Positions 1 through 52,978 of a stretch of 52,978 bases of DNA are shown here, one piece after another. The stretch spans positions 1 to 52,978 of the forward strand of contig LPNZ01009472.1 of NCBI GenBank assembly GCA_001655205.1, read 5' to 3'. Below the pieces are notes generated by a model. It made no database searches, was not told the DNA's origin, and worked only from the letters and a program-made list of their open reading frames with translations. The DNA comes from Lenisia limosa. Taxonomy: Eukaryota > Protista > Breviatea. Made by a program: the position numbers and the translations under genes. Each line of letters opens with the position of its first letter. Positions within the stretch are counted from its first letter, which is position 1.

Positions 1-357
1 CCCCCCCCCCCCCCATCTAATCGATGCGCTCTCGGGCTTGGAGTTGGCCTTCTGCCTGTGTAGAGTGTTTTGTTTCTTATTGTTTCTTGAAGGTTGATTT
101 ATTGACTCCCTTAGTATAATTTGGACATTTCCTTGACCGTTAAAAAAAAGATGTTTGATATTCCATTTGCCAATGGACATGCTTAGCATTTCATTATCTA
201 GTAGTATGATATCCTATGGCACATATCATATGTTACAATTAACGGTGTGTGCCTGGAGATAGAAAAAAATAATAATACATTTTGAAAATCGAAACAATAT
301 AAGCTTACACTGAAAACCCACTGGAAAAACAAGAAAGTGAAAAAAGAAAATGCACAA

Positions 358-3300
358 TTAACCAAAACATTTTGGAAATCTGATTTGCCCTTGATTTCCA
401 GAAGGACCAAGAATCATCAGTAGAGATGTGAAGAAAAAGAGGGTCAAAATGAGACTCGTGAAAATGGTGACGAAGAGCAATATACCGAACTTGTAGAACA
501 TGGTGATGTAGGCGAAGAGGAAGAGGATCATTGCACTCGCCATCGTACTCAAGCCACCTTCGGGGTGAGAATGGAAGATCATGAGTTTTCGAGGGCCAGA
601 TTGAACACATGATTCATTTGATTTAACTAAAACACATACATTTATGAAAATATCATATCTAGACCTCTCACCAGAAACAATGGATATTCCAACATGAGTC
701 AGCGCGTTTCGCACTCGCTATGTTTTGTGAATTTCAGAGGGTGCGATAAGTAACTTCTTGAAAAAAAGCTGTAAAGGAGAAATGACAAAAGATAAAAGAA
801 GCAGTTCCAACATGCAACAAGATCCCTACCGCTTTTCGGTCAGTGCATTCCGACTCGAGATATGAGTGACACATGTGCGCACCAAAATCGATGGACAAAC
901 CTGCCGAGTGAAATGTGTTGATCGTTTTCTGGGTATCTACTTCAAAACACAAAAAAAAAGTACATTTGAGCCACCAACCTGGCACTTGGACAAACGCAAT
1001 GACCTCAACGATGCCCAACAACCAGCCGTTGAGGATGGACTGTCCCATCACCACCGAGATGATGCACTAATACGTCAACAGAAAAGCAACTTGTTAAGTC
1101 ATTAATAACCAAGGCAAACCGCGACTAAGAATGTGACCAGACAGGAGGCAATGATGTTGTGGGTGATGATGAGAATCACGATGAAGGAGAATAAGATACT
1201 AGCTAGCATTCCAAAGAAAGCTTCAAACACCATTTCCTCCTAAAGAAATGAGATTGTATTTTTGTGACCAAGAATCAGTTTAAACATTCTTCCCATCAGC
1301 TTACCATAACGAAAAACCAAGCGAAATGGGCATTCCGGTCGGTAACGTACGTTGGCAGAAACTTGCTAAACGATGTGAACTATGATAATCGGTACGAGGG
1401 GATGGGCAAAAAAGAAGATCATTCGATGGTAATCCAGGCAAAAGTCTGAGAAAGAAAGATGACACTGCTGAGATAACCCAGCACCAACCCTGCAGCGGCA
1501 CATTCGCCGTTGGAGAGTTCCGTTGTTAACCATTGTTCCCATGCAGTGTGCACTGTGAGACCAACCTGTTAGATGATGAGAGCATGATGGGTCAAAAGAC
1601 TTCATCATGCACTCGTATTACACCATAACAGGCCGCCTACAAGATAGTCATCAAACTTCTCAAAGTCCAGAGTGATATCGGCGTAGAGGGACGTAACCAT
1701 CCCACTGGTCATTTCGTTCTGAACGTGTCAATGGACTATGAAACCAAATAACATATTCCTCTTCTTTAATTTCACTTTGGTGGCACTCACACCCTTAGAA
1801 GTATCAATATTTCCTAGTTTTCCCCTAAGGCGAAGAAGGAAGCCCTTACGTTTTGGAAAGTTGACGCGAGTTTGACCAGTTCGTACATATCTCTGGAGCT
1901 GGCAATGAATTCGTTGAGGTAAAGCGGGCCCAAGGTTGCTGCCTGGACCGCACCGGGGCCTACAAAAAGGGACCAATCCCCAGGGTGGGTCGCTTCGACA
2001 AAAGTCTGGAAGGTCACGTGCGAATATTCAAACGGTTGAGACAGGTGGAAACTAAGGTTACTATCAAGCAGCAACCTAGATGCTTAAAACAACTGACAAG
2101 AGTTCCAATGGAGGTACCTTGAAATCTCGCGGCCAACAAGTTGATGGGGCAATCGCGGGTCCAATAGTCTTGCGCTTCTCATCAGCCACCTGTGAGGTCA
2201 AGAAATGGTATTGTGCTCAAAATACCCAATGTTGTTATTAGTACAATTACTAAAAGGCTTGAATTAAATGCTCTTTTCATGTGAGGTAAGAAACAAACCT
2301 CGGCAACGTCACACAAGTGAATGAAGCAGTCAATCCCAGCAAAAAAGTCGAAATCCTAAGGGTTTAGAACACAAGGCAACGATAAAAGTGAAGCAAGTTA
2401 AACTGTTCAATACCTCGCTGAAGTTGACAGTTCCGAAGTTTTCAGTGTCATAGTCTGGAACGTCGCCTCGAGATATCGGATTCTCCGTGTCCACCCCAGA
2501 AAACAATCTACAAGGTGACGGGTGGTATCTATGTATATATCGAGAAATTTGTATAATATTATATCATGTAGAAATGATAAGTGAAAAACGGTCGTATCAG
2601 TCCAAGGCCGAGAGGGGTGAAGTGGATGTCAGAGTCAGCATTCCTCACCGGACGGTAGTTGTCGTTGTATCTGATGAGTCTTGTTTGGAGTCGAAAAGCT
2701 TGATCTTCTTAAAGAAGGCCTAGAAAATTGGAGAAGTTCGCAGGAAAACAGTTTCCCAACCGGGATGATAGATACAAATACACCTTGTTCAAATGTAGAA
2801 GCAAACCATATATTTATCTTCAGGAGGGAGGAGTTCGGGTTCGTCAGGATCAGGGGCCATCTAAATGGGTTATTCAGAGTACGATGTAAGATATCTGATC
2901 TGAGGTATCATAAAACGCTGTCATGCTAGAATAATCGAACTATCTAATATAGTATGATATATACATACAGACATAGTAGTTCATATTATATAATATCATA
3001 TAATATACCCTGATGGATCGGTGAAACCCACACTGGACGCTTTGTAGGTGTAGAAGGCGATGATTGCAAGGAAGGCAAGGAAAACGATGATGTGGTAGCG
3101 GTGGAGAAAGCGGTAGAAGGGGCCGTTGAAGAACTTGACCAAAGCAGGCATGTCCGCCATGTACTAAAACATCAGACAGCTCCCTCATTGGATAGCTACT
3201 CCCAAACAATCAAGAAGCCTTTACTTACAAGTCGGGTCTCAGCCCTCTGTGGCGGTTTTGGAGTGTCAAGTAGGGCCTAAAAAATCAACCTTAATAAGCC

Positions 3301-6300
3301 ACATCCACCTTTATATTTCCCAAGACGATGGGCGAAGAATATACGATAAATGATAACCAGGATCAAAAGCAATTATACTCACACTTTCATTTCCACAAAT
3401 AACCCACCATGTCGGTTAAAGACTCTCTTGGGGTGGTAAGGGAAACGAGCTTGGCAGTCTTCTCAACTTCAGAGACTGGTGTTTGTTGGGGATCGGCCGA
3501 TAAGGATGCTTCGGCTCTCGGCGTCTCTATGAGTGGATTCAAATGGATAAAGAGTAAAACTGGTAATAATTTTCCTAGAGACCATGGAAAGCCAGAAAAT
3601 AATGACACAACACACCTTATACATTTTTAATGAAGGCGGGCGACAATAAGCTCATACTTTTCCAGAACCCACCGTTTTCAGTCTCATTGGAGTCGACCTC
3701 TTTTGGTGACGGCAATTTCGCTGGGGCATCCGAGGCTGAAAGGTGAGCAAATTCACATTAAGACGTGTACAAAACTCATATTGCAGGGCCTTTTGACGTC
3801 CAGTCATACATACCTGTACCTGGAGGGGCAGTTGGGTCGGGAGTAGGGGCAATGGTCCTTGTTTGCCGCCCACTCTTCGGGAGTTCGGATCTCTGACGAA
3901 ATGAGATGACCATTAGTGAAGGAGGGAGTCAGATGTCTCTTGTAGTGTTCAGTCATGCCCACTGGGGAAATGCGGTACAACATCAACCTACCACACTCAT
4001 GGACTTCAGTTCGAACGCAGAGTAGTTGATATTTTTTTCCACTTCGCTCTCTCTGAAGTTGTGAAGAATATATTTGAAATAGCTTGGGCTTTCGAAGTTC
4101 CGAAAGGGTTAAGATTGTCTTTTGCGGGAGAATAAAATCGTGCCAAGAGCAAAGGAGTTACTTTTTCGATTAGAAAGCTCACGTAATTTGGTACTTGTTC
4201 CGGTTGACAAAAGCCACAACTGCCGGGAAGAAGAGAATGACCGCGATATAGTTCACAAAAATCAGAGTCGACTGAAAGGTGAGGAATGCTGGAACAAAGT
4301 TGGGATTATTTATTGACCCAAACCTACAGCAAACATGCCAAAGCCTGCAGTTGCTGGGAATGAAGAGAAAGCATTTGCGAGTAAACAGGCCATTGTAGTG
4401 ATGGAGGTGAGGAGCATGGCATTGGCTGCCCGCATCCATGTTCTAAACAGTCAAGTCCGAAGCAAGACTCCCAACCAACCTCTTCATTTTGTCGAAATGG
4501 GAGCGTTTCGCACCCAATTCGTCCACATCATTTTGGTCATAGGCGTCGATGAAAACAAAAACATCATCAACTGCCACCCCCAGGAGAAGAAAGATACTCA
4601 ACACCTGGAAGATTCCTGGTTTATTAGCTCTGACCTTGTACCAATGAATAAAAATTCAGAGGTGCCCAAGGTTACCGAATTTCATTAAATTTTGAGCCAC
4701 CTCACCAAAGAAATTCTGACCCAAGGCGTAGCGGTAGAAGATGTATGCTGGCGCGAAGCAGAAGATCACCTGGACCATGGCCAAGGAGGATATCAGCAGT
4801 GAGCTACGGTGTGAACGGGACCGATATATTACCCGAAAGAGTTTAGTCATGGATGCTTGAGCCTACTGGGTCATTGCTGCAAGATACACCCAAATGAAGA
4901 AAATGGCCAAGGCTGCAAACATGCCATCATTTTGGAGAAGAACCTGGGGGAGGGGGGTGATCATCACTCCATAGGTAAAAGTTCCTTGTACGTTTGTATT
5001 TTGCTGATTTTATCAAAGTGTTTATGTTCAAGATGTAGTACGTTCATCACCCGCTCACGTCAACGTATTCGTAGATCAGGAACGGGGAGTAGAAAAAGAC
5101 CTACGTAATCAAACTAATACAAAGGTCCTCCCATTCCGAAGATAACACCCGGAAGAAAAAGCCCACCCCCCACGAGGGTCCATTCTCAAAAAACCTGGAA
5201 AAGATATTGATTTCCCGATTGTTCTTCAGAACGAAGACCAAACCAGCCTACCTCCACACCTTCGACGTTAGCATTGACAAAGTCGCTGCTCCAGGCCCCG
5301 AACATGAAGACATTGGCTAACTTGCGCTGGTCAATGGGGTCCGTGTACACATTGCGGTACCCTTCAATTGGAAGACCAAAGAGCATCCTGAAGCCGTTAG
5401 GACTGTCAAGATGGGAGCTTCAATCTCAACAACTATGAGAGAACGGGCTTAGTGTTAACCTCGCAACCCGACACTAGGCACTTGTCCGCCCACCATGATC
5501 GGATGGCTTGGGCACTGGTGCTGCCGTCCTGTCCAAACTCCTGTGACGTCATACGGTAGAACGTTGAGATGGCCGAGTCTGAGGAGTAGCGGTTCTCCAG
5601 AGCCATTCTTGGGGGTCAAGTGGGTTCTGTCATGGATTTCAAGATTCTGCAGCATTTTGGGACAAGTGATAAATACACCACTAAAGCGCCCACTGTTTCA
5701 CTTTAGCATCGATAAATTCCTTAGATGCGATATTGTTCGTTGTGTCGCACTCCGAAGATGCTAAAGTGTCAGCTCATTGATAACAATGATTCTTTTAGGT
5801 GGAGGAAGGGACTAGAAATGGATGCTTACGAAGCAACAAAACCCCCAAATATGTCAACTCTATACTATAAACCTATGAGGGCCATTCTTTGCCTCTTCCG
5901 TCAATAAACATTTCATTCACAAATCTGCCCCCAAACCGCAATCAAAAAGCCCTGTTGGAAGCGATGAAACGTTACTACAAGGCAGCCCAAGACCAGGAAT
6001 GCATGCCGATGCCAACGATGAAATTGGGGCACATGATGGCCGCGTACCAGTATTGAGCTCCGCCACCGTAGCTTCGCCACCTGGGTGTTAATGGAAGGGG
6101 AGTGTCAGTCACACTAACAGTAAAATATCGACATTTATCATGTTTTGGCGATCGAAGCGAATCCCCTGACATCAACATATTACCGCACTTGCATAAGCAC
6201 TTGACACTTGTGACTCAGTCCACTGCAGCAGACAGAAGTCTTTCTGATACTCTTCATTGTTCCATAGATTGGACTCGTATTTTTGGATAGCCTTGGAAGA

Positions 6301-7309
6301 ATAATAAAACATAATTTTTATTCAGCAGACAATAAAAAAAAATATTTAAGATTCAAGCATAAAGTAGTATACTACACCACAGTCCCACATTTCCAACTGA
6401 AATGCCGCCATACCTGAAGCACAGCGGGTTCGAAAACATCTCGGCCGTCCTTGGCCAGGTAAATCAACTGCAACATTGGTGGTAGGTTCATTGCCATGCC
6501 AGATCTAAAAGTCATTCTTAAGAAGCACCATTTCTAGGTTATACGTTGACTCGCACATAACTTTGGATGACCCCACCTTTGAAGTTCGAGGTTATCAGCA
6601 TTTGAAGCAGCGTCAATCTGAAGTTTCAGAACAGAACGTTACTGATTAAGATATTGAAATAAAAAAATTCGTATTTCTTTATTGACCAAACACGAAATTT
6701 TCCGTGCCAAGGCGAAGCAAAAAAAACAGTTGATCTGAGTGAATGCTCAAGCAATGATTGTTCCAATTGATCCACCCGCCAACTTTGACAGTTCTGAGCG
6801 CGTCAAATCTCTCCTGTGTACGATGGTGTCGTAAGTGGAGGGGAACTGCCGACTGAATACATTAGTGGATCAGAAGCTGTCACGAGTCAAAGGTTTACCC
6901 TCGTCAATAAAAGAGATTCTTCATTTTACTGTTATCATTTTGTATTGGGTTTGAGCTAAAATTCGCACAAGACCGCTTTCGAAACAGAACAAAAGCACCA
7001 AGATAGAAACGTNNNNNNNNNNNNNNNNNNNNNNNNNNNNNNNNNNNNNNNNNNNNNNNNNNNNNNNNNNNNNNNNNNNNNNNNNNNNNNNNNNNNNNNN
7101 NNNNNNNNNGAACGAGAAGAGGCCACAGAATCCAGTGATGCAGGAGCATTGTGGACGACTTGTCACCCTACATGGTTATGGAAGATAGGCCAACACAAAA
7201 TGAACCTGATACAAACAATGTGAAATGTGACAGGGATCGCTTTGAAATAATCAAGTTCTAAATCATCACAAACTGACCATCTGCAATAAGTGTCCACAAA
7301 GAACGTCAT
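358..7309 (-). CDS. Dispatched/Patched-family RND transporter with sterol-sensing domain (multi-exon, 20+ exons, crosses an N-gap)
   Basis: Spliced minus-strand exons give an N-terminal TM (MTFFVDTYCRWVTSRPQCSCITGFCGLFSF). SSD segments: VLLQNDGMFAALAIFFIWVYL, GVAVDDVFVFIDAY (GxxxDD), RAANAMLLTSITTMACLLANAFSSFPATAGFGMFA, LIFVNYIAVILFFPAVV. Second TM bundle: FAWFFVMEEMVFEAFFGMLASILFSF, PGLSIDFGAHMCHSY, GGLSTMASAMILFLFAYITMFYKFG...LLMILGP. Stop TAA at 358-360. Family assignment is from recalled motifs. Confidence 0.9.
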
Positions 7310-7703
7310 GGTTAGTGGCCTGGCTTTGGGAGATGAGCGCTACTTGGCATTTTGCTTGTCCCAATACTGAAGTGCCTCCCCAAAAAGGTTAATTTCCGAT
7401 TATCAAATTATCTCTATTTCTCTGTATTGTAGCGGTATAGCTCCCAGAGTTAGGAGGGAAGGTGATAGGCAAAGATATTTCTTCAAATTAAAGAATATAT
7501 TGTGTTTGCTTTTAATTATTATATACATCTATACATCTATAATATGCATGATAACATACATATTACATCTATACGCCTGCCGAAAAGACAAGTATAAACC
7601 CCCGCGGTTCCACCTTCTTTTTGCCAAACAAAAAAATCACCCTCTTGAGCAACAGCACTTTGTTTTTGTAAATTACGTAATATTATTTAGTTTCTGAGGC
7701 ATA

Positions 7704-8479
7704 ATGTCGTTCAACAGCGCTGTGAGTTGTGTTTTTTTTAGGACAACTAACTGTTGTATAGGGTCGTTTACCTCCTGATGTGAATCGCATCCTTTATGTC
7801 AAGTATGTTGAGTGTATTCTATAGCAGAATATTGAAATTGTCTTTTTTTTCCTTTATCCAAGCTTCTCTTACACCTCTTTCCAGGAATCTTCCTTTCAAG
7901 ATCAATCCTGAAGACCTTTATGATATTTTTGGAAAGTATGGAACCGTCAGACAGATCAGAGTGTATGTTGGGCTTTGACTGTTGACCTCATATATTGTTT
8001 TTTCACCTCTGCCTCACCATTTTACCCTAATGTAATTCATATTTAGTGGTAACGCACCGAGGAGTCGCGGTACTGCTTACGTTGCCTACGACGATATCTA
8101 CCAGGCCAAAGCTGCCCTGGAGGGACTTCAAGGGTACCATGTAATGAACAGGTATGAACACCCCTTCACTCTGTTACCTTTACCCCCCCCCTGATTACCT
8201 TGTGCCAGATCCTATTATGATTATCTTGAGCATTTTAATATGTTGCTTTGAGTAACTCTCGGTACACTCTTTGTTATTCGCTTTCAAATTCCACTGATTT
8301 TGAGAGTTACTTGCCATCAGGAAATCTTCTTTTCTGGGCTTGACAATCCCAGATACCTTGTGGTGTTGTACCATCAAAGAGCCAAAATGGCGAAGAAGAT
8401 GGATCTTGAGAAGAAGCAGAAGGAGCTCGAGCGTCTCAAGGCCAAGTTCGGCGTCGATGGTCTCACTGGTGAGAACTAA
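7704..8479 (+). CDS. SF3B6: Splicing factor 3B subunit 6 (p14 branch-point protein, RRM), 5 exons
   Basis: Spliced product [122 protein letters not shown] matches SF3B14 throughout; canonical GT-AG introns. Confidence 0.96.
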
Positions 8480-8719
8480 ATCTAGGTCCTTTTTTGCTTG
8501 GTGGCCACGGGGCCACCTTCTGTTGTACTGTACATCTATCTCTTCCATGTTTCTTTAATGCAGTGTAGTACTGTTCCCACATTTGAACTTTTTTTGTATA
8601 AGAATAAGTGACATACATATGTGTTGAAAATGCTGGGCAATGCTCTTCTCCTTTAAATATCCATATAGTATTACATATATATATTGTACAAACTTCACCA
8701 TGATTAATTGGAGTCAACA

Positions 8720-11454
8720 TTAGGAGTGTGCTAAACAGTAAGACCCATAGTGCATACCAGGAAGGCCATCAATTGTGCTTCGGTACTCGTCCTCGAGAAT
8801 GACATAGCTTTTGTCAAGTCCCTCAATGATGAGATCTTGTTCCTCTTCAGTGGGGACGGCTTGCACTCGTTTGCTGCTCACCGATATTCTGTGTAGTAAA
8901 GAACAAGAAACTGGGATAACTAGAAACGAAAAAATTAAGAATGAAAAAATGTGAGCAGCGAAATACTGCTGTGTCAACACCGCTCACGATTGATATAACC
9001 TTCTCTTCACGTCCCTTTTGAAAATACTGTACTCAGCAGCATTGGGAGTTTTATCCAAGGCTTGCAACTTTAGAATTTCAAATACTCTTTGAGCTTGACT
9101 CTGAAGAGTGAATTGCACCCAATCCAGTCAGAGTGTACCTTATACAGCTTCAACTCTGACTCCAGTTGGAATTTCAAGGTGTCAGTCCACTGAGAGGTGT
9201 CTGAAATGTAAACTCGGAAAACTAGAACACAAGCCAGATAAAAAAATAAACTGTTTTGCCCCCAGTCAAACCATATTTCTTCTGCATGACGCGAATACAG
9301 TCTGTTTTATCCCTTATGCGTTGAAGGCCGTCAGCAGCATCTTCAATCTACAGGACATGTTACAAATTGGAAAAGTACTGGGGTTTTAACCAATTCAAAA
9401 TTGTACAAATTGTACACTAAAAATCAACCCACTGTGATGTCCTTGACAGATTTGTCTGCTATGTAATCCCTAGAGAATTAGGCTCAAATGCGAAAAGGGG
9501 GTTGATTTGAGAGCGATAAGTACATTGCTTACTCAGAGAGGGCATTGAGCATTTTGGAGCCAAGGCCACGTTTTTGATAAGGATGGAGAACCACAACTTG
9601 ACTAAAGCATCAGGATAAAATTAATTAGTGGTATCAACACAAGCTTTCCTCCTCACGAAATCCGTTTCCTTATTGAGTCTGGAGGGGCGAAAAAGCTGTA
9701 AGTTGTAATGTAGCCAATGCACACAAATGATACCGCCGAGTTTTCTGTTTTCTTTGCCCAGCTGCATTGTGAGAAGTAATGGAGACAGTGAATAATTTTG
9801 GACAACAATAAATCACATCAATACGAAGAAATGAGGATCCCCCAAACAGTATACTGATATCCCAAAGTGGGTCATCCATGGAGAGGTATGACGCTCCATC
9901 AATGCTGACTAACATCAAAAACTAAAGAGTGAACAACAACAGCTACGCAATAGTACTTGAGGATTTTAAAAATATGAGATTATATATTACTTGCCCAAAC
10001 CTGGATTTTTTTGTGCCATTCATTAACACGGGTGTTGCCAAACTTCTCCTAAAACTGTGAAAAATAAAAACTCAAAAAGTATTCAAAACAATATAAAAAA
10101 AAAAAGGAGTTTTTACACTTTCCTTCTAACATCATACATATCGTTTGACTTACCACTCTATGATCTTCTATATCCCTCAAGATCGGGGGGATCATGCAAC
10201 TATTACCGCTTACTCTTGCAAAGTTGTAGGACCATTGGACGTTATCGATAACTGCCTCCCATGCAGTGATGGTCTTCCCAAAAGGCTCAAATGATAACTT
10301 GAGGGTCTATAACTGTAATACAAAACCACTTATTTACGACTGTAAACATATGGGAACAAAGAAAAAAAACATAAAAGCATCAGAGAACACCCAGCAACGA
10401 ACCGAAACAAACACATCAATGTTTTTTGTATAGCCGCCAAGAAGTCGTTCGGACAAGACCGTTTCAATATCATCAGCAGCAGGGCAGTTCAGAGCTTCGT
10501 GTTCAACCTTTTCAGAGAACTCAATACGTAGGTATCTGAGAGGTTAAATTTATATTGATAGTCCAAATCATATCACATTTTGAATCATTTTCACACGTCT
10601 GAACTGTTTTTCTACGCAGTGATATGATACCTCACAGTATGAGAATTGACCGACAAGTCTCAATGATACTCTGATACACTCGGGATGAACCCTCGTGTTA
10701 TCTTCGTTCACCATTTCGACTTTTGAAAGTCGGTCATATCCACTAGTGGATATGGGTTAACATTCTTTTGTATAAGTTATTTTACTTAACCGCCTATCAT
10801 TTGCGTATCTCAACATACGTGTCGAAAGTAAGAGCGTTGAACCAAAGGTCGATTCTTAGCCCTTTGTATCCGAAGACCTTCTCATTTTTGAACAGCTAAG
10901 AAATCAAAACAATACAGAATAATACTGATAAAGTACAGGAAGCTGGGTATATACATGGAGTTTTAAGGAACAAAGTTAGCATACTACCATTACCCTCTAT
11001 ATGGATGTGATCTTGACAAGTTGTATCATTTATTGCTTAATTGTAGATACAATAATACTAACCCACACAGCACCTGATTAGTGAAGAGGGGATGGAAGTC
11101 CAAGTCCTTGTTAACGGTGTCTTCTTCTTTATTCACTAATGCCAATTATAAAAGAGAACTTGGATGTGGGAAACAACAGGGGGCCCAAAATGCACACAAA
11201 CCAAAAAAAATTCAAGCTATCACTTGAGTCTACAGCCCAAAGAAATTCTGGTATTGCAATTTTCCTTACCGATTCTGAGATGGATAGCCTCGTTGGACGA
11301 ACAGTAGTACGATTCAATATCATCTTGCTGGAACCCATTGTCATCTCCAGCAAGAAGCTCGTCAACTTGTTGGTCAGAATTGCGTTTCAATTAGTATATT
11401 ACAAATTAAGGAAACCTCACCATCCCACTCACTGTCAAAATCGTCGTCACACAT
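8720..11454 (-). CDS. HAT1: Histone acetyltransferase type B catalytic subunit (multi-exon)
   Basis: Exons encode YYCSSNEAIHLRI, DFHPLFTNQ, LFKNEKVFGYKGLRIDLWFN, IDGASYLSMDDPLWD, the acetyl-CoA motif A QVVVLHPYQKRGLGSKMLN, IEDAADGLQRIRDKTDC and QAQRVFEILKLQ...FKRDVKRRLYQ. All are HAT1-like and in the right order. ATG at 11454, TAA at 8720. Confidence 0.92.
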
Positions 11455-11718
11455 ATTAAAAGCGCGGTCAAAAAGGTAACTTCTTCAGTTTGGAGCTCTA
11501 TTCTTTTTTAAATGAACACCTTAACACCTTAGCTTGAGCTTAGCTTTGTTGCTACCGCTGCGAGAGAGAGGAGGGAGGGACAAGGGAGGGAGAAGGGGAG
11601 AAGGGAGGAGAGGAGAAGAACAGAAAAAAGCAAACAGCTATAATAGTGGGGTTGAAATCATCCTCAATGGGTTTATTTTTGGCCAAGGCGGTTTTTGCAT
11701 TGCTTTGTTTTTGAAAGA

Positions 11719-14700
11719 ATGAGCAGCCTATTATTAGCACAAAGCATTACGTCAGGAATCAGAACAGTTGGCAATGGGTGGTGATGTGATGATGATGTAT
11801 GTGATGATATGTCGTCATATACAAGCTTGGCATATTTTGCTCAGACTGTTCATGCAACAACATTGTTTCAAGGATAAAATGTTCGCAATCCGAAATGTTC
11901 TGATAATAACCCCAACAGGCGTCCTTGGCGCGTCCATTTTCGACTTTGTTCAAATGGGACCTTCATCGCTACTTTGCTCTCAAGGATAGCTTGGTATGCT
12001 TTTTGCTACTCTGTTGCTTTTCTGTGTTTTAGAACCATATTAACTCTATTGTTTTTATTTGTTCTGCTAAAATATATAATGGACTTATTGGCATAGGCAA
12101 AGCAATCCGACTTCATACAAATGCAAAAAAACGATCCTGATATGGCAACCAAGGTTGAAGAACTTCTCACTTTCGGTGAGTTTCCTGTTTCGTAAATCGG
12201 GTGCTCTGGAACAGTATTTGATGCATCATGTAACGGCATAGTGATGACTGATGACAAAGTCTCACCGAAAGAGCCGGTCCGCATTGCTATCACTGGTGGT
12301 GCAGGCCAGATCGGGTGGGNNNNNNNNNNNNNNNNNNNNNNNNNNNNNNNNNNNNNNNNNNNNNNNNNNNNNNNNNNNNNNNNNNNNNNNNNNNNNNNNN
12401 NNNNNNNNNNNNNNNNNNNNNNNNNNNNNNNNNNNNNNAATGGTCTGGACGGCTTGGACAGATAATACTCAACCTTTCGTTGTGTCTATTTCATTTCCCT
12501 TTTCCTTGATCTGCCAAGGTTGCCTAATTCAGCAGGTACGCTTTGGCATTCCGTGCAGCTGCTGGGGAAATGCTTGGAAGAGACCAAAGAGTCCACCTCA
12601 GTATACTGGTGTCGAATATAGTTGTAGAGGCATAATCTTTACCAAACTCTTTTGAGACAGGTTGAACGCTCAACATTATACCACAAATGTCTACAGATGG
12701 GATGGAATGGATGGCCTCTGTAACCTTTTTTCTTCACACTATATATCATATAGTATATAGTATATGTATAGAATCTATATAATATCATATATATATATGT
12801 GTGTGTGTGTGTGTATTAACAATTTCTAGGTTTAATTGAGAGGGAAGAAGCCATTCCAGCGCTCAAAGGCGTTGCTATGGAACTTGCCGACTGTTTGGGG
12901 GAGGGGGACAGCGTTCTAGTAAAAAAAGACATTCTTGCAGTATGTTTGATGGATTATTTTTTATCACCCAGGTGCGTTCCCCCTTCTATCTGACGTCACT
13001 ATCACATCTAATGCCGAAGAAGGATTTGATGGAGCAAAGGTGGGAAGCGAATGTCCGAATTGAGGTTGGACATCTGAGTCTGAATAATGACTCAAACATA
13101 ATCTAAGGTAGAAGAACCAATTGTTTTTCATTTGGAGCAAGATATTAACGCATTCTATCTCAAACGCAGTGATACCTCCAGTGGAATACCCCGTAAAGAT
13201 TTGAGTTTAGAATATTCAAACAGGATGTACAATGAATGAGATAAAGAGTCAATGAATATTAGCTAGTTATAGAAGTGAAAATATGCGCGGTGTAATTATT
13301 GCTAACATTCTCCAGGCAGCTCTGTTGGTAGGGTCCAGTCCCCGCGCTGCTGGAATGGAGAGAGCGGATCTTCTTAGGAAGAACGCTGAGATCTTTGTTC
13401 ACCAAGGAAAGGTTGGTCTGTGGATTTTGGTGTGTGGCATTTCATTGTATTTTTTTTTGGTAACAATTAAAAATAGAGCTTCATTCTTATATGAGAGTTT
13501 TCCGAAATTCTCGATATAATCGGTTTGTTTCATGTCTTTTGGGGGAAAGGAAAGCTAGAGCTCTAGGTTAAAGACTGAAAAAGTTTGCACAGAAATACTG
13601 TTTCATCGGATTGAAAGGTATTAAGCATATCATAGCTAGTTTCTTACTTTCTTTTTTAATGATCCCAAAGGCTCTGAACAAGTTTGCTGATGACAGCTGT
13701 AAAGTGGTGGTGGTAGGAAACCCAGCCAATACAAATGCTCTCATTACTGCTCACCATGCTCCCAAACTTGAGGTAATGACAAAGTGGATCTCAATAGTTC
13801 TTATGATTTACAGGACAACATCTCGGCTCTTATGCTCCTTGATCACAACCGATCCTTGTCAATGCTTGCTGATAAGGTTTGTTTGTTGGGGATATGCAGC
13901 TGATAATGTAGCTTAAAACAACCACTTCTGCCTTTGATCGTTTTGTTGTCTGGGGTAATCACAGCCCAACAATGGTTCCCGATGTATCGTATTGCTCTGT
14001 CAACAACGGCCAAATGGTATGTAAGGGCTTGCATGTTAGCCACTATTTTATTATATTAATCAAAACAGGTAACCGACCTCGTTGATGAGACGTGGGTTTC
14101 AGAAGTATTCAGACCTTTGGTACAGGTAGGGCTCGTATTATCTTCTTCGTACTTGAATCAATATCATAGTTACTATCTCATAGTATTCGACTTTAAATTC
14201 TCTTTGATTGTCAAATGGTTGATTACCTTCTTTCCTTGATTTGTATAGCAAAGAGGGTCTGCGATTATTGCGGCCCGCAATGCTTCAAGTGCTGCATCAG
14301 CTGCGAATGGTTTGTTAGAAGCTTGCGCTTGGATCTGTTTTTATGTTATTAATCCTTGTAAATCTCAAGCATATGGAAATACAAGTGCATATCCCCTTCT
14401 TTTGATACCTCTAGCGACTTTGGCCCATATGAAATCCTGGATGTCGGACAGTGACGGACAATGGATTAGCATGGCTAGAATGTACGTTGGGAGGCTGAAA
14501 CCCCTGAACAAACATAGCAGACCTCTGTACAATTATATTTTGAAATAATTCGTAATTAATTATATTTAATTGCAAGGTACAATTATTCCGGGTGAAATAA
14601 TCTCGAAATTATTTACGAATAAATTTGTATATTGCTAATTACATATCATATCATAAACTATTATACAAATTAGTGTACCATATACAATATCATATACTAT

Positions 14701-15816
14701 ATGATATATCACATATAGTATCTATTAATATACTATATGCATATGTATATTATATCATATTATCATATTAGTATGTATAATATATCGATATATATATTAT
14801 ATGATATACTATATTATATCATATATTATACATATGATATAATATATATAATATTTATGATATGATATAGCTATATGATATATATATATATATATTATAT
14901 ATCATATAGCTATATTATATGTATTACATGTATAAATATGTATGTGTCTGTTTGTGTGTAGAGATGAGTATCTGGCTATTAATTTTATTTCTCGAAACAG
15001 AATAAATATACATATAATAATATATGTTCCCATTAATTTCACAATTTATTGCACTGGGTCCTAGAATTAATTAATTCATGAAATAATTTAAATTAAATTA
15101 TTCTCTGCAATAAATTTATCTTCGTATTTGATTTTCTTCAAGGAGCAAAGGGGAGTACGGAGTGCAGCCCGGTCTCTTCTTCAGCATGCCAACAGTTATT
15201 GAAGAGGCGGAAGCACACACTGTTATGGGACTCTATATTGATGATCCTGTGATGGAACTGGTTTGTGGGGGTTATAGGGGTCCTAACATCTTCTATTTTC
15301 AATTATCACAAACATCCGCTCCCAATCTTGGTAATCTTACCATTACTTCAATAAAAGACGGGTTTGGGTGCCTTCTTGGTTTATTATGTTGAGGCATGTA
15401 CCTTATTTATGAATCTAATATATATGTTGGAGAAGCTGGTCCGGAGTTACATGGCAAATGATTGTGTAAATTAGTGATATGCAATATCTCTGATAGCGTG
15501 ATAGTGTGAACGGCTTTGGCCAGATACTTCTTTTCTCATTTCTACCTACTCTACTGAATAATGATAATACAGCATTATTTCTGGTATAATTGTATTCATA
15601 TATTTGGGTTTCTTCACTCTTTCTCTTCTTTAGTAATGTTTAAAATAGGGGGGGGGGGGAGGTGTCTATACTTAATCTCTTTCCCCTATTTGCTGTCATG
15701 GCCAATGATCCACGGAGTCACCTTTACCCTTTACACTCCTGTATTTGACAATGCAGTTTGAAAAGTCAGAAGTTGAACTTCGCCAAGAGAGAGATGCAGT
15801 GCACGAGTATTTGTAG
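11719..15816 (+). CDS. MDH: Malate dehydrogenase, MDH1 (cytosolic/prokaryote-like clade) type, with an N-terminal extension of about 68 aa
   Basis: Core exons: [60 protein letters not shown] (Arg102/Arg109 in LDH numbering retained, so malate specificity), [44 protein letters not shown] and a last exon [19 protein letters not shown] (TAG 15814-15816). Three upstream in-phase exons (11719-11766, 11919-11993, 12097-12175) are less certain, especially the first. Confidence 0.93.
14640..14940. repeat. AT-rich low-complexity (TA / ATATC / ATATG-type) tract inside the longest MDH intron
   Basis: Nearly pure A/T with recurring tatcata/tatgata units; similar shorter tracts occur in other introns. 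Confidence 0.85.
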
Positions 15817-16146
15817 TCATTTTATTGTTTTTTGTTTCTTATTATTATTGTTGTTGTGATTGTGGGAAGAGGTTTGTCAACACTAGGGGTATAAATATAG
15901 ACAGTCAACAAACTTTTCATAATCTTATCAGATGGAGTATCATATTATTTATCATTAATATGATTGATGGTGTGGCAGCGTCGGCCAGATACATCCTTAT
16001 TTTTTTATTTCTCATTGCTATATATCTATAAACCAATATCTCTTAAAAATGTGGAGATAAATAACTAAAGTACGAATAACGCCCACTACGAGTGATGGTG
16101 TGGACGGCTCCGTCCAGATGCAACCTTATTTGTTATTTTTCATTGC
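15498..16146. repeat. Three degenerate copies of a motif of about 50 bp (starts about 15498, 15965, 16092)
   Basis: gtgatagtgtgaacggctttggccagatac..ttctcatt / tgatggtgtggcagcgtcggccagatac..tttctcattgc / gtgatggtgtggacggctccgtccagatgc..ttttcattgc, aligned by eye. Confidence 0.7.
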
Positions 16147-16158
16147 CTTTTATATATA

Positions 16159-16457
16159 TGCTCGCGGTCCTAACTTAGGTCATTTTTTTTCGAGTTTTAA
16201 AGCAGGAGAAACCAAACATTTTTAGACCAGTTTTCATACCATATTCATTTTCAGGGTTGTTTTACAAATATTGTTTCACGCACAACATTTCGGATATTTC
16301 CAACTTAAAAGTTATAGGGTGGTTAGGGGCCAGTGTAAACAGATTAATTGTACTCAAGCTCAATCCCTTTCTTGTAAAAAATTTCTGTCACAACCGAAAT
16401 TTCTGTATGATACCAACTCAATATCAATTAATGACCAAATTTAGGGGACCGCGAGCA
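16159..16457. mobile_element. MITE-like non-autonomous DNA transposon (299 bp, imperfect TIRs of about 28-30 bp, TA flanks)
   Basis: Left end TGCTCGCGGTCC-TAACTTAGGTCATT; reverse complement of right end TGCTCGCGGTCCCCTAAATTTGGTCATT. TA at 16157-16158 and 16458-16459. AT-rich interior with no credible ORF. Confidence 0.8.
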
Positions 16458-16940
16458 TAATCTATCTCTTATCAGACCCACCAACCCCTAATTTCTGACT
16501 GTTATGTTACCTCCTCATTCATACATAAACATTGGTCCAGTGGTCCTTGTTGGTCCGCCAAGGTATTTGTTGGTCCTTTTGGCACTTTTGGTTTTGGTCC
16601 GCTAAGGCCAGGCTATGATAGCAATGGGTATTTTATTTAGATGTGGGAGAAGTCGCGGCTGTGGTGTGATAAAATGAGCCATAGCAAAGCAAGAAAGCAA
16701 AAAGAAGAGACCAAGAATGCTGCAAAGGTTAAGCGGTTGAAGAAAAGCGCTGTTTTACGTTTTATTAACGTCATATTAAGAGTTCAGATTTCGGATTAAT
16801 ATCAATGATAAATGAGCCGAAATAAGAGGCCGACGGTTATCTATTATCGGTTCGTTATATCGTTATCGTTTCCCTTGGACAGCCTTGGATTAGAGAATAC
16901 TAATTAATATTCATTGTTCCAAATAATAATGAACACTGCC

Positions 16941-17634
16941 TTAGAAAAGGAGAGCAAGGATGGCAACAGCGATGGGGATGAGAGCAGCAGCGGGGCTAAT
17001 GCAGTCAGAAACGTCCTTGGCAGCATAAGATCCGGCAGTGACGAGAGAGTCGCAAGTCTCAGCGGTCTAATTAATCAGTTGAAAATTGAAAAATTTCATA
17101 AAAAAGGGAAAACCGTTCTTACCTGGCACTTGAGGCAGACGGAATAGCAGGGAAGGACTGTCTTGCAGTCAGCGTCTGCAGAGCAAACTTCACCGCCTGA
17201 GGCACGCTCCTTGGTAAGGTCACTGCAGAACTCGTCCTTGTCGAAATCGCAGCCGAAGAAGTTAGACTTGCAGGCAGAGATGTCCTCAGGGCAGAATTGC
17301 TTGCATTGGGTCTCCTTGTCGGCATCAGACTTCTTGCACTCAGTTTCGTGAGAGGTAACAGCAGTGTTGTACTTAGCCTCAGTGAACTCAGCCATATCAA
17401 GACCATCCTGAGAAGATTAGAATTTAATAAAATTAGCCGCCAAAACTTACGGAAGAGGTGCAGAACTTGACGTCCTTAGAAACACCGCAGAAGTCGGAGT
17501 AGTTGACGGGGGCTAGAACCATGAGAAACATAGTAATCGTTGTAAAAAAAGATTGACAATCGCTTACCCTTGCATTGGTCAGCAGCAAAGGCAACGGCCA
17601 GAAGGGCAATGAAGACAACAAGGAAAGATCTCAT
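16941..17634 (-). CDS. Secreted Cys-rich protein (about 180 aa, 16 Cys) with signal peptide and C-terminal GPI-anchor-like signal, 4 exons
   Basis: MRSFLVVFIALLAVAFAADQCK/APVNYSDFCGVSKDVKFCTSS/DGLDMAEF...VLPCYSVCLKCQ/TAETCDSLVTAGSYAAKDVSDCISPAAALIPIAVAILALLF*. All three introns are GT-AG (donors gtaagc, gtaagt, gtaaga) and in phase; strong codon bias. Confidence 0.88.
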
Positions 17635-17745
17635 AATAAACTTAAGAAGTGAAGTGACAGAAAAAACAAAAAAGGAGTTTTTAAAGCAAAAGAAATGAAC
17701 TGTCAATTCACGTAAATAATTTTGCAGCTGTTTTTGCCGCCATTT

Positions 17746-18900
17746 ATGTTTGCAAGGGTAGAATAGTTATATAATGTATTCTACTACTAGACCCTACTAC
17801 CCCATTACCGATGCCATTTGTGGGAAACAGCTTCCCTAACTAATGCAACTAACTGCTTGCCTATCCTCTCCTCGTCAGTATACTCCTTTCTGTGCTCCTT
17901 CTTCTTCATCTTATCACACCTTTTGAATTTTTGAGCCGTGTGGATTTCTAGCTTAGGAGGGAAAAAATCGAAGATTAATACTTCTAGCAACCTTTTGTTT
18001 CTACCAGAATTGACACATTGGGCGGAGTCCAATTCCGCCTTGGCTCGGCACTGAAGCCTGAAAATGCAATTTCAAAAGTTGGAGGTGCAAATCAATAAAC
18101 ATAATCAATAAGACTTTTTTCTTACCATTCAGAGCGAGTTTGAAACGCTTCAGAACAGTTTGGGGGCAGTTTGTCAAACTTAACTAACAACAGATATAAT
18201 ATCATATCGACATATTATACTATACAAGCAGTTAAATATTTCAACAGTTTACTAATCTTTTTCTTATCTTTTAGTAATGGTACATATATTGAATAACATG
18301 TAGCCGTATGAATATGCACACTGATAGGGCATACGCATCAATAAGATGATATAGAAATAATTTATTTCCACATTTGCACAAAGAATAATATTCAGCTACA
18401 GCTGCCTACCAACCTCCGTTAACGAATGGATGTTAATGGTGATAATAAGTATTCTTCTGCTGTCAGCATTCTTACTCTCTTTCCTCCAGATTTACCGTAT
18501 TTGGACGCACCAATTCTGCAAGATGATGTTGGGGTTCAAGTCACTTCAAGAATAAGGTATCTGGACCACGTAGTGGCCGAATACACTATTTTTGGTACTT
18601 GTCCCGAAGGCTATGACTTGGTTATCCCGACGACAACCATGACATGCACTCTCGCGGCAGGATGGATAAACCCTCCAAGGTGCCAGATTAGTATGTAGAT
18701 TCTTGGCAGCCTTTTATATTTCTTGAAAGGGATGTTGTCCTTCACTTATACCTTGTTTTTTTTCTTGTTGTTTCTACATATTGCACAAACAGTGGCCTCA
18801 TCGTTTAGAAACATGCAGCAATGACTTCACTAATTTCAAGTCCTCTAATTGTACATTTGGTTGGTGGAAAATATCTCAGGCGCATTTTTATTACCCTATT
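17746..18900. CDS. Hypothetical spliced gene, strand unresolved; + strand contains a Sushi/CCP-like segment (18426-18698)
   Basis: The + ORF contains TCPEGYDLVIPTTTMTCTLAAGWINPPRC (Sushi-like C-x2-G-Y-x-L...C...W...P-x-C) and plausible upstream + exons. A competing minus-strand model (18190 to 17805, ...KKKEHRKEYTDEERIGKQLVALVREAVSHKWHR*) also splices in phase. Confidence 0.35.
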
Positions 18901-19175
18901 ATTGGCAAGTAGAACGCAGTGTGTGTGATATTTTGTTTTTATATATGATATATATATCTCTATCATATAAGGTACGTCACCTGACCGTGAACATAACCTG
19001 GCCGTGAACATCTGCCCTTTTTTTTTCTTCTTTTTTTTTCAATATTACTTGATATTGCTAAAGATTTTGTCAAAATAAGTATGATACAAACAAAAATTTT
19101 ATTGTCAGATACATAGTATGTATTAATGAGATATTGAAGAAACAGTACCAAGGTCATTTTCAAATGAAGTATTAA

Positions 19176-20330
19176 AAAGAAAAACCCGAGTTTTTTTTCC
19201 TGGGAGTGGTTTTCTGCTTTTTTTTACTGGAGATTTCTGGCCGGAAAACACAAGTTTACGGCCTCAGTTGAAAAAATGGAGGCAGGCGTCAAAAAAATTG
19301 CTTCATTTCTTAAGTAATGAGTGTTTTCCTCAGAAAACTCCGAGTAACAAAAGGAAGACAACCAAGAAGAAAAAAAACGAGGAGGAATTCGAATGGAAAA
19401 CACTGAGGGATTTTTCCACTTTTACAGTGGTTTTCCTTTTAGAAAACCCCGAGTTTTTTTTCCTGGGAGTGGTTTTCTGATTTTTTACAAGGAGTTTTCC
19501 TCCCAAAAATAGCCCAGTTTTATTTAAAAATGGCTGTTAAATAAGAGAAGAAAGTTTCTTGGGATAATAAAACACACAAAAAAAAATCACTGAACTGAAC
19601 TTATTCCATTTATGTCGACTCGATCTAGATTTCTCTTTTGAAAAAACGTTGGGAGTGGTGGAATTGGCTTACGCAAATGTTTCCCCTTCAACCCCCGGTT
19701 CAAACAAAAACTCGGTTCTCTGTTGTTTTGTTATCCATAAAGGCGATGTCAAGATAATTTGAAATAGTTTTTAGAATACTGGAAAGGCAATTCTTCAAAC
19801 CAGATACTGTTTTGAGCCGAACAATTTTTTTGATAGGTTTGAAACTCTTGGTGACACCTCGAGGAAAATCTTTATTTGAAGTTGAACACAAACCCCAGAT
19901 CACTGGAGTTTCTGGGTCTAGAAGGTTCAGATGAGTCTNNNNNNNNNNTGCAAATGTTTCCCCTTCAACCCCTGGTTCAACAAAACTCGGTACTCTTTTG
20001 TTTTGTTATCCATAAAGGCGATGTCAAGATAATTTGAAATAGTTTTTAGAATNNNNNNNNNNACCAATCGAAATAAAAAAACACTATGATGAAATAAAAA
20101 AAAATAAGCAATGGTGGTTTTGTGATTGGAGGTGGTGAGATCCTTGTGTGTTTTTGGAGGAGGCATTGATATGATGATAAAAGGGGACCGTACAGGGATT
20201 TTGGAAAACCCCAAATCCCATTTCTGCCAATTCTCCAATTGTACAAAAAAAATTATTACTTGTTTTTTCGACCTTTCCCAAGGCACAAGACCACAAGACT
20301 CAAGAGTTTAGAGTGCTGGAGTGTATGCGC
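19176..20330. repeat. Repeat-rich gapped region, possibly a transposon end or satellite
   Basis: A direct repeat of about 37 bp, aaaaccc(c)gagttttttttcctgggagtggttttctg, at about 19180-19216 and 19443-19479. Inverted AAAACTCGG copies at about 19707 and 19984. A near-duplicate of about 105 bp at about 19670-19778 and 19949-20052, bounded by two short N-gaps. Confidence 0.65.
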
Positions 20331-20780
20331 TTTCGATGTACAGTGGCGGTTCTTGTTCTACTTCAAGTAATGAGGTGCTTCTTGACGTGGGCTTTCATGA
20401 GATGTGTATAACTGAATATCCCCCCTTTGATTTAACATTTATATATCTCTGACCTAATCATGTTAACATTTGCCATCATTTACCTCATCAGCTTACCCCA
20501 CTGATGAGTCTCCCTGGGTGTACTCCCATGTTACTGGAGCTACATGCCTTAATATTATGTGTGTCAACCTTGTTAATAAATAAATACATATCTTGTATGA
20601 ATTTTTTTTTGGGGGGGTGATACGATAATGACGTTACAAAGATGAATAAAATAAGAAGGGCGGACGAGTGAGGTGTTTATAAGACAAACGAGAACATTAA
20701 TAAGATAAAAGCCACAAACCAAGTCCATGATCCCATTTGTCCACAGATTCAGCATAAGGAAAATCCATAAATCAGAACGT

Positions 20781-21510
20781 TTAGTCCTTTTTGATCTCAA
20801 CACCGGTAGCACGGGCAACACGGCGCTCAGCCTGGCGAGCAACACGACGCTCACGGACAACACGAGCACGAGCACGGGCGGCGGCAGCCTGTTCGGCGAC
20901 CTTAGCCTCACGGATCTTGGAAGCCTTGGAGGAATGGATATGCTCGATGAGGACACGCTTGTTCTTGAAGGTGTTACCCTTAGCCTTCATGTAGAGCTCG
21001 TGGTAACTAATATGGTAAATAAACGTTTTAAAAATTTATTAAAAAAAAAACACCCCAAAGCTTACAGGTGACGGTCAATCTTGTTAGCCTCACGGTACTT
21101 GCGGAGAAGACGACGGAGAACACGCATGCGTCTCATCCAGATAACCTTCTCGGGCATACGAGCGTTGGCCTTACCCTTACGCTTACCGAAGCCCATGTGG
21201 CGACCCTTAGCCTTAGCAATGTTGCGACGGCGGATACGAGTACGGGAAACAGCGTTGTCGGGTTGACGAACAATGAGACCGGCGTTGATCTGCTCGCGGA
21301 TGGACTTGCCTGGAGTGTTACAAAATGAAAACAAAAAACCAGTCCCAAAACACAAAAAGGGAAGAAAGAACATTCTTAATAAAAAGTCCCAAGCATACGA
21401 GTGGTGGAGCCGCCAATGGTGTTGCATTCATTGGGGTCAAGCCAGACCTTACGCTTTCCACACTTGAGGATAGAGGCCGCGAGGCGCTTCTGAGTACGGA
21501 GGTTTCCCAT
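20781..21510 (-). CDS. RPL19: 60S ribosomal protein L19 (eL19), 3 exons
   Basis: [28 protein letters not shown]...[71 protein letters not shown]...; strong codon bias. Confidence 0.98.
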
Positions 21511-21734
21511 TTTCCTTCGCTTGTTAAGAGGGTTTTTTGAAAAAAAAAATTGGCTAAAAGAAAAGTGGGTGACAGCAGTTCAGTTCACAAATAACAATAT
21601 ACGAAATTAGAGAATTTTCTTTCTCCTTTTCTCTTTTCTCTCCACTCTTTCCTTCTTTTCCTGTCCTTCAGAACATACACACATCACATACACATTATAT
21701 ACAACAACAAACAAATTCTACTTACTAAATTGTA

Positions 21735-24131
21735 ATGACTGCTCCATTGACAATGGTGGAAGACAGAAATAACTGTCAAAATGTAGAGGAGACTGAAAGA
21801 AGTCTCCAAGAAACTTCTTGTTTCCAAGGAGAGAAATGCTGTAGTGGTGCTGAGAAGAAAGGTTTGTGTAGGGTTCTTAGAGAGTTGGCTCTAAGAGTCG
21901 TATATCTTCAAGCGATTTCCTAGGTTGTCTTTTTTATTACTTTGTTTAAGAAAGAGGTGGGATGGGGCAGCAACAGATGTGCTACAAATGTTTTCTTCTA
22001 GATTGAGAAAATAATTTACCTTGCTTGTATAATACTGGCAAACATATGTTCGTACTCTGATGTGTAAAATACGTTCGTACTCTGATGTCAGAGGCCTAAA
22101 AGGTCGTTGATTAACAGTTGACAGATTCGTGTTGTAAGTCTGCTGAAAAGAAGGAAGATTCATGTTGTAAGTCTGCTGAAAAGAAGGAAGATTCATGTTG
22201 TAAGTCTGCTGAAAAGAATGAAGATTCGTGTTGTAAGTCTGCTGAAAAGAAGGAAGATTCGTGTTGTAAGTCTGCTGAAAAGAAAGAGTATCTTGAAACA
22301 GAAGCCGGTGGATGCTCCAAGGGTTGCTGCTCACAAACGGTTTGAAAGTCTCTTTTTGGGTTCTGACATAATGGTAGATAGATGAAATCCCGATTGTTGT
22401 GAAAGAGCCTGGGCAATACATCAATACCAACTGTGTTCTTGACAAACCCCGTTATGGCGTATTCTGCTGTCTTGGTAGGTAGACTAAGCTGAACACTCAC
22501 CACTAGGTGCTACCATCCCTTGTGGTGAAGCTGGCTGCCACGGTCTTGAACTTGCCTGTGATGGATGTTGTGGAAATTGCATGTTTTCAGGTCCTAATTT
22601 TGTCGAAGCTTCTGTTCACAAAGCCAACCAACGTATGTTACCTCCAAATACTTTTTTTTCTTGTTCTTTTTTTTTTTCTTACCTTGAAGAGCGCCAAAAG
22701 TACATTAAGGTTGCAGTGTGGCTCTCATTTTTCACAATCTTTTACAATGTGGTATGTTAGTTACCTTGCTTGGATGACTTTCATAAGGATGTTGAGTATT
22801 TTTTAAGGTCCCTTTGTTAACACTTGAAGATCGAAGGAGCAGTCGCAGTATTCTTCGGAGTGTCAGAGGAGTCGCTTTCCCTCCTTGGTTTTGGCCTGGA
22901 TAGGTGAATGGGATTGCCAGGTTGTTTGAAGTGAGATTTTCCACTTATTCTTTCAGTTTTGTTGAAGTTGCGTCAGCTTGTTTGTCCTATTGGAGGCTTA
23001 AGGCCGAAAATGGTAGGTTGTCACCCAATTTGATGCGGTTGCTGTAAAAATACTTTCCTTCTGAGATTTATTGGGTTATTTACTATTTTAGGCGGCAGTG
23101 AAGCCATTTCTCTTTCTCGTGAGAAGACAGCAACCAAATGGTAGGTTTCGGGTACTGTGTTTTAAAAATATGATATTTGAGCAATATGTTACTATATTTC
23201 AATCAATACCATTTGCTTTCACTCTGAAGGATTGGAGTTCTTCTAATTCTCCTGGGAACAATCACGCCTGTCGCTGGTTGGTCCACCATTCCCCCCCTAT
23301 GAATTTACTGTTTAGCTGTCATACAACTCTTTTTCGGAAACAGACCTGGTGAGTTTTTGATATTGCCCTGTTTCGGTCTAACTCTTCAGATACCACTTTG
23401 CCTGGGGTGCTAATTTCTTCTCTCTCGCTTTCATTCATGTTTATCCTCTGGTGGGTTATGGTTTCAGAGAACTCGTCCCATGATTACCTTTTCTTATATT
23501 TTAGGAGACTCAAGCAGAAATATGCCAACCTTTTGAATAGCAGTACTTTGTACATGGATTCGCAGTGCAGTCTTGGGTAAGAAGCATCCATTCTTCAAAA
23601 TAGAAGTTTCAATTTACATTGCTTTTTGAAATGCCAAAAGCCAGATGCCAAAGTCATTTTTTTTTTTTTATTAAAACTACTATTTTACTATGTCATAATT
23701 CATATCTTTTGGTATGTAGCTAAATGATGTTTGCACCTTCATGGCACTTAACAATCAGGTGCATTAAGTTGTCTTTTACGCTCTTTGTCGGGTCTTTGGT
23801 ATACCTTCTGTACTCCAAGATTTGGTTTGCAGACTCTGTTGCAGCCATCATCATCGGGCTCACTATTCTTAAAGAAGGTTTGCGTGAAGCAGTTGTGTAT
23901 TTTTATTTCTTTCAGAATAACACAATTCAATTTTTCCGTTTCTCACAATACTAAGTACCCAGGTATTGACACCATCAAATACGCTTCTGCTGAGGACTTC
24001 ACTGGCGGATGCGGGTAAGTGTTCTTGGAAACAGGCGATGGCTTTTTGCTTTACTCAGCAGATGTTGTGGAGGCAAGCCAAAGACCACTACTGAACCACA
24101 ACTCAATGAGGCCATTGCACATCAAGTCTAA
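21735..24131 (+). CDS. Cation diffusion facilitator (TMEM163-like) metal transporter with a Cys-rich, metallothionein-like N-terminal domain (multi-exon)
   Basis: TM exons: RQKYIKVAVWLSFFTIFYNV/IEGAVAVFFGVSEESLSLLGFGLDS/FVEVASACLSYWRL, AVIQLFFGNRPDTTLPGVLISSLSLSFMFILW, RLKQKYANLLNSSTLYMDSQCSLGC, WFADSVAAIIIGLTILKEG. These follow the TMEM163/bacterial cation-efflux pattern. The last intron (gtaagt...cagcag) extends the C-terminus to GGCGCCGGKPK...HQV* at 24129-24131. Confidence 0.88.
22124..22288 (+). repeat. Coding tandem repeat, 5 x 33 bp (DSCCKSAEKKE)
   Basis: Unit gattcgtgttgtaagtctgctgaaaagaaggaa, five contiguous near-identical copies in frame in exon 2 of the CDF gene. Confidence 0.97.
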
Positions 24132-24267
24132 TGTCGTATTTATTATCGCAATGCACTGTATGAATGATACTTGGAAGTAAAAAGAATCCAAAATGGGAGT
24201 GAATTGGTGAAATGCATTGATGCATCCCTAAATAAGAAACAGTCTAGAATACCATAGCAGAGAGCAG

Positions 24268-25883
24268 TTAGAAAGCGCCATCAACATCCTCTTCGTATCT
24301 AAAACATCAGCATGGGAGTGAGATTAGTACATTCGATCAATGGAAAAACAAGCCAAATCCTCACCTGGGGTTGCGCTCGAGATGCTTTGCTCTGCGCTCG
24401 ACCTGGCCCATTCTGTTAGTGACCTTCTTGCCACGTCGGCGGCGGATGGCGGCACGGACCTGAGCAAATTATAGACATCCTGTTCCGCCAAGTACTTTAT
24501 ATAGTAACCCCAATACTACTAAACCGATTAATAAGAGTCACTATCTAGAGTAGGTAGCGTTTGAAACAAAATCCCACCAAACTCCCAAGAATATTTCCAC
24601 AAGATCCCTAATTACCTCATTGGGGGAGATGTAAGAGTCATTTTCGTAAAGAGTGCGGCCACCTAAAACGTAAACACCAAAGAATAAGAACACAGCAAAT
24701 GTTAATAATATATGGGAGATGACAATAAGACCAACGGGGAATGAGCTTACCAAAAGATCCCTCGAAAACTCTGAGGGGGTTGAGGACAAAACGAGGGCCA
24801 ATCTCAAGGAGTTCGTGGCTCTCTGCATTGTTCTTATGTTGGTCATGTTCAGCTACAGTGTTAGAAAACGAATGCCTTGTAGTTCTTGAGGATCCTGCCC
24901 CCCCCCCACTATTGACTTTAATTTGATAGTGACGGACCCAAACGCGGCCGCCGATAAGGAAGAATGACAAAACGTGGTCGATGAAGGGCTTGGAGNNNNN
25001 NNNNNNNNNNNNNNNNNNNNNNNNNNNNNNNNNNNNNNNNNNNNNNNNNNNNNNNNNNNNNNNNNNNNNNNNNNNNNNNNNNNTGTGAATCATGATAAAT
25101 CACGTGACGTTCCCTGTAAGAAAAAAAAAAAAAAATGTAGGGAAAACAGACAAATATAGTGTTTCTTATACAATAATACTACAGTTTTCCCTTGGATTCC
25201 GACCTGAGCCAGGAGCTCCTTGAGGACCTGGTGGCAAGGCTCATCGTCAAAGCCCTTGTCAAAGACCAGCAGCGGCCGACTTCCCTTCAGACAGTTGCCC
25301 GTCAGACGAAGGTCATCAAGTGTGTGTACTGGAATAGTTACAAGGTGATGAGAGGCAAACAAAGACATGAATGAACATTAGCCATGCTTACAGCTTTGAA
25401 CGAGCATTTTTGCAGAGGGTCCTTCAGGGGCATTGGAGCACCAAAGGTAAAGATCTTTCATCTTGCGGCCTTCAAGGAAGAGGCACTTGTTGCAATTCTT
25501 CATTTCACAAACCTGAAGAAAGTGAGCCAGGGACATAAAAAAAAAAGAGAATAAATCAAAATATAACACAAAGCTGAGGTAACAAAATGGTGAAGCTGAT
25601 AAAAGACCCACCTCGTTACAAACATCTGTTCTATCCTTGCAATCAAGTTTAGAATCCTTCTTGCTGTGTGGGAGCATGGCTGGGGGATAATAAAACAAAC
25701 AAACACAAGTGCAAAAAACATACATCTCAGATTATCCATCAAATCACGGTGATCGCTCTTGATTCCTCTCGATGAGAAGATAAGAACTCTTTCTTTGGGG
25801 GCCTTAGGCTTGGCTACGGGAGCAGGAGCAGCTTTTTTTGCCTCAGCAATGGCCTTTGCTCTCTTTCTAAGCTTCTTCACCAT
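24268..25883 (-). CDS. BRX1: Ribosome biogenesis protein BRX1 (Brix domain), multi-exon, crosses an N-gap
   Basis: KERVLIFSSRGIKSDHRDLMDNLR, PHSKKDSKLD, CEMKNCNKCLFLEGRKMKDLYLW, HTLDDLRLTGNCLKGSRPLLVFD, SKPFIDHVLSFFLIGGRVWVRHYQI, LLEIGPRFVLNPLRVFEGSFGGRTLYEN. End (YEEDVDGAF*) at 24268. Confidence 0.94.
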
Positions 25884-26104
25884 CTTAAACAAATATTAGT
25901 AACTAATACGTTGAAAAAGAAGTAAAATTTCCATTTTGTTTTCTAAAAAGGAAATATCTACGGTCGCGGAAATATCCCTTTTGCTCAATTTTTTGCTGGC
26001 TCTCATCTCTCTCATCTGGCCCTCATTCTCTTATCTTCTTGAACATACCTTAGTGATAAAGAATAAAAGACAAGGCTTGGAGCAGATCCAACCATTACAA
26101 TACA

Positions 26105-29100
26105 ATGGTGACGGCGTTGTGCCCCAGCCCGTTGATCATCAAGGGTGGCAATGAGCCCACCGTTGTCAAGATGTTCAGGGACAAGCTTCGCCAGGCTGGA
26201 GGCCGTGACGGCTGGAGCAAGGGAGGCGAACAGCTTTCAAATTGTGTGGCCCAGATGGGGGACTTAGTATACAACTTCCTCTCGCACAGCCAGCATGTAA
26301 GTCCTTTCTTTTACGTTGGTATGTTATCAATACCCTCCTCCCACCCTCCTATGAACATGATAATATGATTACTCTATAGCATGAAGAACTTCGTATGCTT
26401 CTGAGTGACACGATCGCCAACTTAGACCCATCTTGGAAGACAAAGGTTGGAAGCTGGACTATGTTCCTGATTTATTTTAGTGTTTGTTTTTCTGATAACG
26501 CAGGAAAATTTTCTCTCTCCACTGTTGCAAAGTGTTTACGATGAAAGGGAGCACAGAAGACGAGTGTCTGTGGGAGTGTTTAGGCTTTCTTTTTTATACA
26601 CACTATTAGGTTGTGAAGCCATTATACACAGCAATAACTGCAGCCCTTTAGGATCATGATGTCTGGGTTGTTCAACCAAATTGGCTCACATTTGCCTGAA
26701 ATGGTGACGGCTGCTCTCTGTAGACGCAGTTCAAAGCTCTCCCGAATCTTCAGCTACTTTTTCAGGGAAAACCCAACGAAAGCCGTTCAGTGGTTTGGCC
26801 ATTTCTCTTTAAATGGTGGGTGGTTATCACAATATCAATATTTGAACTTAAGTTACTATTATAATAAAGCCCTCAATATTTTTGAACCATTGAATAATCC
26901 ATAGGAACCATGAAGTATGGAGCTGCGTCCATTGTGAGTTTCTTCTATCGCCACAGACAGGGTTGGTTCGGGTGAAGGTTTTGATGGCTTTTTTCGAAGA
27001 GTTACCTTTTTTGTTCATAATCATTACTCTTCAGAATATTGGAATTTGCTTGTTTGGGAGGCGAAGGGATATACTAAAACCATTCCTCCAAACCTTGTCG
27101 TTAAGAAGCAGCAGCTTTGGATGAGACTCAAAGTTGGTGGTTTTTCAGTGAGATTACATAATTATAATGGTTCCGTGCAATTAATGTACAAATTAATTGC
27201 AAAATTTGAAGTAACTCCATTTCAGACACTTTAATTTCAAATTTTGTCAATTAATTTCTTAAAAAAATTAATTTCACGGAGCCCTAATAATTATCAATAT
27301 CATATAAACTTCAGTCTCAGAATCCTCATTTCCACAATATCGTATTATATCATATCATGTGAGTGTTTTCACCGAATACCCGATAATTGCTTTGATGTTT
27401 TGAATAAATCATATTTTTGCTTTTAACAGTGTAGATTCGAGAAACCATCTTGAACATTTGTGAATCGTGCCCTGACTTCTGGACCTCAAATGACTTCATA
27501 AGTTGGCTAAATGTCATATTGTTATAAAAACAATCTGCATAACCTTCATAATGTTTCTAGATGATCTGACCTTTTACTTTTAGACTCTATCACTGATGGC
27601 GGGGTTATTTCTTTGGACCCGGCTTGGTTTGGTGCTGTGCTCGGAGATATGATTCTCAGGAAACAGGGAGACGTTGCTGCAACTTCAACTCTCAAAGAAC
27701 TGGTGGGTTGTTCAAGGACATTTGACGACTTAATGGATGGCCATAATGAGGAGCATCGTGCTACCATATCCTTTTAGTTTGAGTTGTAGAAAATCTGCTT
27801 TGGTTCTTGAGCTTATTACTTTTTGAATGAATGTGTATTAGCCTCTTTAGAGTCAGTTTGCATGAACCTTAATTGCAGTAGAAAGTGCTCCTTCGCAAAA
27901 CAATTCACTTCAACAGATGCGACAATTCATTGTTGAGGGTCCTTGGTCTATGGTGGCTCGATCGGTGTACACATACCTTCTGCCCCATGAAGTATGCAAA
28001 CTCGGCTATCTTGCCTTGACTTGAGCATATTTGAGATACTTACTTCTTAGGTGATTGATCTCTGTGACATGCTCCACGAGGACCCAAGATGCCGCGAGGT
28101 TTCCGACAATTTGACCTCTCCTGGCGGTCATTTCACTTCAAAGTCAGCTTTTCAATTGATTTGCTTGGTTTTCTTTTGGAGGCACTTCCTTGTCCTACTA
28201 TTCTAGTGTCTCCTAGTATGTCATAATTTGCCTAGATCGTTGACAACTTTGGACGTCAGTTGGGAGTCTCTCTGTCCGGTCGGACGTTCCATCGAAACGG
28301 CCAACTTCAATGCCATTACTCCGCTCCTCGTGACCAATGCCATCATCACCCATCCTCATCGCGTCATTGAACTTCTTGTCGGTGACCACAAAGACCCCCA
28401 ACATATTGCCTCAGCGTTCATGATGACCCAAGGCAAACGCCGACCCCCACCCCCCTCACCCCTGGCTGAGGAAAAGCCCTCCGAGGACTCCGCTGACAAT
28501 CCGCCGCTCCCCCAAGAAGGCCAGCCGCCGCCGCCAGAAGAGCCGACTACTCTTGAAGCTTTTCGAAGCCTCCTGGCTGAGTCTGGTATCTCGGGTCGGG
28601 CTCCTCATTCCGCGGCTCCTTGGATGTTTTTTGCAGCGGCTGGTCTTGAAGAGTGGGGAGGGTGGCGAAATAAAAATGGAAAATAAAAGAAAACCCCCAA
28701 AATCAAATCTTTTGGCTGAAATTGCAGTTTACATCTTTCAAAAAGTGCATTTAGCGTGCTACTGTCTGATTATTTAGGTATTGTCCTTATTTGAAATTGG
28801 AACGATTTGAAGCCAACTACCACAGCGGCTCTGTCGGAACGCCACATTACAGCCACCCCTTGAACAAACCTGGTCGTCTTTGGTCCTTGCCTTTTCCCAT
28901 CAGGTTGGTTTGGGTGTTAGTTGATAGTGTAAACAATGTGTGCAACCAAACATACATATGATATATGATTCGATGTTTTTCGAGGGGGTACTTTCAAGAA
29001 ATTCTGTTTTTTATGGGATGCACAACGAGGAAACAACCACCCATGACAATGTAGAGAGGCCTTTGTTGCTTCACTTTGGTGCCTATCCACAAGAGTTAGC

Positions 29101-30064
29101 CTTTCAGAGCTTGATAGTATGCGTGGGTTTGACTAATATATGTGAAGTGTTGGGCTATGTAATGGGAGGAGGGATAGTTAATCGATACCCGTAATTGTTG
29201 AAAATGCTTATGACTGCTTCTGCCAGGTCTACGTGATAATTTTATTACTTTCAACCCAACATGTCATAATGACAGTAGTGTTTGAAGCAAATGAGTACAA
29301 TTTTGTTACAAACCTAGACTCTTTGCAGCTGGAGGCATGGCTTGCGGGTCACCACTTCAAGCCAAGGAGGTGCTATTTAGGTTTGTACGGGGAAATTCAG
29401 CTCTCCAGTTAATCTGTTTGTTAGCAATATTGATGGTATCAATCAAGTGCATAACCGTGTATTTGTTTCTTATTTCTACCTAACCTGGTAGATGACGAGA
29501 AAGTTGGAACCGAAGATGATGAAGGAACCAAGATTCCGGAAAACAAGGGATTCATGGGGTGGATCATTTCAAGGGCACAAAGTGGGCATATTCAGGTGAG
29601 AATGGTAAATTGAAATAGACTATCAATCAGTTTTATTAAACTCTATGACAACTGCAATACCATATGGGCTTCATTGAGTGTTTTTGAGTACAAATCTGCA
29701 ATGTAGTATTACTGTTCTTCAAATAGCCTTCTTTTTTACATGTTTGGTTTTGAGTTTCCAGGACCGAAGTAGGTCTTCATGGCTCCAAGCCGATACAGAC
29801 TTTGTGCTCAGCTCACAAGATGCTGTACGCCAACTGTCACTCATGGCCGGGCGGAGGGCTGCCTGGTTACTACAACCTGACGCTACGACCTTTTCTTGTG
29901 GGCGAAGATGGATGGAATAGGAACAGGAACAATGAAAACGGCTTCTGTTGTTTTGTTGCTGACTTTATTCAGGTGATGAGACCACTGAAGTGAGAAAAAA
30001 AAGAAAGAGAAAGGCGGAGAAGAAGGAAAAGAAGGATAAGAAAAGGTCAAGAAGTTCAGGATGA
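26105..30064 (+). CDS. Hypothetical protein (probably helical), with a Pro-rich loop and a highly basic C-terminal tail (multi-exon)
   Basis: A chain of GC-richer exons with GT-AG boundaries (e.g. HEELRMLLSDTIANLDPSWKTK, IRETILNICESCPDFW, ERPLLLHFGAYPQELAFQSLI) ending EVRKKRKRKAEKKEKKDKKRSRSSG*. No family recognised with confidence. Confidence 0.65.
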
Positions 30065-30572
30065 TCTCCCCAGCCAACCTTTTTTGTTCAGTGAACGTGT
30101 CTGATTATCGGTATTAGTTATGAATGAATGATTGTGATGTAATCTCCTGTTTACTTTCAGTAATTAAAGCACTTCTCCATAATATGTAGAGATAAGAAAT
30201 ATAAAATAGGTTACATCTGGCAGAAAGCGTCCACCATTACGCTTTTACGATACTAACCTAGGCATCATGCAAGCTTTTAAACAATAGAAATATTTCTTTA
30301 ACTTGTGCATTATGCTGATACTTCTAATGAGAACGCATTGTCCAATAATTTTGTCAGATAACATCAAACTGCACCGAAAACCATAAATCAAAACGAGCGG
30401 ACCAACATTATGGGGAAACAGCGTTAGCAACATCGTACAATACATTATAGTGTCAAAATAATAAAAGAAAGGGAGACCGAAATCAAAAGTAAAAAAAAAA
30501 GTTTCTAGCCTCAAATAATAACGGAAGGGGGATTTACCTGGTCGCTGGAAATGTAGTTGTCAGTAATTGCCT

Positions 30573-30736
30573 TCACTGCTGTTCGCTATTAATCAAAGCG
30601 TTGGTTTCACCACGGTTAATTTTGGCTGTATGGAAGATACCTAAAATGTAACTGAAATTTCAAGCTTACAAAAAGCAAGACCCATCACTGCAAAGGCTAC
30701 ACCTGCAAAAAGGCAGCCAAGAACAAGATCGTTCAT
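30573..30736 (-). CDS. Possible 2-exon single-TM microprotein (about 40 aa)
   Basis: ATG at 30736, MNDLVLGCLFAGVAFAVMGLAF, then a gtaagc donor and an in-phase acceptor giving ...KINRGETNALINSEQQ*. It is short, so chance cannot be excluded. Confidence 0.3.
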
Positions 30737-31037
30737 TGTTTGATGAAATGAAGAGTGCAAATTGGTATATTCCTAGTATTACTCTTATATATTTTTAAAT
30801 CAAGATGTAGCAACGTAAGAGCTGGTGGCAAGTGGCCACAAGGCATCCAAAAGGCCCAAGCGGCCAATTACAAAGTCATAACTAGTCCAAAAAGCCTTTT
30901 TGCGAAAAAGCCTAAAAAAAAACCTCCCATTATTAGTCAGCTACCAGTCAGTTACCAGTTATTTAACAAGTTATCAAATAATCGACTCTAGTTTCCAGGA
31001 ATAAGTCAAATCTTTGGTGGTTGGTACAACTGCCAAG

Positions 31038-34000
31038 ATGTCTCAGAGGCCTGAATATGAGGCTTCAGATTTCTTATCAAAGCAAACCCCGTAGGAAAGA
31101 AACAGGATGAATAGAATCATCTTACATTTTCTAGACTGTCGAAGCAGAGTGATGAATGGGGTCGTTTGGAGTATCTCTTGAAGCTTTCACTTTCCTCAAC
31201 AGGTGCAAAGGTATTTTGAAAGGCCATCTTCAGTTTTCACCTTCCCTAGGTTGTTAACGCCTGGGCAGTTGGAAACCCCCACCTCACAATGCAGTTCGAA
31301 AAGAAAACTCAGGTTGGTGGCTGTACTCATTTGCATTGCGCTTGCTCCATGGTATAGATTTTACAATTATCTTTCAATGCATTGGAGGGGTTTGTGTTAG
31401 TGTAGCTGAAACTCGATCAGCAGATTCTGCTTTGGCGGTTACAGATATCGAGATATATCCAATCTTTACAGCTGAGTATTTCATTACTAGATTTTTATTG
31501 CGACTTGCAGATTAAAGTTGAAGCAATTATAGCTAAACCTTATCATAGTTACATGCAAGCAGAAAACCCTCCTATTTGTTCTGGAGCAGCATGATTCCCC
31601 ATACTTTACCACATCATCTTCATGCTACCTCCAGGGCCAACTTATTTTGGACTCGTGGGTGGATGCGACGTGTCTGACAGAGCATAACAGCGTTTCCGAA
31701 GTCTGTACCCGTGGATTCAGGTTCCCTCCACAAGTACGCTTTTCCACCACTTTTACTGCTTCATTGCTCCCTTTTGTTATTCCTCCTCTCTTTTTTTTTT
31801 TCAAACCCCGTGCTCTTATTTTCCCACACTTTCAAAGAATTTAAACGTATCTTTGATTCTGATAACACGGAGTTTCCCCAGCGCCCTCTTTCTGACACTG
31901 TAGGGAATGGTATTCCCCACCGGAGCAGTTGTTCTTCCTGAAGGTTGGCAAGGAACATACCAAAATGCCCCTGCTAAATGCTAAGATTTAAAGGAAATCA
32001 TAAATCCGGCATTTTATACCGTAGGGCACTATGGTTCCGGCCGACGTCTCTACGAGTTTATTCTTTGCAAGACTGGAGGTTTGGCCTGGTTCTGAAACCT
32101 TAACTGTTCATACCACGACTTGAAGGCATGTTTTGCAATATTGTGTTCAGTCAGAGACTTATGGTTATTTTGATCTGTTAGTGGGCCGTTCGTATTGTCT
32201 TGAAGAGGGAATTGCAGTGAGTGCCCGTCCCTCAATTCCTGAGGTATGCTCTGGAAAAGCGTGCTTCAATCAGTCACCAAACTGTTATAGTGGTCTTTGG
32301 GGATCGTTTACTTTCCAATTTAGGGCTACAATAGCGTGTATCTCCACAAAGAAGACGATCAAAACGCCTCCATGATTCTCGGTAAGTGAATTCTTCTTGT
32401 ACCAGTAAGGATCATATCATGGTCTTTTATCGTTATTCCTTAGTCCTTGTTGAATCTTGAAGTGCATATTGACTCTTCAGACCAAACCCCTTCCACTTAC
32501 CACCACGAATACCTCCTCCTCGACCCAAGCCAAGTGAGTCCATTTCAACTTCTCAAGAGGTTTCGATTCCAAGAATACAATATTCTATTTCAATTCTCGA
32601 TTAATATCATCATAACCGTAGATCTGAGGACCTCAAAGACAAAATTTTCTCTCGATATTCAAGGACTTTTTCTGACCTGAGAATCATTGACAACAGCCTG
32701 TCACAAAACCACCTGGGAATCTTCGCCTCAACTTTCCGTGACACCTTAGGTCCTTCCTCTCTACCTCATTCATTTTGAGTTTGATGCTGATGCTGATAGT
32801 GCCGGATCGGTTGGAGGGGACTGTGGTTCAGGATAAATAGTCTTATTGGTATATTTATAAATTGACCAGATGGTACTGTTCCATATCGCAATATTCTAAA
32901 CCAGTGTGTTGCGTAACTGATGTGATGGCTATAGGTGCCGATCTGTGACGTTTGTAATGAGAACTCGGCAACATTGTTCTGTCGCGAGGATCAGGCGCGT
33001 CTCTGCGACGAGTGTGACGAGGAAGTGGGTCCATAAGGATGCTGCTTTGCTGAGATGGGAGTATCAATGAGATCATGGTAACACTGTTTTGTGGATAGCT
33101 TATGATTAATGCATATTGTGCTAATTTTCTAGGTGCACAGTGCTAACAAACTGGTAGCCAGGCATATTCGAGTTCCCCTTCACGAGGTTGGCTCATCCAC
33201 CTTTTGGTGAAGATTTCTCTCTTGAACCCGATCAAACTATATTCTTCCCTTTGACCTACAGCAACCACAATCTTTCGGATCCTGTGCCACGCACAACCTC
33301 CCTGTTGAATTTTTCTGTCCCGTGTGTCAGATTCCTGGTAGGGGGGGGGGGGGNNNNNNNNNNNNNNNNNNNNNNNNNNNNNNNNNNNNNNNNNNNNNNN
33401 NNNNNNNNNNNNNNNNNNNNNNNNNNNNNNNNNNNNAGTCATGTGAGTAATCCTAATCTCCCACAGTTTGTGTACACTGTAAGATGATCGGATCGCACAG
33501 CTCCGGAGAGGCTGCGGCCCACAAATTGGTTTCTATTGGTGGGTGCTTCTCTGGGATTCAGAGTTTAGTTGATTATATGAGAGTTTTTATTATCTCTCAT
33601 TATCCCAATATTATGGAAATATTGAATTCTATTTATTCCGTAGGTGAGGCCTATCAAAGCGCTGTTGGTGCCTCCAATCAGGTATTATGTCAAATGATCG
33701 AGTATTATTTTGTGATATTTCTTCAATAATATTGGTTTCTTTCATAACGTTGTTTGTGCTTTGTATGATATGTGTCATTACTGACTAAATTGGGTTCTCA
33801 ACGACCTCGTTGTTCCAAAATGTAGATAATCTATTACCATGTCACCCTCCTCTCTAGGATGACCCGGTTCTGGATAGCCGCAGACAAGCCATTCTCAACC
33901 AGCTCAACGTCATTGACGATCGTCTTAAGGATGGTGAGTCTGGCATGTTCAGAGTTCAGCGCTTGGCTCGTCACTTGTTCTTGTATTCAGGCTTTTATCA

Positions 34001-35080
34001 ACCCTTGTGTATTGTCAGCCAACAGAGTTGATTTTGGTTTTTTTTCACAAATTTTCCACTCCCCCNNNNNNNNNNNNNNNNNNNNNNNNNNNNNNNNNNN
34101 NNNNNNNNNNNNNNNNNNNNNNNNNNNNNNNNNNNNNNNNNNNNNNNNNNNNTGGAAGAGGCCATTTACTCGGCTCTTCAAGAGGCCCTCTCTGTTCTGA
34201 AGGACCAAACACAGAAAAAGGTTGGTATGGGTGATTTGCTTTTTTAATCGGATGGGTGAATATTTTCATTGTACAGATGGGAATTCTCCTTGGAGACGAA
34301 CTCGAGCTGAGACGGCAACTGGAGCAGATGGACTGGATGGAAGGCTTCCTCCGTATGCAGCAGCGCGCCCTATCACCTGTAGACTTCCTGAACTCGTGGA
34401 ATCGCCACACTCAGATGCGGGGGGAGGTGCACGCCTTCAACCACTTCAGAGCCCAAGTTGAGGTTCAACCCGACCTGAAGGTGCGATAGCGGCACACTAG
34501 ACATAGAGAGAATTACTCGATAAAATCTCGATAAATATCAATAATAATAATACTATTTTGCAAGTCTTTGGGGACCATAATTAGTATCTCTTTTGGGCCG
34601 AGTAGACCAGTTCATTTCGATTTGAGATGCTCCCTATCTTGGTATTAATGTATCCAGCTTATTGGATCTGTGGATGTGGTCACCGAGGAGCATGCAATGC
34701 AAGATGACCGTGAGCGCGAAGAACAGAGCTGGGCGCGAGGCGACGACGCCAAGTAAGATCCGGAATTTCAGGATGTTCAAAATACTGAAATAAAATAAAA
34801 TATTTTCTCGGTGTTCCTAAACAAAGTGAAATGACATGACCTCATAGGGACATGGCGCAAAGGGCGACGACAGAGTTCCGAGCCTCCCTCTTCCGCTCAG
34901 GTCCTGGCCCTGAGGATGTAGGAGGGAGGGGTATCTACAAATACAGGGGATTTACTATGTCATCATGGAGAATTTGTAACAAACCATGTAACTGTTTAGG
35001 CTCCAACTGACAGCCACTCGTCACCGTTCGTGAAAAGAACTGCTGTGGGAGGGGAGAGGGGGAACAGTGAGAATGTTTGA
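31038..35080 (+). CDS. Divergent ADP-ribosyltransferase (PARP-like) domain + two B-box zinc fingers + coiled-coil protein (multi-exon, crosses N-gaps)
   Basis: ART-like strands: VVNAWAVGNPHLTMQFEKK, NSVSEVCTRGF, GMVFPTG, YEFILCKTGVGRSY, GYNSVY, HHEYLLLDPSQVLPLYLIHF. B-box 1: CDVCNENSATLFCREDQARLCDECDEEVHSANKLVARH. B-box 2: CATHNLPVEFFCPVCQIPVCVHCKMIGSH...H. Helical region: DELELRRQLEQMDWMEGFL. The last exon or two are uncertain. Confidence 0.82.
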
Positions 35081-35309
35081 AAAATTTTTCAATTCAAGCT
35101 TTCATCTAACTTTCTAGGACTTATGGACGGATGCACTTCGTTCGCGAAGAGACAGGTCTTAAACGGGGATTAGGTTTATCTTTCTTATTTCTGCTTCATC
35201 AAAGCGGTCAATGTATGTACATTATAATAGCAAAGAGGCACCGTTACTACTTGGGTGAGCCAAAGCGTCGATCTCATGATCGTAAGAAATATAGGACCCA
35301 AGGTGCTGA

Positions 35310-38300
35310 TCAGCCTTCAACTATTTCGTCAATGGGGTATGTGGCAGGCGTCGGCGTGGACTCATCACAGGGAGTGGATGGAGACTCTTTTGAGATTGGC
35401 TCTTTATTAGCCCGGAAGATCTCGTCAATCTGGAAGTGCCCCTTAAACATGAGGGTCAACGAAAATGGTATACTAGAGCAATATAAAGGAAAAGGCATAC
35501 TTGTGGCTGCTGTGGAGGATGGTCTGAGATATGGTTGTGGGTTGTGTCAGTTTTGAAACCCCCAAGGGCAACACGGAGGTCATCGAGTGACACCTGGGGA
35601 GGGGGATAAGGTGGTTATTCTAAAACACAAAAAAGCAACAACTGATATGATAATTCCACGTTATCCAATATAATTGGAGTAACGTGTTTCATGTATGGAA
35701 AATTAATTTCGAGTCACCAAGAGAACCAAAACCAACGTTTCTATCTTCGGATATTTCTAAGAGCGCTTTCTTTGCTGCAGGTGTGTGGTCATTTCGTCGG
35801 TACCACATCCAGAGAAGAAAGCCGAAAACAATGACTATTACCCTGGGCTGGGTTAAACGCAACTATGTTCATGATTTGTATGTACTATATGACTCTCTAT
35901 GATCACATCTAAGACACACAAGGGGGGTTCAAACAGAATTCAGAACAATCCCAAATGTGAAAGGCACCTACCATTTAAACCCTCCTGGATTAAATCGATT
36001 CATTTGTTGGTGGTTCATCTTGAGCTGAAACCTTGCAAATAAGAATTATGGCAACGGGGTCATAAACTGAACAAAGGAGAAAGAGCCTACCATGTTGCTG
36101 ATGCACTGTTTTCGCTTCCAACAGATATGATAACGTAGTTGGAAGACTCTGCTGCCACCTAAGAGGTGTGTGTGTAATTGAAAAAGGGAACTTTGAAATG
36201 TTAACTGTGATAGTCTGTCAAAGAAGCTGTGGTTCACCTAGCTGTGGTTCACCTAATTCCCAACAAACAAAGTCATGATCAAGCGGCAATGTGGCCACTG
36301 ATGAGTACGACTCAAGTGGCATCACTCCAGTATCAATGATGTCAATTCCATCGTCTGAGAAAGCAACGAGGTGTCTGAAATGTCATGTGTGATGGGGGTG
36401 TGCCACTGCTCACTCTTTGTGGACATCACTATATATTACTACTATATATTATATTCTATATATCATATCATATCATATGTGTATGTACAAATATGACATG
36501 TCTATCCTAGTGGTGGACAGGTCATACCCCTTAAATGAAGACAGCGCTGATTTTGGACTCTTTTGTGGCAGTTCAGTGATCTGAATAAGTCGGCAGGGGG
36601 CTCCTAAAAATTGTCAAAAATAGTTAAACCTCAAAATAGCGTTGGAGTTTCCTGAAAAATACTCAGAGTCTCCGAGAAGAGAAGGTGGTGTGAAGCAGAC
36701 CTGATCCAATGAGCCACTCTGGGTCTGTGAAGCCCGGCCATCCGTTCTAAAACGTCAATTACGCAGGTGCGAAACCAATGCGGTACCAAAGTGGGTGGTG
36801 GGGATTTCAATGAAGTGATGATGATCCAATTATAATTGCCATTCCCCTCAAACATTCACTCCATCAGTGGGCAATGTGATGTTTCTGTCAATGAGATAAG
36901 CTGCGAGGGTCGAGTTGTACTCCGGACCTTTGTAGGTACCTCTTGAATGTGCTCGTGCAAGTTTTGGACGGGTCTACATGTTAACAAACAAGACTCTTTA
37001 CGATCTTGAATTTCGTCTCTGATTACCCCATTGAACATTGTGATAGTAAATGAGTAAATGAGTCAATCTATGTTCCCACTTTGGAACAGGTCTAAGGGTT
37101 CATTTTGGTCCCAGACCAATCGGTACAATTACAGTAGTGACACTCCGAATTCCCAAAAGGCGCCAACCAAAATACTGAAGACAAGGGTTTTAACAACGTT
37201 GCTCTCTGTTATGGAGGCAGTGGCGTGAAGAGTCTCCGGTACGAGGGGGTCAAAATGGATGGCTGTCACCTGGCCACAACGAGGCGGCTGAGAAGGAATT
37301 ACTTATGGCAGCAATCAAAACATTTCATCTTTGCACAAATGGAATACAAGTTACCTTTACATACCAGTCTACACACTAAGGGCGTAACAACAGGTTTGGA
37401 AAGATCCCATACGCCGACGCCATGATTTGGCGCAGTGCCAAGAGCAAACGCAATACTGCTCTTCTGGTCGGAAGCCAGCAGCATCACTGAGCCAGATACG
37501 CCACCGTGCTTTGGCCTTCGGAAGATGGCTTCAGACGTGACGTGGAATCTGTCATACCACTCAACTGCCACGTTGTACCTCCAGGCAAGCCTTATCAAAT
37601 AAAAAGTGATATGAATAACTTTCTTCCTTCTCAATTTCAACAAGAGTAACAAAAATCGGGATCTATCCCACCTCCAAGTCCGCAAGAAGCCCGGCCACGA
37701 GGCTCTTGTAACTGTCATATTGGAAGCCACAATTCTAGAGGTATCAGGAGCATAAGAGGGAAAAAATATGCGGTTATGTACTCTATTACCCAAGATCCTC
37801 AACAGAAAATTCGAATAATCCCCATACATGTACTATCATATACATGTACAAATAATAATAAGTGAATGTTTGTTATGCGTAAGGACACACTGTAACGCGC
37901 CGTCAGAAGTGGCGATGACGGCGAGAGGCTGCGAGTGCTGCTGTGTGAGCTAGGTCTGAAAGGAACGGTACAATATCGGATTTTATCGATGATTTATCAA
38001 AAAATTCAGTCGTGTCAGTAATGAAATACAAAGGCCTAAAGATAACTTATCAAATATGATGTCCATAAACCCTACCAACTCTGGAGAGGGACTCAATAGC
38101 AGTTACCTCCGAATTCGGCCCACTATAGTCAGTTGGAACTGGTCTGTTAGAAGTGTGGATGTCAAAGGTAGTGTAGTTATCTCAAATTCTTAGAAACAAG
38201 ATTGATCACTGTCAATAATTGCAAACATCCACAACACATTCGTGATACAATCAACATATCTCAAACCTCTCTTTCCTTGTGCTTTATTAGGAACACCTCC

Positions 38301-40498
38301 CCATTTCAAAGCACATTCAGTAAAGTCATCGGAGTGAATCTGTTCACATTAGCCTGGGCATCAAAAAACAAAATATTAAAATTAAATCACATCTGCCTTC
38401 GTGATTGTTCCATAATGAGGAAAACAGTATCTATAACAACCCTCACACAGATAAATGTTTGCAGTGTGTCATCCAGGGCTTTTGTGAGATCCAGTTTGAA
38501 GCTGAATATTCGTAATCATCTGCCGAAGAGGACAACATGTGCTTCACGTCATCTTCCCACATAGTCCACACTGGGCTACACGATGAACATGACAAACAAT
38601 AGAGCGTACCTCTTGGCAAATTGTGCTCTTGATTTAATGTCAGATAAGGATACCCGTGTTTCTTGACTGTATGCCGGAACTTCTGCCAAACCTACACAAA
38701 AAAAAACATCACAACATGGAGACAATTGAACTACATACATAAAATACCCCTTTTGCAAACCTGGGGGTGTGACCATCCGTTTAGCCTGGTGTGGCACCTA
38801 AATAGTAAACCGCAGAGAACATAGTATGCCAAAGGTGGAGGAAGTCTGAGGAGTGGTGAAGAAACAGCAAGTGGGCTGGTCAACTCGCCACTCCCTGTTC
38901 CAGATTCATAAATTAAGAATAACTCAATTTATTGCAATATTATTATGCATATCAGATAATAAAAGACAAATAAAACAAAAAATACCGTGAAAAACTTGCT
39001 AATACCTGGATTGAAGGAGCCCCCAAAATAGCAGGTCGGATAATTGTGGCTTTAGGGCAGTCCCATTCCACTATCGTTCGCTGCGAGTCTGAAAGAGTCA
39101 TTATCATACACCAATATCACAGGTATATACATCATCAACCCTGATATTAGACTCTTTCAAAACTAACCCTATTTTAGAAAAAGATCTATAATACTTACAT
39201 TTCACTGATCAGCATCAAATTTTTCCCCATACCTTTAGAAACGTAAAAGTGTGCTGTAGCGCGTAACAGACACTCTTTTGAAGCCATCCATACACTCACT
39301 TCTGAATGGAATAAGCCTGAGAACGCAAATGAATCAGCATATGAGATTGAATGTCGATCAATTATCTTACGTTCACTTTTGTGGACAACAGGGGTAGCGG
39401 AGATGACTGAGATGTCTCGACACCGCGACGGTATGGGGCATGAAATGACCTAACCAGTCAGATGGCTTTATTGGTCATAAAATCAATATTCATTAAAACT
39501 TTCCATATGTGTTACAGCCAAAGGGGGGCATGAATTGCAGTTTCGGTACTGTAGCTAGCAAGGAATCACACAATCTTCTTTCACTTTCCATTTACATTAT
39601 CCCAAAACCAACGGACCTGAACCCCGGGTGGTGGCGAGGTGTGCGCGTCGAATGTCATTGCGGACAGCGTTTTGGCCTCGAGGAACTGTGACATGTTCTT
39701 TTGGCTGAGATAGAGACTCGAATACTCCGGACCAGTGAGACTGTCAACTGACAGAAAAGAAGCCCTAGTAGGTCAAATAGGCGAAAGACCTCTGAAAACA
39801 GAACTGTTTCATATCATATCAAAAGTTTAAAGAGATAGAACATACAAATAATAATATATAATCTGATTTGTAATAAATAATCATGCCGATAATTGGCAGG
39901 GAGTCTTATGGTAATTTGTCTTTTGCAATTACCAGCTTCATACTTCAGTGGCTCTTCTGTGAGGCAAGAAAAGAGTCGGAAGACTAATGGACGAGCTGGA
40001 TGGTCATTCTTACACTATAAACAACAAATAAACCGAAACAAGAATTAAATGGCAAATTGACGTATGATATAAATAAATGAACATGAATTGTTATTATACC
40101 CTTCAACCTGAAAACTTGGCATAGGCAACCACTTCGGCGCTCCGATAAGAACACCCTTCGAAGCTGCTCAGTGTTGTTGTACTATGAACAAATGGAACTA
40201 GACCCGGGGGTTCAGTCTATCCGTTAGTACACCGAAAAGAGCCCCACCTTTTGGCTGGACGATTCGTCAAACTCTGAAGCTTCGAGCTCATCAAGGTCAA
40301 GGTCATTTTGGTACTCGCCGACGTCAAGGTCCTCAACCTGCCATGTAACAAAAGGCCAAATCGGTAAGGTGTTGGTAACCAAGTGGGAATTAAAATGAAT
40401 GATTTCGGACAAATTGGACCAACCTCAGCCAGTGCATGACAAATGATCAGGAGTAAATGCAAAAAGATGAAGGGACGTGGCACTGCAGTTATTGCCAT
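35310..40498 (-). CDS. Large hypothetical secreted / type-I membrane protein (many exons; could be two genes)
   Basis: Signal peptide MAITAVPRPFIFLHLLLIICHALAE; acidic exon VEDLDVGEYQNDLDLDELEASEFDE; many beta-rich exons (PLAVIATSDGALQCV, GVGVWDLSKP, QVTAIHFDPLVPETLHAT); TM VIVIVFGFLLWMWYRR near 35800; short cytoplasmic tail. Not every junction was resolved and the 3' end is approximate. Confidence 0.55.
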
Positions 40499-40606
40499 TT
40501 TATCTCCTTTAAACTGTTTTTTAACACAGTTAGGCTCTAATTATAATAAAAGAGGAGTAGGAGGCGCACTGATTGAGACATTTCCTTCCCATTTAACGTA
40601 ACAATT

Positions 40607-43600
40607 ATGCCAAATCCAATTCAAAACTCAATGGTTGTGTATATCTAGTTTTTCATTAACGAAGCGGTGTTTGGGTTTTGTTTTTACCACTACATCTCTC
40701 CGCGGCCGGCTTCCTTTATCAGTTTGGGCATGATTTTCACACACAGGCCTCTTCCCCGACTCTACTACTCTCTATATGTGTAAACAATAAAGCTTCAATC
40801 TAAATATATCAGAGTATCTTTCCAGTTTATCCTCTCCCACCTGTAACTATGAAACAAGGAGAAGCTGTTTTCCTCAATCAAAGGGACAACTCAACGAGAC
40901 TTCCTGTATGCTCATTGTCAGTTAATCTTATCTTTTGCAGTCAGTTACAGCAGAATGCCTTCTTGAAGACCGGTTGAAGCGCGCCGTTTTCTTTTTTACT
41001 GGGATTAATGTTGTATTTTCCCTCTTTGCCTCAGCGTTGTTTTGGTCTCTTGGTGAGCAGAAATACCTTCCTTTTAACCAAAACAACATTTAATGAAGTA
41101 GGGCTTGCGAACTTCTTCCACCTGGTCGTTGTACTGTCGGCCTCATCCATCATCATTGCGTCATGCTTTGTTGCAGTACTCTGCTTCTTCAAAGGTCCGT
41201 TGTAACAACACTCACCCAATTGCTCCCTTGAATTAACACACCAGTTGCCCCACCATCGGTACTTAATTTGCACAAGTCGGTGTTGTTTGCTCTGACTGGT
41301 GACGCCACCCCCATCACTCTGCTCCTTGTCGTGTCTGTGTCTCTCTCTTGGGCCTCGTTGATAATGCTCATGTAGGTTAATGTCAATATTGGCCTGCTTA
41401 AAGTTTAGTTCGGTTACGTCTCTCTTTGATCTGATTATGTCGTCTCTTCTTCCTGCCATCTTCTCAGCTCCCTTTGTTGTGTTCTTCCTTGTCAGGAGGA
41501 GATTCCACGCTGTTCTCTCAGCTCCATTCTCGGTTGGTAGGGTTTAAACCGCAATTTGTTAAAAAAAGTACAAAGAACTTACAAGAGTGTGCCAAGTTGG
41601 GCTTGAGATTACGTTTTAGATTGGTGACCAGGTTCACTTGATGCACATTGTCCCAGCCTCTGTGTACACAGCAGTGGTAGCTACTGCCCCAGCGTTTATT
41701 GCAGGTCAAACCGTTTCAAGGGTCTTCACTTTTGCCATTGACGGGCCCCTCAAGTTCGTCCTCAGATATACCATGTTTGTGTGGCTTTTGCAAAGTAAAG
41801 AAACCCGTTTTTAGTGCAGCGCTACTTTGGGGTCCAATGTACAACAACTATTGGGCCTTGCTAAATCCATTTGTCATCAGATCCACGTGCCTAGTGGCTC
41901 CAAGTAATTCTCCAGGAGTGAAGTTGACGCGTCATCGTATCCCCTATCTTTTGTCGGACTCTGTTGCACTTTTGTTGCCATTCTGATCCCCACCCTCTCA
42001 GTGACTGTCTTGACCAATCTCTGGAGGAACTATCTTATTATGGTGAGACTTCAAGGTTTCTCATGAAATTACAATGATTACCTAGTTTCGATGAAAAATA
42101 CCCTTGTGATTTAATGCCTCTATTTATTTGACAAGAAAATAGAGAGTGCATGTGACATTTTTTGTAAAAAGCGTTAAGTTTCATCGAAGTGAATAATGAA
42201 TTGTGTTCACCCTTTTTGGAAGTTACTGTATCACTGAAATCTTCAGCCATGGAAACAAAGTGGGACATGCCAAACAAACTCCCATCTTGTTGCGGCTTTC
42301 AAGTCGGAATCACAAATCGTTTCGGTTAGGGGGGGGGGGGGANNNNNNNNNNNNNNNNNNNNNNNNNNNNNNNNNNNNNNNNNNNNNNNNNNNNNNNNNN
42401 NNNNNNNNNNNNNNNNNNNNNNNNNNNNNNNNNNNNNNNNNNNNNNNNNNNNNNNNNNNNNNATATTGTGCTTCGTCTGTGTTTCCATAGATGGAAAGCA
42501 TATTTTTGTCTCAAAAACTCTTTAGGCATTGTCATGTTATGAACTTCTCCATCTTGCTAAGTTTTCGGAAAAAAGGCGAAAGGAGGTTTACAGTTGCGCT
42601 GATACTTGGAGTNNNNNNNNNNNNNNNNNNNNNNNNNNNNNNNNNNNNNNNNNNNNNNNAGCGTCCAATTTTCTATTGTTCTTACCCTACAGCTGTTGAG
42701 GCTCATCTCTTGGCTCCTATCGACTCCATGTGCTCAGGACTGCAAGATATCTTATCCCCAAAGCATAAGCCAGGTATGGGGGTGAGGTTGTTTTGTATGG
42801 ATATCATAGATACAAAAAATACTTCAGTGTTCTGTTAAAATTCACATATCAGTTACCCCACAATCGATTCTATTCTTCAGAAGACTCCTATCTATTTTCA
42901 GAATCAAGGTAGGGGAACTGAAATTTACTATTCGTGTCTCCTTCTTTGGCTGAACTGAAACACCGAGGGCTTATGGAAAAATTCAGAGATTTGTCGGAGC
43001 ACATGAACTCTAGATGTCGCTATTATTTGCTTGATCCTTGTAGTCTACTGTGGGGGACACAGGAGTGGACCAACACGCTGTTGAAGCTCGTGAGGCGGAG
43101 ATCTTCGGCTCTTCTACCCACGTCATTGTTTCTGCCCAAGGTTTGGGCGAAGACATAATAGAGTTATCCTACTTATTCTAAGCTCTCATTTTTTTTGATC
43201 CTATGTTGTTGGATTATTGACACGGTTAGCCCTTTCGGCACTTTTGCTGAAGTCAATTGCTGACGACAAACTTGGACACGTCATCATGTCGGGTGCCTTT
43301 TCAAAGTCCATCACTTCCTTCATTGGTGGGTGTATACTGTTGAAGCAAAAATGGCTCTGTGTTACTTCTCTTCCTCCAACGATTGTTACAACTAACATGA
43401 TGGAACCCAATTCAGCAAAGTTTCTCCCTTAGCTTTACCCTTCAGAACTCTACAGCTCGCTCAGGACCCTTGTTGTGCGAGGCTGTACCCAGACCCCTGA
43501 GGTCATTGAGGTCACGAGAGGTTTGCTGCTGATCTTATTGTGGTGTCTTCGCGCGTATTGTATCAATGATCAGAATCCTCTTGTAATATATGCATATTCA

Positions 43601-43853
43601 GGATGAGCCATTGCAATTAATTATCCAGAGCTGCATATCAGTCTGCAGAACCTTGCGGATGGGCTTCGTTTGGACCTTGACGGGGTTCCCCTTCCTCCAA
43701 CTGTCGCTACCCAATTCCAGGTAAGAAGCAATGATACACACTGTTATTACAGGTGAAACCCTTTGTCTATTGTATTTACTGGTTTCTTTATCGCAAAATT
43801 GCCTCCTGCATCAAGAGCTGACTATGTAGGCGTTCGTGGACGGCTGGGAGTAA
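40607..43853 (+). CDS. Hypothetical polytopic membrane protein with a soluble C-terminal region (multi-exon, crosses N-gaps)
   Basis: In-phase hydrophobic exons (ANFFHLVVVLSASSIIIASCFVAVLCFFK, ITLLLVVSVSLSWASLIML, LLPAIFSAPFVVFFLVRRR, LSFVGLCCTFVAILIPTLSVTVL) followed by soluble exons ending LPPTVATQFQAFVDGWE*. The start is approximate. Confidence 0.55.
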
Positions 43854-43928
43854 ATCATGGTTTATGTTAATATCATTTTTTCTTTCTGCAGAAACAATCA
43901 AATCAAAAATACATTAAATAGGGATGGA

Positions 43929-45560
43929 TTACTTGGCAGCAGGCCTGGGGATGGTTTTCGACTTAGTGGTGGTTCGTGTAGTTCTGGGCTTGGTTGCAGT
44001 GCGCATGCTCCTCTTGCCTTCCTTGATCTTAGCATTCTCTTCCTATTACGGTAACAATTACAAAGAAGTTGGCGGATACGTATCAAAGCTGTGCGTTGAG
44101 TTTGGGTGAAAGAGTACTAATCATTCTCAACGAGATGGTGTAGCATGCTCCAACCAACCACTTCTCGTCTGTAAGCCTCAATAGGAGGTTCGATACGTCT
44201 CCTTCCGTGAGACAGACAAGCAAGTTCGTCTACATCACCAACTGTAGAAGTTATTGTGGGCAACAAAATATAATATAAACACTATGAGAACGAAGTAAAC
44301 TGTCAAAAAAAGGACAGGGCCCAATAATATCCGATGCTAACGAGAGGGGTCAGCAGGGAGAGTGTTTGTAATTGAGAAGTTGCTGAGGTGACGAGCGGAA
44401 TTTGGGTTACGACGAGGGCGATCTGTGGTTCCTTCGTACTGAAATGGTAAAGGGTCTCCTCCACTGGGATAATAATGTTCATAATAAAGATAAACCATAC
44501 CTTGTCATTGGCCTCTCTAATCTCCAGGTGGTTGATGTTCTCTGGCATCATCCAGTTGCCGTTGCTGGGTCTGTAGGGGGGGGGGGTAAGATTGGACAAT
44601 TTATGAAACAAAAAAAACTCAAATCAACTCTGCTGACACCGCATCCCATCACTGTAAAATTGGAAAATTTATTAAACACGAAAAGCACAAAAGGAGGAAG
44701 TAAGGGATTGCAATAAGAGGGTACCAGGCTTACTGCTCATTATAGTTGATATAAAGAGCCATGAGATGTGAAGTATCGAAATGAAATGCCCCCATCAAAT
44801 TCCCCAAAATGCAGCCCACTTCTCAGGGTGACTCGAATCAAAATCAGCAAAATTACAGCCACTGAAGGTATGGATGGTAGCGGGGTCAATGTGTTTCCTT
44901 CTGTGTGCGCCCATATGCTTCATCCAGTCATTAGCAGGCTCGGACACGGCTAGAGGGTCCTTGCCGCATCGGCCGCGAGTGCCGTGGTGCGGTCTCTCGT
45001 CGCCTGTGGTCATGAGCTTGTTGGGTGGTGTCGAGACTGAAACTTGACACAAAAAGGATAGAATGCGATAGCAGAGTTATTCGGACAACGTGTGTTGAAT
45101 CACTGAGCAAAAAGGGACTATTATGGGAATAGTCGTGAAAAGGGGTTTCCTTATTTTTCCTTGGGGCAATATAAGCAATCCTCAAAATTGTTCCCCATTT
45201 AAGAGTACTGTATTCACTCTTTTGAATAGCACGCTGCCAAATAAAAATGCAGATGGGCTCTGAAGACCCCTCAGGTGCAAAAAGGTCACACACACAAAAG
45301 CAAGGGGTTTGACCAGCCAATGACTTACCATCAGGAAGGATGCCTGAAGCTGGCTGCAAATGGTTATTCAAATTAATAAAAAGGAACAGGTAAGAGAGAA
45401 TACTTATATGAAGAGCATCCGCCCTCGAAAAAACAAACCTTTTGTGGTTTAATCGGAATAGGCATTCTATTTTGTTTCTATTGTAGGTATAATCCAATAA
45501 TAATTGGTGTCCATGTTAAAATCTTTTTAACTGAACGTGGACGCGAAAACTACACGATCA
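43929..45560 (-). CDS. Hypothetical protein (multi-exon) with a basic C-terminal tail
   Basis: Exon-like blocks GDERPHHGTRGRCGKDPLAVSEP, PSNGNWMMPENINHLEIREANDK and a last exon EENAKIKEGKRSMRTATKPRTTRTTTKSKTIPRPAAK*. The 5' end and several junctions are unresolved. Confidence 0.4.
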
Positions 45561-45699
45561 TTTAAGCAAATCTGTCCCTTGTCTTTCCCTTTTCCTCATC
45601 CCCTTTAGCTTGATTTGTTGTTATTATTTTTATTAGGTTGCTATTAAACGGGTTGCGATCGAGTCTCACAACCTAATCTACATATTAGTGTCAAAATTT

Positions 45700-48600
45700 C
45701 TCTACAGCCAAGCAGAGTTTGGAGATGAAAGACAGCTCTCTTTCAGCTGTATCAGCTTCAAGTACTGGGGAGAGTATCTTTATTTTTGACCATCGTTGTC
45801 ATTTTTGCTTGATTGTTTTTATTGTGGGTAAAATCTCATGCAGTAGCATATAAGCAATGCCGACAAGTGGAGGCAATACACTGTCGTAGGAACAAGGAGA
45901 GTAACCGAAAGAAGAAGGCGCATAGTGCTTCTAGGCGACTGGTGGGCAGGAGTCGTTTGTCCTCTCTTCACAAAGATGATATTGAAGCAAATTATCATTG
46001 AATAGATTGGAAGGCATGAACGACTTCTGCGAATTGTTGGGATGGCAATCCCGCTCTCTCAATCGGACCAGCGCTACTTAGTGGAAGACGAAGGCTCCCT
46101 GTAAGTTGCCTCATTGTTTGTTCCGTACAAGACTGAAGATATAAATGAATCTTAAATGTCTAAATATCGATGTTTTTACCTGTCTTTACCAGACTGATAA
46201 AAGCATGTGTTGGTTTTATTAGCGTTTTTTCAAGACAGGTGTAAATATTACCTTAGTCCACATGGGTTGTATTATGGTACATTGAAGGATGAATCGGGCT
46301 TTTAATAATAGCAATACTGTTTTATTCAGGATAACCCTTTGCATTTTCTACTTCATATTTCGACTGTTCATTATGCTTACACTGCAGTGTGGAGTGGGAT
46401 ACTGACAAGGGAACGAAAATTGATAGGTTTGATTGTTTGACATTTATTGTCTTCTTTTTTTTTAATCTGCGCATATCTTATTTAGATATCATTCAAGCCG
46501 TCAGCTCTCATCCTTACAGATTTGATGGACGTGCTTTGTTGGACTTTTACAGAGAACCAAACCCCCAGCAAAGGTGTGTGTTACTCTCACCAAATCATAT
46601 GGGTTTTTTCTGCGGTACAATTAATTCCTCAGAGGATCTTTTTTTGTCCCCAGAGGATCTTTAATGTGAAATAAAATATTTGGAGCTTTTTTTGTTCCAA
46701 ACATTTTCATCTGCCCGCACCCCATTTGACTGAATAGGAAAGCGAAAGTTGAGGATTGTGACGAGGAGCAGTTGGAGTTTGAACGATGGCGATCAATTAT
46801 CGAATCAGCTGTGCGATACAAACGTATGGGGGGGGGGGNNNNNNNNNNNNNNNNNNNNNNNNNNNNNNNNNNNNNNNNNNNNNNNCAAACTAGACCCCTT
46901 GGACCGAATTGAACAAGTTGAAGATGGAATCGATCGCCTGATCAAGTGGGAGCAAGACAAGATGAAGAACAAGTTGCCGGTAAGAGGTACCTGTCTTTGA
47001 TTACTTGTACATATATATATGTTCCTAATTTTGCTGGAAACCTTTTGATTTTTCTGATTGTTAGGATTCGGAAGAGTATTTGAAAGCTAGCAAAATGACC
47101 TCACAACATGATCGACAGGCCAAAAACAAGTAAGATGTGGAATTGATACTCTCTTTTTCGCCTTTTTATTGGTTGTGCTCTCTTATTGGTACTGTTGAAA
47201 TGTGGCATTAATTCCTTAGGCCAGAACCAGGTACAGGAAAGTTCGCTGCTGTTGCTCCGAAGTACACAGCGGAAGATGATGAGGAGGAGTACTACGCGAA
47301 TGACGAGGAGTTTGATGGAGACTGTGAGGGGTGTTACCTTCGATTAGAAGGGCTTTCTTTACTGACTTTATCACCGAATAAATATGAAACACAAAGACAA
47401 AGGATTCAAAAAGGTTGTATGCATATGATATTGTATACCATTGCCTTTTATATGTGAGGTAAACTGAAGTAGTACTATATTTCTTGCACATGACCGTTCT
47501 GTTCTGACCCTTTCAGACGCGGAAGCTGACAACTTCATCGCACCAAGTAAGTCTCAGTTCAGACCGAAAAGATAGAGTTAATTCAGCACAATTACTACTT
47601 TCTCTATAGCCTCACCACCTTTAGCTTCTGGAGCGCACAAAAGCCATCTTGATAACAGGTAAGCCTTGCTTTCATTGTTTCCTACTTGGGCTTCCCTGCG
47701 GCCCCAAAGACTGAATTTCTCAAAAAAATCCTTGATAAATATCTATATTCTACCGGACTTTTTCGCCAGTTGGGACAATTGTGAATAGGCTTAGGGGACA
47801 GTAGAAGGAACATTGATGAAGTTTCAGACTTGCGGAGAAGGCCCGGCAGATGGACAAGTTTGCCGACTTGGACGAGTCGTCTTTCTTAAACGTGGGTCTT
47901 ACAGTGTCTCTTTTTCTAGCACATCTGTAATAATTAAACAATTGAGTTGTAATATAAAACCAAACTTGCAGGGGTGAGATCCATAACATTAATGGTGTTC
48001 TTCAAAAGGTTTCGCAACTCAATGACCTCAGATGGATGTCGGAAGTCGACACAAACGAGCCGACCATATTGACAACGTGGCCAAGGAGTACGGTGTCCGG
48101 GACTACTCCATTCTCTTCATTGAGGATGAGCGCAATGGTGCAGGGGGGTAGATTCTTCCTTTATCAATGTGGTGGATACTATGTCTCACAAGGACTCCTA
48201 CTGGTCTGTGTATTAGATCTCATTTCTTCAGTTGAACTAGGGCGAAACAGCGCTTATTTGAAGACAGTGTGTGGGTTTAAACATGATATTCAAAGACTGC
48301 CAATCTTAGAATATTTGTCTTGTACAACCTAGAAACAACTCTTCTTTAATATGCTGTAATGTTACTGAATGACTTGTTGTGACGGCACAGGCATCGAAGG
48401 CTGAGAAGAGAGAGCAGCGTGCTCATGATAGTTCTCAGTACCGGAGGATGGTCATGAAGGGAGGTCAGTAGGGTATTTATATATATTGCTATTCATTTAG
48501 CACAATCATTGGCGATTCGGAGGTGGAAGGAGCTTCGGTCTGAAATGCCAGAATATCAATATTTATCAATATTTTGAAAACGTGGAGCACAGGTGATATT

Positions 48601-50397
48601 TGTAATTCTCAGTCCCACATAACTTGCCACGCTAAACCACATAGAAGACCTCTCCGATTGGCGGCCTTCATGGTCGGACGAGAAGAAAGCCGACCCCGTA
48701 AGGGAGAGGAAAAGAGAACTGGAACAAGTGGGCCTCTTTAGTCATAATATAGGACTGTTTTGTTCAACCCTTTTACTCTAGTTATTCACTGCTCAGGACT
48801 ACGACTCAGTGATAGAACCATCAGTGGTGAGTCTCCAGCTCATTCATCAGAGGGTTCTTATGTTTTTTTCTCTCCTTTATTTCCTTTTGTGATTCCAAGA
48901 TCTTACATCGGACTATGTAGCGTAAAACCGAGTTTATCAGTAACATTGAAGTTACACAGCCAACGACAGTCGAAGAGTGGGGACTTAGTATCAGTTAGCC
49001 GCGAATATGTACATTATGCACTAGAAAGTCTTGTAAACAATTACTGTTGTGATTATAATATCACCGTTTGCACTTGGTACCTCGCATAATTAGTTTATTT
49101 CTCTCTTGACACGGAATCACAATTCAGGGACTTTGATGAACTCCCAGAGGGGCCCTCCCTTCGTCCCACCATCACAGCACAATTACAAGCCAAAAAGTGG
49201 GGGAAACTGGCCAACATCTAAATTTTACCGTTTTTATTGTGGCACTTGTGTTTCAAAACGGAATTGCACATTTTTGTTTTCGTCTCAAAGATACAATCTA
49301 TGTTGTCACACCACAGACAGCGTGAAAAACGACAACTTGACCGTGACCGTACGAAGGAGGTGCTGCAGACTAAGAAACTGACACCCTTGGAACGACTGAA
49401 ACTTAAGACTCAGGCGGCCCTACATAACACCCGTTTGGGGGTTGTAATTGTGAAATGGTTCCATTTCTCAAAAATTATTGAGGAGTTGTCGCTCTGAATA
49501 CTAGGGGGTGTTGTTACAATAGTAATGATAAACACTGTGACAGTTTTTTTACTTTACCACCCAGATAAGAAGGGTAAAGAGAAGGAGAAGAAGCGGTTGC
49601 TTACCGACGCGCATGGCGCAATTGAACGCCAGCAAGCATATTTGGTAGGCTTGTTCTTTTGGCTATGGGGTACCGTCATAAAGCTTGAGGATAAACAAAG
49701 TTCTTAGAGATAGACTGAAGAGTGTTGTGAATAGGTGCTACTTGTAGTATTTTACGAGTACATATCGTATATCATACATTTTAATAATCATTTATCATAT
49801 GATGTGTACTATGTTATATAGTACATAGTACACATAATGTAGTATATGTATATTAAATGACGCATATGATATACTATTACTACAAAGTTAGATAAGCTAA
49901 TACAAGCACACATTGTATTATTTTGTTGAATAAGATGGAAGTGAAATACGACATTACGCCCCCCTCGGCATTATTCTTGATTACCCCGACCGGCGTGGGC
50001 TTTTTTGTGTTTCCCAAATGCGGGGCCATTAGAGTTGATTTTAGGCTCTTTTTTTTGTTTCAATTATCCAATTTTACCCCCAGAAATCAGCAGCTGAAGG
50101 CCGAAAGCCAACAATCGACCGAGACGAGGAGCTGCAGAGGGAGCAAGCCAACTACCTGAGTTTGTCTACTCATTACCGGTCTTGATTCTTTAGGAAACCA
50201 GCACACCGTTTCAATACAGCAGAACTTCGACCATAGTGATTTCCTTCGAAGTAATGTCAGAGGGGAGGGTTATTGCGAGTAGTCATGTTGTTATTGGAGT
50301 GTCAATATTGACTTTTTAGGCTAAGAAGGCAGCGCGTTTCAAGGAGCGAGATTTTGAGCGATGGGGAGAGTACGGTGACGGCCACCATAGGGGTTGA
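45700..50397 (+). CDS. CLASRP: CLK4-associating SR-related splicing regulator (CLASRP/SFRS16; SWAP N-terminal DRY_EERY domain), multi-exon
   Basis: LLRIVG...VEWDTDKGTKIDRFDGRALLDFY, EQLEFERWRSII, GKFAAVAPKY, IDNVAKEYG, RKTEFISNI and the C-terminal KKLTPLERLKLKTQAALHN match recalled CLASRP motifs in order. Last exon AKKAARFKERDFERWGEYGDGHHRG*. The start is approximate. Confidence 0.8.
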
Positions 50398-50467
50398 AAT
50401 TAAAATATTTTGATATATTTCAAAAATATATAATATACAGAACTGATCCCCAATAAATAACTCGACA

Positions 50468-52978
50468 CTACTCCACCCATCCAAGAGACCGCGTGACAGC
50501 CTTGTGCCAACCCTCAGTGTCCTTTTTTCTTGACTCCGCGGATATGGTGTTACTGTAGCGCTTGACTGGCATGGAGTTGAGCACTGTCTTCAGCTCTGCG
50601 GAATAAGGTCAAGGGAATTGTCTAGCCATGCAATTAGTTGCCATCATAACAAAAGAGCGGGAGGGTGCATAGAAAACAGGCAGCAAAGCAATAAGGGGTC
50701 CCACCGGAAGTGTCTTTCCAGAAACCAACAGCAAGACCCGCAGCAAAGCCAGCGCCGAGAGCAGTCAACTCTGGCATGGCAGGACGGACTATAGCGTCAG
50801 TTGAATTGTGTGTGTGTGTGGGTGAATGTGATTGTAGTTGTGAAAGCCATTTCATTGCGTAAACAAAAAAAAAACATAAAGATGAGGTCAGATTTTTTGC
50901 TTGTTGTGAAACAAGGATCAAAAATACAATCTGATAAAACATAATACCGGAGTGCCAAGGCGCTCACCCAAATCAATACCCAGGAGGTCAGCTTGTCTTT
51001 GCATCAGAATCTCGTTCCTAGTCATGCCACCTTTATAGTCATGAACACAGGGACATACTTAGCATTTCTTGATTATTGTTATGGCGGCATACCGTCAACT
51101 TGAAGGAAGTTCAGAGACCTATCAATGTCCTTTTCCATTGCATCCAGCACCTAGGAATGTGTCACTGGTTTCAGCAGCAAAAGTGGAAATCTCAGAGAAG
51201 GAATGAACAAATAGAAAATGATCAAACCTCCTTGGTTTGGAAGCAAGTTGATTCGAGTACAGCTCTTGCAATGTGACCCTTGTTGGAGAATTGGGTCAAG
51301 CCACAGAACACACTGAACAATGTCACAAAGATATTGGCAACGAAGCCCACCTCCTCTTATGTGAAAACAAACAACCATTAGCACCATCCCCCCACCNNNN
51401 NNNNNNNNNNNNNNNNNNNNNNNNNNNNNNNNNNNNNNNNNNNNNNNNNNNNNNNNNNNNNNNNNNNNNNNNNNNNNNNNNNNNNNNNNNNNNNNNNNNN
51501 NNNNNNNNNNNNNNNNNNNNNNNNNNNNNNNNNNNNNNNNNNNNNNNNNNNNNNNNNNNNNNNNNNNNNNNNNNNNNNNNNNNNNNNNNNNNNNNNNNNN
51601 NNNNNNNNNNNNNNNNNNNNNNNNNNNNNNNNNNNNNNNNNNNACGCCTGCACCAGCAATGGCAACGCTTCCCTGGAGGGTCACTCTTGAGGCTCAAATC
51701 ACAAGCTGCAGCAGGTTTAACGCTTTTTTTTACTAGAGATCAAGCTGGCTAAGAGCAGATTGATACTACTCAGTAAGAATTGTCAAGGCAGGGGGGAGGG
51801 GGGGGGGGGGCTGATATATCNNNNNNNNNNNNNNNNNNNNNNNNNNNNNNNNNNNNNNNNNNNNNNNNNNNNNNNNNNNNNNNNNNNNNNNNNNNNNNNN
51901 NNNNNNNNNNNNNNNNNNNNNNNNNNNNNNNNNNNNNNNNNNNNNNNNNNNNNNNNNNNNNNNNNNNNNNNNNNNNGCAACTGTTGTGAGGAGACCCGCG
52001 TTGGACGTGATTGGAGTGTTGCCACTGTTGACCAACATGAAACAGCCGGTTCCGTAGCTGAGGGGTTATGATCTGAGGAGGGGCAAAATCAACCTGCACA
52101 ACAAGCTGCTGGCATCAATGTCATACGTGTTTTTGGCGTCGCCTGGGCTGAGACACGCCTGGCCAAGGAGGGCGGCCTGCTGGTCACCGACACACTAAAG
52201 AGTAAACATCCTGTGTAATGTATATAGTTTATGATATCATATCATATGCATTGTGTATTATAGTATAAGTGACTTTATGTACACGTACATATGTATGTTA
52301 TAGATCAGCACCAGAAAGGTGAAAATATAACAGCTGTTAAAAAGCACAGTTTAATCTATCAAAAAAAAAAAAACATAACAGTATCTATTAGAGCAGCTGT
52401 ACCATCTAGTGTGTCTATTTTATTTTTTGACTCCTCCCCCACGCCAGCGATAGGAAGGCCCTTGAGGTTGTTGGAAGTAACCTCACCGTACACCTGATGA
52501 TTAGAATCGCAATACAAGGGCTTGTCAACTCCACGTGGGAATAATCAAATGATATGCATATGATATGTATATATTACATTAAAAAGTACGATCTTATATG
52601 TGTGAGAGAGCATGACCATATCCCCCACTTCGGATGAGGATTTGATTTCAGGCAACTGGACTGACTCGGGAATACCAATCATCCTGGTAAGTGAGAAACA
52701 AATACAAAATAATTGGAAAGAGATATGGTAGTGGAGACTTGAAAACAATATTGAATCGGCGCCACGAGCAACCCACTCCTTGAGTTCCTTTGACCATTGG
52801 CATGTTTTGAGGTCCATCAGAGCGTAGCGCGAGGCGTTGGAGACGTCCGTCACAAACTTGCCCCCGTTGACACTGCCGGTGAGGTTCTAGACTGTGATAA
52901 GGGGAGAAGCGTGCTTCATTTTGGATAGAAAATCTAGCAAGATATTCATTCAGTATTGGTAACAGAAGTGAAGCCCAA
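50468..52978 (-). CDS. GK: Glycerol kinase (FGGY family); the 5' part lies beyond the window and several exons fall in N-gaps
   Basis: [146 protein letters not shown] (TAG at 50468). Confidence 0.96.

Follow-up and report, generated by a model that had tools for sequence, protein, structure and literature searches.

The locus at positions 21735-24131 of the window (the whole stretch of DNA analysed, 52,978 nucleotides from Lenisia limosa) raises the question whether a cysteine-rich array and a CDF-type membrane transporter are joined there in a single gene, and what function so many cysteines could have beside a transporter. In the gene model constructed here 15 exons on the plus strand, with 14 introns that are all GT-AG, encode 409 amino acids; the joined model has six hydrophobic segments and 32 Cys, of which 26 precede TM1, while the TM core and the C-terminal tail contain 3 each. 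About 26 Cys before TM1 had been counted in a sequence-only reading of this DNA, and both this number and the motifs listed in it (EKCCSGAEKK, GGCSKGCC, FCC, PCGEAGCHGLELACDGCCGNC, GLDSFVE, GGCGCCGG) were recovered in place in the 15-exon model, which is composed as follows.

21735..21861, plus strand: exon 1, residues 1-43, starting from the first in-frame ATG, two codons past a TAA
22125..22339, plus strand: exon 2, residues 43-114, five DSCCKSAEKKE units and then YLETEAGGCSKGCCSQT
22408..22474, plus strand: putative exon 3, PGQYINTNCVLDKPRYGVFCCL, the least certain exon
22507..22632, plus strand: exon 4, with the Cys cluster ATIPCGEAGCHGLELACDGCCGNC and the pre-TM1 segment MFSGPNFVEASVHKANQ in a shared exon and frame
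22690-22751, 22830-22903, 22957-23012 and 23092-23140, plus strand: exons 5-8, six-helix CDF core
23230-23276, 23316-23348, 23390-23450 and 23505-23576, plus strand: exons 9-12, six-helix CDF core
23759-23877 and 23963-24014, plus strand: exons 13-14, six-helix CDF core (exons 5-14 span 22690..24014)
24062..24131, plus strand: exon 15, tail ending ...CCGGKPKTTTEPQLNEAIAHQV, TAA stop

The CDF-type character of the core, which had already been proposed, was borne out by mapping the exons onto the PF01545 bacterial profile. Database searches with the window gene used single exons as queries, and the joined model was used only in local alignments with fetched proteins. By hhalign exons 5, 6 and 7 were placed on columns 15-34, 35-58 and 60-77 of the bacterial profile A2, and exons 11, 12, 13 and 14 on columns 122-140, 142-164, 166-204 and 207-221 (probabilities 77-98.7%), the gaps of 1-2 columns between exons being split codons; with bacterial proteins as tblastn queries the same core exons were matched, in order. 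The locally joined model could be aligned without gaps to 120/120 bacterial relatives at 48-55% identity (best E about 1e-68 to 1e-74). Exon 13 alone gave a weak PF01545 lead in the Atlas (0.82) and nothing in a library of 1.84 billion proteins or among PDB sequences; profile A2 found no CDF match among PDB sequences, and hhalign against ZitB was uninformative.

Related loci were sought by querying with the open frame of 76 aa in which exon 13 lies, and the six-helix fold was compared on a relative, L001, not on the joined window protein. The 236-aa ORF of L001 reached 39.5 bits with PF01545 (cut-off 26.6) and 39.9 with TIGR01297, which is below the cut-off of 82.35, and its AF2 model (pLDDT 85.8) matched the TM domains of YiiP, ZnT1/3/7/8 and SLC30A10, the 14 best matches having TM-scores of 0.54-0.69 and E between 1.9e-6 and 1e-3. 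No PF16916 match was found in this ORF, and in the window model about 40 residues follow TM6, with no ZT_dimer-type cytoplasmic domain. The predicted assignment of the core to the CDF-type transporters that have no cytoplasmic C-terminal domain (CTD) is therefore supported by sequence comparison.

The bacterial CTD-less CDFs used in these alignments (P0001-P0120; PF01545; Bdellovibrionota and Elusimicrobiota) are annotated as "cation transporter" or "heavy metal transporter", and have in common with the window core D-x3-E, D-x2-C-x3-C, the C-terminal GGCGC and the missing cytoplasmic C-terminal domain. They are 193-242 aa long, end 0-16 residues past GGCGC, and their N-terminal tails do not exceed 38 aa and contain at least 2 Cys in only one of the 120, whereas the intron-rich window gene carries a Cys-rich extension of about 175 aa. 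The gene neighbourhoods of two bacterial relatives held no metal-related clue, and no tested substrate was found in the literature for any member of the subfamily of the window gene; the function of the CTD-less CDF class is unclear according to reviews (PMC6465983, citing Kolaj-Robin 2015).

The residues of the predicted metal site and the motif of the tail lie at the following positions.

22899..22966, plus strand: TM2 site, D223 (22899-22901) and E227 (22964-22966), interrupted by intron 6
23557..23762, plus strand: TM5 site, D324 (23557-23559), C327 (23566-23568) and C331 (23760-23762), interrupted by intron 12
24004..24068, plus strand: GGCGCC, split by intron 14; family motif F-x-G-G-C-G-C directly past TM6

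All five site residues (D223, E227, D324, C327 and C331) are invariant in 120/120 bacterial relatives, so the earlier notice of a kept D-x3-E was right, but the equally invariant C-x3-C of TM5 had been overlooked. The GCGCC that had been regarded as an addition at the C-terminus is indeed present, but it is a family trait, GGCGC being kept in 116-117 of the 120 bacteria. In an hhalign alignment with E. coli FieF that has a probability of only 10%, D223/E227 pair with D45/D49 and C327 with H153, and a gap precedes C331. The predicted quartet (D,E / C,C) departs from the classical H/D ligands, and a transport site in which two Cys replace His/Asp does not appear among the types described in the CDF reviews consulted.

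The extension itself contains a tandem array, and a second motif in exon 2 is important for the comparisons.

22125..22288, plus strand: tandem array of five 33-bp units, first D codon split by intron 1
22313..22330, plus strand: CSKGCC motif, a hexapeptide that L011 and L015 also carry in their N-terminal extensions

The five tandem units and the degenerate EKCCSGAEKK, which ends exon 1 at a phase-1 donor GTTTGT, were confirmed both by TRF (33-bp unit, 4.9 copies, 96% matches, no indels, 22123-22284) and by reading in frame, which gives DSCCKSAEKKE five times with unit 3 ending ...KNE. The differences between units are all at third codon positions, and three of the four distinct changes are synonymous. 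The array arose recently by tandem expansion, as had been suggested from its near-identical repeats. Additionally, the extension contains nine CC pairs and clusters with His (PCGEAGCHG...CDGCCGNC), and Cys makes up 26 of its 180 residues (14%), and 18% inside the array. In the six-frame translation of the window, 106,000 residues in all, CxxxCC occurs only 10 times. Directly upstream of the pre-TM1 segment, and in frame with it, there are 6 Cys in 24 codons (binomial P about 1e-4), comparable Cys-dense windows being not rare in the six-frame space here (about 11 regions). A Pfam search of nine single exons, which are too short individually, returned 0 matches, and the Cys-rich exons matched nothing at E <= 10, metallothionein families included; no MRE-like motifs were found near the promoter.

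When the same architecture was searched for elsewhere, it was found in seven metagenomic single-ORF genes, where a Cys-bearing N-terminal extension and the core share one ORF; these genes are intronless and use TAA/TAG as sense codons, as in ciliates. The homologue set (L002, L009, L011-L015; P0121-P0130) came from marine and other metagenomes. The extensions of the seven are 45-160 aa long and K/E-rich, with 3-13 Cys and CxxxCC motifs, and in the tree the window gene and the seven homologues stand on one side of a branch (UFBoot 94 / SH-aLRT 93). Core identity to the window protein is about 43-45%, and the same core, the GxCGCC tail, the K/E-rich extension and the identical CSKGCC are common to both; the homologues differ from the window gene in their variant code and missing introns, and have no near-identical tandem array, whereas the window gene combines 26 Cys with five units that are 96% identical. 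The architecture had been presented as new: it is not unique, as these seven intronless eukaryotic genes demonstrate, although no published description of a Cys-pair extension on a CTD-less CDF core was found. Since the design recurs in marine ciliate-like organisms, it would be a lineage trait and not a one-off fusion, and at the level of sequence the Cys-pair-rich N-terminal extension on a CTD-less core is a real, recurring architecture. The fusion of extension and core in the window is probably real as well, with exons 1-4 presumably spliced onto the TM exons, and the Cys-rich extension is most likely part of the 409-aa membrane protein.

We favour, at somewhat better than even confidence, a single gene that encodes a CTD-less six-helix CDF with a thiolate site, in which the Cys-pair extension captures thiophilic metal for export. 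The reading frame of the array speaks for a single gene, since it lacks its own ATG and the units differ from each other at third codon positions alone. The transport site would be formed by D223/E227 from TM2 and C327/C331 from TM5, a thiolate variant of the quartet of D/H-x3-D plus H-x3-D. Both termini of a CDF are cytosolic, so that the GGCGC tail directly past TM6 and, in the eukaryotic members, the N-terminal CC-pair extension would face the cytosol; their thiolates may capture a thiophilic metal, most likely Zn2+/Cd2+ and possibly Cu+, Pb2+ or Hg2+, and transfer it through ligand exchange to the site in the membrane. Export from the cytosol would be powered by proton antiport, as in other CDFs. 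The recent tandem duplication of the 33-bp unit, which brought the extension to 26 Cys, would raise the local binding capacity or the sensing range. A tentative elaboration, which we consider doubtful, is that in the eukaryotic branch the metal would follow an all-thiolate route from the N-terminal CC array through GGCGC to the C-x3-C of TM5, with a substrate possibly outside the classical CDF range (Cu(I), Hg(II), Pb(II), or strict Cd selectivity), and that tolerance in Lenisia limosa would be tuned by how many copies of the 33-bp unit are present. If the favoured single-gene reading holds, the subfamily of the window gene, in a class where CTD-less CDF proteins are numerous, would widen the ligand chemistry of the CDFs, would offer a natural case in which a chelating array is joined straight to an exporter, and would make repeat copy number a simple genetic handle on protist metal tolerance.

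The main functional rival is S-acylation, and the main structural one is a separate 114-aa Cys-rich gene. According to the former there is a single gene, but its CC pairs are palmitoylation sites that pin the protein to a membrane or direct it to a compartment instead of binding metal. The polybasic context of the motifs (CKKKCC, CQKKCC, DSCCKSAEKKE) is consistent with this, and so is the failure of the Cys-rich exons to match any metallothionein family. N-terminal lipidation signals can combine a myristoyl-glycine with a palmitoyl-cysteine, and the start of L011 and L015, MGSKQCC, fits this rule. However, nine CC pairs, 26 Cys and His-bearing CxxC-like clusters are more than targeting needs. 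Furthermore the core has Cys at the transport site itself, and the GGCGC tail is conserved in bacteria, which lack such S-acylation; the family thiolates are thus tied to metal chemistry, and we regard acylation as the sole role of the pairs as unlikely. Metal binding and S-acylation are not mutually exclusive.

The structural rival divides the locus into two genes or isoforms, namely a 114-aa Cys-rich protein from exons 1-2, ended by the TGA at 22343-22345, and a compact CDF started from ATG 22454 or 22581; in a variant of it the two products arise from one promoter by retention of intron 2 or by skipping of exons 2+3. Several features of the N-terminal exons agree with such a division. The donor of exon 2, GTTTGA, where intron 2 begins, holds the in-frame TGA. 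The internal ATG 22581 of exon 4 (M162) stands exactly at the start position of the bacterial proteins, and from it a protein of bacterial size (248 aa) would be made. A one-intron route from ATG 22454 to exon 4 exists, and exons 2+3 (282 nt) are phase-symmetric. Introns 1-3 have weaker acceptors than introns 4-14, that of putative exon 3 being purine-rich too, and intron 3 measures 32 nt. The intergenic spacers in the window are only about 200 bp. Exhaustive splice-chain enumeration, scored with a PWM built from 11 introns, showed that exon 4 can be reached in a compatible frame by thousands of routes, some of which begin at ATGs downstream of the array (22312, 22371, 22454), and did not single out any one N-terminal exon chain. 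Against the division, the Cys cluster of exon 4, which has no ATG of its own, is in frame with the pre-TM1 segment within the same exon, and in the eukaryotic homologues extension and core form an uninterrupted ORF that includes the CSKGCC located here in exon 2. A stand-alone protein similar to exon 2 was not found by word search among proteins of 39-124 aa, and 3' UTR, promoter and 5' UTR would all have to fit into a 108-240 bp spacer. We therefore judge two separate products to be quite improbable. A redox or disulfide module that gates the transporter by oxidative state, for which the high density of cytosolic Cys is the sole support, is very improbable, since the cytosol is reducing, CC dipeptides and CxxxCC are typical of metal-thiolate clusters or acylation and not of redox CxxC switches, and the conserved TM5 Cys are at metal-ligand positions.

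Compared with known systems, the single-gene transporter preferred here is approached from several sides. Animal TMEM163 (proposed SLC30A11), a CDF-like protein of six helices that effluxes zinc, has a short C-terminus and an N-terminal region in the cytosol, and the TM2 acidic pair of rodent Tmem163 is D123/D127, a D-x3-D (10.1101/692525, PMC7926707). An acidic pair in TM2 is present in the window gene as well (D-x3-E), but it is common to many CDFs and does not discriminate. None of the nearest Atlas clusters is named TMEM163, and to our knowledge human TMEM163 has neither the C-x3-C of TM5 nor the GGCGC tail. The His-rich loops of ZnT/MTP1 have a role as metal-ligand arrays (PMC6465983). 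These loops and the metallothioneins, those of ciliates for Cd included, are disordered cytosolic ligand arrays on or beside exporters and are often tandem-expanded, like the array described here; the window ligands, however, are Cys pairs, unlike the His of the loops. The label "metallothionein-like" is loose, since there was no metallothionein match and metallothioneins are small stand-alone proteins with about 30% Cys in CxC/CC/CxxC clusters, whereas the extension has 14-18%. The plant P1B-ATPases HMA2/HMA4, exporters of Zn/Cd, have charged cytosolic C-terminal tails with many CC dipeptides, which are regarded as binding and sensing metal. They belong to an unrelated transporter class, bear the extension at the opposite terminus and have no sequence homology to the window protein, so that the likeness is an analogy only; in its sequence pattern the extension resembles CC-dipeptide tails more than metallothioneins.

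The gene in the window is well supported as a real compact CDF gene, and its CDF core probably carries at the N-terminus a Cys-pair extension that has grown through a young tandem repeat. The gene is eukaryotic and intron-dense, and reading of the three frames gave a model with 15 exons and only GT-AG introns, 1230 nt long and coding for 409 aa. Its ATG is the first after an in-frame TAA located two codons upstream. The features of the surroundings are the following.

21062-21510, minus strand: ribosomal protein L19 gene, divergent and head to head with the window gene, ~225 bp between its start codon and ATG 21735
21735-24131, plus strand: window gene, from ATG 21735 to TAA 24129-24131
22123-22284, plus strand: tandem array (Tandem Repeats Finder), 33-bp unit in 4.9 copies, 96% matches, no indels
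24638-25093 and 51151-51752: assembly gaps (N runs) breaking open frames

The L19 gene and the window gene probably share the spacer between them as a bidirectional promoter region.

Database searches were run exon by exon, and the joined model was aligned only locally against fetched proteins. Since the exons are too short, single-exon searches were empty: there was no match in Pfam with single exons, among PDB sequences with a single exon or in the full protein library with exon 13 alone, and an Atlas search with a single exon gave only a weak Cation_efflux lead. By the Pfam result, the metallothionein-like label proposed in the sequence-only reading is not sustained as a family membership. 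When the 76-aa open frame that surrounds exon 13 was used to scan metagenome contigs, two loci came up: a short, AT-rich contig (L002) and a bacterial contig (L001), whose 236-aa ORF is colinear with the entire core. The latter ORF scored 39.5 bits against Pfam PF01545 (Cation_efflux, cut-off 26.6), and its AlphaFold model (pLDDT 85.8) matches the transmembrane domains of YiiP, ZnT7, ZnT1, ZnT3, ZnT8 and SLC30A10. A word search with it found 293 relatives; the best 120 of these are all 193-242 aa long with PF01545, bear the source names "cation transporter" or "heavy metal transporter", belong to Bdellovibrionota, Elusimicrobiota and others, and have no cytoplasmic C-terminal domain. On the contig of one bacterial relative (L003:581-5696; L004 is alike) the CDF gene ends a run of eight same-strand genes, with seven genes without Pfam match and one DUF3703 gene; IS21, rve and Transposase_mut genes follow, so the run may be a mobile island.

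Single exons could be placed by hhalign on A2, the profile of this bacterial family, with probabilities of 77 to 98.7%.

Position of window exons on the A2 profile
exon 5: columns 15-34
exon 6: columns 35-58
exon 7: columns 60-77
exon 11: columns 122-140
exon 12: columns 142-164
exon 13: columns 166-204
exon 14: columns 207-221

The one- or two-column gaps between adjacent exons correspond exactly to the codons that introns interrupt. With tblastn the bacterial proteins matched the same exons in order, and no second copy of the core was found with them in the window. The joined model aligned with all 120 bacterial relatives ungapped over ~210 residues at 48-55% identity (best E-values ~1e-68 to 1e-74). 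From the profile mapping, the tblastn matches and the ungapped alignment, it follows that the exon structure of the core (exons 5-14) is secure. The window protein falls into the CDF superfamily and its class lacking the C-terminal domain, and the CDF core recognized in the sequence-only reading is confirmed by the PF01545 match of L001 and the mapping of exons 5-14.

Among the 120 bacterial relatives D223 and E227 of TM2 (GFGxDSxIE) are invariant, and so are D324, C327 and C331 of TM5 (D-A-x-C-S-L-A-C-I-K-L-S). The D-x3-E pair had already been noticed from the sequence; the two Cys of the membrane site had been missed. In the hhalign comparison with E. coli FieF, of low probability and with a single-sequence template, D-S-L-I-E falls on D45-S-L-V-D49, and H153 is the partner of the first TM5 Cys. 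The conservation and this pairing suggest that the likely transport site is D,E / C,C, a predicted cysteine site which is unusual and belongs to the CDF subfamily of the window gene. The bacterial proteins end soon after TM6 with F-x-G-G-C-G-C, the two Cys of which are present in 116 and 117 of the 120; the C-terminal GCGCC, earlier taken as an addition, is instead an inherited family motif.

Of the 32 Cys in the window model, 26 precede the first hydrophobic helix, three are in the membrane core and three in the C-terminal tail. The tandem array reads in frame as five DSCCKSAEKKE units with one K-to-N change. The units differ from one another at third codon positions only, by four distinct changes, three of them synonymous; this fits an array that is translated and was recently duplicated. 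The Cys-rich region, repeat units and motifs described from the sequence were borne out in all details by the model and Tandem Repeats Finder, and the suggested recent expansion agrees with the high match rate and the positions of the differences. A 184-aa antisense open frame crosses the array (21891-22445, minus strand); it most likely arises because the repeat leaves all frames open, and is not a gene. A scan for Cys codons also detected a further short Cys-rich open frame at 14224-14340 (plus strand).

Whether the extension belongs to the transporter had to be weighed. Several features argue for fusion: the open frame of the array lacks its own ATG and continues in phase from exon 1, where the ATG and, at the end, a degenerate copy of the repeat unit are found; the last Cys cluster, ATIPCGEAGCHGLELACDGCCGNC, shares exon and frame with the pre-TM1 segment and, having no ATG itself, needs an upstream exon; introns 1 and 2 have donors (GTTTGT, GTTTGA) similar to the one validated for intron 13 (GTTTGC); and the intron phases are compatible throughout. 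Against it, introns 1-3 have weak acceptors and intron 3 is just 32 nt, M162 coincides with the start position of the bacterial proteins, and many routes proved frame-compatible when GT-AG chains were enumerated, among them some with a single intron that start at ATGs downstream of the array. In addition, the intron 2 donor holds an in-frame TGA (22343-22345), by which intron retention would give a 114-aa Cys-rich protein, and exons 2 and 3 (22125-22474; 282 nt together) are phase-symmetric, their joint skipping preserving the frame; alternative products by either way are therefore possible.

The comparative evidence tipped the balance, and we consider it quite likely that the putative extension, array included, is part of the transporter. 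The bacterial relatives start ~5-38 residues before TM1, with at least two Cys there in only one of the 120, so the ~175-residue extension would be a eukaryotic addition. L002 has in-frame TAG/TAA at conserved positions with TGA as sole stop, a ciliate-type code. With the first piece of L002 as query, a word search that reaches proteins of 50-159 aa only, and so keeps out the full-length bacterial ones, found ten more homologue fragments beyond those of L002 itself; in six of them one ORF runs from a K/E-rich N-terminus, with CKKKCC, CKKACC, CKKGCC, CQKKCC or CSKGCC, directly into TM1-TM2. Read from their contigs with this code, the seven homologue genes, several from TARA ocean metagenomes, are intronless; four reach a stop codon (321-405 aa) and three are cut by the contig end. 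Their extensions are of 45-160 aa with 3-13 Cys and one to three CxxxCC each, the TM2 and TM5 residues of the bacterial family are kept, and the GxCGCC tail is found in every one with its C-terminus present (5/7). The CSKGCC of L011 and L015 also occurs in window exon 2 (22313-22330); CxxxCC is present only 10 times among the 106,000 six-frame residues of the window. In L009 (4001-5023, TARA scaffold) the unit QKTDDQNG stands three times in tandem between two CxxxCC motifs of the extension, so repeat expansion in this region recurs independently.

In unrooted maximum-likelihood trees, with a bacterial sample from the set nearest L001 only and its remaining rows left out, the window protein and the seven TAA/TAG-sense genes are separated by one branch from the bacterial rows (SH-aLRT 97 in the quick tree, 60 rows; UFBoot 94 / SH-aLRT 93 in the careful tree, 40 rows). 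The simplest reading is that the eukaryotic members would have the Cys-pair-bearing extension as a common trait, the largest seen being that of the window gene. The architecture, earlier put forward as a candidate for a new system, is thus not unique: marine ciliate-like homologues have the Cys-motif extension and core in one ORF. It appears to be undescribed; our literature search on this CDF subfamily or its cysteine site found no paper.

None of the nearest Atlas clusters checked was named TMEM163; the likeness to TMEM163 (six helices, short C-terminus, acidic TM2 pair; 10.1101/692525, PMC7926707) is a lead only. In YiiP and the ZnTs both CDF termini are cytosolic, and metal exits the cytosol via the TM2/TM5 site in exchange for protons (PMC6465983, PMC10617992). 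In the window protein the GGCGC at the end of TM6 and up to 26 Cys of the extension would lie on this same side, and together with the two site thiolates they suggest a thiolate capture-and-transfer path by which a thiophilic metal, most likely Zn/Cd, possibly Cu(I), Pb or Hg, may be passed to the two-thiolate membrane site. Functionally, the main rival is that the lysine-flanked CC pairs are S-acylated: L011:1-1161 and L015:1859-3256 begin with MGSKQCC, which on a metal transporter looks like a signal of myristoyl-glycine plus palmitoyl-cysteine. The Cys tail is, however, conserved in bacteria, which argues that thiolates of this subfamily serve metal chemistry, and the two roles can coexist. 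In the capture-and-transfer path the array might act as local buffer, sensor or donor. Plant HMA2 and HMA4 have a CC-dipeptide tail, and this tail and the His-rich loops of ZnT/MTP1 are the closest analogies of the array. The role of these loops has been described (PMC6465983).
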